NCBI GenBank assembly: GCA_013265495.1
Contig: MU059537.1
Location: forward strand, 124,001-188,000
Direction: 5' to 3'
Length of the DNA stretch: 64,000 nucleotides
From: Vicugna vicugna
Lineage: Eukaryota
Shown here: positions 1 to 64,000 of the stretch, in pieces
Numbering within the stretch: the stretch's first letter is position 1
Layout: each line of letters begins with the position of its first letter
Translations under genes and position numbers: made by a program
Notes under the pieces: generated by a model
Database searches by the model: none
Told to the model about the DNA's origin: nothing
Seen by the model: only the letters and a program-made list of their open reading frames with translations

Positions 1-1719
1 ACCTCCTGGGGGCACGGCGGGGCCAGAGCTGGGTTGTGGCGGGCCCACAGGAGGCAGGGTCTGCTGGAAGAACAAGCGTGGTCCTGGAGCTGCCACCCAT
101 GAGACAGCCCCAGCCGGGGGGACCTGGAGGCCCCCCTTCCACCCCGAGTCCCACGTGTCACTTCTGCTGGCATCAGTGTGGCCCTGTGGCCTGAGCGGCA
201 CAGGAAGGTTGGAAGCTAGTCTTCCTCGCAGGCAAACATCAGGGGCCGGGGACAAAGAGGAAAGCAGAAGAGAGGCAGGTCATGGCCTCTGCAGCCGCCT
301 CCAGGGGGACTGATGCCGAGTCCCGGGATGTGGAGCCAGCAGAGGGTGGTCCTGTGGATGATGCCAGCCCTGTGTTCAGCCCCGTCCCGTTGCCCGACAC
401 TGTAGGAGGGGCTGAAGGGAGTTCTAGACTTGCGGGTGCCCGCCAGCTGTGTGCCCAGCACTGACCTCTGCCTCTAGGACAGCACTGCCCCTGGGCTGGG
501 AGGGGGGCACTATGGTCAGCGCTGCCCAGGCACTGTCCTCTCTCCTGGCTTGGGGCTCCCGCCCTGGAGCTCCTCTGGGCTGCGTGGGAGCCCGGAGTCC
601 CGGCTTCACGTCTGTGATACGGGCTCCTGGCTGCTCCCTACGAGGTTTTCGGGAGCGTCAGGGACACGCAGGAGGTGGGAAGCACTAGCTGCCGGGCTGC
701 CCTCCCGTTGCCCCTGTCATCTCATACATGTACACGTGGTAACACACACGGTCACGCACCTGTGATCGTGCACACAGACTCAGCATGAGGAAACGCCCCG
801 ACTGGGAGGGGGCAGTGTGGGGGCCGTCACCTGCTGCCTGGCGGGAGGAGGGGGAGGGCGTGCAGATCAGTGGCTTTGTTGTTGCACATTTGTGGTTAAC
901 TTGAATGTGTTGTGTGTGTGAAGTCACGGCTCTGGGGGGGCCTGTCCCCATGTCCTGCTCACCTCTGGAGGGGGCCGGGGTCAGTGCAGCCCCCCACAGG
1001 CACCCCGCACCCAACTCGGACCTGGACCCTCAGAAGGGTGTCAGCTCGCTTGTACCCAGACTGTCCCATGAGGGAGCGAATAGGGCTTATTCAGGGGAGA
1101 TGCCACTACTGAACTTTAAATTTTGGTAAGTTGAAAAAATGAGTAAAGAATGAAACAACTTGAAAACCCCCCTCAGGCTTCCCTTCCCCGTGGTCCCGCC
1201 CCAGCTGGGGGCGGGGTGGTGGTGGAGGATTGTGTCCTGCCTTGTGACATCCATGGCTCGGTTTCCACAGCCCTTGCCTGGCAGCTGCTCCCCAGTCTGT
1301 AACCCGCTCTAGGATGGGCTTTTGGGGAGTTCACAGCCCCCAGATGAGAAGCTGGGGTTTGTGTTTGTGCATGTAGGGGCATTTTCTGGGGGTTCTCAAA
1401 AGAGGCTGGTGACCCCCAAGAGCTGGGAACATGGCAGCTGTGCTCTGCAGGGCCTTCCATGTGGCCCTAGCTTGGGAAGTGGATGTGGGGTCCCCGCAGC
1501 CAGGCCTGGGATGGCTAGAGGTGGGCACGTGAGCTGAAGGGCAGGGGCCTGGCATCTGCCCATCCCTGGTCCCTGTGCACCATTCATAGCAGCCCCAGCT
1601 CCCCATGGCCCCGTGGGGATGTCCCCCAGTGACAGGGTGGAGGTCCCAGGCCCCCACCCTTTCAGGGCTGTAGAGTCCGGGCCGGGGATGGGGCTCCTGG
1701 GTGCCTGAGCCACGGCTGA

Positions 1720-2061
<342 letters not shown>

Positions 2062-2361
2062 TGAGTGGTGGCTCGGTCAGCCCTGCAGGCTGACCAGTAG
2101 GCCGTGACCCGTCCCCCGTCTGAGGCTGGGGGGGCTGGAGCTGGGCTCCTAGGGCCTTGCCTGAGCTGTCGGCCTCCCCTTGGCCATCTGGCCACCAGGG
2201 GGGGAGAGCAGAGTCCAGGGACCCCGACGGTTGCACTCTGTGTCTCATGCCCACCACCTGGCATTTTCCTAACAGGGCTCAGCCCTCTGGCCTGGAATCC
2301 CCCGGCCACTTCCTTCTCTGCACACCTGGATTTCCGGGAGGCTGTTTCGCTGATGAGGCCG

Positions 2362-2382
2362 TTCAGCACCTTGGGCAGTTCC
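2362..2382 (+). promoter_or_regulatory. Degenerate RE1/NRSE-like site
   Basis: TTCAGCACCttGGgCAGttCC: perfect left half; right half has A>G in GGACAG. Confidence 0.4.
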
Positions 2383-2444
2383 CATTAGATGTGTTTTGAG
2401 TGGTGGAATGAACTGCCAGGAGACTGAACCTGTAATTAAGCGGT

Positions 2445-2463
2445 CTGCCAGCAGGTGGCGATG
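2445..2463 (+). promoter_or_regulatory. CTCF-like motif
   Basis: ctgCCAGCAGGTGGCGatg matches the CTCF core CC(A/G)(C/G)(C/T)AG(A/G)(G/T)GGC(G/A). Confidence 0.45.
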
Positions 2464-4839
2464 TTGTTGGAGGCGCGGGGGTGGGGAGGGGGCCTGGGTG
2501 AGGGCTGCTTGCTCTTTGTTCTTCTCAAGCTTGCGCGTGTGCAACACGTCCCGCCAAATGCTCCTCTGGCCGCGGACAGTCTGTGACTCCGGCCAGCGGC
2601 CTGCAGTCCCTTGAGCTGGGTGCATGAATGTGTGTGTGAGCACGTGGGTGGCCGTGTAGGTGTGGGAGCAGGGGTGCGGGTGAGTGTGCGAGCCGGTGAG
2701 TGAGTGTGCGAGTGGCCTCTCGCTCCTGACGCTGGAAGTGCCCGCAGGTTGTAGCAGGTGGGCCGCCCGGTGGAGACGTGCTAGCTCTGTGGGTGTTGGG
2801 GTCCTGCCCCCGGGTGTGGCTGTGGGCGGTGGGCCTGAGCCTCCGGGGAGGCAGGTGTCCCTCCTCTCTCTGTGCCTCTGTCTCATCGCCCGAAGCTCCC
2901 AGGGGCTGGGTTTCTGGAACAAAGTCCCCTAAAAGCAGCTGCTCTTAGAGGATCAGGGAACTGGCGAGATGGTGAACCGAGTCCCTGGCTCGCCGTGGCT
3001 CTGACCAGCAGGTCCTGGACTCTTGAAGCCCTGTGAGGAGGTGGCATCCCACCGCTTTACCCCTGGGGCCTGGGGGTGGGGAGGGCTTGTTTCCCCAGCC
3101 CCTGTCAGAGGACTCTGCCTCAGCAGAGCCCCCGCTCTCCTCACACCCAACCTCGCTCCCCAGAGAGGAAGGCGGCCGTCTGGCCAGCCCTGGCAGGAGG
3201 CCCCTCCTGTTGCTGAGATGGTCCAGAGCAGGACCAGACACACAGAGAGGGCACGGGAGACCTGCTTTCCCTGGAAAGTCGAGAACAGATCAGGAGATGT
3301 TGCCCCAGTGACCCGGGGGCTGGGAGGCCCTGGAGGCAGAGGGACCCGCATCTGCCTTCAGCTCGAGAACCAAAACCCTCTCAGGAAGGGCCCCCGAGAA
3401 CCGCGCGGGCTCGCCCGGGCCTGGCCGAGTGCGTGGTGGGTGAGCGGCTGCTCGTGACTGCCTGGGTGCGAGGCGCGGGGGGCCAGGGGAGCCCCCAGGA
3501 GAGGCCGGGGGCTCAGCTCTGAGGGTGTGCTGGGGGTCTGGCGGGGGCCTGGGACAGCCTGCTGCAGCTGACAGGCTGAGGGAGGTGCCAGACGCACAGC
3601 TCTGCGGGTACAGAGGCCTTCAGGATGGGGTTCGGAGGAACTGAGACCCAGGCACTGCCAGCTCGTCCTGGTCCTCGTGTGAGCGGTGAATGCAGGTGGG
3701 GCGGCGGGGGAGGGCGGCTCTGCCGGGGTTAGCTCAGCTGAGGTGGAGGAGCCTGGGCTGGCAAGAGAGGGGCAGGGCTCTGCGCCGACCTAGGACCTCG
3801 GTTAACACGGGGCCAGCCTGAATTCAGTCTTGTCTGTGGCCCTCAGCGGGCTGGGGGTTTGTGGGGGGCCGTGGGCAGGACCCGAGGCCAGCCTCACTGT
3901 TCACCTGTTTCATCTGCAGTGTGGGGTGATGTGGGCGGGCAGGTGCCGGCCAGAGGGCGGTGGCGTGGGAGCCGGAGTCAGCATCATGGTCTTGGGAGGC
4001 AGCCTGCCGTGAGCACTGCGCCTCCCTCCCTCCCTCTTACAATCTTTGGAAATGGGAAAAACAAATGCAAACTGTCATTAGCCTTTAAAAAGCCCTCCCC
4101 CAGGTTTGCAGCTGTCCTGGTAACCAGGCATCTCAAACAGGACTGGTGTGGGAGGGGCCCCGGCGCCCAGCCAGGAGCTCGTGCAAGTGACAGCAGCAGA
4201 AACCCAGTCCGAGGGCTGGTGGGCATCCCCAGGTTCCTCCGGGGACAGCCTGAGCCTGGCTGCTCAGGTTTCGGGGGTTGTGGGTCCAGAGCTGCAGGGC
4301 CTGCGGGGGCCGGGCTGCGGTGAGTGGGCAGGTGTTCTGGGGAGGGGGCTGGGAACAGCCCCAGGGAGACACATGTTTCTCACCTGGGCCAGTGGCAGTG
4401 TTTCCATGTGGAAACACGTCACTGTTCCCCACCGCACCCCCCGTCTCATTCTCCCTACTGTCCCCCACATGCCCAGAGGCCTTTTGGACTTGTGTGGATA
4501 TATGCATTCAGAGTGTCACCGGGTGAGACATGGGGTCCCGGGGAGCCCCTTTGAGGCCCTGGTCTGCCCTCAAGGACTTGCCTACTGTGGGGTGGGGGGA
4601 GTGGACAGAGGGGGAGACCGAGGCCCCAAAAGTGGCATTAAAGTCACAGCGACAGGTGAGTCGTGTCTGATTCCCTCGTACTTCTCTCTCCTTCCTGCTT
4701 CCTGGCCGGTGATGGGCGTTTGTGGGGTGCGTGCTGGGCCCCGCACAGCCCCGTGCTGAGGGTGCAGGGCTGATGGGTCCACTCGGTGTCCCCGTCCCTT
4801 CCCCCTACCCCCTCCTGACTCATCTTACTGGACAAAACA

Positions 4840-4960
4840 AAGTACCAGACTAGGGTGCCTTGTTCTGGCTTCAGGCCCAGCTCTCTCCTAACTGGCTGGG
4901 TGACCTTGAACCCACCACCCACCTCAGTTGTTTCATCTGGGAAATGGGCTGGATGAGGGG
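4840..4960 (+). mobile_element. MIR SINE fragment
   Basis: ctggctgggtgaccttgaac...cctcagttgtttcatctgggaaatggg resembles the MIR core. Confidence 0.65.
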
Positions 4961-7029
4961 TGGCCATCCTCTCGAGGCCCTGACATTTCAGATGGCCCAT
5001 GAGGTGCTCTCAGGGGCCAACGGGCAACTTGGCTTGCTGGCAAGGGATCAGGCGGTGAGTGGGCAGGAGACCGAGGGGTGCCCCAGCCTGTGATTCTGGG
5101 CGCTTCCCAGGCTCAGTGGGCCCACCTAACCTGCCCAGTTAGGTTCCAGATGAAGGTATGAACACCTCCACCCAGCCTCCCTGGGCAGCCTGTCCTCTCT
5201 GAGCACAGAGTGTCCTTTCAGACCCTTGCGGGGCTTCCCACTTGTAGGCATGACATCCCATGTCCCTCCCCTGGCCTGGACCCCTGAGATGGCCCCTGCC
5301 CCCATCCCCATTGCCCCACGATACCACCCCCTTGCTCTCGAGATGCCCAGAATGAGCCTCACCTGCTGCTGCCATGGCTGCTGCCTCCTGGAAGCCCTCC
5401 CGGGTCTGGACGTTGCTGGCTGCTGGCCTCCCCTGCTATCTGCCTGGAGCTGCAGAGGCGGCCCAGGTGACGGAGGGCTGTGTCCCTGGTGTTTCAGGAG
5501 CTGGCTCCCTGCCCCGAGGATGGCAGTACTTGGCCTGCAGGCTCCCAGGGTGCAGGAGACCCCTCTAGACACCCCCTCCAGCCGGAGGAGCAGGGAGACT
5601 GCAGAGGGCAGAGTGGCCAGTCATGAGGGGGAGCACGCAGCCCCAGGACGCACTCACGTGGAGCCACGGCGTGGCACCCACTTCCCGCCGGGCAGGGCAC
5701 ATGGCTGGCCTCTCGGGGTCTGAACCCTGATCCTAGCACTGCAGGCAGCCCTGGCTCCACCGGGTGAGGCGTGTCAGGGGGACTGTGCCGGGCAGAGGTG
5801 AGCTCCGCGCGTGCAGGACCCGGGCCCGTGGGCAGGTCCCCCTGACGGGGTGCTCGTGGCACCGGCCCCCTCCGCCGAGCCTGGCGCTCCTTTCTGGGCT
5901 CCTTCTCCCCTATTTGAGGTGGCTGGTCTCTGGCCTCCCAGCCGAGGGCAGTTCCCTGACACAGGTCCCAGGTGGGCCAGGCCCACAGGGCCCCCGCACT
6001 CCTAGGAGCCCTTCTGGAGCAGAGAGGAGGGAAAGCCCATGTCCTTCCCGCTGCCGAGAACGGGAGCTTTAGTCGGGTTTGAGCAGCGGCGTGAGGCTGG
6101 GTGCGGGTGGGAAGGGCAGCATGGATGCAGCATCAGGAGTGGTCCGCGCCCCCAGTTAAGTCGTGTCCAGGAGGTGCTGCCCTCCCCACCATGGACCACT
6201 GGGTGACCAGGCACTGGCAGCTCTGTCCCTAGGCCTGTCTGCTGCCCTCGGCGGTCTCTCCGTCCATCCCAGCTGTGCCAGGGCCGGTTCAGGTGCCGCC
6301 AACCGGCCCCACCTCCTCCTCGGCCTTGGCCCTCCCCTGAGAGTCTGGCCCGCAGGGCAGGGTGCCCACTGCCCACATCCACTGGCCGTGTACCCTCCAC
6401 CCTATTCCTTCTGCAGCTGAGCACGTGGGGCCCCAGGAAGAAGCTGGGGTCCCTTCGGGCACACAGCAAGGCCGTGGCCGGCCTGGGCAGAGCCAGCTCC
6501 CCTGGCTTCGCCCCCTCGCACCCCTCATGGTCTCAGGGCCCCTCTGTGAGTCTGTCTCGTGGCCCCATGGGGTGGCCAAAAGGGCGGGGCCCTCAGCCAG
6601 TGGGCGGCAGGGTGCCTGGCAGGCTGGAAAGTGGAGCGCCCCTGGGTGCCACTGCGGCGACCCCCTGGGGCTGCAGGCCGACCTGGGCTGGGTGACAGGG
6701 GGTGGCCTCTCTGGAGGGGCAGGAAGGGTGCCTGCCGGTCCACACGACACTCCAGCGAGGCCCCCTTCCTGGGAGACCCGTCCTCCCCAGGGGCGGGAGG
6801 CGAGGCCTCCGTTGCTTCCTTCCCCAGGGACAAGGCCGCCCTCAGAGCCCATGTTCTCCCCCTGGCCGCTGGCTTGCCCGGGGTCCCCCCAGCTGTGTCT
6901 GGCTTCAGATGCTCACAGCTGACCCCTCTTTCGTCGCTGCAAGGCTGCCCCTCAGCTCTGCCGGGCACCACGTGCTCCCTGCGCTCCCGCTGCCCTGCTT
7001 TCCCTCCTGCCAGCTCTGGGTCCACGGCC

Positions 7030-7215
7030 TCCCGGGACCTCTGCGGCCTAAAATTTCAGTTTCCCCACTGTGTCGTCTAGCATGCTGTTTAATTAGTTAT
7101 CTTGTTGCTTCTCTTCCTCCAGGAGAATGTAACCCCTCCGGAGGCAGGGATTTTTGTTTTAGTCACTGCAGTGTTCCTAGCACCCCAGAGGGCACTCAGT
7201 GACTGTCTCTAGGAC
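7030..7215 (+). mobile_element. L2 LINE 3' end, followed by a GATG-type tail
   Basis: gagaatgtaacccctccggaggcagggatttttgttttagtcactgcagtgttcctagcacc resembles the L2 3' terminus. Confidence 0.7.
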
Positions 7216-7709
7216 AAACAGATGGTGGGGGGGACGGACGGATGGAGGGATGGTGGGGGTGTGGGGATGGGTGGGGGGCACTGGGGGATGGCAGGTGAAT
7301 GGACCACAAGCGGCACGTGTTGGGACTCCGCAGACTTGTGTTTTGAGAAAAGGGCTCTGCCGCCTTTGTTTGTGTGCGTCTTCTCATCCGCCCCCACAGC
7401 AGCCCTGTGAGAGGGAGCGCCCCCATGTTCCAGTTTTATCAGAGATGCAGTGGCGTCTCAGAGGAGTCGCATCACTTGGCTGTGGCGGAGCTGGGCCTCG
7501 AGCCCAGGCTGCCTGACTCGAGAGCAGGGCTGTTCTGACGGCGGTGCTCTGACACCTGCCTCTTCCTGAGGTGAGGGTATGGCAGGTCACTGAGGTCGCC
7601 CCACGAGGCTGTCGGTGGCGGAGCCCAGGAGCCAGCCCGTGAGGCCCAGCTCCATTCAGCCACGGGCAGCCACTGAGCCCTGGGTGAGGTGTGCTCTTCC
7701 TTCCTGGAG

Positions 7710-7740
7710 GGCAGGGCAGGGCAGGGCAGGGCAGGGCCCA
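7710..7740. repeat. (GGGCA)n pentamer microsatellite
   Basis: gggcagggcagggcagggcagggcagggc seen directly. Confidence 0.9.
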
Positions 7741-10700
7741 CCCCAGGGGTTTGGGGGGAGGTGGAACGAGATGGGCACGTGCCCCCAGCCACTGCCAGCA
7801 CGTAGGGGGCTTGCCTGGCACTGCCCAGCTGCATCTGCCCACCGGCCTGGGCGGCCGTGTCTGCGCCAGCCTGACTCACCTGATCTCACCTGTGAGGCCT
7901 GGCGCTCCGCTCCCTTCCTGAGCTGGTGTGTCACCTGACCCAGGTGCGCGCTCAGCTGCCCTGTTACCATGGCTACCTGGCAGGTCGGGAAGGAAGAGGC
8001 TGGGGTGAGGAGGGGCCAGGAAGGGCCTCCAGGCTGAGCAGAGCCTGTCGGGTCCCAGCCACCCTCTCCGCAGCTGGCGTCCTGCAGCTGGAATGCAGAG
8101 GGGAGGTGGTTATGGTTAATACTTAGCTCTAAATATGTGAACACATCAGTAGATGAAGTTTGGCTGTTCCGCGAACTGGAGGAGTCATCTCTGTGGGAGG
8201 ACGGCTGCCGAGGTCCTGAGCTTGAGAAGAGACTGCACGATAGAGAAAAGCACAGTGGTGCTTTCTTTCCCTCCGTTCTTCGAAGTGGGGGGAACGCAGA
8301 CGCACACGCGCACACACACACCGAGGCTTATGGTGTCTTGCGCAGGGCTGCTATTCTGCAGTGCCAGTAGAGGAGAGAAAGAAGATTCCGTGAGCGCTTT
8401 TAATGAGTTCTAGTTTTAGAAGCAATCAGGAAAATAATTGCATGATTTAAACATTTAGTAACTGAAGGTGTTTTTATAGTCTCTCCGCTCTCTGGTGCCC
8501 ACGCCTGGGCACACGGCTCCCAATGCCTGCCGCCCTCATGCACCACAGCTGGGGCTGCTCGACGCCCCTGGGAGCTCCATCCCAGGGCAGCTCTGGGGGG
8601 CTTCTGGGCTCTCAGCCCCTCCACCCTCCCAGTGACCAGCCTGGCCTGCAGCCTGCACCCTGGGACTAAGGCCTGGACTTCTGCCCGGAGCTTGGTCCCC
8701 ACCCTGGCTCCTGGTGGGATCCAGGTCTCTGGTGCAGCCCCCCAGAAGAGCTGGGACCTAAGCCCCACCTGCCCTTGGCATCCTCCATCAGGAGCCGAGG
8801 CCGGCCTCGATGCCCAGCGTGGTGACCAGAAGGACACCTGGCCACGCTGTTGCCTGCACCCAGACACTCCTCCTCTGCCCACTGTCCCTGCTAATGAGGC
8901 TGCCCTCTGCGCCCCCTCCCCCGGCCCCTCCCGCCCCCGGCCCATCAAGTCTCCCCACAGCCCAGTCCCAGCATCCGTGAGGGATCTTGGAGGAGGAGGC
9001 ACAAGCCCAGAAACTCGTTCACGGGCAGGTGGCCAGGGGCTGGGGGTGGGTACCGCACATTCCCCCACCCCACATCCAAGGCCACGCCTGCTCTCTCTAC
9101 TAGGAAAGTCTGGGTGGGGCTCCCTGCCCCAGGCCAGAGGCTGTGAGCCCACAGGCTGATGATCTGGCTGGGAGCTGGAATCCTGGGGTCCCCATGGTCT
9201 GAGCAGCCCCTCCGAGCCAGTCTGGTCCGTTCCCTGAGATCACAGGCAGCTGCTGTCTGAGGGTCCAGGAGGGGTTTGCCGCCCCAGGCTTGCCACCTAC
9301 TTCTTGTCTGCTCTGGGTGGAGGGCGCCCCCTGCTGACACCCTCGTGGTGGCCAGAGGTCAGGGTTAGGCCCCACAAAAGTCCGTGTGTCAGCCTGGCGC
9401 CCAGCAGCATCGTCCTCCTCCAGCCCTCACTCCGCCAGCCACCAGACCTGGTGGAGACCAGCTGGAGCATGTGGGGCCCTGGGACACCCTCACGGCCCTT
9501 GTTCTCCCAACACAGCTCCCTTGCTTTTGGGGCAGAGAGAGTCTTTATTCCAAGGGCTTGTTTCAGGAGGTGGGGGGCTCTTGAGTAAGGAGACCACTGT
9601 GACGTAAGCTGTCCTAGCAGCTTGAGAATCGGGGACATGGGTTCTCTTCTGCAGAGCAAACAAAACTGGAAGAAATGGGCCGAAAGGGCACTGGCTTGGG
9701 CTGTCTGCAGGGGGCCCAGGGTGAGGGTGGGGGCTGAGCTCAGATTTGGTCACCTCGCCTTTTGTCCTGTCTGGTCAGTGGGATGAGCGGTTCGGCTCAT
9801 CGTGTGTGAGGCACCGGACGGGAGCTCGGCCCTGGGTTTGGCCTGGTCCTGGTGAGTCTTGCTTTCATCACACGGGGAAAGGGCCCCTGCAGAAAATGTT
9901 TCCTGGAACGCAGTGTGTGGAGTTGGGGCCGGGTTCCAGGCGCCCAGCCTGAGTGTCTGTTCCAGACCAGGGAGATCTGTTCACCACTGAGCAACTCGTG
10001 GTCACGGGTCCCCGGGCGAAGCAGGGCCTCAGGATGGTCAGCTGGGGGCGTGGGGCTGGCCTTGCTCCTGGAAGTCAGCTGAACCATCTGCAGAGAGGTC
10101 GGTGAAGGTCAGTGGTCAGAGTCTCAGGCATCTTAAAAAGGGGGAGGCTGGAAGTGAAGAATGGGGTCCGTGTCAAAGGTTATGTGAACTCCCGAGAGGT
10201 CAGTGAGCGGAGACCTGGGGGCAGCCCTGAGGGGAGCTTTCGGAAGCTAGGACGGGGGTGCCCTTGGAGCGCCGTCCAGGGTGGGTCACCCACGTAAGGG
10301 CCTGCCTCCTCTGTGCTGCTTCACTGTGTACCCAGTGCTCTGGGAGCCAGGGCACGAGGGGCGTCCGAGTCTCTCAGCTCAGGCAGCTGGACTGAGTCGT
10401 TGCCGATCCTGGTCACCGCTTTGCTGGGCCAGCCGGAAGTGGACGGCATCCGCTGCGGCCCACCTGGCTCTGTCTGTCCCACTCCCGACACTCTCTGTTC
10501 ATCCTGGCAGGCGCTGCTGTGTGCTGGGAGGGCAGCCAGGCCCTGGGTGGACACCCCCAGCCCGAGATGTCAGGCCAGCAATGGCTCCTGGCGGCCGTCC
10601 TCGGCCACAGCCCTGACTGTGTTCGGAGGGCTGCTTCCTACAGAAGCATCACTGGGGAGGAGCCAGGCGCTGGCGGGGGAAGCAGTTTGTAAAGCTGGTC

Positions 10701-12912
10701 GGCAGCCACACACCAGTGTGTTTGCAGCAGTTGGAGAATTGCCTTGGCCGCTGCGTCTCCCCGGGGGCCTCCCCTGAAAGCCCGGAGTGTGAGCTGGACT
10801 GGGGGCCTCGTGTTCCATCCCAAGCTGTCCTGGGTTATTGGGGTCAGTGCTGCTCCAGACCAGGAACACCTACTGCAGTAGCCATGTGTCCCCACCAAGG
10901 CCAGGCCACAGTGACGTCCAGCGGCTCCTGCACCCACCCTACCCCAGCAGGCAGCCGGGGGTCTCGGGCCCCCAGGGGCACTGGGCTCATGGCCCCTGCT
11001 CAGCAACTCCCTCCCTCCCCCCTTCGCCGAGGCTGTGTCTGTGTGCCCGCGGGAAGGGGAACAGCGCGCACGTGTTAAGCCCGTCAGTGTCAGCGCCGGC
11101 TGCAGACATGACCTCCCTGGGGTGCACGGCATTGTGGCTCCCGGGGGAGCCCAGGGTCAGGGGGTGCCCAGGGTCGGGGGGGCCAGGCAGCGTGGATGTT
11201 GGTGCCAGCACTGACCAGCCTTAACCTCTGGTGACTCGAATTCCCTGCCTGCCCTGTGTGGGAAGGGGCACCAGCAGTGCGCCCACTCTCGGCAAGCCCC
11301 GTGTGAGAGGCTTCTGTCCACGGTAGGCCCGGACCTGCACAGTGGCCGGAGTCAGGGTGGGTGTGTGGCTGGCCAGCGCTCAGCTTGACCGGCCTCAATC
11401 TGGAAGTTGGAGGAGGTGGGGCCTGTCTGCCCAAGGCCTGGCGTCTGTGACCTTGATGTCTCGCCCTTCGGGTGGAGCCTCAGCTTGGCCTCCCTACCAG
11501 TGGCCTCACCCAGGGAAGGCTTGTGGGGACAGGAATCCCAGAAATGGGCCTCAGGCTGAGGCCACCCAGCACCCACTCAAGGCCCCACCCCCATCACCAC
11601 CTTCCCGGCCGTGGGCCCTGTTCCCGCAGAGAGCCGCCCGCCTGGGCCGTGAGTGAGCCCAGTAATTGAATTGAAATTGATAGTACATTTCGGTTTAAGA
11701 TCACGCTAATTGCTTCATTTCCCAGAACACTCCTAAAAAGAAAATGAATCTCCTTGTAATATTTTGCAGTGGGGTGAAGTGACCCTTGTGGAAATCAGTC
11801 CAGGCTCCCGATGGGCTGCAGGGTGGAGGGCGCTGGGGCAGGGTGCACCCCACCCGCCGTCTCACAGGCATGAGGGAGCCTCCCTCCTGGCTCGACCCAG
11901 GCCACGTGCAGGGCGCTGAGGGAGGCGGTGTGGATCTGCTCAGTGGTGGGTGGGGGAACCTGCTCCAAGGTTCTTTGCCCAGGGCCACCTGGCTGGCTGT
12001 CAGAGCCGTCCCCGCAGGGTGGCAGTCAGGAAGGGAGGGGGCTTTAGGCAGTGGGCCCTGGTGCCAGCCCCAGCCCTGCCTCTCTGAGAGGTCGCAGAGG
12101 TAACACATCTTCTGGAGCCCCACAGCCCCCGCTGCCAGGTGGGTGCTCTGGCTGCCCCTCGGGTGCTACCAGGTGTGAAGGCAGCCACGTGTGATGTGCC
12201 CACAGCCCAGACCCAGGCGTGTGATCTGTGAGTGGGGTGGCCATGTCCCTCATGAGCATCACTGCTATTTTGCTGGGCAAGTGGAGTGAAGATGGGGGTG
12301 GGCAGTTTGGAGGAGGCAGGACGCCAGTGTGGTGTGTGTGTGGGGGGTCCCCAGGGCCTCCGGGTCCAGCTTCTGCTCCTTAGCACGTTCACTAGCTTCA
12401 CAGTTATTCAGTGTTCAGACAGCAGTGGGGCTGCCATCCATCCACCCCTCACCAGTCACCCACCCCAGTGTGCTGGCCCCTGCTCAGTGCTCGGTGTTCA
12501 GAGAGGAAAAGGTCAAGGAGTCCCAGGAGGGAAGGGGAGTGAGGTATCTCCAGGCCCGATGGGCCTGTAGGGGTGCAGACTGAGGGCTCTGCTCCGGACA
12601 GCCTCTCCCCTCCTCTAGTCAGGCCTGCAGGACAGTGTTGGGGACACAGCGCTGCTCTGGTCTGCAGCCTTCTTGGGGGCCGGCTCTGGGTCCTCTGTAC
12701 CCAGGGAGGGAGCTCATGACCCCAGGATGCTCAGCGTGGGGTTTGGTCTTGGAGTCAGAAGACAGTATTTCAGACCCTAGCCTTACCTCTGACTTGTGGG
12801 GTGACCCTGGCTCGTTTCTGGTCCTTGGTTCTCAGCACTCTTGCTGGCCGTGCCCTTGACCTCTGTACCTGCCGACCCCAGGTGTCTAATGTCTGCTATC
12901 TTGTTTCCACAG

Positions 12913-12985
12913 AGCGACCTGCTGGATGTGAACCAGATCATCAAGGACTTGGCCTCCATGGTGTCAGAGCAAGGAGACGCCATCG
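12913..12985 (+). CDS. TSNARE1: TSNARE1 coding exon, N-terminal half of Qa-SNARE motif, phase 0-1 (73 nt)
   Basis: Acceptor ttgtttccacag|, donor atcg|GTGGGT. Encodes SDLLDVNQIIKDLASMVSEQGDAI plus 1 nt, including the syntaxin zero-layer Q (EQG). In frame with 1810-1968. Confidence 0.93.
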
Positions 12986-14294
12986 GTGGGTACCCACGCC
13001 ATCTGTCAGGCCACCTGCCCCTCCCCCCGGTGTGGGGCTGGGGCGGCTTCTGGGGTCTGAGTGTCTCCCCAGCCCCTCAGGAAGGCCGGGCAAGGGAGAC
13101 CCAGGCCAGAGGTTGGCCCGCCCCTTCTCCTCACTGAGGAGCGCTGGCCTGTGTGCCCCCTGCCCTGGGCCTTCCTCCTCAGCCAGGGGCTCCCCAGGGT
13201 GAGGACCAGCTGTCTGGGGGGCGTCAGACTGCAGTGGGTGCCCCAGCGGAGGGCGCTGGACGTGGCACCACCGTGGAGTGCCGATCCTGCTGCTGATTCA
13301 CCACGTCAGCCACTTCTCAGGAAACGTGGGTGGTGGGGACAGGGCTGTGCAGGACGAGCCGTTGTCCCTGCTGTTCCTTCCACGTGAGAGCCTCCGCCCC
13401 ACCAGCCCGGTGCCCACACCCTGCGGCCATATGGCTTCTCCTGAGCGCCCTGGGCGCCCGAGCAGGAACTCACCACCCTCTGGCCTAGAAGAGTGGCTCC
13501 TGGTCCCCAGAGCCACTTGCCAACAGTCAGCTCCCGGCCAGGACCCCAGGGCTCACCCACCCAGCCTCTCTACCTGTTCCCCGGCTGAGCTGTTGCCTCA
13601 CCAGGGGCCCCGCGGCTGTGAATAAGCCTCTCGCCTCTCAGCCTGGGTGCCGTGGAGCTTCTGAGGTCCAGGCATGTGCTGTTCCCTGGCGGGCAGCCCA
13701 GCCGCCCCCCTGCCCTAGGAGGGCGACTGGACAGGGTTGGGCCGTGACGCTGGCAGGCTTGTCCTCGCTCCCACGGGATCCCGCTCCTCAGCCTGGGCAG
13801 CTCCAGTGGGACCGCCCCGTCACCCCTTCACAGCACCTCTTGCAGGACCCCCACCTCCACCTCTGGCTGGCTGTCTTGGGGCGGTGTATGCAAAATGCTT
13901 TGTACACTCCAGATGGATGCCCCGGTGTCTACAGATGGTCACTCAGTCCTGCTCCTGGACGATCAGGAAGGGATCGTCTCCCGGTGGGGAGGTGGAGAGG
14001 GCTGACCTGCTGCAACCGTGTAGGGGCCCGGCGGAGGGGTGGGCACCTGGGGACCAGAGTAGCCAGGAGCCAGGACCCCACTGCCCCCTGATGTGGGTGT
14101 TTCTAGGGTGATGGACGTTGGGCTGGGGCCACTGTACCCTCTCCAGGGAGCAGTGGGGGCCTGGGACCAGGATTCTGGGGGTTCCCTGCTCTCCATGGCC
14201 CGTCCCATCTGCTGCCCACTCAGCCTCTGGTGCCTTTCCAGGGTCCAGAAGCAGCCAAGCCACATGCCAGCGGAGCTCCAGCCCCGAGCCGGCC

Positions 14295-14700
14295 ATGGCG
14301 GCCCTGCTGTCCGGGCCGGGCTGCGTGCCCCTGCGGCCGAGCTCCCACTCCCGCACCAAGACCCGGAAGCCCAACTTCAGCCCCCAGGAGACAGAGGTGC
14401 TGGTGCAGAGGGTCACGCGCCACTACCCGCTGCTGTTCGGGGCGCTGCGGGGCCCGCCCGCCCGGAAGCATCGCGTGTGGAGCCGCATCCTGCAGGCGGT
14501 GAACGCACTGGGCTACTGCCGCCGGGACCTGGGCGACGTCAAGCACAAGTGGCGGGACCTGCGCGGCGTGGTGCGCCGGAAGCTGGCCGAGCGGCCCCGG
14601 GCCCCTGGCCCTGTGCTCACGCCCGTCGAGCGCATGGTGGCCGAGACCTTCGCAGTCCCGGGCCCCCCGGGCGAGGGCCAGGCCGCAGAGCTGCTGCCAA
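14295..14700 (+). CDS. Myb/SANT-like (Myb_DNA-bind_5-type) DNA-binding domain coding exon nested in a TSNARE1 intron; the exon probably starts at 14242
   Basis: Kozak gccATGg at 14295. Encodes RKPNFSPQETEVLVQRVTRHYPLLFG...RVWSRILQAVNALGYCRRDLGDVKHKWRDLRGVVRRKL...LTPVERMV, the pattern of MYPOP/NAIF1/TSNARE1-type Myb domains. Perfect donor ccaa|GTAAGT at 14700/14701 (phase 1), acceptor gcctttccag| before 14242, CpG-rich codons. Confidence 0.85.
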
Positions 14701-17700
14701 GTAAGTGGCCCCTTCACCGCCTGCAAGGGGCTTCCAGCGCATGACCGCCGAGAGCAAGATTAGGGGAGAGCGGAGGCCCCTTGGCATCTAGATGGGGGCA
14801 TGGAGGCTCAAAACCAGGGAGTGCAGGAGCTGAGGCTGAGTCAGGTCGGCCCTGGCCCGGGCTTGGGGGCATCTGGGGTTGTCCCATGTGACAGTGCGGC
14901 CACCAGCCTCCAGAAACCCACAGGAGCTGAGGTGCAGGTGAACCGCTGGACTGCTCGTGGAAAGCCGTCACCAGCCCAGCTCAGCTCAGCTCCCTGCCCG
15001 CTGTGTGCCCTATCTTGGGTGTAGGGGAGGGAGTAGGGGTGACCGCACCCTCCCTCTGACCCCCTCATTGTGGGGGCCCCTCTCCCCGGGTCGCAGCCCC
15101 CAGACCAGGCCAGGCCCGAGCGCTATCTGGAGGCTCTTAGCTTCCTAGGGCAGGCTGATCCCCTCGGAGCCCGTGGGCCCACCTCCAGGGCCCACCTTTT
15201 CAGAAGGGTCTGTACCTGGTGAAGAAGACGCGGGTGGCACAGTGCCTCTGACTCCGGGGCAGGGCTGGCTCACTCCTGCCGCCTGCAGCGCCTCCTCCTG
15301 CCCGCTCCGCCTGCTCCTCGTCCTCCTCCTCAAGACACCTCTGAACCTCGTCAGGAGCGCCCTTCCCCTGCTGTCTGCATGCAGCGGCTCCGCCCACAGC
15401 TCAGAGCTGAGTCCTGCTGGACCCTTCCCCACCCCTTCCTGGGGAGCTGCTGGGAAGACTGAGGATGAAGCCAGAAGCAGGACCACCTCCCTCTTGAGGG
15501 CTGCAGAGTGGACAGCAGGACTCAGCCTCGTGGGGACAAGCAGAGGCCCCAGATGCCACCAACAGAGGCCCCAGCAGACCTTCTAGTGGGGGGTCTGTGC
15601 AGAGCAAGCCTGGGCCAGTCAGAGATGCAGGCAGACCCCGACGTGGCCGTGCCCTGGGCTGGGCTTGGTCGTGGGCCTGAATGATGGGGTGGGGTGGGGC
15701 CCGCCTGATAGTCCTGGGGAGGCCACCCGCTCTCCTACAGGCATAGCCAGACCTGGTTTTGGGGTGCTGAAGGGCGGGCAGCGGGCAGCATGGGTGTGGC
15801 CCTGGGTGCTCCGACCTTCCCATGAGCCCCCAGCCCTGGAGTGAGGTGGGAGCTTGCGACTGCGCTTGTCCCCTGGGTGTGGTGCTTGGCTCGGAAGGCT
15901 TCCTGTCCACCCTGGTGGGCCAGTGCCCCCTCCGCCAGACCCCATGGCTCCCCTCCCGGGCTCTCCTCCATCAGGGCAGCCAACCGGCTGGTCCCTTAGT
16001 GCTGTGAGCTCTGCGGGGAGTGGCCGACACCGTGCCGACGGGTCCTGAGATTTGTTAAATGTGTGAGAGCAACGTGGGGTGAGGCTGAGGCCAAGCAGGG
16101 AAGTGGCTGCAGCGCCTGGTTTTGGGGGTGATGGTGGAGACCACAGCTGGAGGCCCAGCCCCGCCAGCGCTGCCCTCTGGGTCGGCACTGGCCTGGGGCT
16201 GAGGCACGATCCCGGCGTACGGGCATCTCCCGGCTGTAGGGCTGAGGAAAGCCCGCTGGCCGCGTGTAGGGCCCCCCAGGGGTGCCTGTGCCTGGGTTCC
16301 CCCCACTTGGACTGGGCTTTGCAGGGCTGTCCCCGGTCAACCTGGAATCTTTATGACGAGGTGAAGGGGGTGGCCCGCGGCCAATGAGGCGTCAGCACCA
16401 TAGGCCGTGTGGTGGGGTGCCCCCGCTTGCCTGGCAGCCCCCAGGGCCCAGGAGAGGGTCGCTGGCCACGAGCCAGGGGTCTGCTTGTACGGTGTCCCAG
16501 GGTGGAGCCGTGTGTGATCTGGGGGCTGAGCAGATCTGCGATCCAGCCCGGGGGCCACAGGACGTTTGTTCTCTGGGCTGCGTGCACCCTGGCCGCCGGG
16601 GGCGCTTGCCTCTGGGATGTACGCTACCATCAGAGTCAGGCTCCCTGCCGCGGGGCGCCGACTCGGTGCAGACCAGGGCTGGGCAGTCTGAGGGCAGGTC
16701 CCCGCGCAGCCCAGAGCGTGTGTGGTTGCAGGTCAGAGCAAAAAGCCAGCTAGGAGTGTGACCCCAGCTCACGGCTGGCCCAGACACTGCTGCCCGCCAG
16801 GCACAGCCACCTCTCTCTGTGTCGGGGCTCCGCCAGGTTGTTGCCGACAGAGTCTGGAGCACAAGGTAGCTCCTAATCACAGTAGTTGGTGGTGGCAGGG
16901 GCGGGGGCCTGGGTGGGCGCCCTCCCCCGACCCCCCGCAGGGCTGGTCCTGCCTCGGGGCAGCTGCGTTCCTTCTTCCTCATCTAGGCTGGCTGGAGAGG
17001 CACCACGGGAGGCCTGCGCCCCTGGCAGGCGGCAAAGGCACCCTGCAGGCCCCAGCTCCAGGAGGGCCCGCCCACACCCTCTCCTGGTGGGGAGCACACC
17101 CACGGGGCCTCAGGACGCCGAGCCGGGGCGGTTCCCGCCTTTGAGGGGACCTTGCCGGCCTCAGGCCTCGGGCGGCGCCCAGGGGCACAGCTGCAGGAAG
17201 AGGAGTGATTGGAATCCAGCCATTTCTGCCTCCAGAGCTCTGAAAATGTGTGAATTTGGAGGCGTGTCTGCTCTTCCTGGAAGAGTTCATTTCACGTGTT
17301 ACTGCGTCCGGTGCAGTGGCAGCAGCTGGTCTGTGCTGAGGGCGGCGCCCCTGGCTGCGGGCTCTCAGCTGCTCATCTGCGGGCACGGGGCTCTTTCCCA
17401 TTCATTGGCAGAAGACACTGCGCAGGGGGGTCCTCACCTGGATTCAAACCCGGTTCCTCGCAGGGTCGAGTGCCGCAGCCCTAACTCCCCACTGCCCTGC
17501 ATGCCCCTCGGCGGTGGGGTGGGGACGGGTCTGGTGCATGGTTTACATGATGCTGCCTTTTAACCGCTGGCATCGCTGAGCGAAATCTTCAGGTTTCCGC
17601 GGGCAGCCCCTGGACCTCGTCAGCAGCTCAGGTGTGCTGCTGGTGTGACATCTTGGGGGCTGTGTTGACACACCTACCAGGCGAATTCCCTGGTCCCCCA

Positions 17701-18127
17701 CTCAGCCCCGCACGGTAGTCAGAACCGGCTGATCAGGGCCCGGACACCCGTGGCCAGCGCGCAGAGGAGGGTGTTCGCAGACCCCGTCACGCTGTCTTCA
17801 CAGCCGCTCTGTGAGCCTGTGCAGTCGCCCCCAGGGTGCAGAGTTGTAGCAGAGCCAGGCCCGCACCCTGTCTTGAGTGGGCTGCTGCTGCCCCGAGGGG
17901 GCGCTTCCAGGCTCCCTGCCCTACAGCTCGGCCCAGCCGGTGCTCTATCCTTGCCGCCTCTGCTTCTCTGAAGGCTGGGCTTCCTGCCTGGGCCTCCGAG
18001 TGACCACCAGGGGGTCAGATGCTGTCTGCTTCCGCCCCCCGCGGCCCCAGGCTGGGCTCCCCAGGCTCGCCCTCGGGTGACCCCAGGGTCCCCACTCTGT
18101 AACTGCTTCTGTTGTCTTGATTTGCAG

Positions 18128-18210
18128 ATAGTATTGAAGCCGGCCTTGAGGCTGTGTCCTCACACACAGAGGCGGCCAGCGAGCTCCTGGCCGGAGCCAG
18201 CCGGCACCAA
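18128..18210 (+). CDS. TSNARE1: TSNARE1 coding exon, C-terminal half of Qa-SNARE motif, phase 1-0 (83 nt)
   Basis: Acceptor gtcttgatttgcag|, donor caa|GTAAGT. G+AT gives D, then SIEAGLEAVSSHTEAASELLAGASRHQ, completing the syntaxin SNARE heptads in frame with 12913-12985. Confidence 0.93.
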
Positions 18211-19951
18211 GTAAGTCAGTGTGAGGGGACAGCCCGTGGCCCGGGAGGGGCAGGTCTGCAGGGTCTTCTCTGAGCCCAGGCGGACTGCTATGGGGAGCGG
18301 ACAGGAAGGGGCTGCGGGCCCAGGACGGTCAGCACCGCCTCCCGTCTGGTTTGCACCCCCACCGAGGGGGCGGCCTGGGGTCTCTGCCTGCTGGCTCTGC
18401 CAAGCGAGAGGACAGGGGTGCGTGGCCAGCTGTGGGAGTGGCCGGGGCTCCCAGGATTGTGCCGCATCCCCGAGCTGCCCCTGCAGGACGTTCCATGGCT
18501 TCTCTCGTTTTTCTCAGAAGGCTGGGTGGGTCTACCCTCGTCTGCTGCCTTCCTGGAGGAGAGGGCCGCAGAGAGGGCCGCCTGGCCTCCTGCGCCTCCA
18601 CCTGCCACTGGGCCAGGTGTGGCTCCATGTCTGCCCGTGGTCTGGCCCTGGGCTGGAGCTGGGGGGGCCTCCCCGCCAGGTTGGAGCAGGCAGAACTTGA
18701 CTTGGGACAAGTTGGCTCAGTGAGGACAAGATCAGACCTTTATTTGTTTGATACGAGGCCAAGGGCAGCCTCAGGGATCGATGACGGGCCTCTTGACCCA
18801 CGTTCAGTACCGGAACCCCTGGTGGGCTCAGGCCTACGTCCATCGAGGGGTCAGCAACCGCCCTCTGCTGGCTCCCTACTGCTCACTGGCCCTCTGCTCT
18901 GTGCTGCGCCCTGACATGCAGAGATGGACCCCGCAGAGCCTGTTCCTCTGGGAGCGTGTGTCCTAGGGGTGGGGTGGGTGGACAGTCCAGTCCAGTGACA
19001 CGAGGGCCCTGGCCCGGCTGAGGCAGGGCAGGCTTCCTGGGGGAGCGCCAAGCAGGAGTTGTCCTGGTGGAGAGGACAGAGGCCAAAGGAGGGGCAGCCC
19101 AGGTGAGCTCGGGACACCGCAGGCTGGAGTGCAGAGTGTGGGGGCTGTGCCGTTGGGAGTGGCGTGGAGACTGGGGAGAGATGTGGACCAGGTCCTCGTT
19201 CTGTGGGGGCTTCAGGACATCAGAGCTGTGCTGGCAAAGGGGACTGTAGTTGCCCTGGGGGGAGGAGAGGTCTCAGGGCGGTGGTCTGGACCGTGCAGGG
19301 TCTGTAGGTGGGGCAAACAGTGGGAAAGGGCAGGCCCCCTCCTGGCACCGCGTCTGCTCCCTTCCCACACCTCCCCTCCCTCAGGGAGCCAGGTGGGCAG
19401 TGCGCACGCGGGACCGGCAGCCGCAAGACTCTGCGAGACCGTCTGAGGTTGGAGGCTGGGCCCACTGTTGGCCTCCCCTTTTGTCTGTCGGTGGCCATCA
19501 GACTTCTGAGGCAGGGGCTGGCCTCACTGGCAGCTGGTGAACGCCACACCAGTGGGGAAGCGGGACATGCCTGCAGGATCGGGCAGAAGCAGGGCTGGAG
19601 GATGTCTGTTCACGCCCGCTGCAGGCTCTCTGCCCTAGCCACAGCCCCCACCTGCCAGCATGTGAGGGCGTCAGGCGTGGTCCCTCTAGGGCCGCCCAGC
19701 GTGAAGGTACAGGTTGCAACTGACGAACGAGGTAGACTCATGGGAAGCCCAGGGCCCGGCCTCTCTAATGGGAACTCTCCGAACGGTGGTGCCTGCCAAG
19801 GGCCCTCACCTCCAGAAAGCTTCATCTCACCTCGAGAAGGAGCAACGTACTGGCTGGGTGGCTCCTTCCAAGAGCACCAGGGCCGCCAAGTCCGAAGGAT
19901 CAGCGGGTGCCTGGACCGCAGATTCCTGGACCACAGAGGAGGGTGTGACCA

Positions 19952-20008
19952 TGAGGAGGAGGAGGAAGAGGAACAGGAGGAGGAAGAGGAGGAGAAGGAG
20001 GAGGAGGC
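19952..20008. repeat. (GAG)n-rich purine tract
   Basis: gaggaggaggaggaagaggaacaggaggaggaagaggaggagaaggaggaggaggca seen directly. Confidence 0.85.
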
Positions 20009-20359
20009 AGCACCGGCAGCCACCTGCGCCCTTGGACACATTGGGCTCAGAACCCTGGCCCGCTTCCCCGGGGGCCTGTGGCCCCGTCCTCTGGGGTGAT
20101 GCTGTCATCACCCCTTTCCTGTCCAAAGCAGGAACCCCTGTGCCATAGATGAGCTGGGTGGGGGCTCAGACCCAGGATGTACAGTCAAAGTTACTGCCAC
20201 AGTGTGAAGTCCTCGACCTGCCTCCACTTCCATGCAGCACGTCGGGAAATGCCTAGTGAGATGGGGTGCCAGCGCAGCCCGTGTCTCAGGCCTGGCGAGG
20301 TCTCCCTCGGTCCTGGGCTGGCTTACCCTTCACCCGCAGACAGTTGGAAGGTTAGCAGC

Positions 20360-20490
20360 CCCTCAGCCAGACTGTCCATTTGCAGATTAGGGGATTGAGG
20401 CCCCGAGAAGAGAAGGGCTTTCCCAGGTCACAGCCTGGCGTTGGGGCCCAGTTTGTCGGACTACAAATCCTGGCTCTTCCTGCCGCCCCA
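20360..20490 (-). mobile_element. MIR SINE fragment
   Basis: ccatttgcagattagggattgaggccccgagaagagaagggctttcccaggtcacagcc resembles antisense MIR. Confidence 0.65.
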
Positions 20491-20587
20491 GGGAAGTTCT
20501 GCTTCCATGTGCACCCACTCATCCCTCCAGGACGTCCGCTGGGTGGTGGGTGGGGGGACTGAGGGCTGGGAGGTATATACACAAGTA

Positions 20588-20870
20588 GGTGGATGGGCGC
20601 GTGGCTGGATGGACAGAGGTGAATGATGGATGGGTGGATCAAGGATGGATAGACAGTGGATGAGGATGAATGGATTGAGGATGGTTGGCTGAGAGATGAA
20701 CAGATGGATGGACGGATGGATGTAAGGAAGGATGAAAGGAAGGAGGGGATGGGTAGGTTGGATGGATGCTTGGTGAACAAACGGATGGGCAGCGAGCTGA
20801 GGGGACGGATGAGCATGTGGACGTGTGTAGGTGGGCTGGTGGACAGACAGATGGCAGCATGGTGGTAGCA
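20588..20870. repeat. Degenerate (TGGA)n low-complexity repeat
   Basis: Run of ggatggat/gatgga units directly visible. Confidence 0.85.
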
Positions 20871-21088
20871 TTCCGGCTTGGGAGCCGCCAGGTTGAGTTT
20901 CAGTCTCGGCGTTACTGGAGGAAGTCTTTCGCCCTCTCTTTGGTGTCCTGGTGAGGGTGCAGCTGGCCACCACAGAGGGGCCCCTCGAGACCCCCATATC
21001 TGCACGTGCAGGACCGTCTGCGAGTGGCCCCTCCTGGCCCTCCCAGTCCTGGGCCGTGGGGCTCACGTTTCCTGTCTCCCCCTGCTAG

Positions 21089-21669
21089 CAGACGAGGAGG
21101 ACGAGGCCCCCAGCTGCCTGTGGCTGCCCCTGCGGACACTGGATGGGCCGAGCCTGCCCGAAGCCGACCCCCTGGACCTCCGAGGAGCCTACCCTGCTGC
21201 CACTTCCTCACCCTCTCCACCCGCCTCCCCAGCCTCAGCGCCCCCGGCGGCCGCATTCCCTGGGGCTTCCCGGCCCTCGCCACCCACCTCTGTAACACCC
21301 CAGCCCTTGGGGAAGCCCGCGGTGGCCGAGGCCTCAGAGTTTGAGCGGAGGCTCCTGGACTCCCAGCGGCGACAGGGTGCCGTGCTGCGCTCCTGGTCCC
21401 AGCAGCAGAGCACGCTGATGGCCCAGCAGAATGCACTGCTGCAGAGGCTGGCCGAGCAGAGCCAGAGGCTGGCCGACGGCGTCGAGGCCCTCAACCGAAC
21501 GCTGGAGAGGCTGGTGGAGGCCCGCCCGGCCCTGGGTGCCTCGCCCCCCATCCCTGACGGCCCCCTTGGGGGCGGAACAGCCTGTGGGCCGGATGGAGCC
21601 CCCCAGGGCACCCCCACGGGCCTGGAAGTCTTCTCAGGGATGATCCTGAAGGTGGAGGAGGAGGTCTAG
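21089..21669 (+). CDS. Terminal coding exon (acidic/Pro-rich linker, coiled coil/leucine zipper, C-terminal ILKVEEEV*), putative partner of the Myb exon
   Basis: Pyrimidine-rich acceptor tttcctgtctccccctgcTAG|CAG| (starts 21089 or 21092, both phase 1, matching the 14700 donor). Open for 192 codons to TAG at 21667-21669. Contains the heptad L-AEQSQR-L-ADGVEA-L-NRTLER-L. Confidence 0.75.
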
Positions 21670-22226
21670 AGTCTGCACCTCCATGCAGCCAGAGAGGACA
21701 CAGGACAGCCCCTTCCAATGCTGCCCCTGTCTGTGGGGCTCACTACACGCGCGTGGAAGGGCCTCTGAGAGCCAGCGTGTGGGGGCCCGGGCCGAAGTCT
21801 GCTCAGGGACAGCAGGGATGGTGGGTTGGACAGGGCAGAGCGCACCTCTACTCCTGGGCTGCTCTCTGACCCGCGGGGCGAGCGCCCTGGAGCACAGAGC
21901 ACGGCCCACTCCGCAGATGCCCGCTAGTGTTGCTGCGGGAAGATGCACGTGGGGTGCAGCACCCCCAAACGTCTGCCTTGGGTGCTGGGACCCTGGAAAT
22001 GTGGCTGGCTGGGCCCCAGCGTGTGCCCTGAAGTGACTCCTGGAAGCCTCTCCTTCTCCATGGGTGTATGGACTCGGGGGCTGGGCTGGAGTCATGGCTC
22101 TTGGTTTTGTATCTGCAGTTGGACACACACCCACACGCGTGTGCGTCTGCTCCTTGGTAGTGGACAGGGCAGGATGCCGTTTTGTACCTGTTGATTTTCT
22201 TCAAAAAAGTATTTTTCTTATATAAG

Positions 22227-22232
22227 CATAAA
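22227..22232 (+). terminator. Possible variant poly(A) signal (CATAAA) for the 21089-21669 exon
   Basis: AT-rich patch at 22180-22245 about 550 nt after the stop, with an upstream TGTA. No canonical AATAAA seen. Confidence 0.25.
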
Positions 22233-24624
22233 ATAACAACAAAACAGCAGTGCTGGTAATGAGGGCGATGCTGACGAGCGGATGAAACAGAACCATGTTG
22301 TTCTTGTGGGCAGGGCCTCTGCCTTCAGCCCCGCGCAGAGCCCTGGGCCCTCCCTGGGTTTTCAGATCCGCCCGCCTGTGGCCTCCTGGCCCTGAACGGT
22401 CCCTTGGGGCCAGCCCCAACCCTGCCCCGTTAGGCCTGCAGCCACACGGCTCGGGCGGCCCTCGAGGTCCTCCTCGCCCTGGGTCTCCGCCTCCCCTCTG
22501 CCTCCTTCTCCGAACTCATGTTAAAAGCCTTTTCCAGAAGTGGGAGGCCAAAGAACTGGGCAGCGTGATGGTCTAGGGCTCCCGGGGCAGCCCAGCACCG
22601 TGGGGGCCGAGCTCAGCGTGGGCCTGACGCGGCGAGAGGGGCGCTTCCTGGTTTCGCTGTTTACCACGGAGCCGGCAGCCTGTCAGTAACTCTTTGTCCA
22701 CAAAAGAAAGCCCGAACTCATTAGCTGCCCGGCCAGCTCCCTTCCAGCCTCCTTGCCCCTGTGGTCCATGTGGCACCATGTGTTCACCATGGTGGCCTGT
22801 CCTTCTGCCCAGCAAAGCCCAGGTCCGTCTCGGTGCCGCCTCTGAGAAGTCTTCCTAGGCCTTTGCTCCAGGTGGAAGGGATGGACCCTGCTCGTCCACT
22901 AAAGATGCCGCTGCAGTGGACACTCACCTCTCTCCCGGCAGTGAACGCTGCTTTCCTGTGTTACAGGCTAACCCTGGTCAGCACCTACTGGGGTCCCACG
23001 CTGAGCCCTGACCTCTGACCCTGGTCCCACTCTGAGCCCTGACCCTGGACGGCTCCGTAATACCTATTGGGGGTCTCCTCCGGGCTGGGCCTGTGCTGAG
23101 AACGGAGGGTGCAGGGGATTGTCTGCCTCCGCAGCCCCGGCGCCCTTTGCCCTTGGAGGCCAGAGTCCTGTGCTTCCAGTGCGGAGGGTGGCAGGAGCGT
23201 GACTGGGATGGGGTGCCTGCAGTCAGGCCGCTGGGCCGAGGGTGCAACAGGGAGCTCGGGGCAGGGGGCGGCAGCGAGGGCAGAGGTCAGCTCTGCTGCT
23301 GGCCAACCTGGGGTTCTGGAAGCTCCTTCTCCTGGCTGTGGGGTAAGGGGCCTGGAGACCCATTAAGAAGGAGGCTGTGCTCTTGGTTTAAACAGGAGCC
23401 GGTCAGAATCAGAGCTTCTGAGGGTGGAAGGTTCCCAGTGAGCATGTGAGGTAAGGCGGCGGGGAGGATGTCTGAGTTTTGAGTGGGGTCCAGCTGGACT
23501 TCCCTCCCTGGCCACTGCACGGCCGTGCTCTCTGCCCAGAGTCTGAGCCGGGTGACTGGAGGATGGTGGATGTGGGAAGGGGAGGGTAGTGAGGGCAGTT
23601 GCTGTCCTGTGCGAGGTCCGGGGGCCCAGTGGGGCTCCGGCAGCCTGGGGGTCAAAAGGCGGTGTGGGGCCACATTGCTCTGGGGGCTGTGTGCCTCAGG
23701 AGGGCAGGGGACATAGGACTGGGCTCTGAGGACTCCAGTGTGAGAGTCAGGACAGGGCAGCAGTGAGGAGAGCCTGTGGAGGCTGAGTGACAGGGTCCCG
23801 GGAGGGCTTAGGGGGAGGGGGCAGGGCAGCAGTGACCTGTGTGCAGAAGGGCCCAGGGGGGCGACGTCAAGGGTGCTACTTGGGGCATCTGGAAGGCGTC
23901 AGTGACCACCTTTCTCTGGCCTGCCTTGTTGCTCACAAGTCCTCTGTGTTCCAGAGGGACAGGCTGGAGGGGGGTTGATGCCTTCCATCAGAGCCAGAAG
24001 AGACCCCAGGCCACCCACCATACCCTTGTACCAGTGGCAGACCCGAGAGCTGGTGGCATTGGGGCGACAGCAGTGAGTGATGGCCAGGATCGTGGAGAGC
24101 GCTGGGGGTGGGCTTGGGGCCCGGTTTCAGGATTCCAAGATCAAGCTGCCTTACCAAGTGCCAGAGCCTCGTCCGTCTGAGCCCAGATGAGCAAGACCAG
24201 GTCCCTGGCCTGGAGGAGCCGCAGACAAGGATTCGGGCAGATCTGCTCTTGGTGAACAGCGGGGCAGGCAGCCCAGGGGGCTCCCCTGCCAGGAAACAGC
24301 TTAACGTGGAAAAAACCGTCACGTTAGCTGCTTTACAGGCTTGCAGAGGATAGGCAGAGCAGCCGGGCGTGTCCCCTCAACACCACCCGCCTTACCACCC
24401 TGGTCAAGAGCGCTGCAGTGGGAGGCTGGCCCTGAGACCCCCGGTCCCGGCAGGAGGTCCTTTCTGTGGGAGAGTCGTGTAGGCCTTTGCGGGACCCGCA
24501 GAGTAAGAAGCATCACGTAAGCCCAGCTAGCAGCCACTCGGTCCGTAGTGGGCGGCCGCTGAGTGGGATGCAGGGGGGGAGCCGGCAGTCCCAGAAGTCA
24601 CAAACCCACAGCCCGAGGCCCGAC

Positions 24625-24993
24625 ACCCACTAAATTCTGTTCCCCTCAGATTTGTGTGTTGGAAGTCTCACCCCAGGACTTCAGAAGGTGACTGTTTGAC
24701 GATGGGGCCTTCAAAGAGGTGATTAAGGTGAAGTGTCTCTGGGGTGGACTCTCATTCAGCGTGACTGGTGCCCTGATTCAGTGGGATCAGGATGCAGACT
24801 CCCACGGGGGGCGAGCACATTGAGGACGCAGGGAGCAAATGGTGGTCCACTGCCCAGGAGAGGCCTCGGGAGGAGCCAGCCCTGCCGACACCTCCGTCTC
24901 GGACTTCGGCCTCCAGGACGGGGGAGAAGGCTTCTCCACGTGTGGGCCGCCCGGCCCGTGCTGCCTGTTACGGCAGCTGCAGCTGACTCATGC
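24625..24993 (+). mobile_element. MaLR solo LTR, MLT1A/B-like
   Basis: cttcagaaggtgactgtttgacgatggggccttcaaagaggtgattaaggt...gccctgccgacacctccgtctcggacttcggcctccagga matches the MLT1B layout. Confidence 0.8.
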
Positions 24994-25529
24994 CCGCCCC
25001 CAAGGAACTAACCAGATAGCATCACCTAAGAGAGTTTCTAAGAAATACTTTTAGAATAAGATGAAATCACAGAAATTAGTAATAATAAGAGATGATCAAA
25101 AGTGACCCAGTGTGTCTGGAAAAGATCAGTGATGGAACTCCATGGAGGGCCAGGCACACACTTGGTCACAGGTGACGTGAGAGGCAGCAGGGTAGGAGGT
25201 GTATCTGAAGACATTACAGTGCTGTGGGGAGGTGAGAAAGTGGAGACAGGGACAGCAGTGAAGAGGTAGGGGGAATAGAGTCAGAAATCCTCGCAGGTCT
25301 GAGTGGAGTCCCAGGCAGCGCGTGAGGAGGTCCCGCCTGGCCTGGGAGGCAGGGCTGACACGGAGCAGCGACGTGCATCCCGGGAAACCTGGGCCCTGGG
25401 GGAGGGAGGGTGACAGCCCTGCTCCCAGCTCAGTCCCAGCAGCAGCAGTGGATGCCAGGAAATGGTCAGATGATACCAAGGGCGAGAGAGAGGAACTGTC
25501 ACCCTGCAGTTGACCCCCAGCAAAACCAT

Positions 25530-28460
25530 CTCAAGAGCTAAGACAAAATACAGACGTTTTTATACAAGTGAAAGCTTGGCGGGTTGCCACCAAGAGACTT
25601 TCACTAAAGGAGCTTCTGAAGGATGGACTCGGGGTGGAGAATAATCCTCAAAGCCAGGTCTGCAGTGTAGCGCTCAAGGAACAGGTAGATGGGAGACAAA
25701 TCCAGCAAATGACTGTGTGAGATAATCATTCCATATTGAACAATGACTGTGACTGTAACTTGTGACGTTCAGTTTGTAGAAAGGCGAGAACAACTGGACA
25801 ATGATAGTCTATTAGTTGCAAAGAGTGATTAAATTACTCTGAGCTCATTATTTGCAGGGAAATGAAATACTCATAAATTTTGGCATCTGTTTATAACTAT
25901 GTATGGTAAAAACTCAAGGGTTCCTTCATCAAAATTAAAAACTCACGCTCTGCAAATGAGAATAAAAAGATAAGCTACTCATGGGGAGAAAATGTTTATA
26001 TATCCTGTGTCTGACAGAGGACTTGTATCCTGAATATATAAAGAGCTCTCTAAATCCAACAAAAAAGAAAACAAACATTGCAATTAGAAATTTGGCAAAA
26101 GATTTGAGCAGACCCTTCACCGAAGAAGGTATATGAATAGCAAATAAGTATCTTAAAAGCCATTAGAGAAATGCCAATTAAAACCATAATGAGAGGCAAC
26201 CGCACACCTGCTCGAATGGCTGAAATAAGAGCTACAACGACACAGGTAAAGCGGGCCGTTCACATACTGCTGGCAGGGATGCAAAGTGGTGCAGCTACTC
26301 TGAAGACACTTCGGTGGTTTCTTAAAAACTAACTCTGCACCAGCCATATTTCTCAGCAGTCACACTCCTGTGCATTTACCCTAGAGAAATAAACAGTTGT
26401 GTTTACACAAACACCTGTGCACAAATGTTCAGGGTATCTTTATTTGTAACAGCGCAAGTCAGAAATAATCCAGATGTCTTCTGGGGGTAAACTATGGTGT
26501 GTCCACATCATGCAATGCTTACTACTCAGCAACAAAACGGACGAACAGCGTGGAAGGTTCTGAGGGCATTTCTGCTCAGTGTGAAGCCTGTCTCGCAGGT
26601 CCCATGCTGTGGGATTCCACGGGTGCGACATCCTCTAAGGGACATGATGGTGGAGATGGAAACAGGGCTTGGGGGGCGGGCTGGGAGGATGCAACCCCAG
26701 GGCAGCAGGAAGGACCCCTGAAGTGCTGGGCCCACTCTGTGTCTGATCGCCAGGGTGAGCACACAGACCTGCCTGTGTGATGACTTATCACGACCTACAC
26801 GCACGCACGAGGCTCCAGTGGAAAACACAGTGAAACAGAAGGCGGCAGTGACCTCTGTGACTTCCAGACCAGGAAGAGTGGGACAGGAGCATGAGGAAAC
26901 CAACAGAAGCCCTTACTGAGCAAAAGGAAAAGGAAAGGGAGAGAGAGACACTAAAATAATGTAGAAGGAAAAACTAGGACCAGCAGAAAACCGAGGCAAA
27001 CCTCCGGAATCCTGTCTAGTACGCGAATCAACGTGGACGGATTGAAAGAGCCCCTTAAACGTCAGGGGCCGTCAGGCTGCAAGCAAAAACCTCTCTTTGC
27101 CGTTTACAAGACATTCGGTGAAACAGAAGGACGTGGAGAAGGTGAGCGTGAAGGTGTAAAGACAGAAGTTCGAGTCAGAGAGTCTGTGAGAGGGCGTGGC
27201 CAGCAAGGCCAGCTGTGCACAAGATGGACAGTAAGACAAATTATACATATACATATAAAACCAGTATTAATCATACAAGAACATACACTAGGATAACAAG
27301 AATTACTTCGTGACCGGTTCAGCTCATCAGGAAGATGGAAAATCCTCAATCTGTACACACCCAATGAGAGAGCTCTACGTCAACACGTAAATAAACCTCC
27401 CACCCGCAGGGGCGCTCCGTCACCGTAGCGGGAGGTTTCAGCGCAGGGCACACAGGTAAGGAATTCATGAAGGCAGCGCAGACTCAGTAAACATCAGCAC
27501 CTGACTTGCTGGACAGCAAAACGGAACCCTGCGCTGAGCGCGGGAAGGACACCATCTTCTCCAGGACACCTGGGACGGCTACAGACTTTGATTGCGTATT
27601 AGGTCGTGAAGCAAGTGTCGCTAGACTTCAGAGAATCAGGAATTTGTAAGAAGCTGCAGCTACTAGAACATGCCATTAGGAAAATGCAATCATTAGGTAT
27701 CAATGGCACAAAAAGAAAAAATTCCTTGTGTGTCAGGAAATTTAAAAGCTGTTCTAAATAACTCAGAGGTCGAAGAAGAAATCATTAATGGCTATGCAAA
27801 AAAGACATGATCGAATAATAATGAAAATGCTGCATATCAAAATCTGTGGGGTACTTCAAAGGAAATTAACAGCCTTAAATGCTTATACAACAAAAGAAGA
27901 AAGGCTGGAAATTAATGAATTAAGATATTAAAAAGACATTAATTAAAAGCAAAAGGACGATAGAATAAACCCTGAGAAATTAGAAGGAAGAGGATTATAG
28001 AGACAAAGCAGAACTGATTAAGTTACAACAGCGTCTGCATGAAGCAAGAGCTGGTTCTGTGGAAAGACCATGAAAGCAGACTAACCGTTAGCAAGATGGA
28101 TTCAGCAGTGAAAGAGCAGAAATTCCCAAATAATAAGAGAATTCTGTGAACCATCTTATGCCAACAAGTTGGGAAACTTAGAAAAAAAATGGACAGATTC
28201 CTAGAAAAGTACAATTTGCCAGCGTTGACTGAGGACTGAATAGGTCAGTGGTTCTGCGACCACGGAAGGAACTGCGTCGGTAGGGCAGACCCTTCCGCCG
28301 TAGAAACACTGAGCCCTGTTGTTCTTTTAAGTGTGTTCTGCCCAACGTTCAGGCAAGAAAGCCAGTCTTGTACAAGCCCCCCTGTAGACCAGAGAAGGGG
28401 GGCGTTCCTAAACACGTAATTCAAGGTAAAATCAGACGACGTGTGGGAAGGGGACATCGC
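25530..28460 (+). mobile_element. Old L1 (L1M-type) ORF1-end and ORF2 endonuclease region, decayed, interrupted by a separate L1 3' fragment
   Basis: Degenerate matches to L1 ORF2: tcaacgtggacggattgaa, aatcctcaatctgtacacacccaat, ttatgccaacaagttgggaaacttagaaaaaaaatggacagattcctagaaaag. AT-rich, no intact ORF. Confidence 0.8.
25925..26830 (+). mobile_element. L1 3' end fragment (L1MB/MC-like ORF2 C-terminus and 3' UTR)
   Basis: ctgacagaggacttgtatcctgaatatataaagagctctc, gcaaaagatttgagcagacccttcacc, gcatttaccctagagaaataaa are L1 ORF2-terminal and 3' UTR signatures. Confidence 0.85.
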
Positions 28461-31400
28461 GGTCCCTCGGTCTCTTGGACACAGAGGTGGTAACCCTAGC
28501 GCAGTGCGAGCGAGCCACGCTGAGACCCGTGGCCTTTGGGAGCTGGTGGTTTAGCAGGAAGCCCGGAAAACCACTGGCTTTGGGGGAAATAATGCCCCTC
28601 CCCCCCATGGAGCTGCCGGGGGGATGAGGAGGACGCTGAGCTTTGCAGGCGCAGGCTGGGCTCGTCCAGACCCTTTCGCGCAGGCACACCCTGGATGGAG
28701 GGGACTGTACAGTCGTTGTCTTCAAGAGGCAGCAGAAAGCAGTGAGTGCCCACTCGGGCCACTCACGTGCTCCGCCAAGGCCGGCTTCCTTTCCTCCCCG
28801 TTTCCTGCATCCTGTTTGCATCCCATCTGCTCCTTCCCCCGAGGTCTTTACTCAGGTATGTGCTCATCAGAGAGGATTCCCTGACCGCTCTGAGCCCCCT
28901 CCGCACCTGCCCGCGCGCCCCGTTGGTACCTGTCTTCCTGGACACGTCTGCCTCCACAGGGCCGGGCCCGCAGCGTGCAGTACGTGCTCTGGAAGCACGC
29001 CCTGGACGGCTCCGTGCCCCTGCACAGCTCTGCCCAGGCGCTGGTGAGGCTGGGACGCCGGAAGCGCCCGGGACGCAAGACTGGGGCTCGGTCCCCTGGG
29101 CAGGGGAGGTTCGGAGCTGCGGAAAGAAGGAAGGTCTCCAGCAGGGCCGGGCCCAGGGTCAGACGGTCTGAGGAGCTTGCGCTTCTGAGCTCATCCGAGT
29201 CCAGCAAAGGGCTGGACTAGCTAAGTGCCCAGCTGGTGGCTCTGGCCCAGCCCCGCCAGGCTGTGGGGCTCTCTGGTCAGAGTCCTCAGCCACGTTCTCA
29301 GTGACAGGGTGTTTTAATCATGAGAGGCCGCACCCCAGGCTGCTTGGGCCATGGGGCCTGCTGTCCCGGCCATACTGGGGCCATGTTGGAACCTGCTTGT
29401 GGGGGAGGGGAGGCTGCCTTTTAATTTGGAGCCGAGCTGGGTAAATGAGCAGCAATTGGATTTGCTGAGGCCTGAGTGAGCGGAGTCCCCGGTACAGAGA
29501 ACACCGGAGAATCTCATTTTCACTATCAGATTGTTATAGATTCTCCCCACCATCTGCTGAGAAATGTAAATGGGAATTGGGTTGCGGGCGCCATGAGGGA
29601 CAGCTGGTGGGACGTGGTGGGGCGGGGAGGGTGACCCTGTGTGCACTCGGGCCCCAGCCCCGGGCCCCAGGCCGTGCCCTTTCCTGCCCACTGCAGCCCT
29701 CGTGCTCCGCCAGTGCTGCTCGGAGCGGATGTCAGCAGGAAAACCACCCTGGGCAGAGGTTTAAGTTAATCCGCTCAGTTAACATACGCAGGGCTTGCCG
29801 TGTCCCGGTGGCTGAACAGCGGGCCTCCTCTCTGCCCCGAGCTTAGACGGCAGGGATCACAGGTGTGTGACAGAGGGACTGGGGTCCCTGCACCCCGCTT
29901 GGCGCCCCACCTGCCCCAGTGTCCTTGGCTACTTGGAGCAGCTTCAGATCAGGGGATCTTGCTTGGAGCCGGTGCAGCTGAGGTCCAGCCTCAGCGTGAC
30001 TCTGCGGGCTGCCCCCTGGGCTAAGCCTGGGCGACGGGGGACAACATGCCTGCTCTCTGGCTGGTGGGGAGAGCAGACCCGGTGGGGCTGTGCCGGAGCT
30101 GCCCCGGGGCCCCAGGCAGGCAGAGCACAGCCCTGAGCTCCTGCGGGCTGCTCCTACTGAGGCTGAGTGAGGAAAGGGTTGTAGACCCGCGCGCCCCTGG
30201 CCCTCCCAGCAGAGGCCTCATCGCCCTTCCTTGACCTGGGAAGAGGCCTGTGCTGAGAGGGAGAAAGGCCCACCCCTGGGAGCGGGCGGCAGCCCTGTCT
30301 GCTGGCCCCTCCTGGGTTCTTCACGCTGTGCTGTTCGAGCACATGGGGCTCACGGTGGGCGTGGGGGTCCAGCCGGGTGCTGGTGGCCGGACGAGGGGGC
30401 AGCTGGGGTGGCCAGCTGCCTGGCACACCTGCCTGTTTATAGACCAGGGTCGGGGTGTCCTTGAGGCCCGGGAGAGACTGCCACAGAGGTGGGTAATTAA
30501 ATGCCAGCCCCGTGGACCAGACCAGGGCGGAGGATAAAGCAACATGGCCCAGATGGATCTGGAAAGGCCCCCAAGGAAGGGAGGGGACCTGGCGCCAGGG
30601 GTGATAGGGCCGCCTTACACAGAAGCGCTGCCCTCCGCGGGGGCCTCGAGCCCCCGCGGTGAGAGGAATGTCCCCCGGTGCAGATGGGACACGTGAGGCC
30701 GGACAGTGAAGACTCAGCCAAGACCCCAGGACACGCAGCCAGCACGGCTCACAGCCCGGGGGGCACAGGCTTGGGCAGGCTCTCAGGGGAGGCGCACGCA
30801 CACGTGCATGTGTGTACGCATGAAGTGTGCGCGTGTGCACATGATGCGTGTGCTCGGGCAGGTTGCCCTGCTGTGCATGAAGTTTCTGTGTGTGCATGGG
30901 TGTGTTGTGTGCGTGTGTGCGGGCATGTGTGGACCTGAGCTCCTGCTTGCCCGCTGGCCAGTGTTGGGATTGGTCCGCTTCCTGGGTGTGTCGCGATGTG
31001 GGCAGAAGAGCGTGTCTGGGAGGCGGTGAGGACTGACAGGGTGAGGGAGCCAGGCACGGGGCAGAGGCAGGGCAACATGTCAGGGCCAGGCCCCCAGCCC
31101 CAGCCGTCCACCCCACCACTAGAGGAGGAAGAGGTATCTCGCTGCACCTCACAATTACCCAGGCCACTGATCAGATGGGCCCCTCCCCAGGATGGGTCTG
31201 CAACGAGCTCAGGCCCCCTTCTCAGTGCTCCTGAATGCTCCTGTGGGGCCCGCCTCCAGGTGCCCGTCCTGGGCTGCAGTCCCAGACTGAGCTTCGGAGC
31301 GCTGTACCAGCAGGGGAGCTGCCCAGAATTCCTGAGCCCTGGGCAAAGGGCAGGTAGGTGGGAGAGTGGGCTGGGGGTCCTGCTGGAGGACAGTGGCCTG

Positions 31401-31829
31401 GAGGAGGGGAGTGGGAGAGGCTCCCAGAAGCAGCACCTGGCATCTGGCCCAGTCCCGATGTTAAGACTGAGCGTGCCAGCTGTCCAGGGTGCCGGGGCTC
31501 ACAGAGAGCACCTGCCTGTGTGCGGTGGCCCTCCTCCGTGTCTCCCATGCAGGACTCATCCTCCCAACCTGCCCTGCTCCACAGGTTTCGGCTGGGAGAG
31601 CTGCAGGAACCCCTGGCTACTTCAGAGAAAGGAGGTTCCCTGGCTGAGGTCACCCCCGTGTGAGGGCTGGGCTGGGAGCAGGGAACTGCCTCCGCCAGAG
31701 GTGACGAGGGGACACCACCCCAAAGCAGGGTGACTGGGGGATGGCTGTGTGCGTGGGAAGGTCCCTTTCAAGGCAGAAACAATGCAGTTTTGAAGTGGTA
31801 GGGAATTTGGGCTCATTTTCAGCAGCTGT

Positions 31830-31848
31830 ATGCAAATTGCATGCAAAT
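31830..31848 (+). promoter_or_regulatory. Tandem POU octamer motifs
   Basis: ATGCAAAT at 31830-31837 and 31841-31848 (ATGCAAATtgcATGCAAAT), with E-box CAGCTG at 31823-31828. Confidence 0.4.
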
Positions 31849-32011
31849 GAACCTGTTTTCCTTCCAGTACCAGTGAGCAGCCCAGAGAAACAGTGTTCTG
31901 GGGGACCAGAGTCAGCCCAGCATCTTGTCTTCATTCACAGCAAAAATCCGCTTCTTCAGAAGCTGTGCTGAGTAGGGGAGGTCACTGCTGTTTATTTAAC
32001 AGATGAGGATG

Positions 32012-32178
32012 GTCCCTGGAGTCAGACAGACTGGGTTCTAATCCCAGCTCCGCCAGTGACTGCTGTGTGTGACTGAGCACTTTGCTTTATCTCTGCTCCT
32101 CACTTCCCTTTCTGTGAAATACATAACAGTGACACCTCAGAGGGTTGCATGGGAAGCACTTAGCACAGTGACTGGTTC
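32012..32178 (+). mobile_element. MIR SINE
   Basis: ctggagtcagacagactgggttctaatcccagctccgcc...gcacttagcacagtgactgg closely follows the MIR consensus. Confidence 0.85.
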
Positions 32179-32219
32179 TGATGGTGGTGATGGTGCTGGT
32201 GGTGACGGTGGTGACGGTG

Positions 32220-32433
32220 NNNNNNNNNNNNNNNNNNNNNNNNNNNNNNNNNNNNNNNNNNNNNNNNNNNNNNNNNNNNNNNNNNNNNNNNNNNNNNNNN
32301 NNNNNNNNNNNNNNNNNNNNNNNNNNNNNNNNNNNNNNNNNNNNNNNNNNNNNNNNNNNNNNNNNNNNNNNNNNNNNNNNNNNNNNNNNNNNNNNNNNNN
32401 NNNNNNNNNNNNNNNNNNNNNNNNNNNNNNNNN
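32220..32433. other. Assembly gap (214 N) within a (GGT/GAT) low-complexity repeat
   Basis: N-run flanked by ggtgatggtgctggtggtgacggtggtgac and gtggtgatcatgatg. Confidence 0.98.
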
Positions 32434-33149
32434 GTGGTGATCATGATGGGAAGAGTGAGTTCCCCGTAACAGGCTTGGTGGTACAAGGCCCTGGGAGAAT
32501 AGAGAAGAAAAATTATCTCTGTCTTTGAGATCCTCAGGTCTTCTTCAGAGGTCTTCCCAGGGTGGGGCCAGTGTCCTAACTTGTTTCTTTACCCTCCAAC
32601 CACTGGAAGCCTGGGTCCCTAAGAGCTCCAGGTTCCACACACCCTCCGCTGGCACCCCTCCCGGCAGTACTGACAGTGTGCCTGCCTCGGGCATTGGTCT
32701 CCGGACCTTCCTTCCTGGAGGCCCTGCGCGACCAGGCACGTGGAAGTGGGGAGCCCCGGGAGGATGAGGCGTGGTCTGGGCTCTTGAGGAGCCTCCATCC
32801 CCCTGTGGCCTCGCCCTCCCACCCCACAGGGCCGCACTCTGTCTTCCAGTTGAACAGCAGCCCCGCAGGGTTCCACACCTTGCTCTTTACAGCAGAGCCC
32901 CTCCCACCGCCTTGGGGCCTGGCCTCCAGCTCCCCCTGTGGCAGGTGGGGCATAAGCCTGCCTCTCCTTGCCATCCTTCCAATCGGCACAGGGCTGGGTG
33001 GACGGTGAGTGTCCAGGACCTGCCAGAGGGCCCGCTCGTGATCTTGGAACTCCCCAGGGGGCAGTGCGGGTGACGGAGGGCGGGGGGCACAGAGCTATGG
33101 CACCCAGAGCCCCAGAGTGCGGCTGGTCCCCTGTCCCTCTCTCGTGACA

Positions 33150-33300
33150 TTGTCTGCCCATTTTGTGGATGCCAGACTGAAACTCAAGAAAGGCTAGCAC
33201 TTACTTACCCCTAATCCTGCCGCTGGCAAGGGGCGGAGCCAGGATTTGAACCCAGGTCTCTGATGCCCAGGCTTTCCTGTGCAACCCAGAGTTTCTGATG
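33150..33300 (-). mobile_element. MIR SINE fragment
   Basis: cccattttgtggatgccagactgaaactcaag...ggagccaggatttgaacccaggtctctga resembles antisense MIR. Confidence 0.75.
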
Positions 33301-34699
33301 GAGCCAGGAAGTCAGGAAAAGGCAGGTGTTCTACTGGAAGGACCGGCAGTGGGAGGAGCCTGAGGAGAGTGGTGCAGAGGGTCCCACAGGACAGCCCCAC
33401 CCCACCCATGGTGCACAGTACCGGGATTCTGAGCTCTCTGGAAGCTTAGGGGTTATTTGGTCTGTCTGTCGCCTCGAGCTGGTGAAGGCAGTCTGGAGAA
33501 GGGTGGTGGGCTTGGCTGGGCAGGGCAGCTTCTCACTGTGGGCCGGGGAAAGGCCGGGATGAAGGAGAGGGCCTCTGGGCCAGGACGCACAACACACAGG
33601 GTGTTGGGAAACCAGCTGCAGCCCTGAGGCTTGGAATCAGCGGAATCCGGCTGGCTGAGCCCTGCCTTCTGCACACAGATACAGAGATTGGTTTCATTGA
33701 AAAACCTCCGCGCTGCCAGGGCCACAGGCCTGGGACCCACTGTGTGCTTTCTGCCAAGAGAGAAGGGGAGAGACCGTTTTCTAGCCCGCTCAGCGGGGAG
33801 CCAGGGCTATCTGCATGAGACTGGTTTCTGATTCAGGAAAAGGCTCAGGTCTTGTTGCCGCCCCACTGCCCTGGTCCGGCCTCAGATCTGAAGGAGACTG
33901 GGGGCCACACGAATGAAGGGTGGCCGGACCTGAGACCCCTCCCTCCCTTGCCCCCTGTCCGGTTACCATCCCTGTTGCTCATGTCACTGCTGCCATCCCT
34001 GGCCCGTGACACGAGCAAGGTCATAGCCGGTAGTGGTTGGGCGGGCGCCCAGTTGTCCGGCTTCCACCGAGGCTGCTCCTCCAGAGTCAGCACTGCCTGA
34101 CTGTCCAGTCCCCCTAAAACCCCACCTGCCCTGGGAGGGGCTGCATCTGGTCTGCGGCTCCTTGTCTGCAGAAGGGATCAGGGTGGGAGGGCGCAGGGCA
34201 GGATGGAAGGGGCCTGCACCCCAGCCCTGAGTGCCCACACGTCACCAGGGGCAGGGCAGTAAGTGTCCATGCAGATGAAACGGCCGAAGTGTGGGGTGGT
34301 TGGGGGACCCCCAGTGCAAGGAGGAGCCAGGATGGGGACTCAGTGCTGAGGTCACCCCCCGGGGCTGCTTTCAAAGTGTTGCACGTGGGAGAGTTGACAG
34401 TAGTGATGGCAGTAAGCAAACACGGTGCCTCACAGGGCTGTCTGGTCCTGACTAGCTCCCGGCCGGGGAAGGAGCTTGGAAATGTTCCAGCCTGAGTCCT
34501 GGGTGCGTTAGAACTTGCTGTGAGACTTTGCTGAAGTTACGTGCTGTCTCTGAGCCACACTTTTCCTGTCTAGGAATGTCCCCTTCCCCAGGGCTGGGGG
34601 GTTAAGAAACTGTGTGGGTGACTGCCTTTCGGAAGCCCAGCACGTGCAGGTGCCCCTTCTGGCACTGGGCACTGTGACCCAGCACCACGTCGGACTTCA

Positions 34700-34820
34700 G
34701 GGTTGGACAGGGTCCCAGCCCCAATTTGTACATGAGGGGAAGAGGCCCAGAGAGGCTCAGAGAATTGGTCTGGGTCACACAGCCAGTCGGCGGCCCAGCC
34801 TGGATGAAAACCCCGGTGCC
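34700..34820 (-). mobile_element. MIR SINE fragment
   Basis: ccccaatttgtacatgaggggaagaggcccagagaggct...ggtcacacagccagt. Confidence 0.6.
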
Positions 34821-35577
34821 CCGGTGCTGGCTGGCCCCCTCCCCCTGCTGCCAATGCGTGATTAATCTGCCCTCCCTGGGAGACAAGCAGCGTGTCTGTT
34901 TACCTCTTGACAGCAGAGAGGGGAAACAACAAAATTAAACCAAACAAACCGCCCAGACATCAAACAAGCTCTCTCTCAAAAACGCGTGCCTTGCAGATAG
35001 AAGAACGCGGCCGGGCGGGGTGTGGCGGCCGAGTGACTGAAGGATGTAATCGCTCCAGCGAACCGCAAGCCTGTTTCCAGGGCGGGAGCGCTCGGGGCCT
35101 AATTGATGCTTTCGGGAGGCAGGGGCGCGAGATGGGCAGGTGTGTGCCGCACCCCAGCTGAAGAACCCTGGCTGCCCGGAGCTGCTCGCGGCTGCCCACG
35201 GGACGCGTGGGCCAGGGGCAGGGAGGGGTGGGAACAGGACCCACGCTCCCCACACTCTGCCCCCTCAACCTCCTTGTCCCTCAGAGTTAGGGTGGCCCGG
35301 CTCTCTGACTGCGGTTTTTGGGGGGGTTGGCCTCTCCTCATCAGCGCCAGCCGGTGGGAACCCCAAGCTCCGAGAAGCCCCAAGCGGGTACTGTCGGATG
35401 AGTCCCTGTGACCAGGGCCAGAACCTGGAGAACTGACCAAGGAGTGGGTGGGGAGTCGGGCTGATTCCAGGTGCCTTGGGCTCGACTCATCACTTGCCAT
35501 CTGGGTGCTCCTGGGCCTCGGCATTTCCGGCCTGTCAGTGGGCCCTCTGGCCCATGCGAGGAGCCGAGGCGCTGAGT

Positions 35578-35598
35578 GTCAGCACCATGGACAGGCCC
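35578..35598 (+). promoter_or_regulatory. REST/NRSF binding site (RE1/NRSE)
   Basis: gTCAGCACCATGGACAGgccc versus consensus TTCAGCACC(AC/AT)GGACAGCGCC. Both half-sites and the 2-nt spacer are intact. Confidence 0.75.
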
Positions 35599-36637
35599 GC
35601 AGGCAGCGGCTGGGTGGCTGGATGCTGACCCATCAGAATCCCTGGTGCCTTCAGCTGCCAGGCTCAGACCTCAAACCTGGGGGCCAGTGGTTCACCCTCG
35701 TCACTCTGCAGTGGGCTTGAGAGGGAAAGGACAGCCACCAAGCATCGTCCCTCCCCTTGCAAGGCTTTGCCTATTTCCCAGGTGAGACTTCCTGCAGCCC
35801 CAGGGTAGGAGCTGAGTGCAGAAGCGGGGGCGGTGGTCAGGCCCCCGCACCATGAGCGCCTGGTGGCCCATTAACCGTGACCTTGCCTCCCTCCGACATC
35901 GGTGAGCTTCTGGGGCACCCTGACCCCGTGTTCCCCCCTTCCCGGTATTTCACTGCTGCTCCAGGAACTCCTGATGTCGGCTCCTTATGACACTGTCAAC
36001 AGGGCAGATGAAAAGGCTCTGAAAGGAAAACAGAAGCAAGGGGACGGCTGTGGTCCTGGGGTCGTTAAGCCGTCCTCGAAGCTGTCACTGCCACGCTGAC
36101 GGCTGCGACTTCATGGCTGTTTCCCTACCCGCTGGGCCAGCCTCCATTGCTCTCCGCTGGGAAAGTGGTCTGGGGGTTACGCCTTGCTGCTCCCCAACTC
36201 AAAACATTAGCAACACGAGGAATTTCGACTTGCTTCTGCTCTGGGGGAGGGAGGCCTCATTACAGCACCATTTTTAGCCTGGTGAAGAGCTCCCCCGTGC
36301 CCCCCAAATTTGCATTTTTCCTTCAAAATGCTTTTGCCGCTGGCAGGAGAGGAGATGTGAAAATCTGAGAGGAGCACGTGGCTGTAAGCATGAGCGGTTC
36401 CGTGTGGGTTTTGTTAACTCGGGGCCTGCCTGCGTTAGTGATTAGTGTTCACTCCCCACCGAGCTGCTGGCCTCTGCACCAGCGGTCCCCTGTGGTAGTG
36501 GCCACTGGAGCCTTGCCGTCCACTTTGGAGAAGAGAGTAAGAGGCCTAGAGGCCACAAGGGCCACCAAGGATCCCATAGCAGGTTAGTAGCAAGATTTCA
36601 CACCCTTCTGTTAAGCGGAGATCATCCTCTTCCTCCC

Positions 36638-36990
36638 TGTATCAGTCAGCTCAGGCTATTTGGCTGCAGTAACAAGTGAGCCCAAGTCCAGGTCTGGTTC
36701 TCGCTTGTGTAATGTGCCCATACCAGGTTGGAGGTACTTTAGCTCCTGTGCTTTGACTATGGGGCCCAGAATGACGGGGCAGCCCTGCCCAGACATTGCC
36801 AGGTTCCTGCTAGAGATCAGAGCAGTGGAAAACCTCACAGTTGCTTTGAAAGTGTCTGCTTGGAAGCAGCAAGTGACTTTCTGCTGCAGTGAACCCACCA
36901 AGCATTTCATAAGCCAGGCCTGGGGCCGCGGGGCTGCTGCGCTCTGTCCTGCAGGGAGAGAGGGAGGCAGAGGCACCATGATAAGGGCCA
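36638..36990 (-). mobile_element. Old MaLR LTR (MLT1J/K/L-like)
   Basis: Begins tgtatcagtcagctcaggctatttggctgcagtaacaa and contains gctttgaaagtgtctgcttggaagcagcaagtgactttc. Confidence 0.55.
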
Positions 36991-38129
36991 TGGCATCTTT
37001 GAACGACCGTTCAACTTGCCTCTTGCTTGGAATTGCACCCCTATCTCCAGCTGCTCCCTCCACCTGGACTTGCATCATCCCCTCCTCTTTGGCCTCTGCC
37101 CAGGCCCTGCCCTCCTGTGAGGTCTGGGGGATCACCCCAGACTCATCCCTTGGGGCAGCCTGCTCCTGGCAGGGCTCCCCCTGCCCCAGCGCCCCCAGCA
37201 CACACACACTGACCTCAGTGGCCCCCTGGGTGTGGACTTTCTCTCCTCCCCGCACCAGGGCCCGTTCTTCCCAGCGGCTGAGTCCACCCCCGAGTGAGGG
37301 CGTCCCTGGCCTAGGGCCGCCAGTCCCTGGGGTTGGGAGCACCCAGGCCGCCTCCCCCTGGCCCTCCTCGTCCTCTGCCTGGGGAGCTTCCAGCCTGGCC
37401 GCATCGCCGCCGCCTCCTCCTTAGAAGCGCGGGTTCACCCGCCCCACGTGGAAGACAGGGCCGAAGCTCGGTGTGGCTACGCTTGACAGGAGCCCCGTCT
37501 GCTGGGCCTGAGCTGAGGCCTGGTCAGGCTGCCTTCCTCCTCTGAGGATGAGTACAGAGGCCAGGACTTCTGGACACAGCTGGGGAGGGCTTGGGGGGGG
37601 CCTACGGGCAGCTGGTGGACAAAGGTTTAGAGGCTGGCTCTTGACTCCCACCCTGTGGACAGGCCGGGGCTGGGGTGGGGGACCCAGCAGCTGGGCCACC
37701 TTTGGCTTGACCCAAGAGGTGGGACCTGGCATGAGGTGGAAAGGGGACCGTGGGCCATGTGCCCAGCTGTCTTTGGGGGCCACCTTCTCAGAGGTGTGTG
37801 AGCTGTGGGTGAGCGAGTCAGGGCCCTGTCCTCTCAGTGCCGGCCAGCAAGGATGGGCCCTGGGTGGCCTTGGCAGGTAGACACACCCTTCCGGGCCCTG
37901 TATGGGACAGGGGCTTGGGGCCTGAGGTGGGGGGGTGTCACGTGGGGCTGCCAGGACCTGACCGCTGGGCGCCGTGATGCATGTCGTTGGAGGATGAGAA
38001 CCATGGAGCTGGCATGTTAGCATCTCAGAGCCGAGGGGTTAGACTTGTGCTCACGGACAGTGAAGGTCGCTTTATTGGCTGAAGGTGCGTATCCATAGGC
38101 CCTAGCTAGTCTCAATAGTGCCGTTTTTA

Positions 38130-41100
38130 TGTCTTTGGCTGGTACGGCGCTTGGTCTTATGGAGGACTGTGCGCATCACAAACCCGTGACACAACACGTA
38201 ACGACGCAGCGAACTTCCACAAGCCGCCTCCTAACCCGACAGCCGGTGCTGTCCCTGAGCCCTGCAGGGGCCAGCCCCCTCCCGGCCCCGCTGTCACCCC
38301 GGGCAGCCTCTGCCCTGGACTTCGTGTCTGTGAAGCCCTTGCTTTCACACGGTTCTAGACAGTTCGGGGTTTTTATACAGATGATGTTTGTAAAACGTGC
38401 CGATCGCTGGACAAGAGTGTTCAGTTGTGCTTATTTTTTATCTCCATAAAAATCAAGCTACGCTCTTCATACGTCCCCAAGACTTGCTGGGTTTTTTATT
38501 TGTTTGTTTTTTTTGTTTTTTTAACCCAGCGTCATGTCCAAGGCTTGCCCACGTGCCTGTGCCCAGCTGTGCGTCACCCTTCCCTAATACGCAGCGTCAC
38601 ACAGCACGGCCCGTGTCCCAGCCCACCGCCCTCCCCTCCGCCGTGTCTGCTCCTGGCGCGGGAGGGCTCTCCCGATCTAGAGCTGGCCCTGGGGCTCCGG
38701 GGTCGTGGGCACAGGGCTGGCGCCACTTGACCAAATGAGACCAGGCTATCTTCCAAAGTGGGCGTCGGTGGCCACGTCCCCACCCAGTGACATGTGGCTC
38801 TGCCCGTCCCATTTTGATGCCGTCAGATTTATTAATCTTTGCCAGCCTGGCGGGAGTGCCAGTCAGTGTCTAATTGTGGTCTTCATTTGCATTTCTCTGA
38901 TTACTAACACAGTTGGAATTTTTCATGTTTATGCTTGTGTTTCCTAGCCATGAAAAGTCTGTTCATGCCTTTTGCCCGTTTAAAACATTGGATTGTTTGT
39001 TTTTCCTCCTTGATGACGTGTGGTACATACACACACGTGCATACATTCTAATCTAGATGCCCTGGCTCTGGGCACCCCCCTCCTGCTGCGAACGGCACCC
39101 GGCGAGGGTGCTTTCCCTCCCGCCCCTCGCGGGGTCTCCTGACGACTCCGAGGCTCGCTGCCCACTTGTGAGCACCCCACATCCCAAGTCTAGAAGACAT
39201 TCTCCTTTGTTTTCGTCTACGGACTTTGCCGCTTACGTTCCTCTGTGGGGCGGTCAGTCACCCTCGCCGCGTCTGAAAACCCCCCTCTTCCATCTGCCCT
39301 GCTCCTCTGTCCCCTGGCAGCTTCCACACGTGGTCCCCTTCCAGTCCTGCTGAGCCCCCACCCCATCGTTACTTCCCTGGGGGCATCACTGTGCCTTCAT
39401 GCTGAATGGTGCCGTCTGGCAGGTGGAAGCCCCGCCCCCTGTTATTTCCTGCAGCACCTTGGGTCTTCCTGGCCCTGTACGCCTGTGTGTACTTCAGAAT
39501 CCCCTGGTCGGGTTCCATATGCAGCCCTGTGAGCGCTTCTGGTTGGAATCTCATGGACTCTATGGCTCAAGTTGGTAAGAACTGACATCCTTACGATATT
39601 GGGACTTCCCGTCTGTGGACGTAGTTTATCTATTTATTTATGTCTTTAAATGGGTTTAAATACATTTAAACAACGACTGTCTCCACATATATCTCGTATC
39701 TTCTTAAAGATCTACTCCTAAACATAATTTGCTTCTATACGTTGTGTATGTACGAAGCATGTTGCTGGCATGTAGCAATGTGTGTGACTTCTATAAACTG
39801 AGTGTAGAGTCAGACAGTGTTAATGTCTCATTAATTCTCATACGTTGCCTATGAATTCTGTTAGGTTTCCTTTGAAGATAATCCTGTTATTACCCACAAT
39901 AACAGCTTCGTTTCTTCCACGCAGATACTTCCGCCTTTAATTTCCTTTCCTGATCGCTGTGTGGGCAGCGCACCTGGTGCTGACTTGGAAGGAGGGGCAG
40001 TGGGCATCCTAGTTTGGCTCCTGATTTTGAAAGGGAAGCTGCCAGCCTTACCCGGTTAAGAATGTTAGTTTTAGGTTGATCGTACTCTGTCGGGTGAAGG
40101 AAATTTGCTAAGGGTTTGATAGGAGCTTCTTTTTTTTTTAAATCCTGGATGGGTGTTCAGTTACATCAAATCTGTATTTTTTTATCTCTTAAGATAATTG
40201 TTTAGTTTTTTTTCTTTTACTCTGTTAATGTGCTGCATGGCGTGTCTAGATTTTCTCACGTGAAACTACTTGCGCCGGAGCAAATAATGATAACTAATGA
40301 TGGTGATTCATTTTCACCGAAGGTTCCAACTTGATAATATTTCATCTAGGATTCTTGCTTCTATGGGGGCCTCCACGCTTCCGTACTTTTCCCCGATCCC
40401 CCCTGATCTTGACAACAAGTTTCTATCGGCCTCATAGAGTTAGGGATCAGTCTCTCCTCGGCGTCCTCTGTTCTACATTGTAAATTCTCAGAGCTCACAT
40501 TCAGGGTCTGCTCTGTTCTGGAATCTGTTCTGGTAAAGCCATGCGTTCTAGGAGTGCACACGTTTGCCTCGGCTGGGGATGTGGGCCAGGCTGTGGCTTG
40601 TCCGTTATCACTGCCCACTCTGCTCCAGCCACTGTCTGCACCGCTCGTCGTGAACGTTGTCCGTCCAGCTCCCTTTCGCCTTGGTCAGCCTCTCCAGGGG
40701 CTTGTCCTTTTAATTAGCATCTTTGGCTTTGTTCTGTTCTATGCTAGTTTCGGTTTTTGATTGGTTTCTTCTTTTTATCATCGCCTCGCTTTTTCTTTGA
40801 GTTACAGGGTAGTCCTTTCCCCTGAAGTGCTTGGAAACTCAGCCCCTGGAATGTCAGCCTTTCTCTCTTCTAAACACCAGCACTTAGTCTCTGAGCCCCC
40901 TTCAAGGGCCCCCACGTTGACTGCACCCCGCAGTGTGACGTGGCATATTTCCATTAGTGTTCAATTAAAATAATCTGTCTAGTCTGAGTTTCTGATTTGA
41001 CCCAGGAGTTATTTAGAAATGGATGGTACAGTTTCTAAATGCATGGGGATTTTAAATTTACCCTTTCTGGTTACCTTCTAACAGTTGCATTTTGTTTAGA

Positions 41101-43270
41101 GAATTTCTTTTACGTGAAGTTTGTTACGGCTTGCTCTGTGGCCTAGAGCTCTCCGTTTCTGTAAATGTTCCACGTGTGCTTGACAAGGATGTGCGCTCTT
41201 TAAATGCACATGCATGGAAAGTCCTATTAGTGCCCACGAAGTCAACCGGTTAACTTTGTGATTCAGATGTTCTGTATCTTTCCCTCTTGGGGTCTCCCTG
41301 ACCCGTTGTAAATTGAGAGAAATAGGTTGAAATCTTTTACTGCCCTGCTGGATTTGCAGATGCCCCCCCGGAGCTCTATAAATGTTTGCTGTATGTATTC
41401 AATGACTGTTTTCTTCTAGGTTGCATACAGGTTTAGAATGGATGTATCATCTTGGTAAATTGAAACTTTCAGTGCTACAAAGCGACCTTTCCTGCCCCGC
41501 TTGTCACGTGATGCTTTGTGTCTTAAAACCCAGTCCTGCTGTCAGCGGGCCGGTGCCGGCCTTCTTTTGATGAACGCTTTCACAGTGTCTTTTCCTACTC
41601 GGCCATTTCCAGCATTTCTGCGCCTTTATGCTTTCGACATGTCTCTCGTAAATAACAGAGCGCTGGACTCGGACCTCGATTGTGACCGTTCCACTCTTCC
41701 TCCAGCTGAGCCCCAGACATTGGGGATATGTTGGAATTTGTTTATTCCACCTGAGTTTTTGATTTGTACCTATCTTTATTTTTGAAAGCTGCCTTTTTTA
41801 GTACTAGAGTTTTTAACTTTTTATATTGAAAAATACTTTCAAATTTTCAGAAAGTTGCAGAAGTAGAACTCGAGTTCCTGTCTCTCTTCAGCCACGCTCC
41901 CCGGAGTCACTTACAGCCATGCTGGCCGTCGCTCCTTGCGACCTCAGCGTGTTTGCCGAGAGCCAGGATGCTCTCCCGCACGCATCCAGCCAGTAAATTA
42001 CCAGCCATCGGACATGACTGTTGCCTCACAGACCCCGTTCAGGTGCTACTTCTTGTTTTGAGAATGTTCTTTAACGCCCAGGATTCTAACCCAGTTTCCC
42101 TTGTTGTGTTTAGTCATGTCTCTTTAACCACTTGAGTCTTTCAAAATTTAGTTCATTTTTTCCTTGTGCTGTATTTCAACCCTCGAAATGTTGCCACAAA
42201 GTCTAAAGTCAGACATCATCACCTCCCTTCCTGACCAACTCCGGGGCCTCGGAACATTCGCGCTCAGATCGCTGCCTTCCCCGCGCTCCCTTCCCCCGCC
42301 CGCCGCTGTCCTTGTGGGCCCCACACAGGGGATGCTGTGACGTTGTGCAGCTGGTGCAGTGAGGGCCCACACAGCCTGTGTCATGTCATCGGTCCCTAGT
42401 CGCCTTTTACCTTAGATCTTCTGGGCTCTTCCTCCTTCCTGGAGGTCATCCTTGGGGACAAGTCCCTCTGATCATGTTGACACTTTTTGTTGGTCTTTAA
42501 TGCCATTTGCCACGTCTCTCACGTGGGGCGTTGCATGTTGCAGGCCTCTGGCTGGAGCGCAGTTCCCTCCAGGGCTGGCTGGCTCCCCTGCTGCCACTGG
42601 GGGGTCTGCGACTGTCCACCTGCCCTGCTGTTGGGGCTCTCTTCTCCTCTGGCTGACTCCAGATCTAGGCTTTGCATTTAGAATTCCACGGCTTTCCCAA
42701 GGTGCATCTGGGTATGGATGTCTTTCTCTTCTGCTTTGTGTGCTATTTGGGTCAGTGGGTGCCTGTGTGAATAAGTCCTCGAAAACCACAGCTGTCGCCG
42801 CTTTATGGGGTGCCTGTGCCCTGCCTCCCACGTTCCCTGCCACCCTGGGGCCCTCACTGGACGTGCATGAGAGTCCCCCATCCCCGGAGGTTGTAATGTC
42901 TCCTAGCCCCAGTCCGTCTGAGGGGATAACGGTGACTCATTTGGATGTGCCTTGCGGCTTAAAGGTGGGTCAAATCTCCCGCCAACTTGTCAGCCGAGCC
43001 TTTCACTTGGGGCCTTGTGGTTTTCATTTCTGAAAGTTCATTTCTTCTGCAGATCATCTGCTTGTTCTCAGCAGTCCCCTGCTGCCTCTTTAGGACCGTA
43101 TTCTTCATTCTTGAGACATTTTACCCGCATGTCCCCCTCTGTTCTTACAGTCTTTGCTGGTCTCGTCTGTTTCTGGACGTGGCTACTTTGATGATGTTTG
43201 GTTACGAGTCCATGGCTTGTCTTCAGTTGGAGTTAGGGGAGTTCACCCAGAGAGCTCTGAACAAGGGAAT
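38130..43270 (-). mobile_element. Long decayed antisense L1 (3' UTR, ORF2, ORF1 region) with a second L1 3' fragment inserted at about 41790-42250
   Basis: T-rich. ctaattgtggtcttcatttgcatttctctgattactaac, gttggtaagaactgacatccttacgatattggga and gtaaatgttccacgtgtgcttgacaaggatgtg are antisense L1 signatures. Confidence 0.8.
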
Positions 43271-46200
43271 GGGGGTCAGTGCTGGAGGCTGGAGGCCGGA
43301 GGGCTGGAGGCCATCCTGGCCACGACCTTCTCGGGGCTTGAATCCCAGCCCGGGACACCCCCACCCCTGCCTCCTCTAGCCCCTCCCATGGGGTTCACAT
43401 CCCGCCTCCCAGGGCAGCCTGGAGACACAGGAACGGGCTCTTCAAAGGCTCCCCAGTTTGGGCTTTTGTCTTTGTTACAGAAGCTCATTGCAGCCAAAGC
43501 ACAGAAACAAAAATCAAACAGAAAGAATGTTCCCCACGATTCCACCTCCAGAGGAAACATTGCTGACAACATAATGATCGTGATGTTTCCAGTGATTCGA
43601 TCATCACGCACACGCATGTGCACGTCTGCTTACACAGACGAGAGCTGCCGGCGGGGACGGCTGCCCTGGCCTTTCACTCCCCGGGCCGCCCTCCTGGCAG
43701 CAGGAGGCTCTGCCATTGGCTGTGCCCTGGCAGACGTACCCAGCACCTGCTTAGCAGCCTCGGGAGCATCTCCGGTTCCACGTGTGTGAAGCGTGGCCGC
43801 GAGGGCCCGTCAGCTCCCGTGTAGCCCCGAAAGGGATCGCTGGGCTGAAGAGCCTGTTTGGAGACTTCTGGCTGTTGTCATGCACCCTCAAACCCTGAGG
43901 AGGTCCCACCAGTGGACTCCTCCCCTGACGTGGCAGGAAGTGCCCCGCCCAGCCCAGCTGGCTTCCTTCCGCCGCTTTTGTATTGCAGCCGAGCTGACTG
44001 GCTGTGTGGACGCCGCAGGAGGACACAGTCCGGCCTTAATTCACCAGCAAGACCTTCGTTTGAGGGGCTGACCAGTAGGGCTCCCGACTCGGGCCTGGAT
44101 GTGGCAAATACTGGGCCCCTGGGCACCCGGAGAGGGCGGCATGGAGGATGGTCATCTGGCCTGTTTTACAGCCAGTGAGTGGGGGCTGCAGTGCGTAGGG
44201 TCTGGCTCCCTGGCCCTCCTTTGTCCCCACCAGCAACACGGCCCATGATGGGATACCGGGCCTGGCACGACCACAGCCTGAGGCCGCAAGTCGTGTTCTG
44301 GGAGATGGGAGAGGACAAGCTTGCCTGTCCCAGTCAAGGAGGGTGGCAGGCCCGGGGTGATGCCCTGTCCCCCGAGGTGCGGGACCCAGCCTTCAGGCTG
44401 GGACTTGAGCCAGCCGGAGAGTGGCGAGGACAACTCAGGCCCCCGGAGGGACAGGCTCGTGTCTGGAGCAGAACCCTGCCCGGCCCGCACAAGCAGGCCC
44501 CGGGGACATTAGCTTCGCTATGGAGCTGACAGGCCGAGAGCTCCCGGCCGCCCTGAGCCCCTGTCCTAGGACACAGAATCCCTAAATCAAGTCATTATTC
44601 TGAAGTTTCATCCCCAGCAGAATGTGCCCGTCTCAGTAACGACAGCATTTGTAATCCACTTAGAAAACGTGGTATTTTTGACGCTACACTTAAGAAACAA
44701 TCCGTTCCACACCCATCCATCCAAATGGCTCCGATTTTGAATAATTCTTTTGAAATGGAGTCTAAATATATACAAATAGATGTTTCTGAAATGTCATGTA
44801 TTTTGAATACATTTGCATGAGAAGCGGTTTCTGAGGAATGCGGTGGGAGCTGGACCGCTTCTGAGGAGGGGACGAGGGTGCAGTGGGCTGAGGGAAGGGG
44901 CTGGGGGCGCAGAGGGGCCAAGACAGAGGCCGCGTGGCCCCAGGCGTCCGGCACCAGGAGTCTCCTCACCGAGAGCCCCGGGCATCGTGCTCCCGGGGAC
45001 CGCGGGGCCAGCGCCCAGGGTCCTGCAGATGGTGGTGCGGGGAGTGGAGCATCGGGCTTGGTACCTGCTGAGTCCCAAGCCTGCACCCAATGTGCCCAAG
45101 TGCCCTCATTCGTCCTCAGCCCCTCCTGCCCTTGCCCTGCGTCTGACCCTGGCTGTGCTGGGCTGCGGGAGTCAGGGCCTTGCTTCTCACCATGGACGTG
45201 CCCCTCTGCAGGCCCCGGGGGTCCCCTCCTTGCTCAGCACAGTCTGGCCCACGCCCAGCAATCTCCAGCCCCCCACCTCACACTTTCTGTTTTGCCCTCA
45301 TCTCAGCGGAAGGGGCAGCAGACAGAGGGCAGCACCTGTGGGCTCCTATTGGGCTGCCCAGCCAGTGTCCGTCCATTCTCGCTGTGGACATGGAGCCTGT
45401 GGACGCCTGAGGGTGGTGTCTGTAGGGCTCGTCCCTGGACCCACAGCTGGAGTCCAGCTGGTCACTCCTCTTGGTCACCCTGCTTCTCTAAGCCCTGCCG
45501 AGCTCAGGGCAGCAATTGGGCAGCTGCCCCCTAACTTTAACAGTTGCAGCAGGAAGGAGGTAAGTTCTATGCAGAGGGAAGCAGGGGCTGAGGCCCCCAG
45601 AGACAGCCTCTGGTGCAGCCAGGCAGCCTCTGGGAAGGCGTCCTGCCAGTGGGGGTGCTGGAGTTGGGTTTTAAAGGGTGAGCAGGAGTTCTGCAAGTGA
45701 AGAGCTGTGGAGGGCAGGGGGAGGGGCCCGTGGGAAGGCCCTCGGGCCAGGAGGTGCTGAGCAAAGCCCCTTCCCAAACCGTAACATAGGCATCTCTTCC
45801 CACAGCGGGGCTGGGGCAGACTAGGCCGGGAGGGGGCCGGCCGGCCTCCCATCCTGGGCCGGGAGGGTGCAGCTCTTCCCAGCCAGCGAGTGAATTCAGC
45901 GCCTGCTGCACCGGCACGGCTTCCGACCCCACACAGCTGACACTAACTGGGCCCCAATCAAGAGTGTAATTCAGGTTAATTGGCTCCCCGCCGTCAGCCC
46001 CCATCAGCCTCGTGGGGCTGTCGTTTAAGACTGATTAGCCAGCTGATGGCTGACAGCTGGGGGGACCTGGAGAGGGGGCGGCAGGTGTGGGGGCAGGTGG
46101 GAGACCCCTCCTGGGTGGGGAGGCAGGGCTTGGTCCCCCTACTGGCCTTGCCCACCCTGTTCCCACGTCCTCTGCCGTGCGTTCCCTCCTGTCTGGTCCC

Positions 46201-46879
46201 CGACGCCACTACTAAGGGGCTGCAGGCGAGCTGCCCTTTCCAAGCCTCACTGTTCGCACCTCTGAAATGAGTGTACTTGGGTCCCTCACAGGGCTGACCT
46301 AGGGCTGTGGGCAGCGTGTAGTACTCAGCCCTTCCCCAAAGGGACTGAGCTGGGCAGCCCCTGAGATGGGTCTGAGGAACCCCTGTGCGGAGCAGGGTCT
46401 CTGGGCACCCTGTGATGGCTCTATGGTAGCAGGACTGGGCAGAGGGTAGGAGGACTCTGGGCTGTCTACTCAGCCTTGGCCCGGAGAGTGACCCACAGCC
46501 CCTTGCTGCCTGGACCAGTGCCCAGGCTCACCGCCTCCAGAGGCGTCTGCAGCCCCCACAGCATCCTTGGTGAGGTCACCGCCTCCACTGTAGGACGTGA
46601 TGGCCTCACGGGCCTGCAGCCCCACTGGCTTTGGGCCCTTGAGTCCTGTGCCCGGCTCTGGGAGAGCAGGGGCAGGGCGCGAGGGTGCCCAGGGCGGAGA
46701 GCGCATTGGGTGAGCAGGGTGGAGGGGGAATGGGCTGCTGTGCTCTTGTTGGGAGAGGGGCGCCCAGGGCTGGATTGGACGAGACTCTGCTTGGCCCACA
46801 AGCTCTCGGTAGAAGGACCCTGGCACCCTGGGCATCCCTGCTCCCGAGGGCCAGATGGGCGGATGGGCTGGGGCCTGGC

Positions 46880-47235
46880 CTGTTAGCTGGGGCTGCTGTA
46901 ACCGACGCCAAAGAGCGCATGGCCCAAACAGCCAATATTTACTGTCTCCCAGCCCTGGAACGTCTGAGATCGGCAGGGCTGCTCCTTCTGAGGCCGTGAG
47001 GGAGAATCTGCCCCAGGCCTCTCTCCTCGGCGTGTAGACGGCTGCCTGCGTGTTCACACGGCATTCTCCCTGTGGAGCTGCGTCCAAATCCGCCTGTCTT
47101 TTAAGGCCCCAGTCAGATGGCTTTAAGTTGACGGCCTCTGTATAGGCCCCATCTCCAGTAAGGCCCCACTCTGAGGTCCTGGGCTGAGGACGTCAACATA
47201 CCGGTTCTGGGGACATGGTTCAGTCTGTGAATGTC
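46880..47235 (-). mobile_element. MaLR solo LTR, MLT1B/C-like
   Basis: ccccatctccagtaaggccccactctgaggtcctgggctgaggacgtcaacataccggttctggggacatggttcag is the reverse complement of the MLT1B 5' end. Confidence 0.8.
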
Positions 47236-48819
47236 CCACTGGATGTCCCACGTTGGTGTCCTGGTGTCCTCCAGAGCTCTCTCTCCCTCTGACCACTGGC
47301 TGGGACAGGGCAGTGCCCCCAGTGTGGGGTCATGAGACCTTAATGTGGACAAGGGCATCTCCCCAGCTCTGGGATTAGGGGGTTCAAGGGGCCCGAGGCC
47401 CTGACCGTCCATCCAGCAGCCCCTGCCGACATCTCTGGGCCCCTCCTGCCTTTAAAAGTGGTGCCAGCTCTTAGCACCTCAAGGGGCCTTTTCAGGACCC
47501 TCCCCCTTGTCGGATGCAGTAATGTTAACAGGAAAACCCATCCTGCCTCCTTCAGGAAGTCTCCTCCACGCTTCACCAGAAGGTCATGGAGGTGGTCGAT
47601 ACATTTTCATCGGGGAGCCAGAAAGGTCAGCCCATCAGTCAGGCCCTGGCTGGGACAGCTGCCTGCTGGGGAGCTCGGGGTGGGGCTCCTGCCTCACTGG
47701 CTGCTCCTGTTGGAGGGAGGCGTGGCCTCTGCGCCCCCCATCCAGGCCCAGCCGAGGGACCTGGGCTGCTCCCTGACTCCAGCTCTCACTGCTGGGTGAG
47801 CTGGGATGAGGCTGGTAGCTCTGGACAGCCCAGCCCCCTCAGGAACTGCTTCCTCTGCAGGGGCGCTCCCACCTGTGGGGGAGGCTGCAGATGCTGGGGG
47901 CTGAAGCAGACAGGTTGGTGGGGGGAGCACTGTCTTGTGCCAGGAGGGGAGCTGGGCGCCAGGGCTGGAGAGTGCCTCATCAAAGGCCTGCCTCTGTCTC
48001 CACCATATGTCCTAGCCCGAGCATCTCCTGGTCCCTGGGACCTGCCTGTCATCACCCGCCTGCCTCTTCCCCTTGAAGTCAGCTGAGAGGCCCAGCGCAT
48101 TTTGCTGGGGGGAGAGAAGGGACGAGAAGGAGCCAGGCTTGTCAGAGACGGGGTGTGGCCCTTCCTGGAGGGTCCAGGACATCCCCTGCCTCCCCCCTTC
48201 CTCTTCAGGTGCCCTCTCCTACTTCTCTTGGGATCATTCTCCGCCTCAGTCAGGTCCCTTTGGCTGCCTCTGTGGCTCTCAGCTTCCCCTGCCTCCCCTC
48301 CCATCCTCTGTTCAACCTGGAGGTGGGATGAGGTGGCGGAGGGTAGATGTGAGGGGACCAGGGAGGGACGGAACTGAGTGCAGATCACACCCCAAAGGCA
48401 CTTGGCCACCGTCCAGCACGTGGCCATCTTGAGGGTCCCAGGAAGTTTGATCTGGGCTGGGCTGGGCGGGCATGGGCACACCCAGGCAGGCGGCCAGCAC
48501 GAGGTCAGTGCTGGGTCCCGTCACTGGGCTGTACTGCTGGGAGAGCACCCGGAGCCTGGGAGGCCAGCGATGTGCCCCAGGTCCCATGGTCAGGCTGTGG
48601 CATGAGGATGGATTTGAAGCCAGCCCTGCCTGACCCCAGCCACTGTGTTCCTCACGGGCCCAGATCTCTGCAGATGGTTCGCCGGGACTCAGTCCCCACT
48701 GGTCTTCGTGTGGGGACCTGGGTGTGCAAGGAGGGCAGAGCTCACTCAGGGCACGTCTTGCTCGGCTGCGCCGGCCCTTCTGGGAGAGTGTGGAGCGTTC
48801 CGCGTGGGCTCTTCTGCCT

Positions 48820-48920
48820 GGTGCCAGGTTCAAATCCTGCTGAATCCAGCTCACGAGCTGGCAGCTTTGGGTGGTCACTTTGGCTCCTTGAGCCACCTCC
48901 TCATCTGCAGAACTGGGTGT
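48820..48920 (+). mobile_element. MIR SINE fragment
   Basis: caggttcaaatcctgct...ccttgagccacctcctcatctgcagaactggg. Confidence 0.55.
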
Positions 48921-49809
48921 TGACAGGACCTGCTGTCAGGTCTGGGCGAGGGTCACATGAGCCAATCCACACAGCCCGAGTGTGACCCCTGGCTCCCCAC
49001 AAGGGCCGGGGAGGGCTGCTGTCCCGCTGAGCGGGATGGGCGGTGAGGCTGTGCTGAGCCGCGAAGCCCAGGACGCGGACTGCGGGTGCTGTCCAGGGTC
49101 CTGAAGTGCCCCCTGGCTCCGAGGCCCTTCCCTGTAGCTGCACCCTGAGACTTCTCCCTGCCAGGAGGGCCGTGGACTTCTGACCTCCCTCCCACCCCAA
49201 GCTGTGAATTCCCTGAGGGCTGTGCCTGACTCACTCGGGGCCTCCCTACCCACGCCCATACACTCCTGGCACGTCTGGGCAGCAGCGTGACTTGTGACAA
49301 TAGCTGGGGAGGAGGTCATGGAAGCCTGAACCTCAGATCTGCCCCACACCATCTGTGAAGCCTGGGGCCAGTCGGTTAACCTCTCTGAGCCCAGCGCCCA
49401 GGCCCAGAACACAGGGTGGCCATACCTGTTCCCAGGCCTGGGGGGCAGGGCTCTTCTGCTGACGGCTGGTCTTCAGGAGGGTGTGTGGGTGAGCGGATGG
49501 ATGGCTGAATGGAACAATGAGTAGCTGAACGGATGAGCAGCCCCGACAGCCACCCGACGACTCAGGCTGGCAACCTGGGGACGCATCCCTGGGCTTTCTA
49601 CTTCGCTTCCCTCAAATATCTGGCTAAACCAGGTTCTGAGGGTTCCCCTCCCAGCCTTGCCTCCACCTCCTCTGGCCCCCCGTTTCTGCTTGTTTCTCCC
49701 CCCTTCCCCACCCATCCTGCTGTTTGCTTTTTTTGGGCAGCGAGGGTGGTAATTAGGTTTATTTGTGTATTAATGGGGATACTAGGGACCCTCCTGTTTG
49801 CTTTTTAAG

Positions 49810-50170
49810 TGGCCTCTTCAGTAACTCTCTTGAACATGTCACTCCCCTGCTTAAAAGCCCTCACTGTCTTTCCTGGGAGTTGACCCAGAGAGCACTTTCC
49901 TGTTGTTTTAAGTGCTATCTCAGGGGTGCTGTTCAAACCCCTCTGTGGTCTGCAGGCCTGCCCCATCCATCTTTCTTCCCCTTCCTCCTCCCCACCCCAT
50001 GAAGGCCACTTGATTACCCAGCAGATTATTTTAAACCCGTGTTTGCCCCAAGTTCTCCTTTGGCCCCTTGCTGCCCGCTTCCTGGCTGGCCTGGGGAGTC
50101 ACACCCCCTCCACTCAAGACCTGGATGAGGGGCCACTTCTTCATGAAGACACCAAACCCTCCCTAATGAG
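49810..50170 (+). mobile_element. L2 LINE fragment
   Basis: catgtcactcccctgcttaaaagccctc is a characteristic L2 segment. Confidence 0.6.
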
Positions 50171-50774
50171 CTCCCCGGGGCAGATCTGCACGTCTTCTCC
50201 TCCTTGAGGCCTTTGATGGTGGGCCCACAAGGTGTTAACAATAACCACAGTGACATACGGAGTAAGAACATCTGGTGAGGACTTCATGTCTGGTATTTGC
50301 AGACCCCAGGCTACATGCTTTGCAGGAATCGTCTTGATAAAGGCTTTCAGGTGCCCCCTGGAGACCATGGCCTCATCCTGTGCTTACAGAAGAGTCCGAG
50401 GTGTCGAGAAGGGATGTGGCTAAGCTCCCCAGCTTGAGGAGGGCAGACTGGGAACCACACACAGGCCTGGCCGCCTCTGGGGCTACGGCAGTCTAACTGG
50501 CACTCCCTCCGGGACAGCTGTGAGCAGCCGTGTTGGGCTGTGTAATGGACCCGTGCTGGAGCCGGGGAGGGGAGCGCCCCTCCTGGGGAAGGCTGTCAGA
50601 AAGCTTCACAGGCTCTGAGATGGGGAGAAAGGGTCCTGAGACAGCCTAGGATGGGAGTCTGGGTGTTCCAGGGCACAGGGCTCCGGGCAGGACCCAGAGT
50701 GGGCTGGCTGACTGGGACAGAGCACATGCGGTTGACCTTGAGTGACTGCTGGATGCCCCGCAGCGTGTTAAATG

Positions 50775-51275
50775 TCTGTCTGTGTTATCTGCTGCCCCGT
50801 AACCAATCAGCTTAAAACTCAGTGCCTGAAACAAGAAATGTTTACAGCCTCAGTTTCTGCGGGTCAGGCAGGGATTGGGAGGTGGTCCAGCCGGGTGGCT
50901 CTGTTCAGGGTCTCTCCTGAGGTGCGGTCAGATGTTGGCCGGCAGTGTCGTGGAGAGCCCACTGGGGGCTGGGGGTTCCAGGCCTGTGCGCTGTAGTACG
51001 AGGAGTGGGCTGAGCAGAGAGGGTGGCTGGAGGGACTCTGGAGGTGGGGGCCTGGGCAGACCCCATCCTTGAGTGTGCCACGGGGGCCCCACTTCCTGAT
51101 CTGAGTCCTCCAGGTGGTTTCTCATCTGTGAGAGTGTGGGCGAGAGCGTGGGCACGCAGGCGCACCTCTGCCCTTCCCCGCAGGCCTAAGAGTGCGGGGC
51201 CGCCCACCCCATGCCCCAGCACTGACAGCCATGCAGCCAGCCTCACACCGGCCGCAGTGACCATGGCAACACAAC
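50775..51275 (-). mobile_element. MaLR LTR, MLT1F/G/H-like
   Basis: tatctgctgccccgtaaccaatcagcttaaaactcagtgcctgaaacaag...cagtttctgcgggtcagg...cagggtctctcctgaggtgcggtcagatgttggccgg. Confidence 0.7.
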
Positions 51276-51280
51276 AGCCC

Positions 51281-51712
51281 TGTGCTGGGTTGATCTGTGC
51301 CCCTCAAAATGGCATGTTCAGGTCCTAAGCCCTGGAACCCCAGAATGCCACCTTATTTGGAAATTAAGTCTTTACAGATGTCAGTGGCTAAGATGAGACC
51401 ATGCTGGAGTAGGGCAGGGGCTAAGTCCAGTGACGGGTGGCCTGGTAAGAAGGACAGAGTCACAGGAGGAGGCCGCGGGAAGACAGAGGAGGCAGAGACG
51501 GGAGTGATGAGGCCACAGACACGGAACACGTGGAGCCCCCAGAGCCGGGAGAGGCAGGAAGGACCCTCCTGGGAGCCTCAGAGGGAGCTCGGCCCCTTGA
51601 TTTCGGCCTCGAGCCTCCAGAGCTGGGAGAGCACTTTCCTGTTGTTTTAAGTGCCCCCGCAACCCCGCCGCCCAGTTGCGGTCATTTGTGGCAGCCCCCA
51701 GACACTGACGCA
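51281..51712 (+). mobile_element. MaLR solo LTR, MLT1C/D-like
   Basis: tgtgctgggttgatctgtgcccctcaaaat...ccttatttggaaattaagtctttacagatgt...cctccagagctgggagag...tttgtggcagccccca; spans the full LTR layout from TG to CA. Confidence 0.82.
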
Positions 51713-54700
51713 GCTGTTTGTGTGACTCCTGAGAACGGCATGCGAGTGACTTGGGCCGTCCCAGCCCGGGCTCCCTCTGCTGAGGTCAGAGGAAAGGACA
51801 GGAGAGGCTGACAGAGGGGTCCAGGGAGCACCTCGAGATCCTGATGCCATGCCCCCGCCTCGTCCTTGTGGGGATGGGCCTGGAGGGGCCCGAGAGAAGC
51901 CATGGGGAGGGAAGGTTCGGACGGCCGGGGCAGGTCTGCTTGAGCGCCCAGCAGACAGGATTCCTGGCGGTCTGGACGAGGGGTGAGGGGCCACGATGCC
52001 CGTGCCCGGGAGGAGGGGAGCAGCTCCCTGCTCTGCAGGCCTGGCTGGGGGAGGGGCTGGCAGTCGGCCTGCGTGTCCTCACTCCTCCAGCCTGTCCTCT
52101 CCTTCCAATTTCCCCGCCGCCGCCTTTTCTTCACGTTAGGATCAGTCCAGGCCACCCAGCCTTCTCTCCTTCCCTCTCTGTCCCGCCCTCCACCCCACAC
52201 CCAGATCCACCCTCACCCCACGGCCGGGCAACTCTGCACACTGAACCCCTCCCTGTGTGAGAGGGAACCCAAGATGCAGCCTCGGCCCTGGGCCCTGTGT
52301 GCAGACCCAGCAGGGACAGCGGATCCGCCTCCAGTGAATCCCTTGGCTGGAGCAGACTGGCTGCGAGCAATGGCTCTACCCGCCTGGGGAGAGGAGGCCC
52401 AGGCCACACGGCCAGCCGCTGGTCACTTATGTGACCCTTGGGCACAGAGGGCAAGAGAGAGGGCCTCTGGCTTTTAGTGGCTCACGGACGAGTGGTGGGG
52501 AGAGCGTGGGGCTGGGGCAGCTCAGACCCCGGCAGGACAAGCCACGGCAGCCAGACCCCAGGGCTTCCCGATGGGGGTCTGAGTGTGGGTGTCCCTGGCC
52601 GTGGTGGGCCGGCGGAGCCCTGAGCTCCCTAGGGATGCGTCATCTGTGGCAAGTTAGCCAAGCAGAAGGAGACACCTCGGCCTGACACCCCCAGATGCTG
52701 TCTGCGATCACCAGGCCGGGCGGCAGGACCCCCACCCCAACCCCAGGCTCGCTTTCCCTCAGAGCAGCGGGGCTGCGGCTGCCCCTTCCTGCTGCTGAGT
52801 TGCCCTGAGGACAAAGGCAGATCGTGGCTGAACACAAAGAGCACCCTGAGGGAGGGAAAGGCTCTGGTGAGACGCAGGGGGTCACTATGTCTGCGGGGAA
52901 GCTCGGCCTTGGAAGGGGGCTCAGGCTCCCGGACGTCAAGCTGCTGGGACACCGACGGTGGGGCACATGCCATGCCCTGCAGGGAGCTCTGAGGGGCCAT
53001 GCAGCCCCCACGTCACCCCCTGCTGTCCAGGCCACCCCCAAGCACCCTGAGCCACTCTCACGGCTCTGAGCCCGCCTGGGCCCAGCTCTTCCTGGATTCC
53101 CCCGAGGTGTGCAAGCCCCACTCTGGCCAGGTCCTCACGGGGTCCTCACAGTGAGTCGGGGCGGGGAGCTCTCCAAAGTGGGGAGGGACTGCTCCCAGCC
53201 AGCCTCACTCACCTGCCGGTCCCTGGACTCAATTTACAGCCAGCTGAAGGCTCGTCTGGGACCAGGTCAGGTCTGAGTGTGTGATCAGGGTCAGGGCTGA
53301 GTGTGACCAGGATCAAGGTTCAGAGGGTGACCAGGGTCAGGGTCAGGGCTGGGCTTCCTCAGGCCTGGCGTTCATCCGGGACGACGCAGTAGCACATGGC
53401 GGCGTGCTGCCCCCGCCACCCTGCTTAAGCCCAGCTCTTGTCCTCAGCTCCTGGTGTCTGTATTGGAGAACCCCCTTCTCACCCAGGGAAGTGCAGCCGT
53501 TTCCAGAGGCCCCTCCAGGCCTGGTCTCTGGGTGGTACCCTGGAGATGGAGGTTCAGGGTCAGGCTCTGCGTGTGGGGGTCCCGGTCTCTGACCCCAGGA
53601 AGAGGAAGTTATGGTGACTCTGAGTCCCCCCCACTGTGTCTCTGGTTGTGATTCCTCAGGGGTGCAGGAGCAGGGGGCCCAGGCTGCAGGGGCGCCATGT
53701 CCCCCTGTCACCGGGTGCAGCTGGCCGGCGCCTCAGGGTGAGCAGAGCAGGCAGGCGGGCGGCTGGAGCAGCACTGCCCAGGTCTCAGCGGCGGCTCTTG
53801 TGCGGAAGGAGCTGATGGCACGTTGAGGAAGGAGGCGCGTGCTCGGGCGCGGAGGGGCACCCCTGCGCCGGCGTCCCCCGGGTGCCCACGGCTGCGGCGC
53901 CTGCACCCTCAGGACCTCTTTCCACTTTCAGCTTCGGTCACTGTGGACCTGTGTGTGGGTCCCCGTGGGGTGTGAGCTCTAGGTCCCCAGGCCTGTGTGG
54001 ACGTGGGGAGGGCGCGGGCCCAGGGGAGCAGGAGCTAGAGCCTCCAGGCTGGGCCTTGACAGGGAGGAAATGACCGTGTCTGGGCAGCAATCAGTGAAGT
54101 AGTTTTCATAAGTGCAAAAAAAACCAAGGGGCTAAATGGAGGCTTGTAGCAAATCATGTTTTTAATGTTTTCTGAAAGCATGGAATATATTGACTTTGAA
54201 GCCATTGATTTCCATCTGGGAAGCGAGCGGTGGGGCCCCATCCTCAGGCTCCTCTGCGCCTTCATCTGTGTCTGTGTGTCTCTCTGTGTGTGCATGTCTC
54301 CGTGCAGGTGTGAGCGTGCGTGTGCGTGTGCGTGTGTCTGCATGTGCGTGTCCACCCGAGTTCACACAGCAGGACTGGGGCCAGGTCCCAGCTCGGGTCT
54401 GTGACCCTGAGGCCTGGCGCTGCGGGGTCTGCACGCAGTCCACGTGGCCTGGGCAATGAGGCCCCCGGGGCATGCTCCTTCCCCCCGCAGATCCCAGGCC
54501 GTGTAAGGGTCCATGCCCTCTCCATGCCCCCCTTATCCAAGCCGGCCGGTCAGCGCCAGGGAGTCCCTTGGCCCCTCCCATGCTTCTCAGCCACAAGCGC
54601 TGCCTCCTGTGCTGGCCGCCAGCACTTTATGCTTTTATTTTTTCCCACCTTTCCCCCAGTGGAGCTCCATCCTCCGGGCCTGCTCGGCCGGGCGTTCCTC

Positions 54701-54849
54701 CCGTGGCCACCTGCCCAGCCATGGGGGGAGCTCCGAGGTGTGGGGCAACCACACACACAGGGAGGGGCCCACTGGGAGCGGATGCTGTGCCTGACAAGTG
54801 GCCCCAGGAAGCTTCTGGGCCTCCTGCATGGGGCCGCACACTGTCCCGG

Positions 54850-55015
54850 CCTGACTCTCGCCTCAGTTCTCCACCCACGGGGTCTCCATGCCTTTGCCTG
54901 GGCCGTGCCCTCAGCCCAGAGCACCTTCCTCCTTGTCTGATGGAGGAGCCCACACCCTCCTTTCAATGCTCAGCTCTCAAGAACCACCTCCTCCAGGAAG
55001 CCCTCAGTGACAGCA
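54850..55015 (+). mobile_element. L2 LINE fragment
   Basis: ctttgcctgggccgtgccctcagcc...ctcagctctcaagaaccacctcctccaggaagccc. Confidence 0.6.
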
Positions 55016-56444
55016 GGGTGGGAGCAGGGGCCAGCAGGTGCACCTGATGGATGTCACCTGAGGGGCTCATCCAGGGCAGGGAGAGCGGGGGAAGCCGGAC
55101 CCGACCCCCATGCCCACCTTGGCCCTCGGGGTCAGCCCTTCCAGCCATCTGGTCCCACATCCACTTCGACCCTCTCTCACTAGGCGGCAGGAGTCATGGG
55201 CCCCCCACCCCCGAACACGTGTTCTTTCCCAGGACACAGATAGCCGGGGATGAGGGAGGGAGCTTGGGGCTTAACTGGGGGGTGCGAGCCCCTCCTAGCA
55301 GGGCAGAAGGACACCCCGTCCAAGGCCAAGTGGAAGGGGGAGATCTTTTCTGTGCTGGGGGATGGCTGAGGGCTTGAGTGCTGCCTGCCGTTTCTACCAG
55401 GGGGACAAGAACAGGTCACCAAATTCATGGAGCTTTGGTTTCCGACCCATGTGGTGGGACAGTCCCCAGCGCGCAGTGCCATGTGGATGTGGGGCGCACC
55501 TGCAGGGGCCCGGTCGGAGCCCACCTCCTCCTGCTCCTGCTCCTCCAGACCATGCAGAGATGGTGGTCCTGCCTTCAGGGACCCCTGCGAAGAGGGATCC
55601 CGGCCCCACCTGCAGGGCAGACACTTGGAAGGGAGCAGCCAGTCCTGACAGAGGAAGGAGAGACCTCAGGGCGACCAGGAGGCGCCCCTGGGGCACAGTC
55701 TACGCAGCGAGGTTTCTGAGGATCTGGTACACTTGGCAAGAGCTGCCCCCCGCCTCGGCTGTTTCCCTTCTCAAAGCAAGCAGTTTTGCTTCCGGGTTCT
55801 TGTCAGTAACTGCGATAATAAATTGAATAATTAAGCTAAATCCACAGAAGAGAATTAAATATTAATGTCTAATAAGCTATTCAGAGACCGTCAGCAGTGA
55901 GGACCAGCAGACTGTGTCTGCGCGGGACCCTCCTCTGGCTGGCCCCCTGAGCCCTGGCTGCCCTCCGGCCCTCTCTCCCAGGGCAGGAGTGAGCACACGC
56001 AGCCTCCACCCAGGGGGCGAGGGTCGGCGTGCCATCCCTGGGGTCTGCCAGGTGGTGGGTGGGCCCACGAGGGCCCGTCAGGCCCGTCAGTGGAGGAGGA
56101 CGCCCAAGAGTCTGGGCTTGGGTCTCCCTGGCAGCTGGGTTGCCCATCGCCAAGCAGGGTGGGGTGGGTGCGCTACTGGCAGAGTGGCAGAGTAGATGAG
56201 AGGATGGCAGTCTGGGGGGCATTGATGGCCACCTGAGGGATGGGGCACCCTCAGGACCCTGGAGAGCCAGGCCCAGCCTCTGCGTGGTGCCTGCGCCCCA
56301 AGGCCTCTCTGCCGTCACCACACAGCCAAGCAAGCTCGAGGGTCAGCCAAGGATGGTGCTCCAGGGTGGGCACTGGTATAGCCTGGTCACACCCCGAACC
56401 CTGCCCCTGGTCACACCCCGAGCCCTGGCCCTGGTCACAGTCTG

Positions 56445-56525
56445 AGCTGGGAAAAGCATTCCAGGCTGAGGGAACTGCGTGCGAGTGCCTCGAGCTGGGA
56501 CAGGCCTGGGCAGAGTCAGAGCAGG
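56445..56525 (-). mobile_element. L2 LINE fragment
   Basis: gggaaaagcattccaggctgagggaactgcgtgcgagtgcc resembles antisense L2. Confidence 0.55.
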
Positions 56526-57947
56526 GAGCCCAGGGGGCCGGCCAGAGCAGCCTGGGTCCCAGGGCCCAAGGGACTGGGCTCTGACCCAGGCAGCCTGTGT
56601 CCCGGTCAGTGCGACTTGGAGAGTGGCGGCGGGGCGCCTTGGAGAAACAAGGCATGGGGGGCAGGGAAGAGCTTGTGCCAGGGTTGGCGGTGGCCGGGAG
56701 GGGACTCCGCGTGTGCTAGGGGTGGAGCCTGTCAGACTCACTCATAGATTGGGGTGAGGGAAGTGGGGTCCAGGGTGTCCCTGCAGCTTAGGTTAGGGGG
56801 CAAATTGGATCTGCTTTGGTTCATTCCATCTGAGCCTGGAGGCCCCACCCAACCTCCCTAACCTCTGCCTGGGGCAGGGCAGCTGCAGGGGCAGCAGGGA
56901 AGGGCCGGTGGGCCTGAGTCACACCCAGCTGCCAGGCACCCTCACCTTTTCTCCCTAAACCTCTGCGTTGTCATCAGGCCCTCCCCGGAGTCCTGCCATC
57001 TCCAGATTCTCACCTTGCCTGCCCCCAGCCCTGAGCAGCCCTGCAGAGAGAGGGGCTGGTGTTTTCGAGAGAATCCTGGAAAGGCCTTGCTTCACCCAAG
57101 GGCTGAGCATGCTGGTGGAGCCCAGACAGGCAGCGGAGGCCTTTGTCCACCTTGTCTGTGGCTGTCCAGCATCACAGCACTCAGTACCCAGAGAGCCCAG
57201 CCAGGGGCTGGGGGCTTCCGGCCTGGGCAGAGCCACGTGGCCCCCAACCCCTGGGATTCTTAGGGGGGGCGCGTGAGTAGGGGCTGCAGGAGGGATGCCA
57301 GAAGGAGACCCCTAGGCTGCATGCTTAGGAGGGCACTGGGGGTGGAAAACTGGAGAGGAGGCTGGGGGCAAGGAGTGGGCAGGGAGGCGGCGGGGGTCCA
57401 GGAGGAGCCAAGGACAGCTCCCAGGTGTGTGGCCCTGAAGGCAGGTGGAAGACAGAGCCCCTCTAAGAGCAGGAGAAAGCGGGGAGTCCCAGGCAGGACT
57501 CCTGGGGAGACCGAGCTGGGCAGGATGGGGTGAGGGGTGGGGTAGGCATTTAGGATGCGGTGGCCCCAAGGCCTTGGTGGAGTCTGACCAGGGCCAGGCA
57601 CCTGTGGCCCCAGCAATGGCCAGTCTCCTCGGACCTCTGCTTTGTCATCTGTGAGAAGGAGACTGATCACTGGGGCCCACCCTCCCCGGGGCAAGTCCTT
57701 GCTACCTTATGGCACTGCCCAGTCCCCCGCCCCCGAGGTGAGCAGAGAGGAGAGACCCGCGCTCTGACAGCCCTGCCCGTGGGAAAGCGCTCGACCCCTC
57801 AAGGAGGGTGGCCCGTTGGAGAGAGAGCCAGGCCTGGGAGCCGGCGCGGCCCTCCCCCTGCCCCTGGCCCAGCCTCCTCCCCTGGTCTGGCCGCACCTGC
57901 GCCTCAGCTCTCCCAGCTGGGAGCTGATGGGGTTTCTCGTTTTGCAG

Positions 57948-58028
57948 GTCGGTGCTGTCACCTGGCCTGCATGGACCGCAGAGCTTCACACCTGCCTGCC
58001 TCCCGCCCCTGCGCCGGCCCCTGGCTGA
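57948..58028 (+). CDS. Candidate alternative last coding exon of TSNARE1 (26 aa, no transmembrane segment)
   Basis: Strong acceptor gggtttctcgttttgcag|G. Phase-0 reading VGAVTWPAWTAELHTCLPPAPAPAPG* fits the phase-0 donor at 18210. Overlapping AATAAA hexamers follow 7 nt after the stop. No expression evidence available. Confidence 0.35.
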   Translation, partial: VGAVTWPAWTAELHTCLPPAPAPAPG

Positions 58029-58035
58029 GTCCCCT

Positions 58036-58045
58036 AATAAATAAA
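58036..58045 (+). terminator. Tandem overlapping canonical poly(A) signals AATAAATAAA
   Basis: AATAAA at 58036-58041 and 58040-58045 in otherwise GC-rich sequence not recognised as a repeat. Confidence 0.4.
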
Positions 58046-59329
58046 GTGTCCTCACGTAGCCAGCCACAGCGGGCCCTAGTCCCCATTTGTCATCCGCCGG
58101 CAGATGAGAGGCAGCTTTCTGGCTCTGGGATCCCGAGGTGGAGCCTGGCTATGTTGGGCGGGAAGGTGCGGCAGGGGTGTGATCCTGTGTGTATGCGTGC
58201 ATGTGTGCGTGTGTGTGTGCAGGTGAGGTGGTGACGTGGACATCAAAAGCACGATGGGGGTGGCCCAGGGCAGGAAGCCACCGTGCAGTGACCTGGTGTG
58301 AGGCCCAGGGCCGCGTCCCCCGGCTGGTGCCGCACCCCCCCGGCCCTCCCCACCTGGGGGCTCCCTGCCGTCCCTCCTGTGGGAGGCCAGTCTGCAGTGG
58401 GGTTTGCAGGCAGCTCTGGGGCCCCTGCTGCTCCCAGTGTCAGGTTCTTTGCCGCCTGGTGTCTCTGAGGGACGGGCTCCCCTTCTTCTGCTGGAGTGGG
58501 TGGTTGGGGGAGGCACCCCTAAGCAGAGAGACCATCGGGAGCGGCCCCTGCGGGTAGGTGAGAAGAGCAGGCAGCCCCACTCGGGTCAGCACCCCCTTCC
58601 CAGGAACCCGTAGAGCTCAGGACCTCATGCGGGTGGGGCTGCGCACCAGACCCTCCAGGAAGGCGCAGCCCATGGCCTCCAAGCTCGCAGCCGCTTCTGT
58701 AGGATGCTGCTTCCTGCTCAGATGCCGCCCCCGGCGCCCCCCCACCCCTCCCCGAGTCCTGGTCTTCTGCCGGGGAAGGTTTAAAGCATTCAGGGTGGGA
58801 TCCGAGCTGCTTTGTCTCACAGGTGCTTAAGGTTTTAAGATTCTGTGAAGCTCTGAGTTTTTTCCACACTGTTCTTCCCCAGGGGCCTGAGGAACGCGAC
58901 ACCATTGAGGTGTGGGCCGTGGCAGTGGGCAGGGAGCGGGGGCGGACCCCCGGCCTCAGCTGGGGCCACTTCCTCTGCTCTGCTGCCCTGGCTGCCGGCT
59001 GCCCGGGCCCTGGGGTGTCTGGAGGAGGTGTTGGAAGCAAATTGGATTTTACATGTCCGGCTGCAGGTGTGAGGCGCTCGGGCGGCTGGAGGGGCAGCTG
59101 GAGGAGGCAGCTCTGCCCCTGCTGTGTCTGAGCCACAGTCTGGCCCTGCTGGCCGGGCTCGGGAGGGTCCTCGTGGGGGAGGGGCTCTGCTGGGGCAGGG
59201 CAAGACTGGAATTGGGGATGGAGGGCAGGAGATGGCTGGTTTATTTCTCTCCTGCCCAGCTAGGAAGTGGGAGTGGCAGAGAACACTGGCTCAAGTTCCC
59301 TTTAGTTGAGGTCCCTATGCTGGAGTGAC

Positions 59330-59385
59330 GGCCCCCATTTTACAGGTGAGGAAATTGAGCCCAGAGAACGTGCTCGATGCAGGGA
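59330..59385 (-). mobile_element. MIR SINE fragment
   Basis: ccccattttacaggtgaggaaattgagcccagagaa. Confidence 0.7.
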
Positions 59386-60369
59386 GGGGAGGAGCAGGCT
59401 GGGCTCTGCCTCTGCTCCCTCTCGGCTGCCTGACCTTGGGGAGTCTGCGGGGCTGACCCCTCCCTGTGGGTACACAGGCCCCAGCTTCCCTTGCCAGCCC
59501 CGTCAGCGCTGCTGGGTGGTCCTGGTCAGAGCAGGCGCTTGGGGTTGCGGAGTCCAGGCAGGCCGGGCCAGGGCCGCTCGGGGCCAGAAGGAGGGCGCCC
59601 AGAACAGTGCTGGCGTCGGCAGCTGCCACCGCCTGGCCGGACTCGGAGCCTCCCCTCCGGAGAGCCACGTGTCAGAGTGACCTTCAGCTCCTGCCGCCTG
59701 CAGCAGCCGGGAGGCTGAGCGCCACACAGGCTGTCCAGGCCCCAGCCAGCAGGAGGCTCTTTCCAGCCGGCACAGGGTGGGCTGGGGTTGATGTGACCAG
59801 TGGTAACCATGTTGCATCTCTTGGAAAGAGCAGGTCCGGTGGAAGGACCCCCACCCTGTCCCTCCTTCTCTTGTGAAGGCCCAGAGAGGGAGCGGGCTTC
59901 CCTGCATCACACAGCATGTCAAGGCAGAGCCCGTAGTGGGACAAGTCTCCTTGTTTCCAAGCCAGACAGGAGTTGGTTGGGTGGTTGAACTTTCCTTCTG
60001 GGAAGCGTGGGGTGAGGGGAAGAACACAGCCTGGAGAGGTGTTGGTGCAGTGGGGGTCGCATCTCCCCCGTTTCTCATCAATCCAGTCTCGCCCCCTCTC
60101 AGCCACCTCAGCGTCAAGTGTGGATGTTGGAGTCACGTGGCCCAGCTCCCTCCCCCTGAGCCTAGTCTCCTGTCTGTAAAGGGGGTCTGTCTCCATCCCA
60201 TGCTGGTGGGGTCTGCACCCTCCTAAGGGAGTGTACCCCATGTTCTGTCTGTGGACTGGGGGAGTCAAAACCACGAAGGGAAATCATTATATAGACAGCA
60301 GAGAGAGGAGACACAGCAAATTCCTGCTGTAGTTAGTGCCACCGTGTAACAAAACACCCCCCCGACTGT

Positions 60370-60730
60370 GACACCAAGTCTGCAGTAAACTGGGGCCCTG
60401 GCGGGACCGCTCATCTCTGGTCCTGGGCTGGAGTCACCTGTGGGCTCTCTCTGCCTCAGGCCTGCTGCGGGACGCTGGCCGTCAGCTGGGACGTGTGCTG
60501 GGGCTGCCGGCCAGACACCTGCACGTGGCCTCCCCACTGCTGGTCCTGGGGAGCATCTGAGGGAGGGAGGGAGAGGTGGGCAGAGATGTCACCTTCTGAG
60601 ACGCCGTCCCTGAAGTCACATAGCATCACCTCCACTGTGCTCTTGTGACTGCAGGGATCATGAGCCCGCCCAGGTTCAAGGGGAGGGAGGGAGGCTTCAC
60701 CTCTTGGGAAGAGTGGCAAGGTGATTTTTT
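60370..60730 (-). mobile_element. Old MaLR LTR (MLT1F-J-like)
   Basis: gtcagctgggacgtgtgctggggctgccggccagacacctgcacgtggcctc...gaagtcacatagcatcacctccactg...gcccaggttcaaggggaggg. Confidence 0.7.
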
Positions 60731-61409
60731 CTGGAAAATACAATCTGCCCCCGTCCCCCTTCACCTCGGTCTTCTCCCGCTGTGCTGTGACTCCAGCCTT
60801 TGTTCTGCGGGATCTGGGCATGGAGGGCTGGCCTGAACGGGGCTGTGGCGACCTCCCGGGGCTTCCCTGGGGCTCCATCCTCTCTCTGCCTTGCCCCCGC
60901 CCTTAGGCCTCTCGCCCTGGCTAGTCATGGCCAATTGCCTGGTCACGACCTTCACACCCTCTTTGCCTGTTGGCTCAATGGCACCGGGCAGGTGGCCATC
61001 TCAGTCCCCACCGCAGCTGAGCCGGCGCTGTGGAAACAGCCCTTCCTGGGCACTGACGGGCAGCCCCTGCGCTGCGGGTGCTGTGACTCAGGCGGGGATG
61101 TAAGTGTGAAAGGCACAACCCGTGCAGGCTCTGACGTGGGGCGGGGGGGGCTCCGGCACACACCCCACCCTGCAGGACAGCCCCACTGTGCTCAAGGCTA
61201 GCTGTGCAGGGCGGTGGGGAGACCGGTGAGTCCTGTGGCATCAGGCATTGCTTTGCTTTGCAAATTTGCTTCTGGCTGTAAGAAGAGAAAGACTCTGGAG
61301 TCTCGGGCACAGAACTTCCTGCAGAGAAGTAGCCGCTTGTCCTCGATAGCTCAAATAACTCAGAAAACATCCACCAGTGCTTTTAACCTATTCAAGTGTC
61401 TCTCCAGCA

Positions 61410-61800
61410 CCCCTGCACCCATCCATCTATCTACCCACCCATCCACCCCATCTACCCATCCACCCCCATTCCATCACCCACCCACCCATCCATCAGTCCA
61501 ACCATCCCCCATTCACTCACCAACCCATCCATCCCCTGTGCATTTACTCTCTTGACAGCCGTATGTTCTAAGTGCTCCCCCTCACTTGGGCTTGGCTCAA
61601 GAAGTAAGGCAGGACCCCTGCCCCCCGGAAGCCCCACGTGCGGTGGGGTGTTCACACATGTAACGGAAGATGCCCCAGCTCGCTGCGGGAGGCAGAGTGG
61701 TGGAGGAGCGCGAGAACAAAGGCGACCCAGAGCAGGCAGCAGGGAGTTTCAGCTGGGGCCTAGGATGGCTTCCAGAGGAGGTGACCCTGAGCTGCAGGCA
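61410..61800 (-). mobile_element. L2 3' end with expanded (CCAT)n tail
   Basis: (ccat)n array at 61410-61540, then gtatgttctaagtgct...ggatggcttccagaggaggtgaccctgagctg typical of antisense L2. Confidence 0.6.
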
Positions 61801-64000
61801 GGCAGGAACGTGTGGCCTTCCAGCTGGAGTTGCCAGGCTGCCCAGCATTAGGGACCCAGAGCCAACTTTGGCCTTAAGTTTGAGTTCTCCTTCTCGCCAG
61901 ACCCCTGCTCCCTTCTCAGGTGAAATTCCAGTTTAAATACCCAAACTGCTTGCTCGCTGAAACCAGCTGACAAGGGGCCGGCTTGCATTTGAGACTCAGC
62001 TGACTGTGACACGCTGTGTTACTACTGCAGCTCGAACGGGTTTCTTTTGCGGTTACTTTTCTCTTAATGTGCTCCTCCGCCGGTGACTCCAAGGCCAACT
62101 GTCCTCGCGGTCACCCTCATCAAAGGCAGAAGGACAGTGAATTGCCGCAGCTCAGAGGCCGTGCCGCCCGGCCTCCGGGGCTCCGGCTCCCCGCCCCCCG
62201 TGCTCCCTTCCAGAATGCCCACGGCTGTGAGCGGAAGTTTCCACTAACGTGGCTCCCCAGAGTCGGTTCCACTGTCAGCGCTCTGATCCGGGGACTCAGC
62301 GGAGGGGGGGACAGGGAATTCTCTGGAATTCCTGCCCCGGAGGGAGGCTGGCAGGAGGCCCCTTTCTGCTCCCAGGGCTTCCGCTCCTGCTGGGAATTCC
62401 TGCACTAGCCTCTCCTCCCCTCAGGGCCTCGGTTCCTCGTCTGTGAGGTGAGCCCCCACCCACCTCTCTGCCCTCGCTGTCCCATGTCATCATGCCTGGA
62501 GAGCCCTTCGCACCCTGACACGCAGCCCCAGCCTCCCCGAGGTGCTCCCTCTACTCGTAGCCCTCCCACCTCACCCCCCGCAGGACTGTCGTCTCCGGGG
62601 CCCCTGGCTGGGGGTGCTGCTGCGAGCCAGGCATGGGCCAACTTGGCGTGCAGACAGCATCACCCCTGCCCTGCTTTCCAGGCAGGAAACCCAAGCTCAG
62701 ACGGGCCAGACCGGGCTGCAGACTTGCCCAGGGCTGGCTGCTGGGCAGCTCTGGACCCAGGGCTGGACCCTTCCCCGCTGGGCCACTGCCCACCTGGAGA
62801 CACCTGCTGCGGCTTCCCCAGGTGGCCTGGTGGGGTGGGGGAGCCTTCCCAGAGCCCCTCCTCCACCCTGTGCCCTGGCTAGGCCTGAACACCTGCCCCC
62901 CGCCCCAGGGAGGGACAGAGGAGTGTAACCTCCCCAGGTCTCAGGCCTTGGTGCCCAGACAGGCAGGTGGTGACCCTGCCAGTGAGGCCACCAGGGCCTG
63001 GGAAACCATGATCCTCTGGCCGCCCCCCAAACATGACAGCCTCTTCTAGGTGTGTCTCTGTGTACATGGCCGTGTGTGCATGTGTGCAAGTCTGTCTGCA
63101 CGCGTGTGATGACGGCCATCCTCACAGCCTGAAGGAGTGATGTCCTGGCTCAGGACCGGCCCACCTGATGCTGGGAGACCTGGGGCAGTTCACCTCCCTG
63201 TCCAGGCCTATTTCACGTTTGTGACATGGGGAGTGGGTAGGGACGTCTGCGTGGCCTTTCACGGATGACAGACATTGTCTGACCCTCACACACGAGTTGG
63301 GTGGGGGCTAGTCACCCGCGCGTGGCAGACGAGGAGACGGAGGATGGGCCCTGGCCGCGCTGGCCCGGAACCCGGCTCTGCCCCAGCGCACCCTCCACCG
63401 CCCACGCTGGTGTGCGGGAGGTGAACGGCTTCCCGGCGGCTCTGGGCAGATTCATTCGGCAGCCCCAGGGACAGATGCACCGCGTGTCAGACCCCTGTGG
63501 AGACACCGCGCGAGAACTCCGTCCTGCGTTGCCTCTGCTGAGAAATTCCCACACGGTGGGAACTTCTGGCTATCTGGGGATATAGATCCTCGCAGAAGCC
63601 GAGATGCCCTCTCCATCAGGTTTCCATCTACGTCTGTGAAAAGGAGAGTCAATCACAGAGGTGCGAGGAAGGGGTGGGGACAAGCGAGAGGGAGTGTGCT
63701 GAGCCTGGCACCGGGAGGTCAGCCCTACAGGCTTCCAGAGAGATCGGGGCGGAGGAGGGCGTCCAGCCCGCGGCCTCACAGGAGCCGCTGTGAGTGAGTT
63801 CGACCGGGATGCCGGCGCCACTGGGCTGGGAAATCAGCTGGCCCCCGGGTGAGAGGGGCAGGACAGCACCCCAGGGGCATGGCCGCAGCTGGCAGGGGGT
63901 GGGCTCTTGCCGACCCCCGGGGTTTCCTTCCCCACAAGCGTGCCAGCCCGAGGACATGGCGCCTGGGTGGGAGCCGCAGAGTCTTGCTTGGCTGGATGTC

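Follow-up and report, generated by a model that had tools for sequence, protein, structure and literature searches.

Background

The Harbinger transposon Myb-like protein and its domesticated relatives are nuclear and DNA-bound, and they dimerise or bind a partner. A Myb domain of this kind is also well known at the N-terminus of tSNARE1, a syntaxin-family protein. Plooster et al. 2021 validated four brain isoforms of tSNARE1, and their 15-exon model lists no exon at the position of the one we call Myb-A here.

This work will focus on two exons in the 3' part of TSNARE1, in a 64,000-nucleotide stretch of DNA from Vicugna vicugna that we call the window. The preliminary description of the window joined these exons into a second domesticated Harbinger Myb-like gene, hidden inside TSNARE1 and independent of it. 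Sequence comparison argues that the two exons are a real coding unit under evolutionary constraint, made of a transposon-derived DNA-binding domain and a long coiled coil. We believe that they probably give TSNARE1 an alternative 3' coding end and do not form a separate gene.

The two exons and their neighbours

The features that matter here all lie on the same strand.

12913..12985, + strand: TSNARE1 exon SNARE-a, encoding …DLLDVNQIIKDLASMVSEQGDAI and ending directly past the zero-layer Q; phase-1 donor
14242..14700, + strand: Myb-A exon, 459 nt, both ends in phase 1; acceptor tttccag/g; no stop between acceptor and donor
14295..14297, + strand: in-frame ATG in a good Kozak context (gccggccATGg); lineage-specific
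14364..14588, + strand: Myb_DNA-bind_5 (trihelix) domain, Pfam PF13873, residues 24-98 of the ORF counted from ATG 14295
14701..14706, + strand: consensus donor GTAAGT, directly past the phase-1 exon end at 14700
18128..18210, + strand: TSNARE1 exon SNARE-b, the end of the SNARE motif, DSIEAGLEAVSSHTEAASELLAGASRHQ; acceptor phase 1, donor phase 0
21089..21669, + strand: coil exon with a tandem TAG/CAG/ acceptor; the native frame runs to the TAG at 21667-21669
21089..21295, + strand: coil exon in its other frame, entered from the phase-0 donor at 18210; 68 codons and a stop
21334..21525, + strand: predicted continuous helix of ~60 residues with 4 leucines 7 residues apart (…LLQRLAEQSQRLADGVEALNRTLERLV…)
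21622..21666, + strand: C-terminal motif LEVFSGMILKVEEEV; its core, SGMILKVE, does not vary between axolotl and camelid

The position of SNARE-a comes from tblastn searches with models from camel, dog, mink and human. It is the exon from which public models pass into the Myb exon, and the junction …EQGDAI/GS… that results is found in mink, ferret-like, meerkat and human models. The splice phases are compatible throughout (SNARE-a donor 1, Myb exon 1/1, coil acceptor 1) and the frame is open from 14242. The coil exon starts at 21089 or 21092, both acceptors being in phase 1, and a pyrimidine tract precedes the TAG/CAG/ at 21085-21091. The join of 14700 to either acceptor that the preliminary description had made is sound: counted from ATG 14295 it gives 135 codons, a split codon (T or N) and 192 or 191 further codons, an open frame of 328 or 327 amino acids. 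It was also right that the two units are interleaved, since SNARE-b lies inside the Myb-to-coil intron (14701-21088). In its native frame the coil exon encodes an acidic DEEDE stretch, a P/S-rich linker, the long helix and the conserved C-terminal motif, in that order. Its other frame corresponds to the TSNARE1 tail without a transmembrane segment (human …HQLMRRTRPPAACGCP; human X29, donkey X25, model P0021), and the position of the stop in that frame varies among species.

The Myb-A exon matches the Pfam profile PF13873, Myb_DNA-bind_5, the profile of the Harbinger-derived Myb-like proteins (NAIF1, MYPOP, MSANTD and the TSNARE1 Myb), at 71.2 bits against a gathering cut-off of 21.7 bits (E 7.1e-20, profile positions 1-77 of 78), which upholds the identity first proposed for it. 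An AlphaFold2 model, built on the dog orthologue and not on the camelid protein, folds the domain as a trihelix (helices 30-42, 55-70 and 79-99; block pLDDT 78-92) and the coil as a single 61-residue helix (221-281, pLDDT 92-97). The top Foldseek matches of this model are TSNARE1, MYPOP and NAIF1. Pfam match, model and structural alignment together bear out the Myb-linker-coil architecture. The coil has the long unbroken helix and the hydrophobic a/d heptad positions of a leucine-zipper coiled coil, with 4 leucines at 7-residue spacing and L or V in the partner position; in whale and pangolin the coil is shorter by precisely one heptad (EQSQRLA). We rejected a bZIP reading because no basic region is adjacent to the helix.

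The tail is harder to place among the other Harbinger Myb-like tails. When a profile built from 10 tails was run on 1.84 billion representatives, the 23 hits were all from this locus and no homologue appeared outside it. The architecture points to a kinship, as does a weak lead from language-model features of the tail alone, whose likeness to a NAIF1 cluster is 0.80, too low to count as evidence.

A probable alternative ending of TSNARE1

Public gene models, those of human and dog among them, already contain the unit, either under TSNARE1 isoforms or under an uncharacterised LOC, which had been suspected from the start. The junction …EPLP/T/DEEDE… is found in RefSeq, Ensembl and UniParc models under TSNARE1. 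Myb-to-coil models cover primates (human XP_011515222.1, X10, and XP_011515225.1, X17; chimpanzee X15), carnivores (dog XP_013974200.1, X14; Arctic fox X3; red fox; meerkat A0A673VPV9; a ferret-like UniParc entry) and rodents (ground squirrels; squirrel LOC143388708), at least six placental species in all. The arrangement of SNARE-a, Myb-A and coil is also present in marsupials and a turtle. All the spliced placental and marsupial Myb-to-coil models that we examined start in upstream TSNARE1 exons, and their entry into the Myb exon is at the counterpart of acceptor 14242 or, in dog, slightly upstream of it. These isoforms are computational models; word shares in RNA runs do not discriminate between spliced and unspliced RNA, and the searchable literature yielded no paper describing a Myb-to-coil TSNARE1 isoform.

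The mechanism we propose would work as follows. Transcripts from the TSNARE1 promoter would cross the N-terminal syntaxin region and the SNARE motif as far as the end of its first half (12913-12985) and then may enter Myb-A at 14242. From donor 14700 they could continue either to the coil exon, at 21089 or 21092, or to the SNARE exon at 18128. By the coil route the SNARE motif would be broken off just past the zero layer, and a NAIF1/MYPOP-like unit would take the place of its remainder. In order, this unit has a basic stretch, a trihelix Myb, a disordered linker that is acidic and P/S-rich, a ~60-residue helix with a four-heptad leucine repeat, and the invariant C-terminal SGMILKVE. Such an isoform should be unable to complete a SNARE bundle. 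By analogy, we would expect it to be a nuclear, DNA-bound factor that dimerises or binds a partner.

The main alternative is the independent nested gene of the preliminary description. It would have an internal promoter in the CpG-rich Myb exon or immediately upstream of it, a two-exon mRNA starting its frame at ATG 14295, and a free-standing NAIF1-like product of 327 or 328 amino acids in camelids, equids and tamarin. In its favour, the ATG has its good Kozak context, the predicted length is that of NAIF1 (327 aa), and the architecture aligns to NAIF1. Free-standing models, 325-334 aa long, are known from a turtle with Myb-A and from frogs and turtles with Myb-B, where the initiator M is conserved, and a frog RNA contig has a Myb-B-plus-coil ORF downstream of a stop in the syntaxin frame. 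There is also a CpG peak on the Myb exon (observed/expected 0.74-0.81), the second-highest among the 400-nt bins of the window. However, this peak is restricted to the exon and the 1.2 kb upstream is at background level.

An independent gene should have a conserved initiation codon, and the ATG is missing from most placentals and from the marsupials examined. The residue is M in camelid, donkey, tamarin and a few further contigs; it is V in dog, mink, whale and marsupials, A in human, E in squirrel and T in bat. In the species that lack the M no other in-frame ATG precedes the Myb domain, and for dog, mink, whale, squirrel and human this holds from the acceptor onward. The codon reads GCC-ATG in camelid and tamarin versus GCC-GTG in whale and mustelid, and by this comparison the camelid ATG is a recurrent CpG transition from GTG at an otherwise internal coding position. 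With the public models also entering from upstream, we consider an independent gene unlikely.

It might instead be argued that the Myb exon is a cassette only, used through 12985 to 14242 and 14700 to 18128, that the coil frame is reached by direct splicing from SNARE-a, and that the Myb-to-coil junction is rare or non-functional. Many models do join Myb-A to SNARE-b, with the junction …EPLP/N or K/SIEA… (donkey X25, lynx, seal, the bat Desmodus, human X35). The Camelus ferus model P0024 splices SNARE-a straight to the coil exon, and the pangolin retains a coil exon without an intact Myb exon. Because the coil frame can be reached directly from SNARE-a, as in P0024, its conservation alone does not prove the Myb-to-coil junction. 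But a Myb domain in the middle of the SNARE motif would disrupt the motif in any case, the linkage of Myb and coil is ancestral (amphibians, turtles, marsupials), and the junction is modelled in the placental species listed above. Exclusive use as a cassette seems to us decidedly improbable.

Conservation and selection

The length of the ORF is by itself no evidence in this window, which is 60-72% G+C and has 161 ORFs of >=70 aa overlapping its first 24 kb. It is conservation that raises the unit above chance, because neither exon has a broken frame in tamarin, a mustelid or blue whale (three other placental orders), pairwise dN/dS for both exons in the proposed frame is 0.23-0.42, and 45 columns of the tail alignment do not vary between axolotl and camelid. 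The dN/dS check suggested in the preliminary description therefore favours its coding claim, with values under 1 and no broken frames in these three lineages. By part, pairwise dN/dS is 0.23-0.39 for the Myb-A exon, 0.10-0.24 for the Myb domain, 0.21-0.40 for the coil and 0-0.25 for the C-terminus, so it is well under 1 also where the other frame does not overlap. Synonymous divergence shows no reduction in the overlapped part of the coil exon, and the length and sequence of the tail are conserved from amphibians (salamanders) to mammals. The pangolin keeps its coil exon while its Myb-A exon is decaying, and the jerboa apparently shows decay as well.

That the exons are relics making no protein, with frames kept open by G+C richness and by constraint on the coil exon from the overlapping TSNARE1 tail frame, is very improbable: the many long chance ORFs, the second reading of the coil exon over its initial 207 nt and the decay in pangolin and apparently jerboa would fit it, but the low dN/dS outside the overlap, the conserved tail, the varying stop of the other frame and the unreduced synonymous divergence speak against it.

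History of the locus

The Myb and coil unit of TSNARE1 is probably the locus's older Harbinger Myb-like unit and not a second domestication, judging from the following comparisons. Turtles and marsupials have the Myb-A exon type in the same position, and the N-terminal Myb exon of TSNARE1 is seen only in placental models. In a tree the Myb-A clade has support of 100/100 with the internal order turtle, marsupial, placental, and the N-terminal Myb falls outside it. The two exon types have the acceptor context …GAFPG in common. Two further points speak against a second domestication: the tail is shared with the Myb-B forms of amphibians and turtles, and the N-terminal Myb appears to be a diverged duplicate.

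The history we favour is documented in part. A Harbinger Myb-like gene would have lodged in the 3' part of a syntaxin gene, and the Myb and coil would be its older descendant, present since early tetrapods. Amphibians and turtles would pair a second Myb exon (Myb-B, with a conserved initial M) with the same coil exon. Mammals would retain only Myb-A; no Myb-B relic was found in the window or in any of five mammalian loci. Placentals would carry an extra, diverged upstream copy of the Myb-A exon type, the familiar N-terminal Myb domain, and they would also use the coil exon in its other frame to make the transmembrane-less tail.

Comparison with known systems

NAIF1 and MYPOP (p42POP) have the same layout as the window unit: a basic stretch, an N-terminal Myb_DNA-bind_5 trihelix, a disordered linker and a long C-terminal helix. 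Foldseek aligns them to the dog-orthologue model over nearly the full length with probability 1.00, at an identity of only ~20% and a TM of ~0.22. Their tails do not match the tail profile of the window unit and, unlike them, the window unit is embedded in a syntaxin gene and spliced to it.

The characterised tSNARE1 isoforms a-d (Plooster et al. 2021) come from the same locus. Their Myb exon is of the same type, human X29 being 59% and mink 66% identical to the window exon, and exon 13 of that study, which encodes the transmembrane-less tail, seems to correspond to the coil exon in its other frame. They have the placental upstream Myb exon and a full SNARE motif, without a Myb exon between the SNARE exons and without the coiled-coil frame.

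The Myb-B forms of amphibians and turtles (Rhinoderma 328 aa, Chelonia 334 aa) share the coil exon. Their tails are 40-46% identical to that of the camelid, with no difference in the SGMILKVE core, and the splice phase agrees. Their Myb-B exon is ~31-37% identical to Myb-A, begins with a conserved M and sits after SNARE-b. Human X10 and X17, dog X14 and meerkat A0A673VPV9 have the same two exons and the same EPLP/T/DEEDE junction, and they are orthologues of the window unit. Both they and the window unit end in …EVFSGMILKVEEE[VI] (dog …KVEDEV); the public isoforms start in upstream TSNARE1 exons and have A (human) or V (dog) where the camelid has M.

Exon map and reading frames

Five exons on the plus strand were placed by tblastn of public TSNARE1 models against the window.

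Table. TSNARE1 exons in the window
about 1804-1968, plus strand: upstream TSNARE1 exon, from tblastn of TSNARE1 models
12913-12985, plus strand: SNARE-a, coding the first part of the SNARE motif; ends …EQGDAI just past the zero-layer Q, with a phase-1 donor
14242-14700, plus strand: Myb-A, the Myb exon; 459 nt, phase 1 at both ends
18128-18210, plus strand: SNARE-b, coding the end of the SNARE motif; acceptor phase 1, donor phase 0
21089-21669, plus strand: coil, the coiled-coil exon; tandem acceptor

The splice signals and frames of the two-exon gene proposed in the preliminary description are all in the window. The ATG at 14295 (context gccggccATGg) opens a frame of 135 codons that runs to 14699; a split codon starts with base 14700, and a GTAAGT donor of phase 1 comes directly after it. 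A pyrimidine tract at about 21070-21091 ends in TAG^CAG^ (carets mark exon boundaries), a tandem acceptor that lets the exon begin at 21089 or 21092, and from 21091 the coil frame is open for 192 codons to the stop TAG at 21667-21669. SNARE-b, which codes DSIEAGLEAVSSHTEAASELLAGASRHQ, does lie inside the proposed intron (14701-21088) by both sequence and tblastn map, and Myb-A matches Pfam Myb_DNA-bind_5 with E 7.1e-20, as had been suspected. The Myb-A frame is open from the acceptor itself (…SGAFPG^SRSSQATCQRSSSPEPAMAALL…), and the phases permit splicing from SNARE-a to Myb-A to coil. We give no weight to ORF length because G+C is 60-72% over the relevant part of the window and 161 ORFs of at least 70 aa lie wholly or partly in its first 24 kb.

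The canonical N-terminal Myb exon, the known upstream Myb exon of placental TSNARE1, is absent from the window by tblastn, the only cross-match being Myb-A at 59-66% identity. The usual transmembrane exon was not detected by tblastn across the whole window. An ORF at 57930-58070 (VGAVTWPAWTAELHTCLPPAPAPAPG, then a stop and AATAAA signals) was considered for that role and rejected, its sequence not being transmembrane-like. Positions 32220-32433 are filled with N (214 in all), reflecting either a gap in the assembly or masking.

A probable alternative 3' module of TSNARE1

Protein searches that allowed longer proteins found the Myb-A-to-coil junction in public TSNARE1 models. It is carried by dog XP_013974200.1 (X14), ground squirrel LOC143388708, a ferret-like UniParc entry, the Arctic fox and red fox models, human XP_011515222.1 (X10) and XP_011515225.1 (X17), chimpanzee X15, and meerkat A0A673VPV9, which has both Myb domains. 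The pattern they share is …EQGDA(I/V/T/A)^(G/A)S…Myb-A…(EPLP or QAT)^T^DEEDE…EVFSGMILKVE(E/D)E; each enters the Myb exon from SNARE-a and uses an acceptor of the 21089 type. Other models (donkey, lynx, seal, Desmodus, human X35) treat the Myb exon as a cassette and go on to SNARE-b, and marsupial and turtle models have it in the same position, after …EQGD(V/T)(L/I). The Myb-plus-coil product is already public as sequence annotation, in human included. Since these protein models are in RefSeq and Ensembl, there is nothing new here as annotation. The idea of a hidden, separate gene is not supported by these models; the milder suggestion that the unit might be annotated as a TSNARE1 isoform was right, since it is so filed in dog, human, chimpanzee, foxes and meerkat. 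We believe that the two exons form an alternative 3' module of TSNARE1, kept under constraint, and not a hidden gene.

Spliced placental Myb-to-coil RNA was sought in public contigs, and those examined were unspliced genomic ORFs. Sequencing runs of a related species that we guess to be RNA contained about 35% of the Myb exon's words. Other RNA runs contained 20-29% of a stretch of which the exon makes up 22%; because these runs did not rank among those richest in the exon, the shares do not tell mature from unspliced RNA, and we rest nothing on them.

The start codon proposed at 14295 is not conserved. In a survey of about 30 Myb-A-type sequences the camelid M is shared by donkey, tamarin and a few other contigs; the position is V in dog, mink, hyena, whale and marsupials, A in human, E in squirrels and T in a bat. 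Where M is absent, no other in-frame ATG lies downstream of the acceptor and ahead of the Myb domain. The site reads GCC ATG in the camelid and tamarin and GCC GTG in a mustelid and in the whale, the closest relative of the camelid sampled for this comparison; the change is a CpG transition and appears to have occurred more than once. CpG observed/expected peaks at 0.74-0.81 over 14201-14800, the second-highest values in the 64-kb window (median 0.39). The peak is confined to the Myb exon, its flanks being at background, including 0.27-0.44 in the 1.2 kb upstream. Because the start residue varies, no substitute ATG exists and the CpG peak covers the exon only, we conclude from these comparisons that a free-standing protein begun at 14295 cannot be a conserved product. 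It may occur as a camelid-specific extra.

Conservation and selection

In placentals the relatives of the tail are mostly genomic ORFs without splicing (from elephant, pangolin, whale and many other contigs), and marsupials, turtles, frogs and salamanders have spliced models with a Myb_DNA-bind_5 domain ahead of the coil tail. From axolotl to camelid the tail alignment has 45 invariant columns, including the SGMILKVE core of the C-terminal motif, and the window tail differs from a Camelus ferus model at about 4 of 192 positions.

We compared orthologous DNA from tamarin, a mustelid, pangolin, blue whale and a marsupial. The proposed frame runs uninterrupted through the two exons in tamarin, mustelid and whale, so the expectation of intact orthologous exons held there; it failed for pangolin Myb-A. 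Pairwise dN/dS, proposed earlier as a check, is well below 1 in both exons across the primate, carnivore, whale and camelid sequences, which indicates purifying selection.

Table. Pairwise dN/dS (Nei-Gojobori)
Myb exon, whole: 0.23-0.39
Coil exon, whole: 0.30-0.42
Myb domain: 0.10-0.24
Helix: 0.21-0.40
Last 14 residues: 0-0.25

The pangolin Myb-A (L003 3616-4073, GCA_032199065.1) is broken by a 1-nt frameshift and carries radical substitutions at conserved residues, such as KHKWRDLR to QHKRRGLR. Its omega is 0.47-0.69; species with an intact exon give 0.11-0.32 over that segment. The pangolin coil exon is still open. Either the Myb part is decaying in this lineage, or an assembly error has combined with relaxed constraint. 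In the Jaculus jaculus TSNARE1 models (P0156, P0167, P0168) Myb-A and coil look degraded, with a truncated Myb and frame changes, which suggests the module was lost in at least some rodents. Tail conservation, open frames and dN/dS show that the Myb-plus-coil unit is real: most of the placentals examined keep it under constraint, and in a few it is decaying.

Origin of the Myb exons

Two kinds of Myb exon serve the coil exon. Turtles, marsupials and placentals have Myb-A (…TKTRKPNFSPQETEVL…), which sits between SNARE-a and SNARE-b. Amphibians and turtles have Myb-B (M-A-x-x-P-R-K-R-K-E-K-F-S…), which follows SNARE-b and has a conserved initiator-like M. A frog RNA contig of 1162 nt (L006 1-1162, SRR27929940) has a spliced Myb-B-plus-coil ORF downstream of the syntaxin-frame stop: the syntaxin frame reads …QLAKANQHQ, then 25 codons and a stop, and the Myb-B ORF lies about 30-40 nt further on. 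This looks like a bicistronic layout or an alternative acceptor. No Myb-B relic was found in the window or in five mammalian loci, where there were only cross-matches to Myb-A.

A Glu-codon-rich element (19872-20136), some 1 kb ahead of the coil exon, has conserved counterparts in whale, tamarin, pangolin and elephant models; the whale 'skin secretory protein xP2-like' and elephant LOC111748934 models have it as their 5' exon. Since camelid and whale read it in different frames, it probably does not code for protein. That it is a relic of the acidic end of a lost Myb-B exon is speculation.

A tree of the Myb segments recovers a Myb-A clade (100/100) with the internal order turtles, marsupials, placentals. 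The placental N-terminal Myb falls outside this clade, yet groups with Myb-A against Myb-B. It retains turtle and marsupial Myb-A states (…H(H/Y)QLLFG, …KV…, …KLG…) that are altered in placental Myb-A. The unspliced ORFs of both exons open with …GAFPG, so they have an acceptor context in common. The N-terminal Myb is missing from turtle and marsupial models. We infer, from a tree without a dating outgroup, that the N-terminal exon is a duplicate of a Myb-A-type exon, taken with its acceptor, made before the placental radiation. The window unit would therefore be the older one, rather than the second domestication that had been proposed.

Two frames in the coil exon

The coil exon codes in two frames. 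Spliced to the phase-0 donor at 18210, positions 21089-21295 read as QTRRTRPPAACGCPCG…, 68 codons in the window, and this frame corresponds to the transmembrane-less tail of human tSNARE1 models (…HQLMRRTRPPAACGCP). It fits exon 13 of Plooster et al., reported there in 93-97% of cortical transcripts. One turtle model joins SNARE-b to the coil exon in the native coil frame. The transmembrane-less frame stops anywhere from about 30 to 190 codons depending on the mammal species, so it looks like an overprint on an older frame; synonymous divergence in the doubly read part is not reduced. For these two reasons we conclude that the coiled-coil frame is the constrained, ancestral one.

Significance

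TSNARE1 is a well-supported schizophrenia risk gene. Its first link to Harbinger was reportedly made by Smith et al. in 2012. Its Myb domain has been regarded as a possible relic, functional studies have focused on the SNARE part, and the 15-exon gene model of the main functional study has no exon at the Myb-A position (Plooster et al.). Searchable literature yielded no published description of Myb-plus-coil isoforms. The interest of this locus lies in overlooked biology; no new kind of element is involved. Besides a coiled-coil exon, the locus has a second Myb exon whose conservation across amniotes exceeds that of the N-terminal exon; together they preserve the full architecture of a Harbinger Myb-like protein. 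The exon behind the transmembrane-less tail of the main brain isoform appears to be that coiled-coil exon in another frame.

A bolder proposal, which we consider rather doubtful, is that the complete NAIF1-like Myb-plus-coiled-coil protein of the founding Harbinger element persists at TSNARE1 under purifying selection in humans and most placentals examined. If true, the unit would be expressed as an overlooked nuclear isoform or, where a CpG transition made an ATG, as in camelids, possibly as a re-emancipated free-standing protein. The transmembrane-less tail of the main human brain isoform would be an out-of-frame overprint, and part of the genetic signal at the schizophrenia locus could run through a DNA-binding product and not endosomal trafficking.

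Structure and comparison with known proteins

The Myb-linker-coil architecture of the preliminary description is borne out by an AlphaFold2 model of the dog orthologue (13 aligned units). It has three Myb helices, a short helix over …LTPVERMVAETF, about 100 disordered residues, and one 61-residue helix with pLDDT 92-97, followed by the C-terminal motif without confident structure. The long helix has four leucines spaced 7 residues apart. The coil exons of blue whale (L004 11607-12178) and pangolin (L003 10384-10919) lack exactly seven codons (EQSQRLA), one heptad between two QRLA repeats, and the coiled-coil register is kept.

A tail profile search of 1.84 billion representatives matched only TSNARE1-locus orthologues, so homology to other Harbinger Myb-like tails is left unsupported. 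A Pfam scan of the tail gave only sub-threshold chance matches, and a language-model score of 0.80 between the tail and the NAIF1 cluster is a lead only. Foldseek alignments to MYPOP and NAIF1 span almost the full length of the unit at a TM of about 0.22, a value to be expected where disorder joins two elements.

A product spliced from SNARE-a to Myb-A to coil would have no SNARE layers past the zero layer, acquiring the Myb domain, the long helix and the conserved C-terminal motif. Harbinger Myb-like proteins and NAIF1/MYPOP are nuclear proteins with a DNA-binding trihelix and a capacity for self-association or partner binding. By analogy with them, the basic stretch of the TSNARE1 product would direct nuclear localisation, its trihelix would bind DNA, and its helix and C-terminal motif may serve self-association or the binding of a partner.

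Follow-up and report, generated by a model that had tools for sequence, protein, structure and literature searches.

A Myb exon between exons 11 and 12 of TSNARE1

The DNA analyzed here, referred to below as the window, is a continuous 64-kb stretch of the Vicugna vicugna genome, which contains a run of 214 N at positions 32220-32433. Exons of TSNARE1 were mapped by tblastn with TSNARE1 proteins as queries against the window, and a Myb exon was found to sit between exons 11 and 12 of this gene, on the same strand. Hereafter, the N-terminal Myb exon of TSNARE1 is named Myb-N, the window exon is named Myb-C, and a third, different Myb exon is named Myb-D. The features of the locus are the following.

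~1804-1968, + strand: TSNARE1 exon 10 region (tblastn)
12913-12985, + strand: TSNARE1 exon 11, SNARE motif, ending in phase 1 (tblastn); the upstream splice partner of Myb-C in RefSeq models
14226-14243, + strand: Myb-C acceptor element TGGTGCCTTTCCAG/GG (side-by-side DNA comparison), phase 1, with the TTTCCAG/GG junction at 14241/14242
14242-14700, + strand: Myb-C exon, 459 nt, phase 1-1 (sequence and splice sites)
14295-14297, + strand: in-frame ATG in a good context (GCCATGG), lineage-specific and not a conserved start
14364-14588, + strand: match to PF13873, Myb_DNA-bind_5, residues 24-98 of the 135-aa peptide (hmmscan)
14436-14444, + strand: location of the two-codon deletion (6 nt) found in every Myb-C (DNA alignment, protein alignment A2 and counts)
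14701-14706, + strand: Myb-C donor GTAAGT, CCAA/GTAAGT after base 14700, phase 1
18128-18210, + strand: TSNARE1 exon 12 (DSIEAGLEAVSSHTEAASELLAGASRHQ), phase 1 in and phase 0 out (tblastn)
21089-21669, + strand: coil exon, phase-1 acceptor, stop TAG at 21667-21669 (sequence and tblastn)

The Myb-C exon codes for a pre-Myb extension, a Myb/SANT-like trihelix domain, the LTPVERMVAETF helix and a 16-codon tail. Between 14295 and 14699 of the forward strand its translation is free of stops over 135 aa, starts with MAALLSGPG and carries the motifs RKPNFSPQETEVLV, RVWSRILQAVNALGYCRRD, KHKWRDLR and LTPVERMVAETF. This peptide matched PF13873 over profile positions 1-77 of 78 with a score of 71.2 bits (E 7.1e-20), the gathering cut-off being 21.7 bits, and the donor lies 16 codons past the TF motif. 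Translation and splice-site inspection thus agree with the original prediction, which had described these peptide blocks, KHKWRDLR included, and a phase-1 donor shortly past TF. The blocks that it had given for human Myb-N (RKPNFCPQETEVLV, WSRILQAVNALGYCRRD, KHKWRDLR and LTPVEQVVAKTF) were likewise found in TSNARE1 proteins, among them those of alpaca (P0224, residues 30-193) and Homo sapiens (P0232). The coil exon encodes an acidic stretch, a proline/serine-rich linker, a long leucine-zipper-like helix and the tail FSGMILKVEEEV, and it is orthologous to the coil exon of Xenopus, caecilian and turtle.

No Myb match other than that at 14274-14699 was obtained in the 64-kb window with TSNARE1 proteins as tblastn queries, and the same search places the Myb-N exon outside the window. 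A transmembrane exon was not found in the 64 kb by tblastn and motif scan, and a candidate last exon at 57930-58070 (acceptor TTTTGCAG, a short ORF, AATAAATAAA) does not code for the transmembrane tail of TSNARE1.

Myb-C in TSNARE1 gene models

When segments 14295-14700 and 21089-21669 are joined, they encode 328 residues that are 100% identical to the C-terminal 328 residues of the Vicugna pacos RefSeq TSNARE1 isoform X1 (P0224, 742 aa), in which the complete Myb-C exon corresponds, again identically, to residues 397-549. The same alpaca protein also contains Myb-N at residues 30-193, which rules out that the window exon is the only Myb exon of TSNARE1; its location 3' of exon 11 speaks against this as well. 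TSNARE1 isoforms with two Myb domains are modelled by RefSeq across eutherians and marsupials, and isoforms with Myb-C are modelled in turtles. The junction of exon 11 to Myb-C is present in RefSeq models of dozens of species, and the order exon 11, Myb-C, exon 12 is common to the turtle and mammal models. On the basis of these models and of conservation, Myb-C is probably an alternatively used internal coding exon of TSNARE1, and its splicing would be expected to occur in alpaca itself.

Selection and predicted structure

The dN/dS ratios of Myb-C among alpaca, a tamarin (L005) and a felid contig (L006), calculated by the Nei-Gojobori method, were 0.23-0.39 over the full exon and fell to 0.11-0.16 in its Myb core, and a value of 0.10 was obtained by the same method for Myb-N. 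When 20 Myb-C plus coil modules spanning turtles to primates were aligned, the Myb domain, the long helix and the C-terminal tail each proved to contain long invariant blocks. Myb-C is under purifying selection, and this selection together with its fixed orthologous position from turtle to mammal would fit a domesticated exon.

From the 20-module alignment, AlphaFold2 predicted short helices at residues 29-41, 43-47, 54-70, 78-98 and 109-117, a long helix at 218-278, for which the pLDDT is about 90, and another at the terminus, 311-326; confidence was low in the Myb region (pLDDT 50-60). The family and the predicted shape suggest that the Myb-C domain may bind DNA and that the protein may dimerize through the long helix 218-278.

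Myb-C is a putative whole-exon paralogue of Myb-N

The two Myb domains of alpaca P0224 are 63% identical over 125 residues (E 3e-51), and the identity of Myb-C to the MYPOP-type protein P0116 is 34-35%. When 1.84 billion representatives were searched exhaustively with HMMER, the best non-orthologous matches to Myb-C were TSNARE1 proteins, aligned through their Myb-N (58-71% identity, E 1e-39 to 1e-31), followed by an uncharacterized tetrapod family with about 50% (47-52%) identity. A maximum-likelihood tree of 53 domains joined Myb-N and Myb-C in a clade with support of 98/92. The proposal that one Myb exon is present in two copies at the locus was upheld by these data, the copies being each other's closest relatives, and Myb-C proved to be nearer to Myb-N than to MYPOP or to the best non-TSNARE1 matches (about 50% or less).

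The exon boundaries also correspond. The Myb-N exon of the muntjac L003 and the mustelid contig L002 measures 492 and 495 nt, against 459 nt for Myb-C; it is equally of phase 1-1, and its donor lies 16 codons past TF in phase 1, at the position observed in Myb-C. The Myb-N acceptor reads CTTTTGGTGCCTTTCCAG/GGCCAGG and that of the window Myb-C CTCTGGTGCCTTTCCAG/GGTCCAG, and the acceptor element is common to Myb-C, to Myb-N of muntjac and mustelid and to a sauropsid Myb-C pseudo-exon. The exon DNA of the two paralogues is 76-80% identical, and the sole similarity between their introns detected by blastn is a match of about 27 nt at the acceptor (85% identity). An intron similarity reduced to this extent is expected of a split older than 300 million years, and it would also fit two captures from one source. 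In the nearest outgroup family, the donor position and phase seem to be the same, since P0041 and P0046 diverge 15-16 codons past TF; the donor position of Myb-N and Myb-C may therefore predate their split and not be specific to the duplication. As judged by sequence, Myb-C is a paralogue of TSNARE1 exon 4 (Myb-N) as a whole exon, splice sites included.

Several observations concern the relatives of these exons. At window positions 14470-14590, the cetartiodactyl Myb-C has residues that resemble Myb-N, WSRILQ and VVRRKL, in place of the WNKILQ and VRKKL of turtles, marsupials and most other orders. Over a 35-nt run in this interval its sequence agrees fully with muntjac Myb-N, and these residues may stem either from changes biased towards GC that occurred in parallel or from gene conversion long ago. 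P0417, an ORF of an ENA contig (190 aa), is chimeric, its first half being ruminant Myb-C and its second half ruminant Myb-N, joined inside KHKWRDLR; either the assembly collapsed over the core, which is nearly identical in the two exons, or the allele has undergone recombination or conversion. The tetrapod family mentioned above includes P0043, P0046 and P0059 (bilby LOC141496098, a skink and caecilian LOC115083954), the Myb domain of which is about 50% identical to Myb-C. Its members have the layout Myb domain, long linker, coil and RGRGRPRG tail, and the family is the nearest outgroup of Myb-N plus Myb-C, with no eutherian member among the matches. The caecilian LOC115083954 lies on the same 825-Mb chromosome record as TSNARE1.

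Age of the split between Myb-N and Myb-C

Every Myb-C lacks two residues after LLFG(A), which are deleted in 152 of 152 Myb-C sequences, those of turtles included, and in none of 168 Myb-N sequences. Both residues are retained in Myb-N, the outgroup family, Myb-D, PRDM11 and MYPOP (alignment A2), and at the DNA level the deletion is a clean 6-nt gap. Because the deletion is common to turtles and mammals, it would predate the amniote ancestor, and Myb-N would have separated before that; the split between the two exons is thus placed before the amniote ancestor, a dating that rests on one indel. The original prediction had proposed to date the duplication from a tree and to find out which copy is older. 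Such a date is offered by the deletion; the tree itself neither places the duplication relative to the turtle split nor singles out a parent copy, since approximately unbiased (AU) tests rejected none of three positions of Myb-N with respect to turtle Myb-C (p 0.35-0.48). Synonymous divergence proved unreliable for dating: the paralogue core has a dS of 0.34-0.60, unexpectedly low and barely above the 0.30-0.36 observed between orders for orthologues, with a GC3 of about 0.9 and 65 core codons.

Among annotated proteins, Myb-C is found in turtles, marsupials and eutherians, and Myb-N in marsupials and eutherians only. Myb-N may have been lost in sauropsids, or may have escaped annotation there, unless it was captured separately. 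A Logan contig (L001:1777-2259, from SRR18112698) contains a Myb-C exon with turtle-like flanks (…NMLTCKRSVTPES…) that is split over two frames, has GC in place of the GT donor and has the acceptor ATTTGGTGCCTTTCTAG/GAACC. This copy seems to be in decay and to belong to a sauropsid other than a turtle.

Separate gene, therian copy or repeated capture

Three other readings of the locus were weighed. According to one of them, Myb-C would be the first exon of an independent, nested Myb-leucine-zipper gene with its own promoter and a start at ATG 14295, which recalls the separate parent Myb-coil gene suggested by the original prediction. The good context of the ATG and the clean 328-aa ORF that runs to the stop are in its favor, as are the stand-alone Myb-coil proteins of tortoise (P0014; Ensembl/UniProt) and the stand-alone Myb-D plus coil proteins of frogs (P0321; RefSeq). 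However, a methionine at this site was found only in alpaca, horse and mouse lemur, i.e. in 3 of about 28 alignable species, and V, A, E or I occupies it in human, squirrel, elephant, rhinoceros, carnivores, ruminants, cetaceans, a bat, marsupials and turtles, so that the ATG is absent from most mammals and from marsupials, and turtles use another methionine. Moreover, the in-frame extension upstream of the ATG (…TC.RS.SPEPA…) is conserved back to turtles. Because the ATG is not conserved, the extension is, and RefSeq joins exon 11 to Myb-C in dozens of species, the conserved use of Myb-C would be that of an internal TSNARE1 exon. A separate gene is doubtful on these grounds, and we consider the nested one unlikely.

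The remaining two readings concern how the second copy arose. Myb-C could have been the parent since the amniote ancestor and Myb-N a mammal-specific copy placed in a 5' intron in the therian stem, which is the direction of events suggested in the original prediction. The presence of Myb-C in turtles and in the decayed sauropsid contig, the restriction of Myb-N to marsupials and eutherians, the length of the Myb-N stem branch (0.53 in the 53-domain tree) and an AU p of 0.35 for a clade of Myb-N with mammalian Myb-C, which is not rejected, are all compatible with such a copy. Nevertheless, the best tree has Myb-N (clade support 98/97) outside all Myb-C, the Myb-C clade with turtles being supported at 80/64, and the two-codon deletion, present in every Myb-C and absent from Myb-N and from every outgroup, would require Myb-N to have regained exactly two codons at the same place, which makes a therian origin of Myb-N improbable. 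Alternatively, Myb-N and Myb-C could have been inserted separately, both from the same Harbinger Myb-like family or from a gene of the LOC141496098 type, and exonized through the splice sites of the source. Such insertions would agree with the end of the Myb exon in the nearest outgroup, which appears to lie at the same place and in the same phase (15-16 codons past TF in P0041 and P0046), with the uptake by this locus of Myb exons of two lineages, D and C/N, and with the lack of similarity between the introns beyond about 27 nt. Against them, the two exons have the acceptor flank, their first bases and the phase at either end in common, which suggests one copied exon, both copies lie within one gene, and the search of 1.84 billion representatives brought up no free-standing copy above about 50% identity; two captures are, in our judgment, very unlikely.

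A probable older Myb fusion at the 3' end of the gene

In turtle and amphibian TSNARE1, Myb-D (RKRKEKFSPVELEILVAEV…) is located after exon 12 and joined to the same coil exon; it was found in frogs, salamanders, caecilians and turtles. The nearest relatives of Myb-D are the Myb domains of PRDM11 and MYPOP-like proteins, to which it is about 55% identical, with a homologous helix. The complete Xenopus laevis TSNARE1 locus (L004, 111 kb) has exons 11 and 12 just about 900 bp apart, a Myb-D exon of phase 0 to 1 and a coil exon with a phase-1 acceptor, and neither Myb-C nor Myb-N was found anywhere in its 111 kb. No Myb-D relic was detected in the window by tblastn (word size 2, E up to 10). Since Myb-D and the coil exon are joined in amphibians and Xenopus has neither Myb-N nor Myb-C, the fusion would be older than both, and we infer that the Myb-syntaxin fusion predates Myb-N and Myb-C and was made at the 3' end of the gene. 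The suggestion that a duplicate Myb exon was recruited to form this fusion did not hold, given that amphibian and turtle TSNARE1 already have Myb-D and the same coil exon.

Taken together, these results make it probable that Myb-C is an internal exon of TSNARE1 paralogous to Myb-N, that the two split before the amniote ancestor and that both were preceded by a fusion with Myb-D. Myb-C would encode a Harbinger-type Myb/SANT-like trihelix domain with predicted DNA binding, and its phase-1 donor would be spliced to the phase-1 acceptor of the coil exon at 21089, yielding a C-terminal module composed of the Myb domain, an acidic linker, the long helix and the conserved KVEEEV tail. This module would take the place of the second half of the SNARE motif and of the membrane anchor. 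A symmetric exon of phase 1-1 would fit any phase-1 intron, and phase 1 is the phase of the intron that follows exon 2/3 as well as of the one that follows exon 11, in Xenopus too. As to the order of events, by the time of the tetrapod ancestor a syntaxin-12-like gene would already have been joined to a PRDM11/MYPOP-like Myb-D and the coil exon, and Myb-D would later have been lost in mammals.

A fuller account of serial Myb capture may be correct, although we would stop short of calling it likely. According to this account, the tetrapod ancestor would have made a fusion protein of SNARE, Myb-D and coil; a second Myb lineage would then have entered the gene in the amniote stem, its phase 1-1 exon being copied into two phase-1 introns to give Myb-N and Myb-C, and mammals would have kept N and C and lost D.

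Relation to known Myb domains and significance

TSNARE1, a high-confidence risk gene for schizophrenia, is also a textbook example of a host gene that has acquired a domain of transposon origin by fusion. Its known N-terminal Myb-like domain corresponds to exon 4 of the human gene (bioRxiv 10.1101/2021.02.09.430442), and a functional paper on human tSNARE1 isoforms describes this Myb-like domain only. In published functional work the protein is regarded as a single Myb-like domain combined with a SNARE domain. The origin of this domain from a Harbinger transposon was proposed by Smith et al. 2012, as cited in PMC9392472 and bioRxiv 10.1101/2021.02.09.430442, and a 2022 survey of Harbinger-derived Myb genes lists TSNARE1 just as a candidate that needs further analysis (PMC9392472). 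No Harbinger transposon copy was present among the Myb-C matches, and the Harbinger assignment follows Smith et al. 2012 as cited in those two sources.

Myb-C shares with the exon-4 Myb the Pfam family, the gene, the exon phases, the acceptor and the donor position, and has it as its closest relative (63% identity within the same species). In contrast, Myb-C lies between exons 11 and 12 and not near the 5' end, carries the fixed two-codon deletion, would be spliced to the coil exon instead of to the Habc/SNARE part, and is present in turtles, among whose annotated proteins no Myb-N was seen. The module formed by Myb-D and the coil exon in amphibian and turtle TSNARE1 resembles that of Myb-C in its locus, in the downstream coil exon with a phase-1 acceptor and in its design of Myb, acidic linker, long helix and KVEEE tail. 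Myb-D itself differs from Myb-C in sequence (24-25% identity in alignment A2, 32-33% over local tblastn matches), in its grouping with PRDM11/MYPOP-like Myb domains, in its location after exon 12 and in its phase, 0 to 1. NAIF1, MSANTD1-4 and the candidates MYPOP and PRDM11 (PMC9392472) also have a Harbinger-type Myb/SANT-like trihelix domain, a fixed position and purifying selection, but they are much more distant from Myb-C (35% identity for the MYPOP-type P0116), and NAIF1/MSANTD-type genes stand alone whereas Myb-C is an alternative exon inside a SNARE gene. The long RefSeq/Gnomon isoforms (X1 of alpaca, P0224; X1/X5 of human, P0244 and P0232), which are automatic models, already contain Myb-C and the coil exon. 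Myb-C is thus already known from public automatic models; no published description of a second TSNARE1 Myb exon or of its tie to Myb-N was found in the literature searched.

A second Myb exon and a coil exon that are under strong purifying selection from turtles to mammals indicate that TSNARE1 probably also makes a nuclear, DNA-binding type of product. The exon anatomy would moreover offer a testable mechanism by which fusions are built and rebuilt, i.e. a symmetric phase-1 exon that moves among phase-1 introns and a shared downstream exon. The accepted history of the gene would also change, the original fusion having used a different Myb exon at the 3' end, and if the serial capture account is true, the fusion would not have begun with the Myb domain studied in human tSNARE1, and the gene would encode more Myb domains than this one.

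The same account would have exon 12 spliced, after these changes, out of frame into the coil exon, with a transmembrane-less tail as by-product. The coil exon can be read in two frames, and frame 0 after exon 12 (21089-21295) reads QTRRTRPPAACGCPCGHW…, in agreement with the end of human isoform X29 (…SRHQLMRRTRPPAACGCP), i.e. the transmembrane-less TSNARE1 tail. The human "exon 13" tail without a transmembrane segment thus appears to be the ancestral coil exon read out of frame, which became possible after the loss of Myb-D (phase 0 to 1). Transmembrane-less tSNARE1 isoforms are reportedly the dominant ones in human brain.
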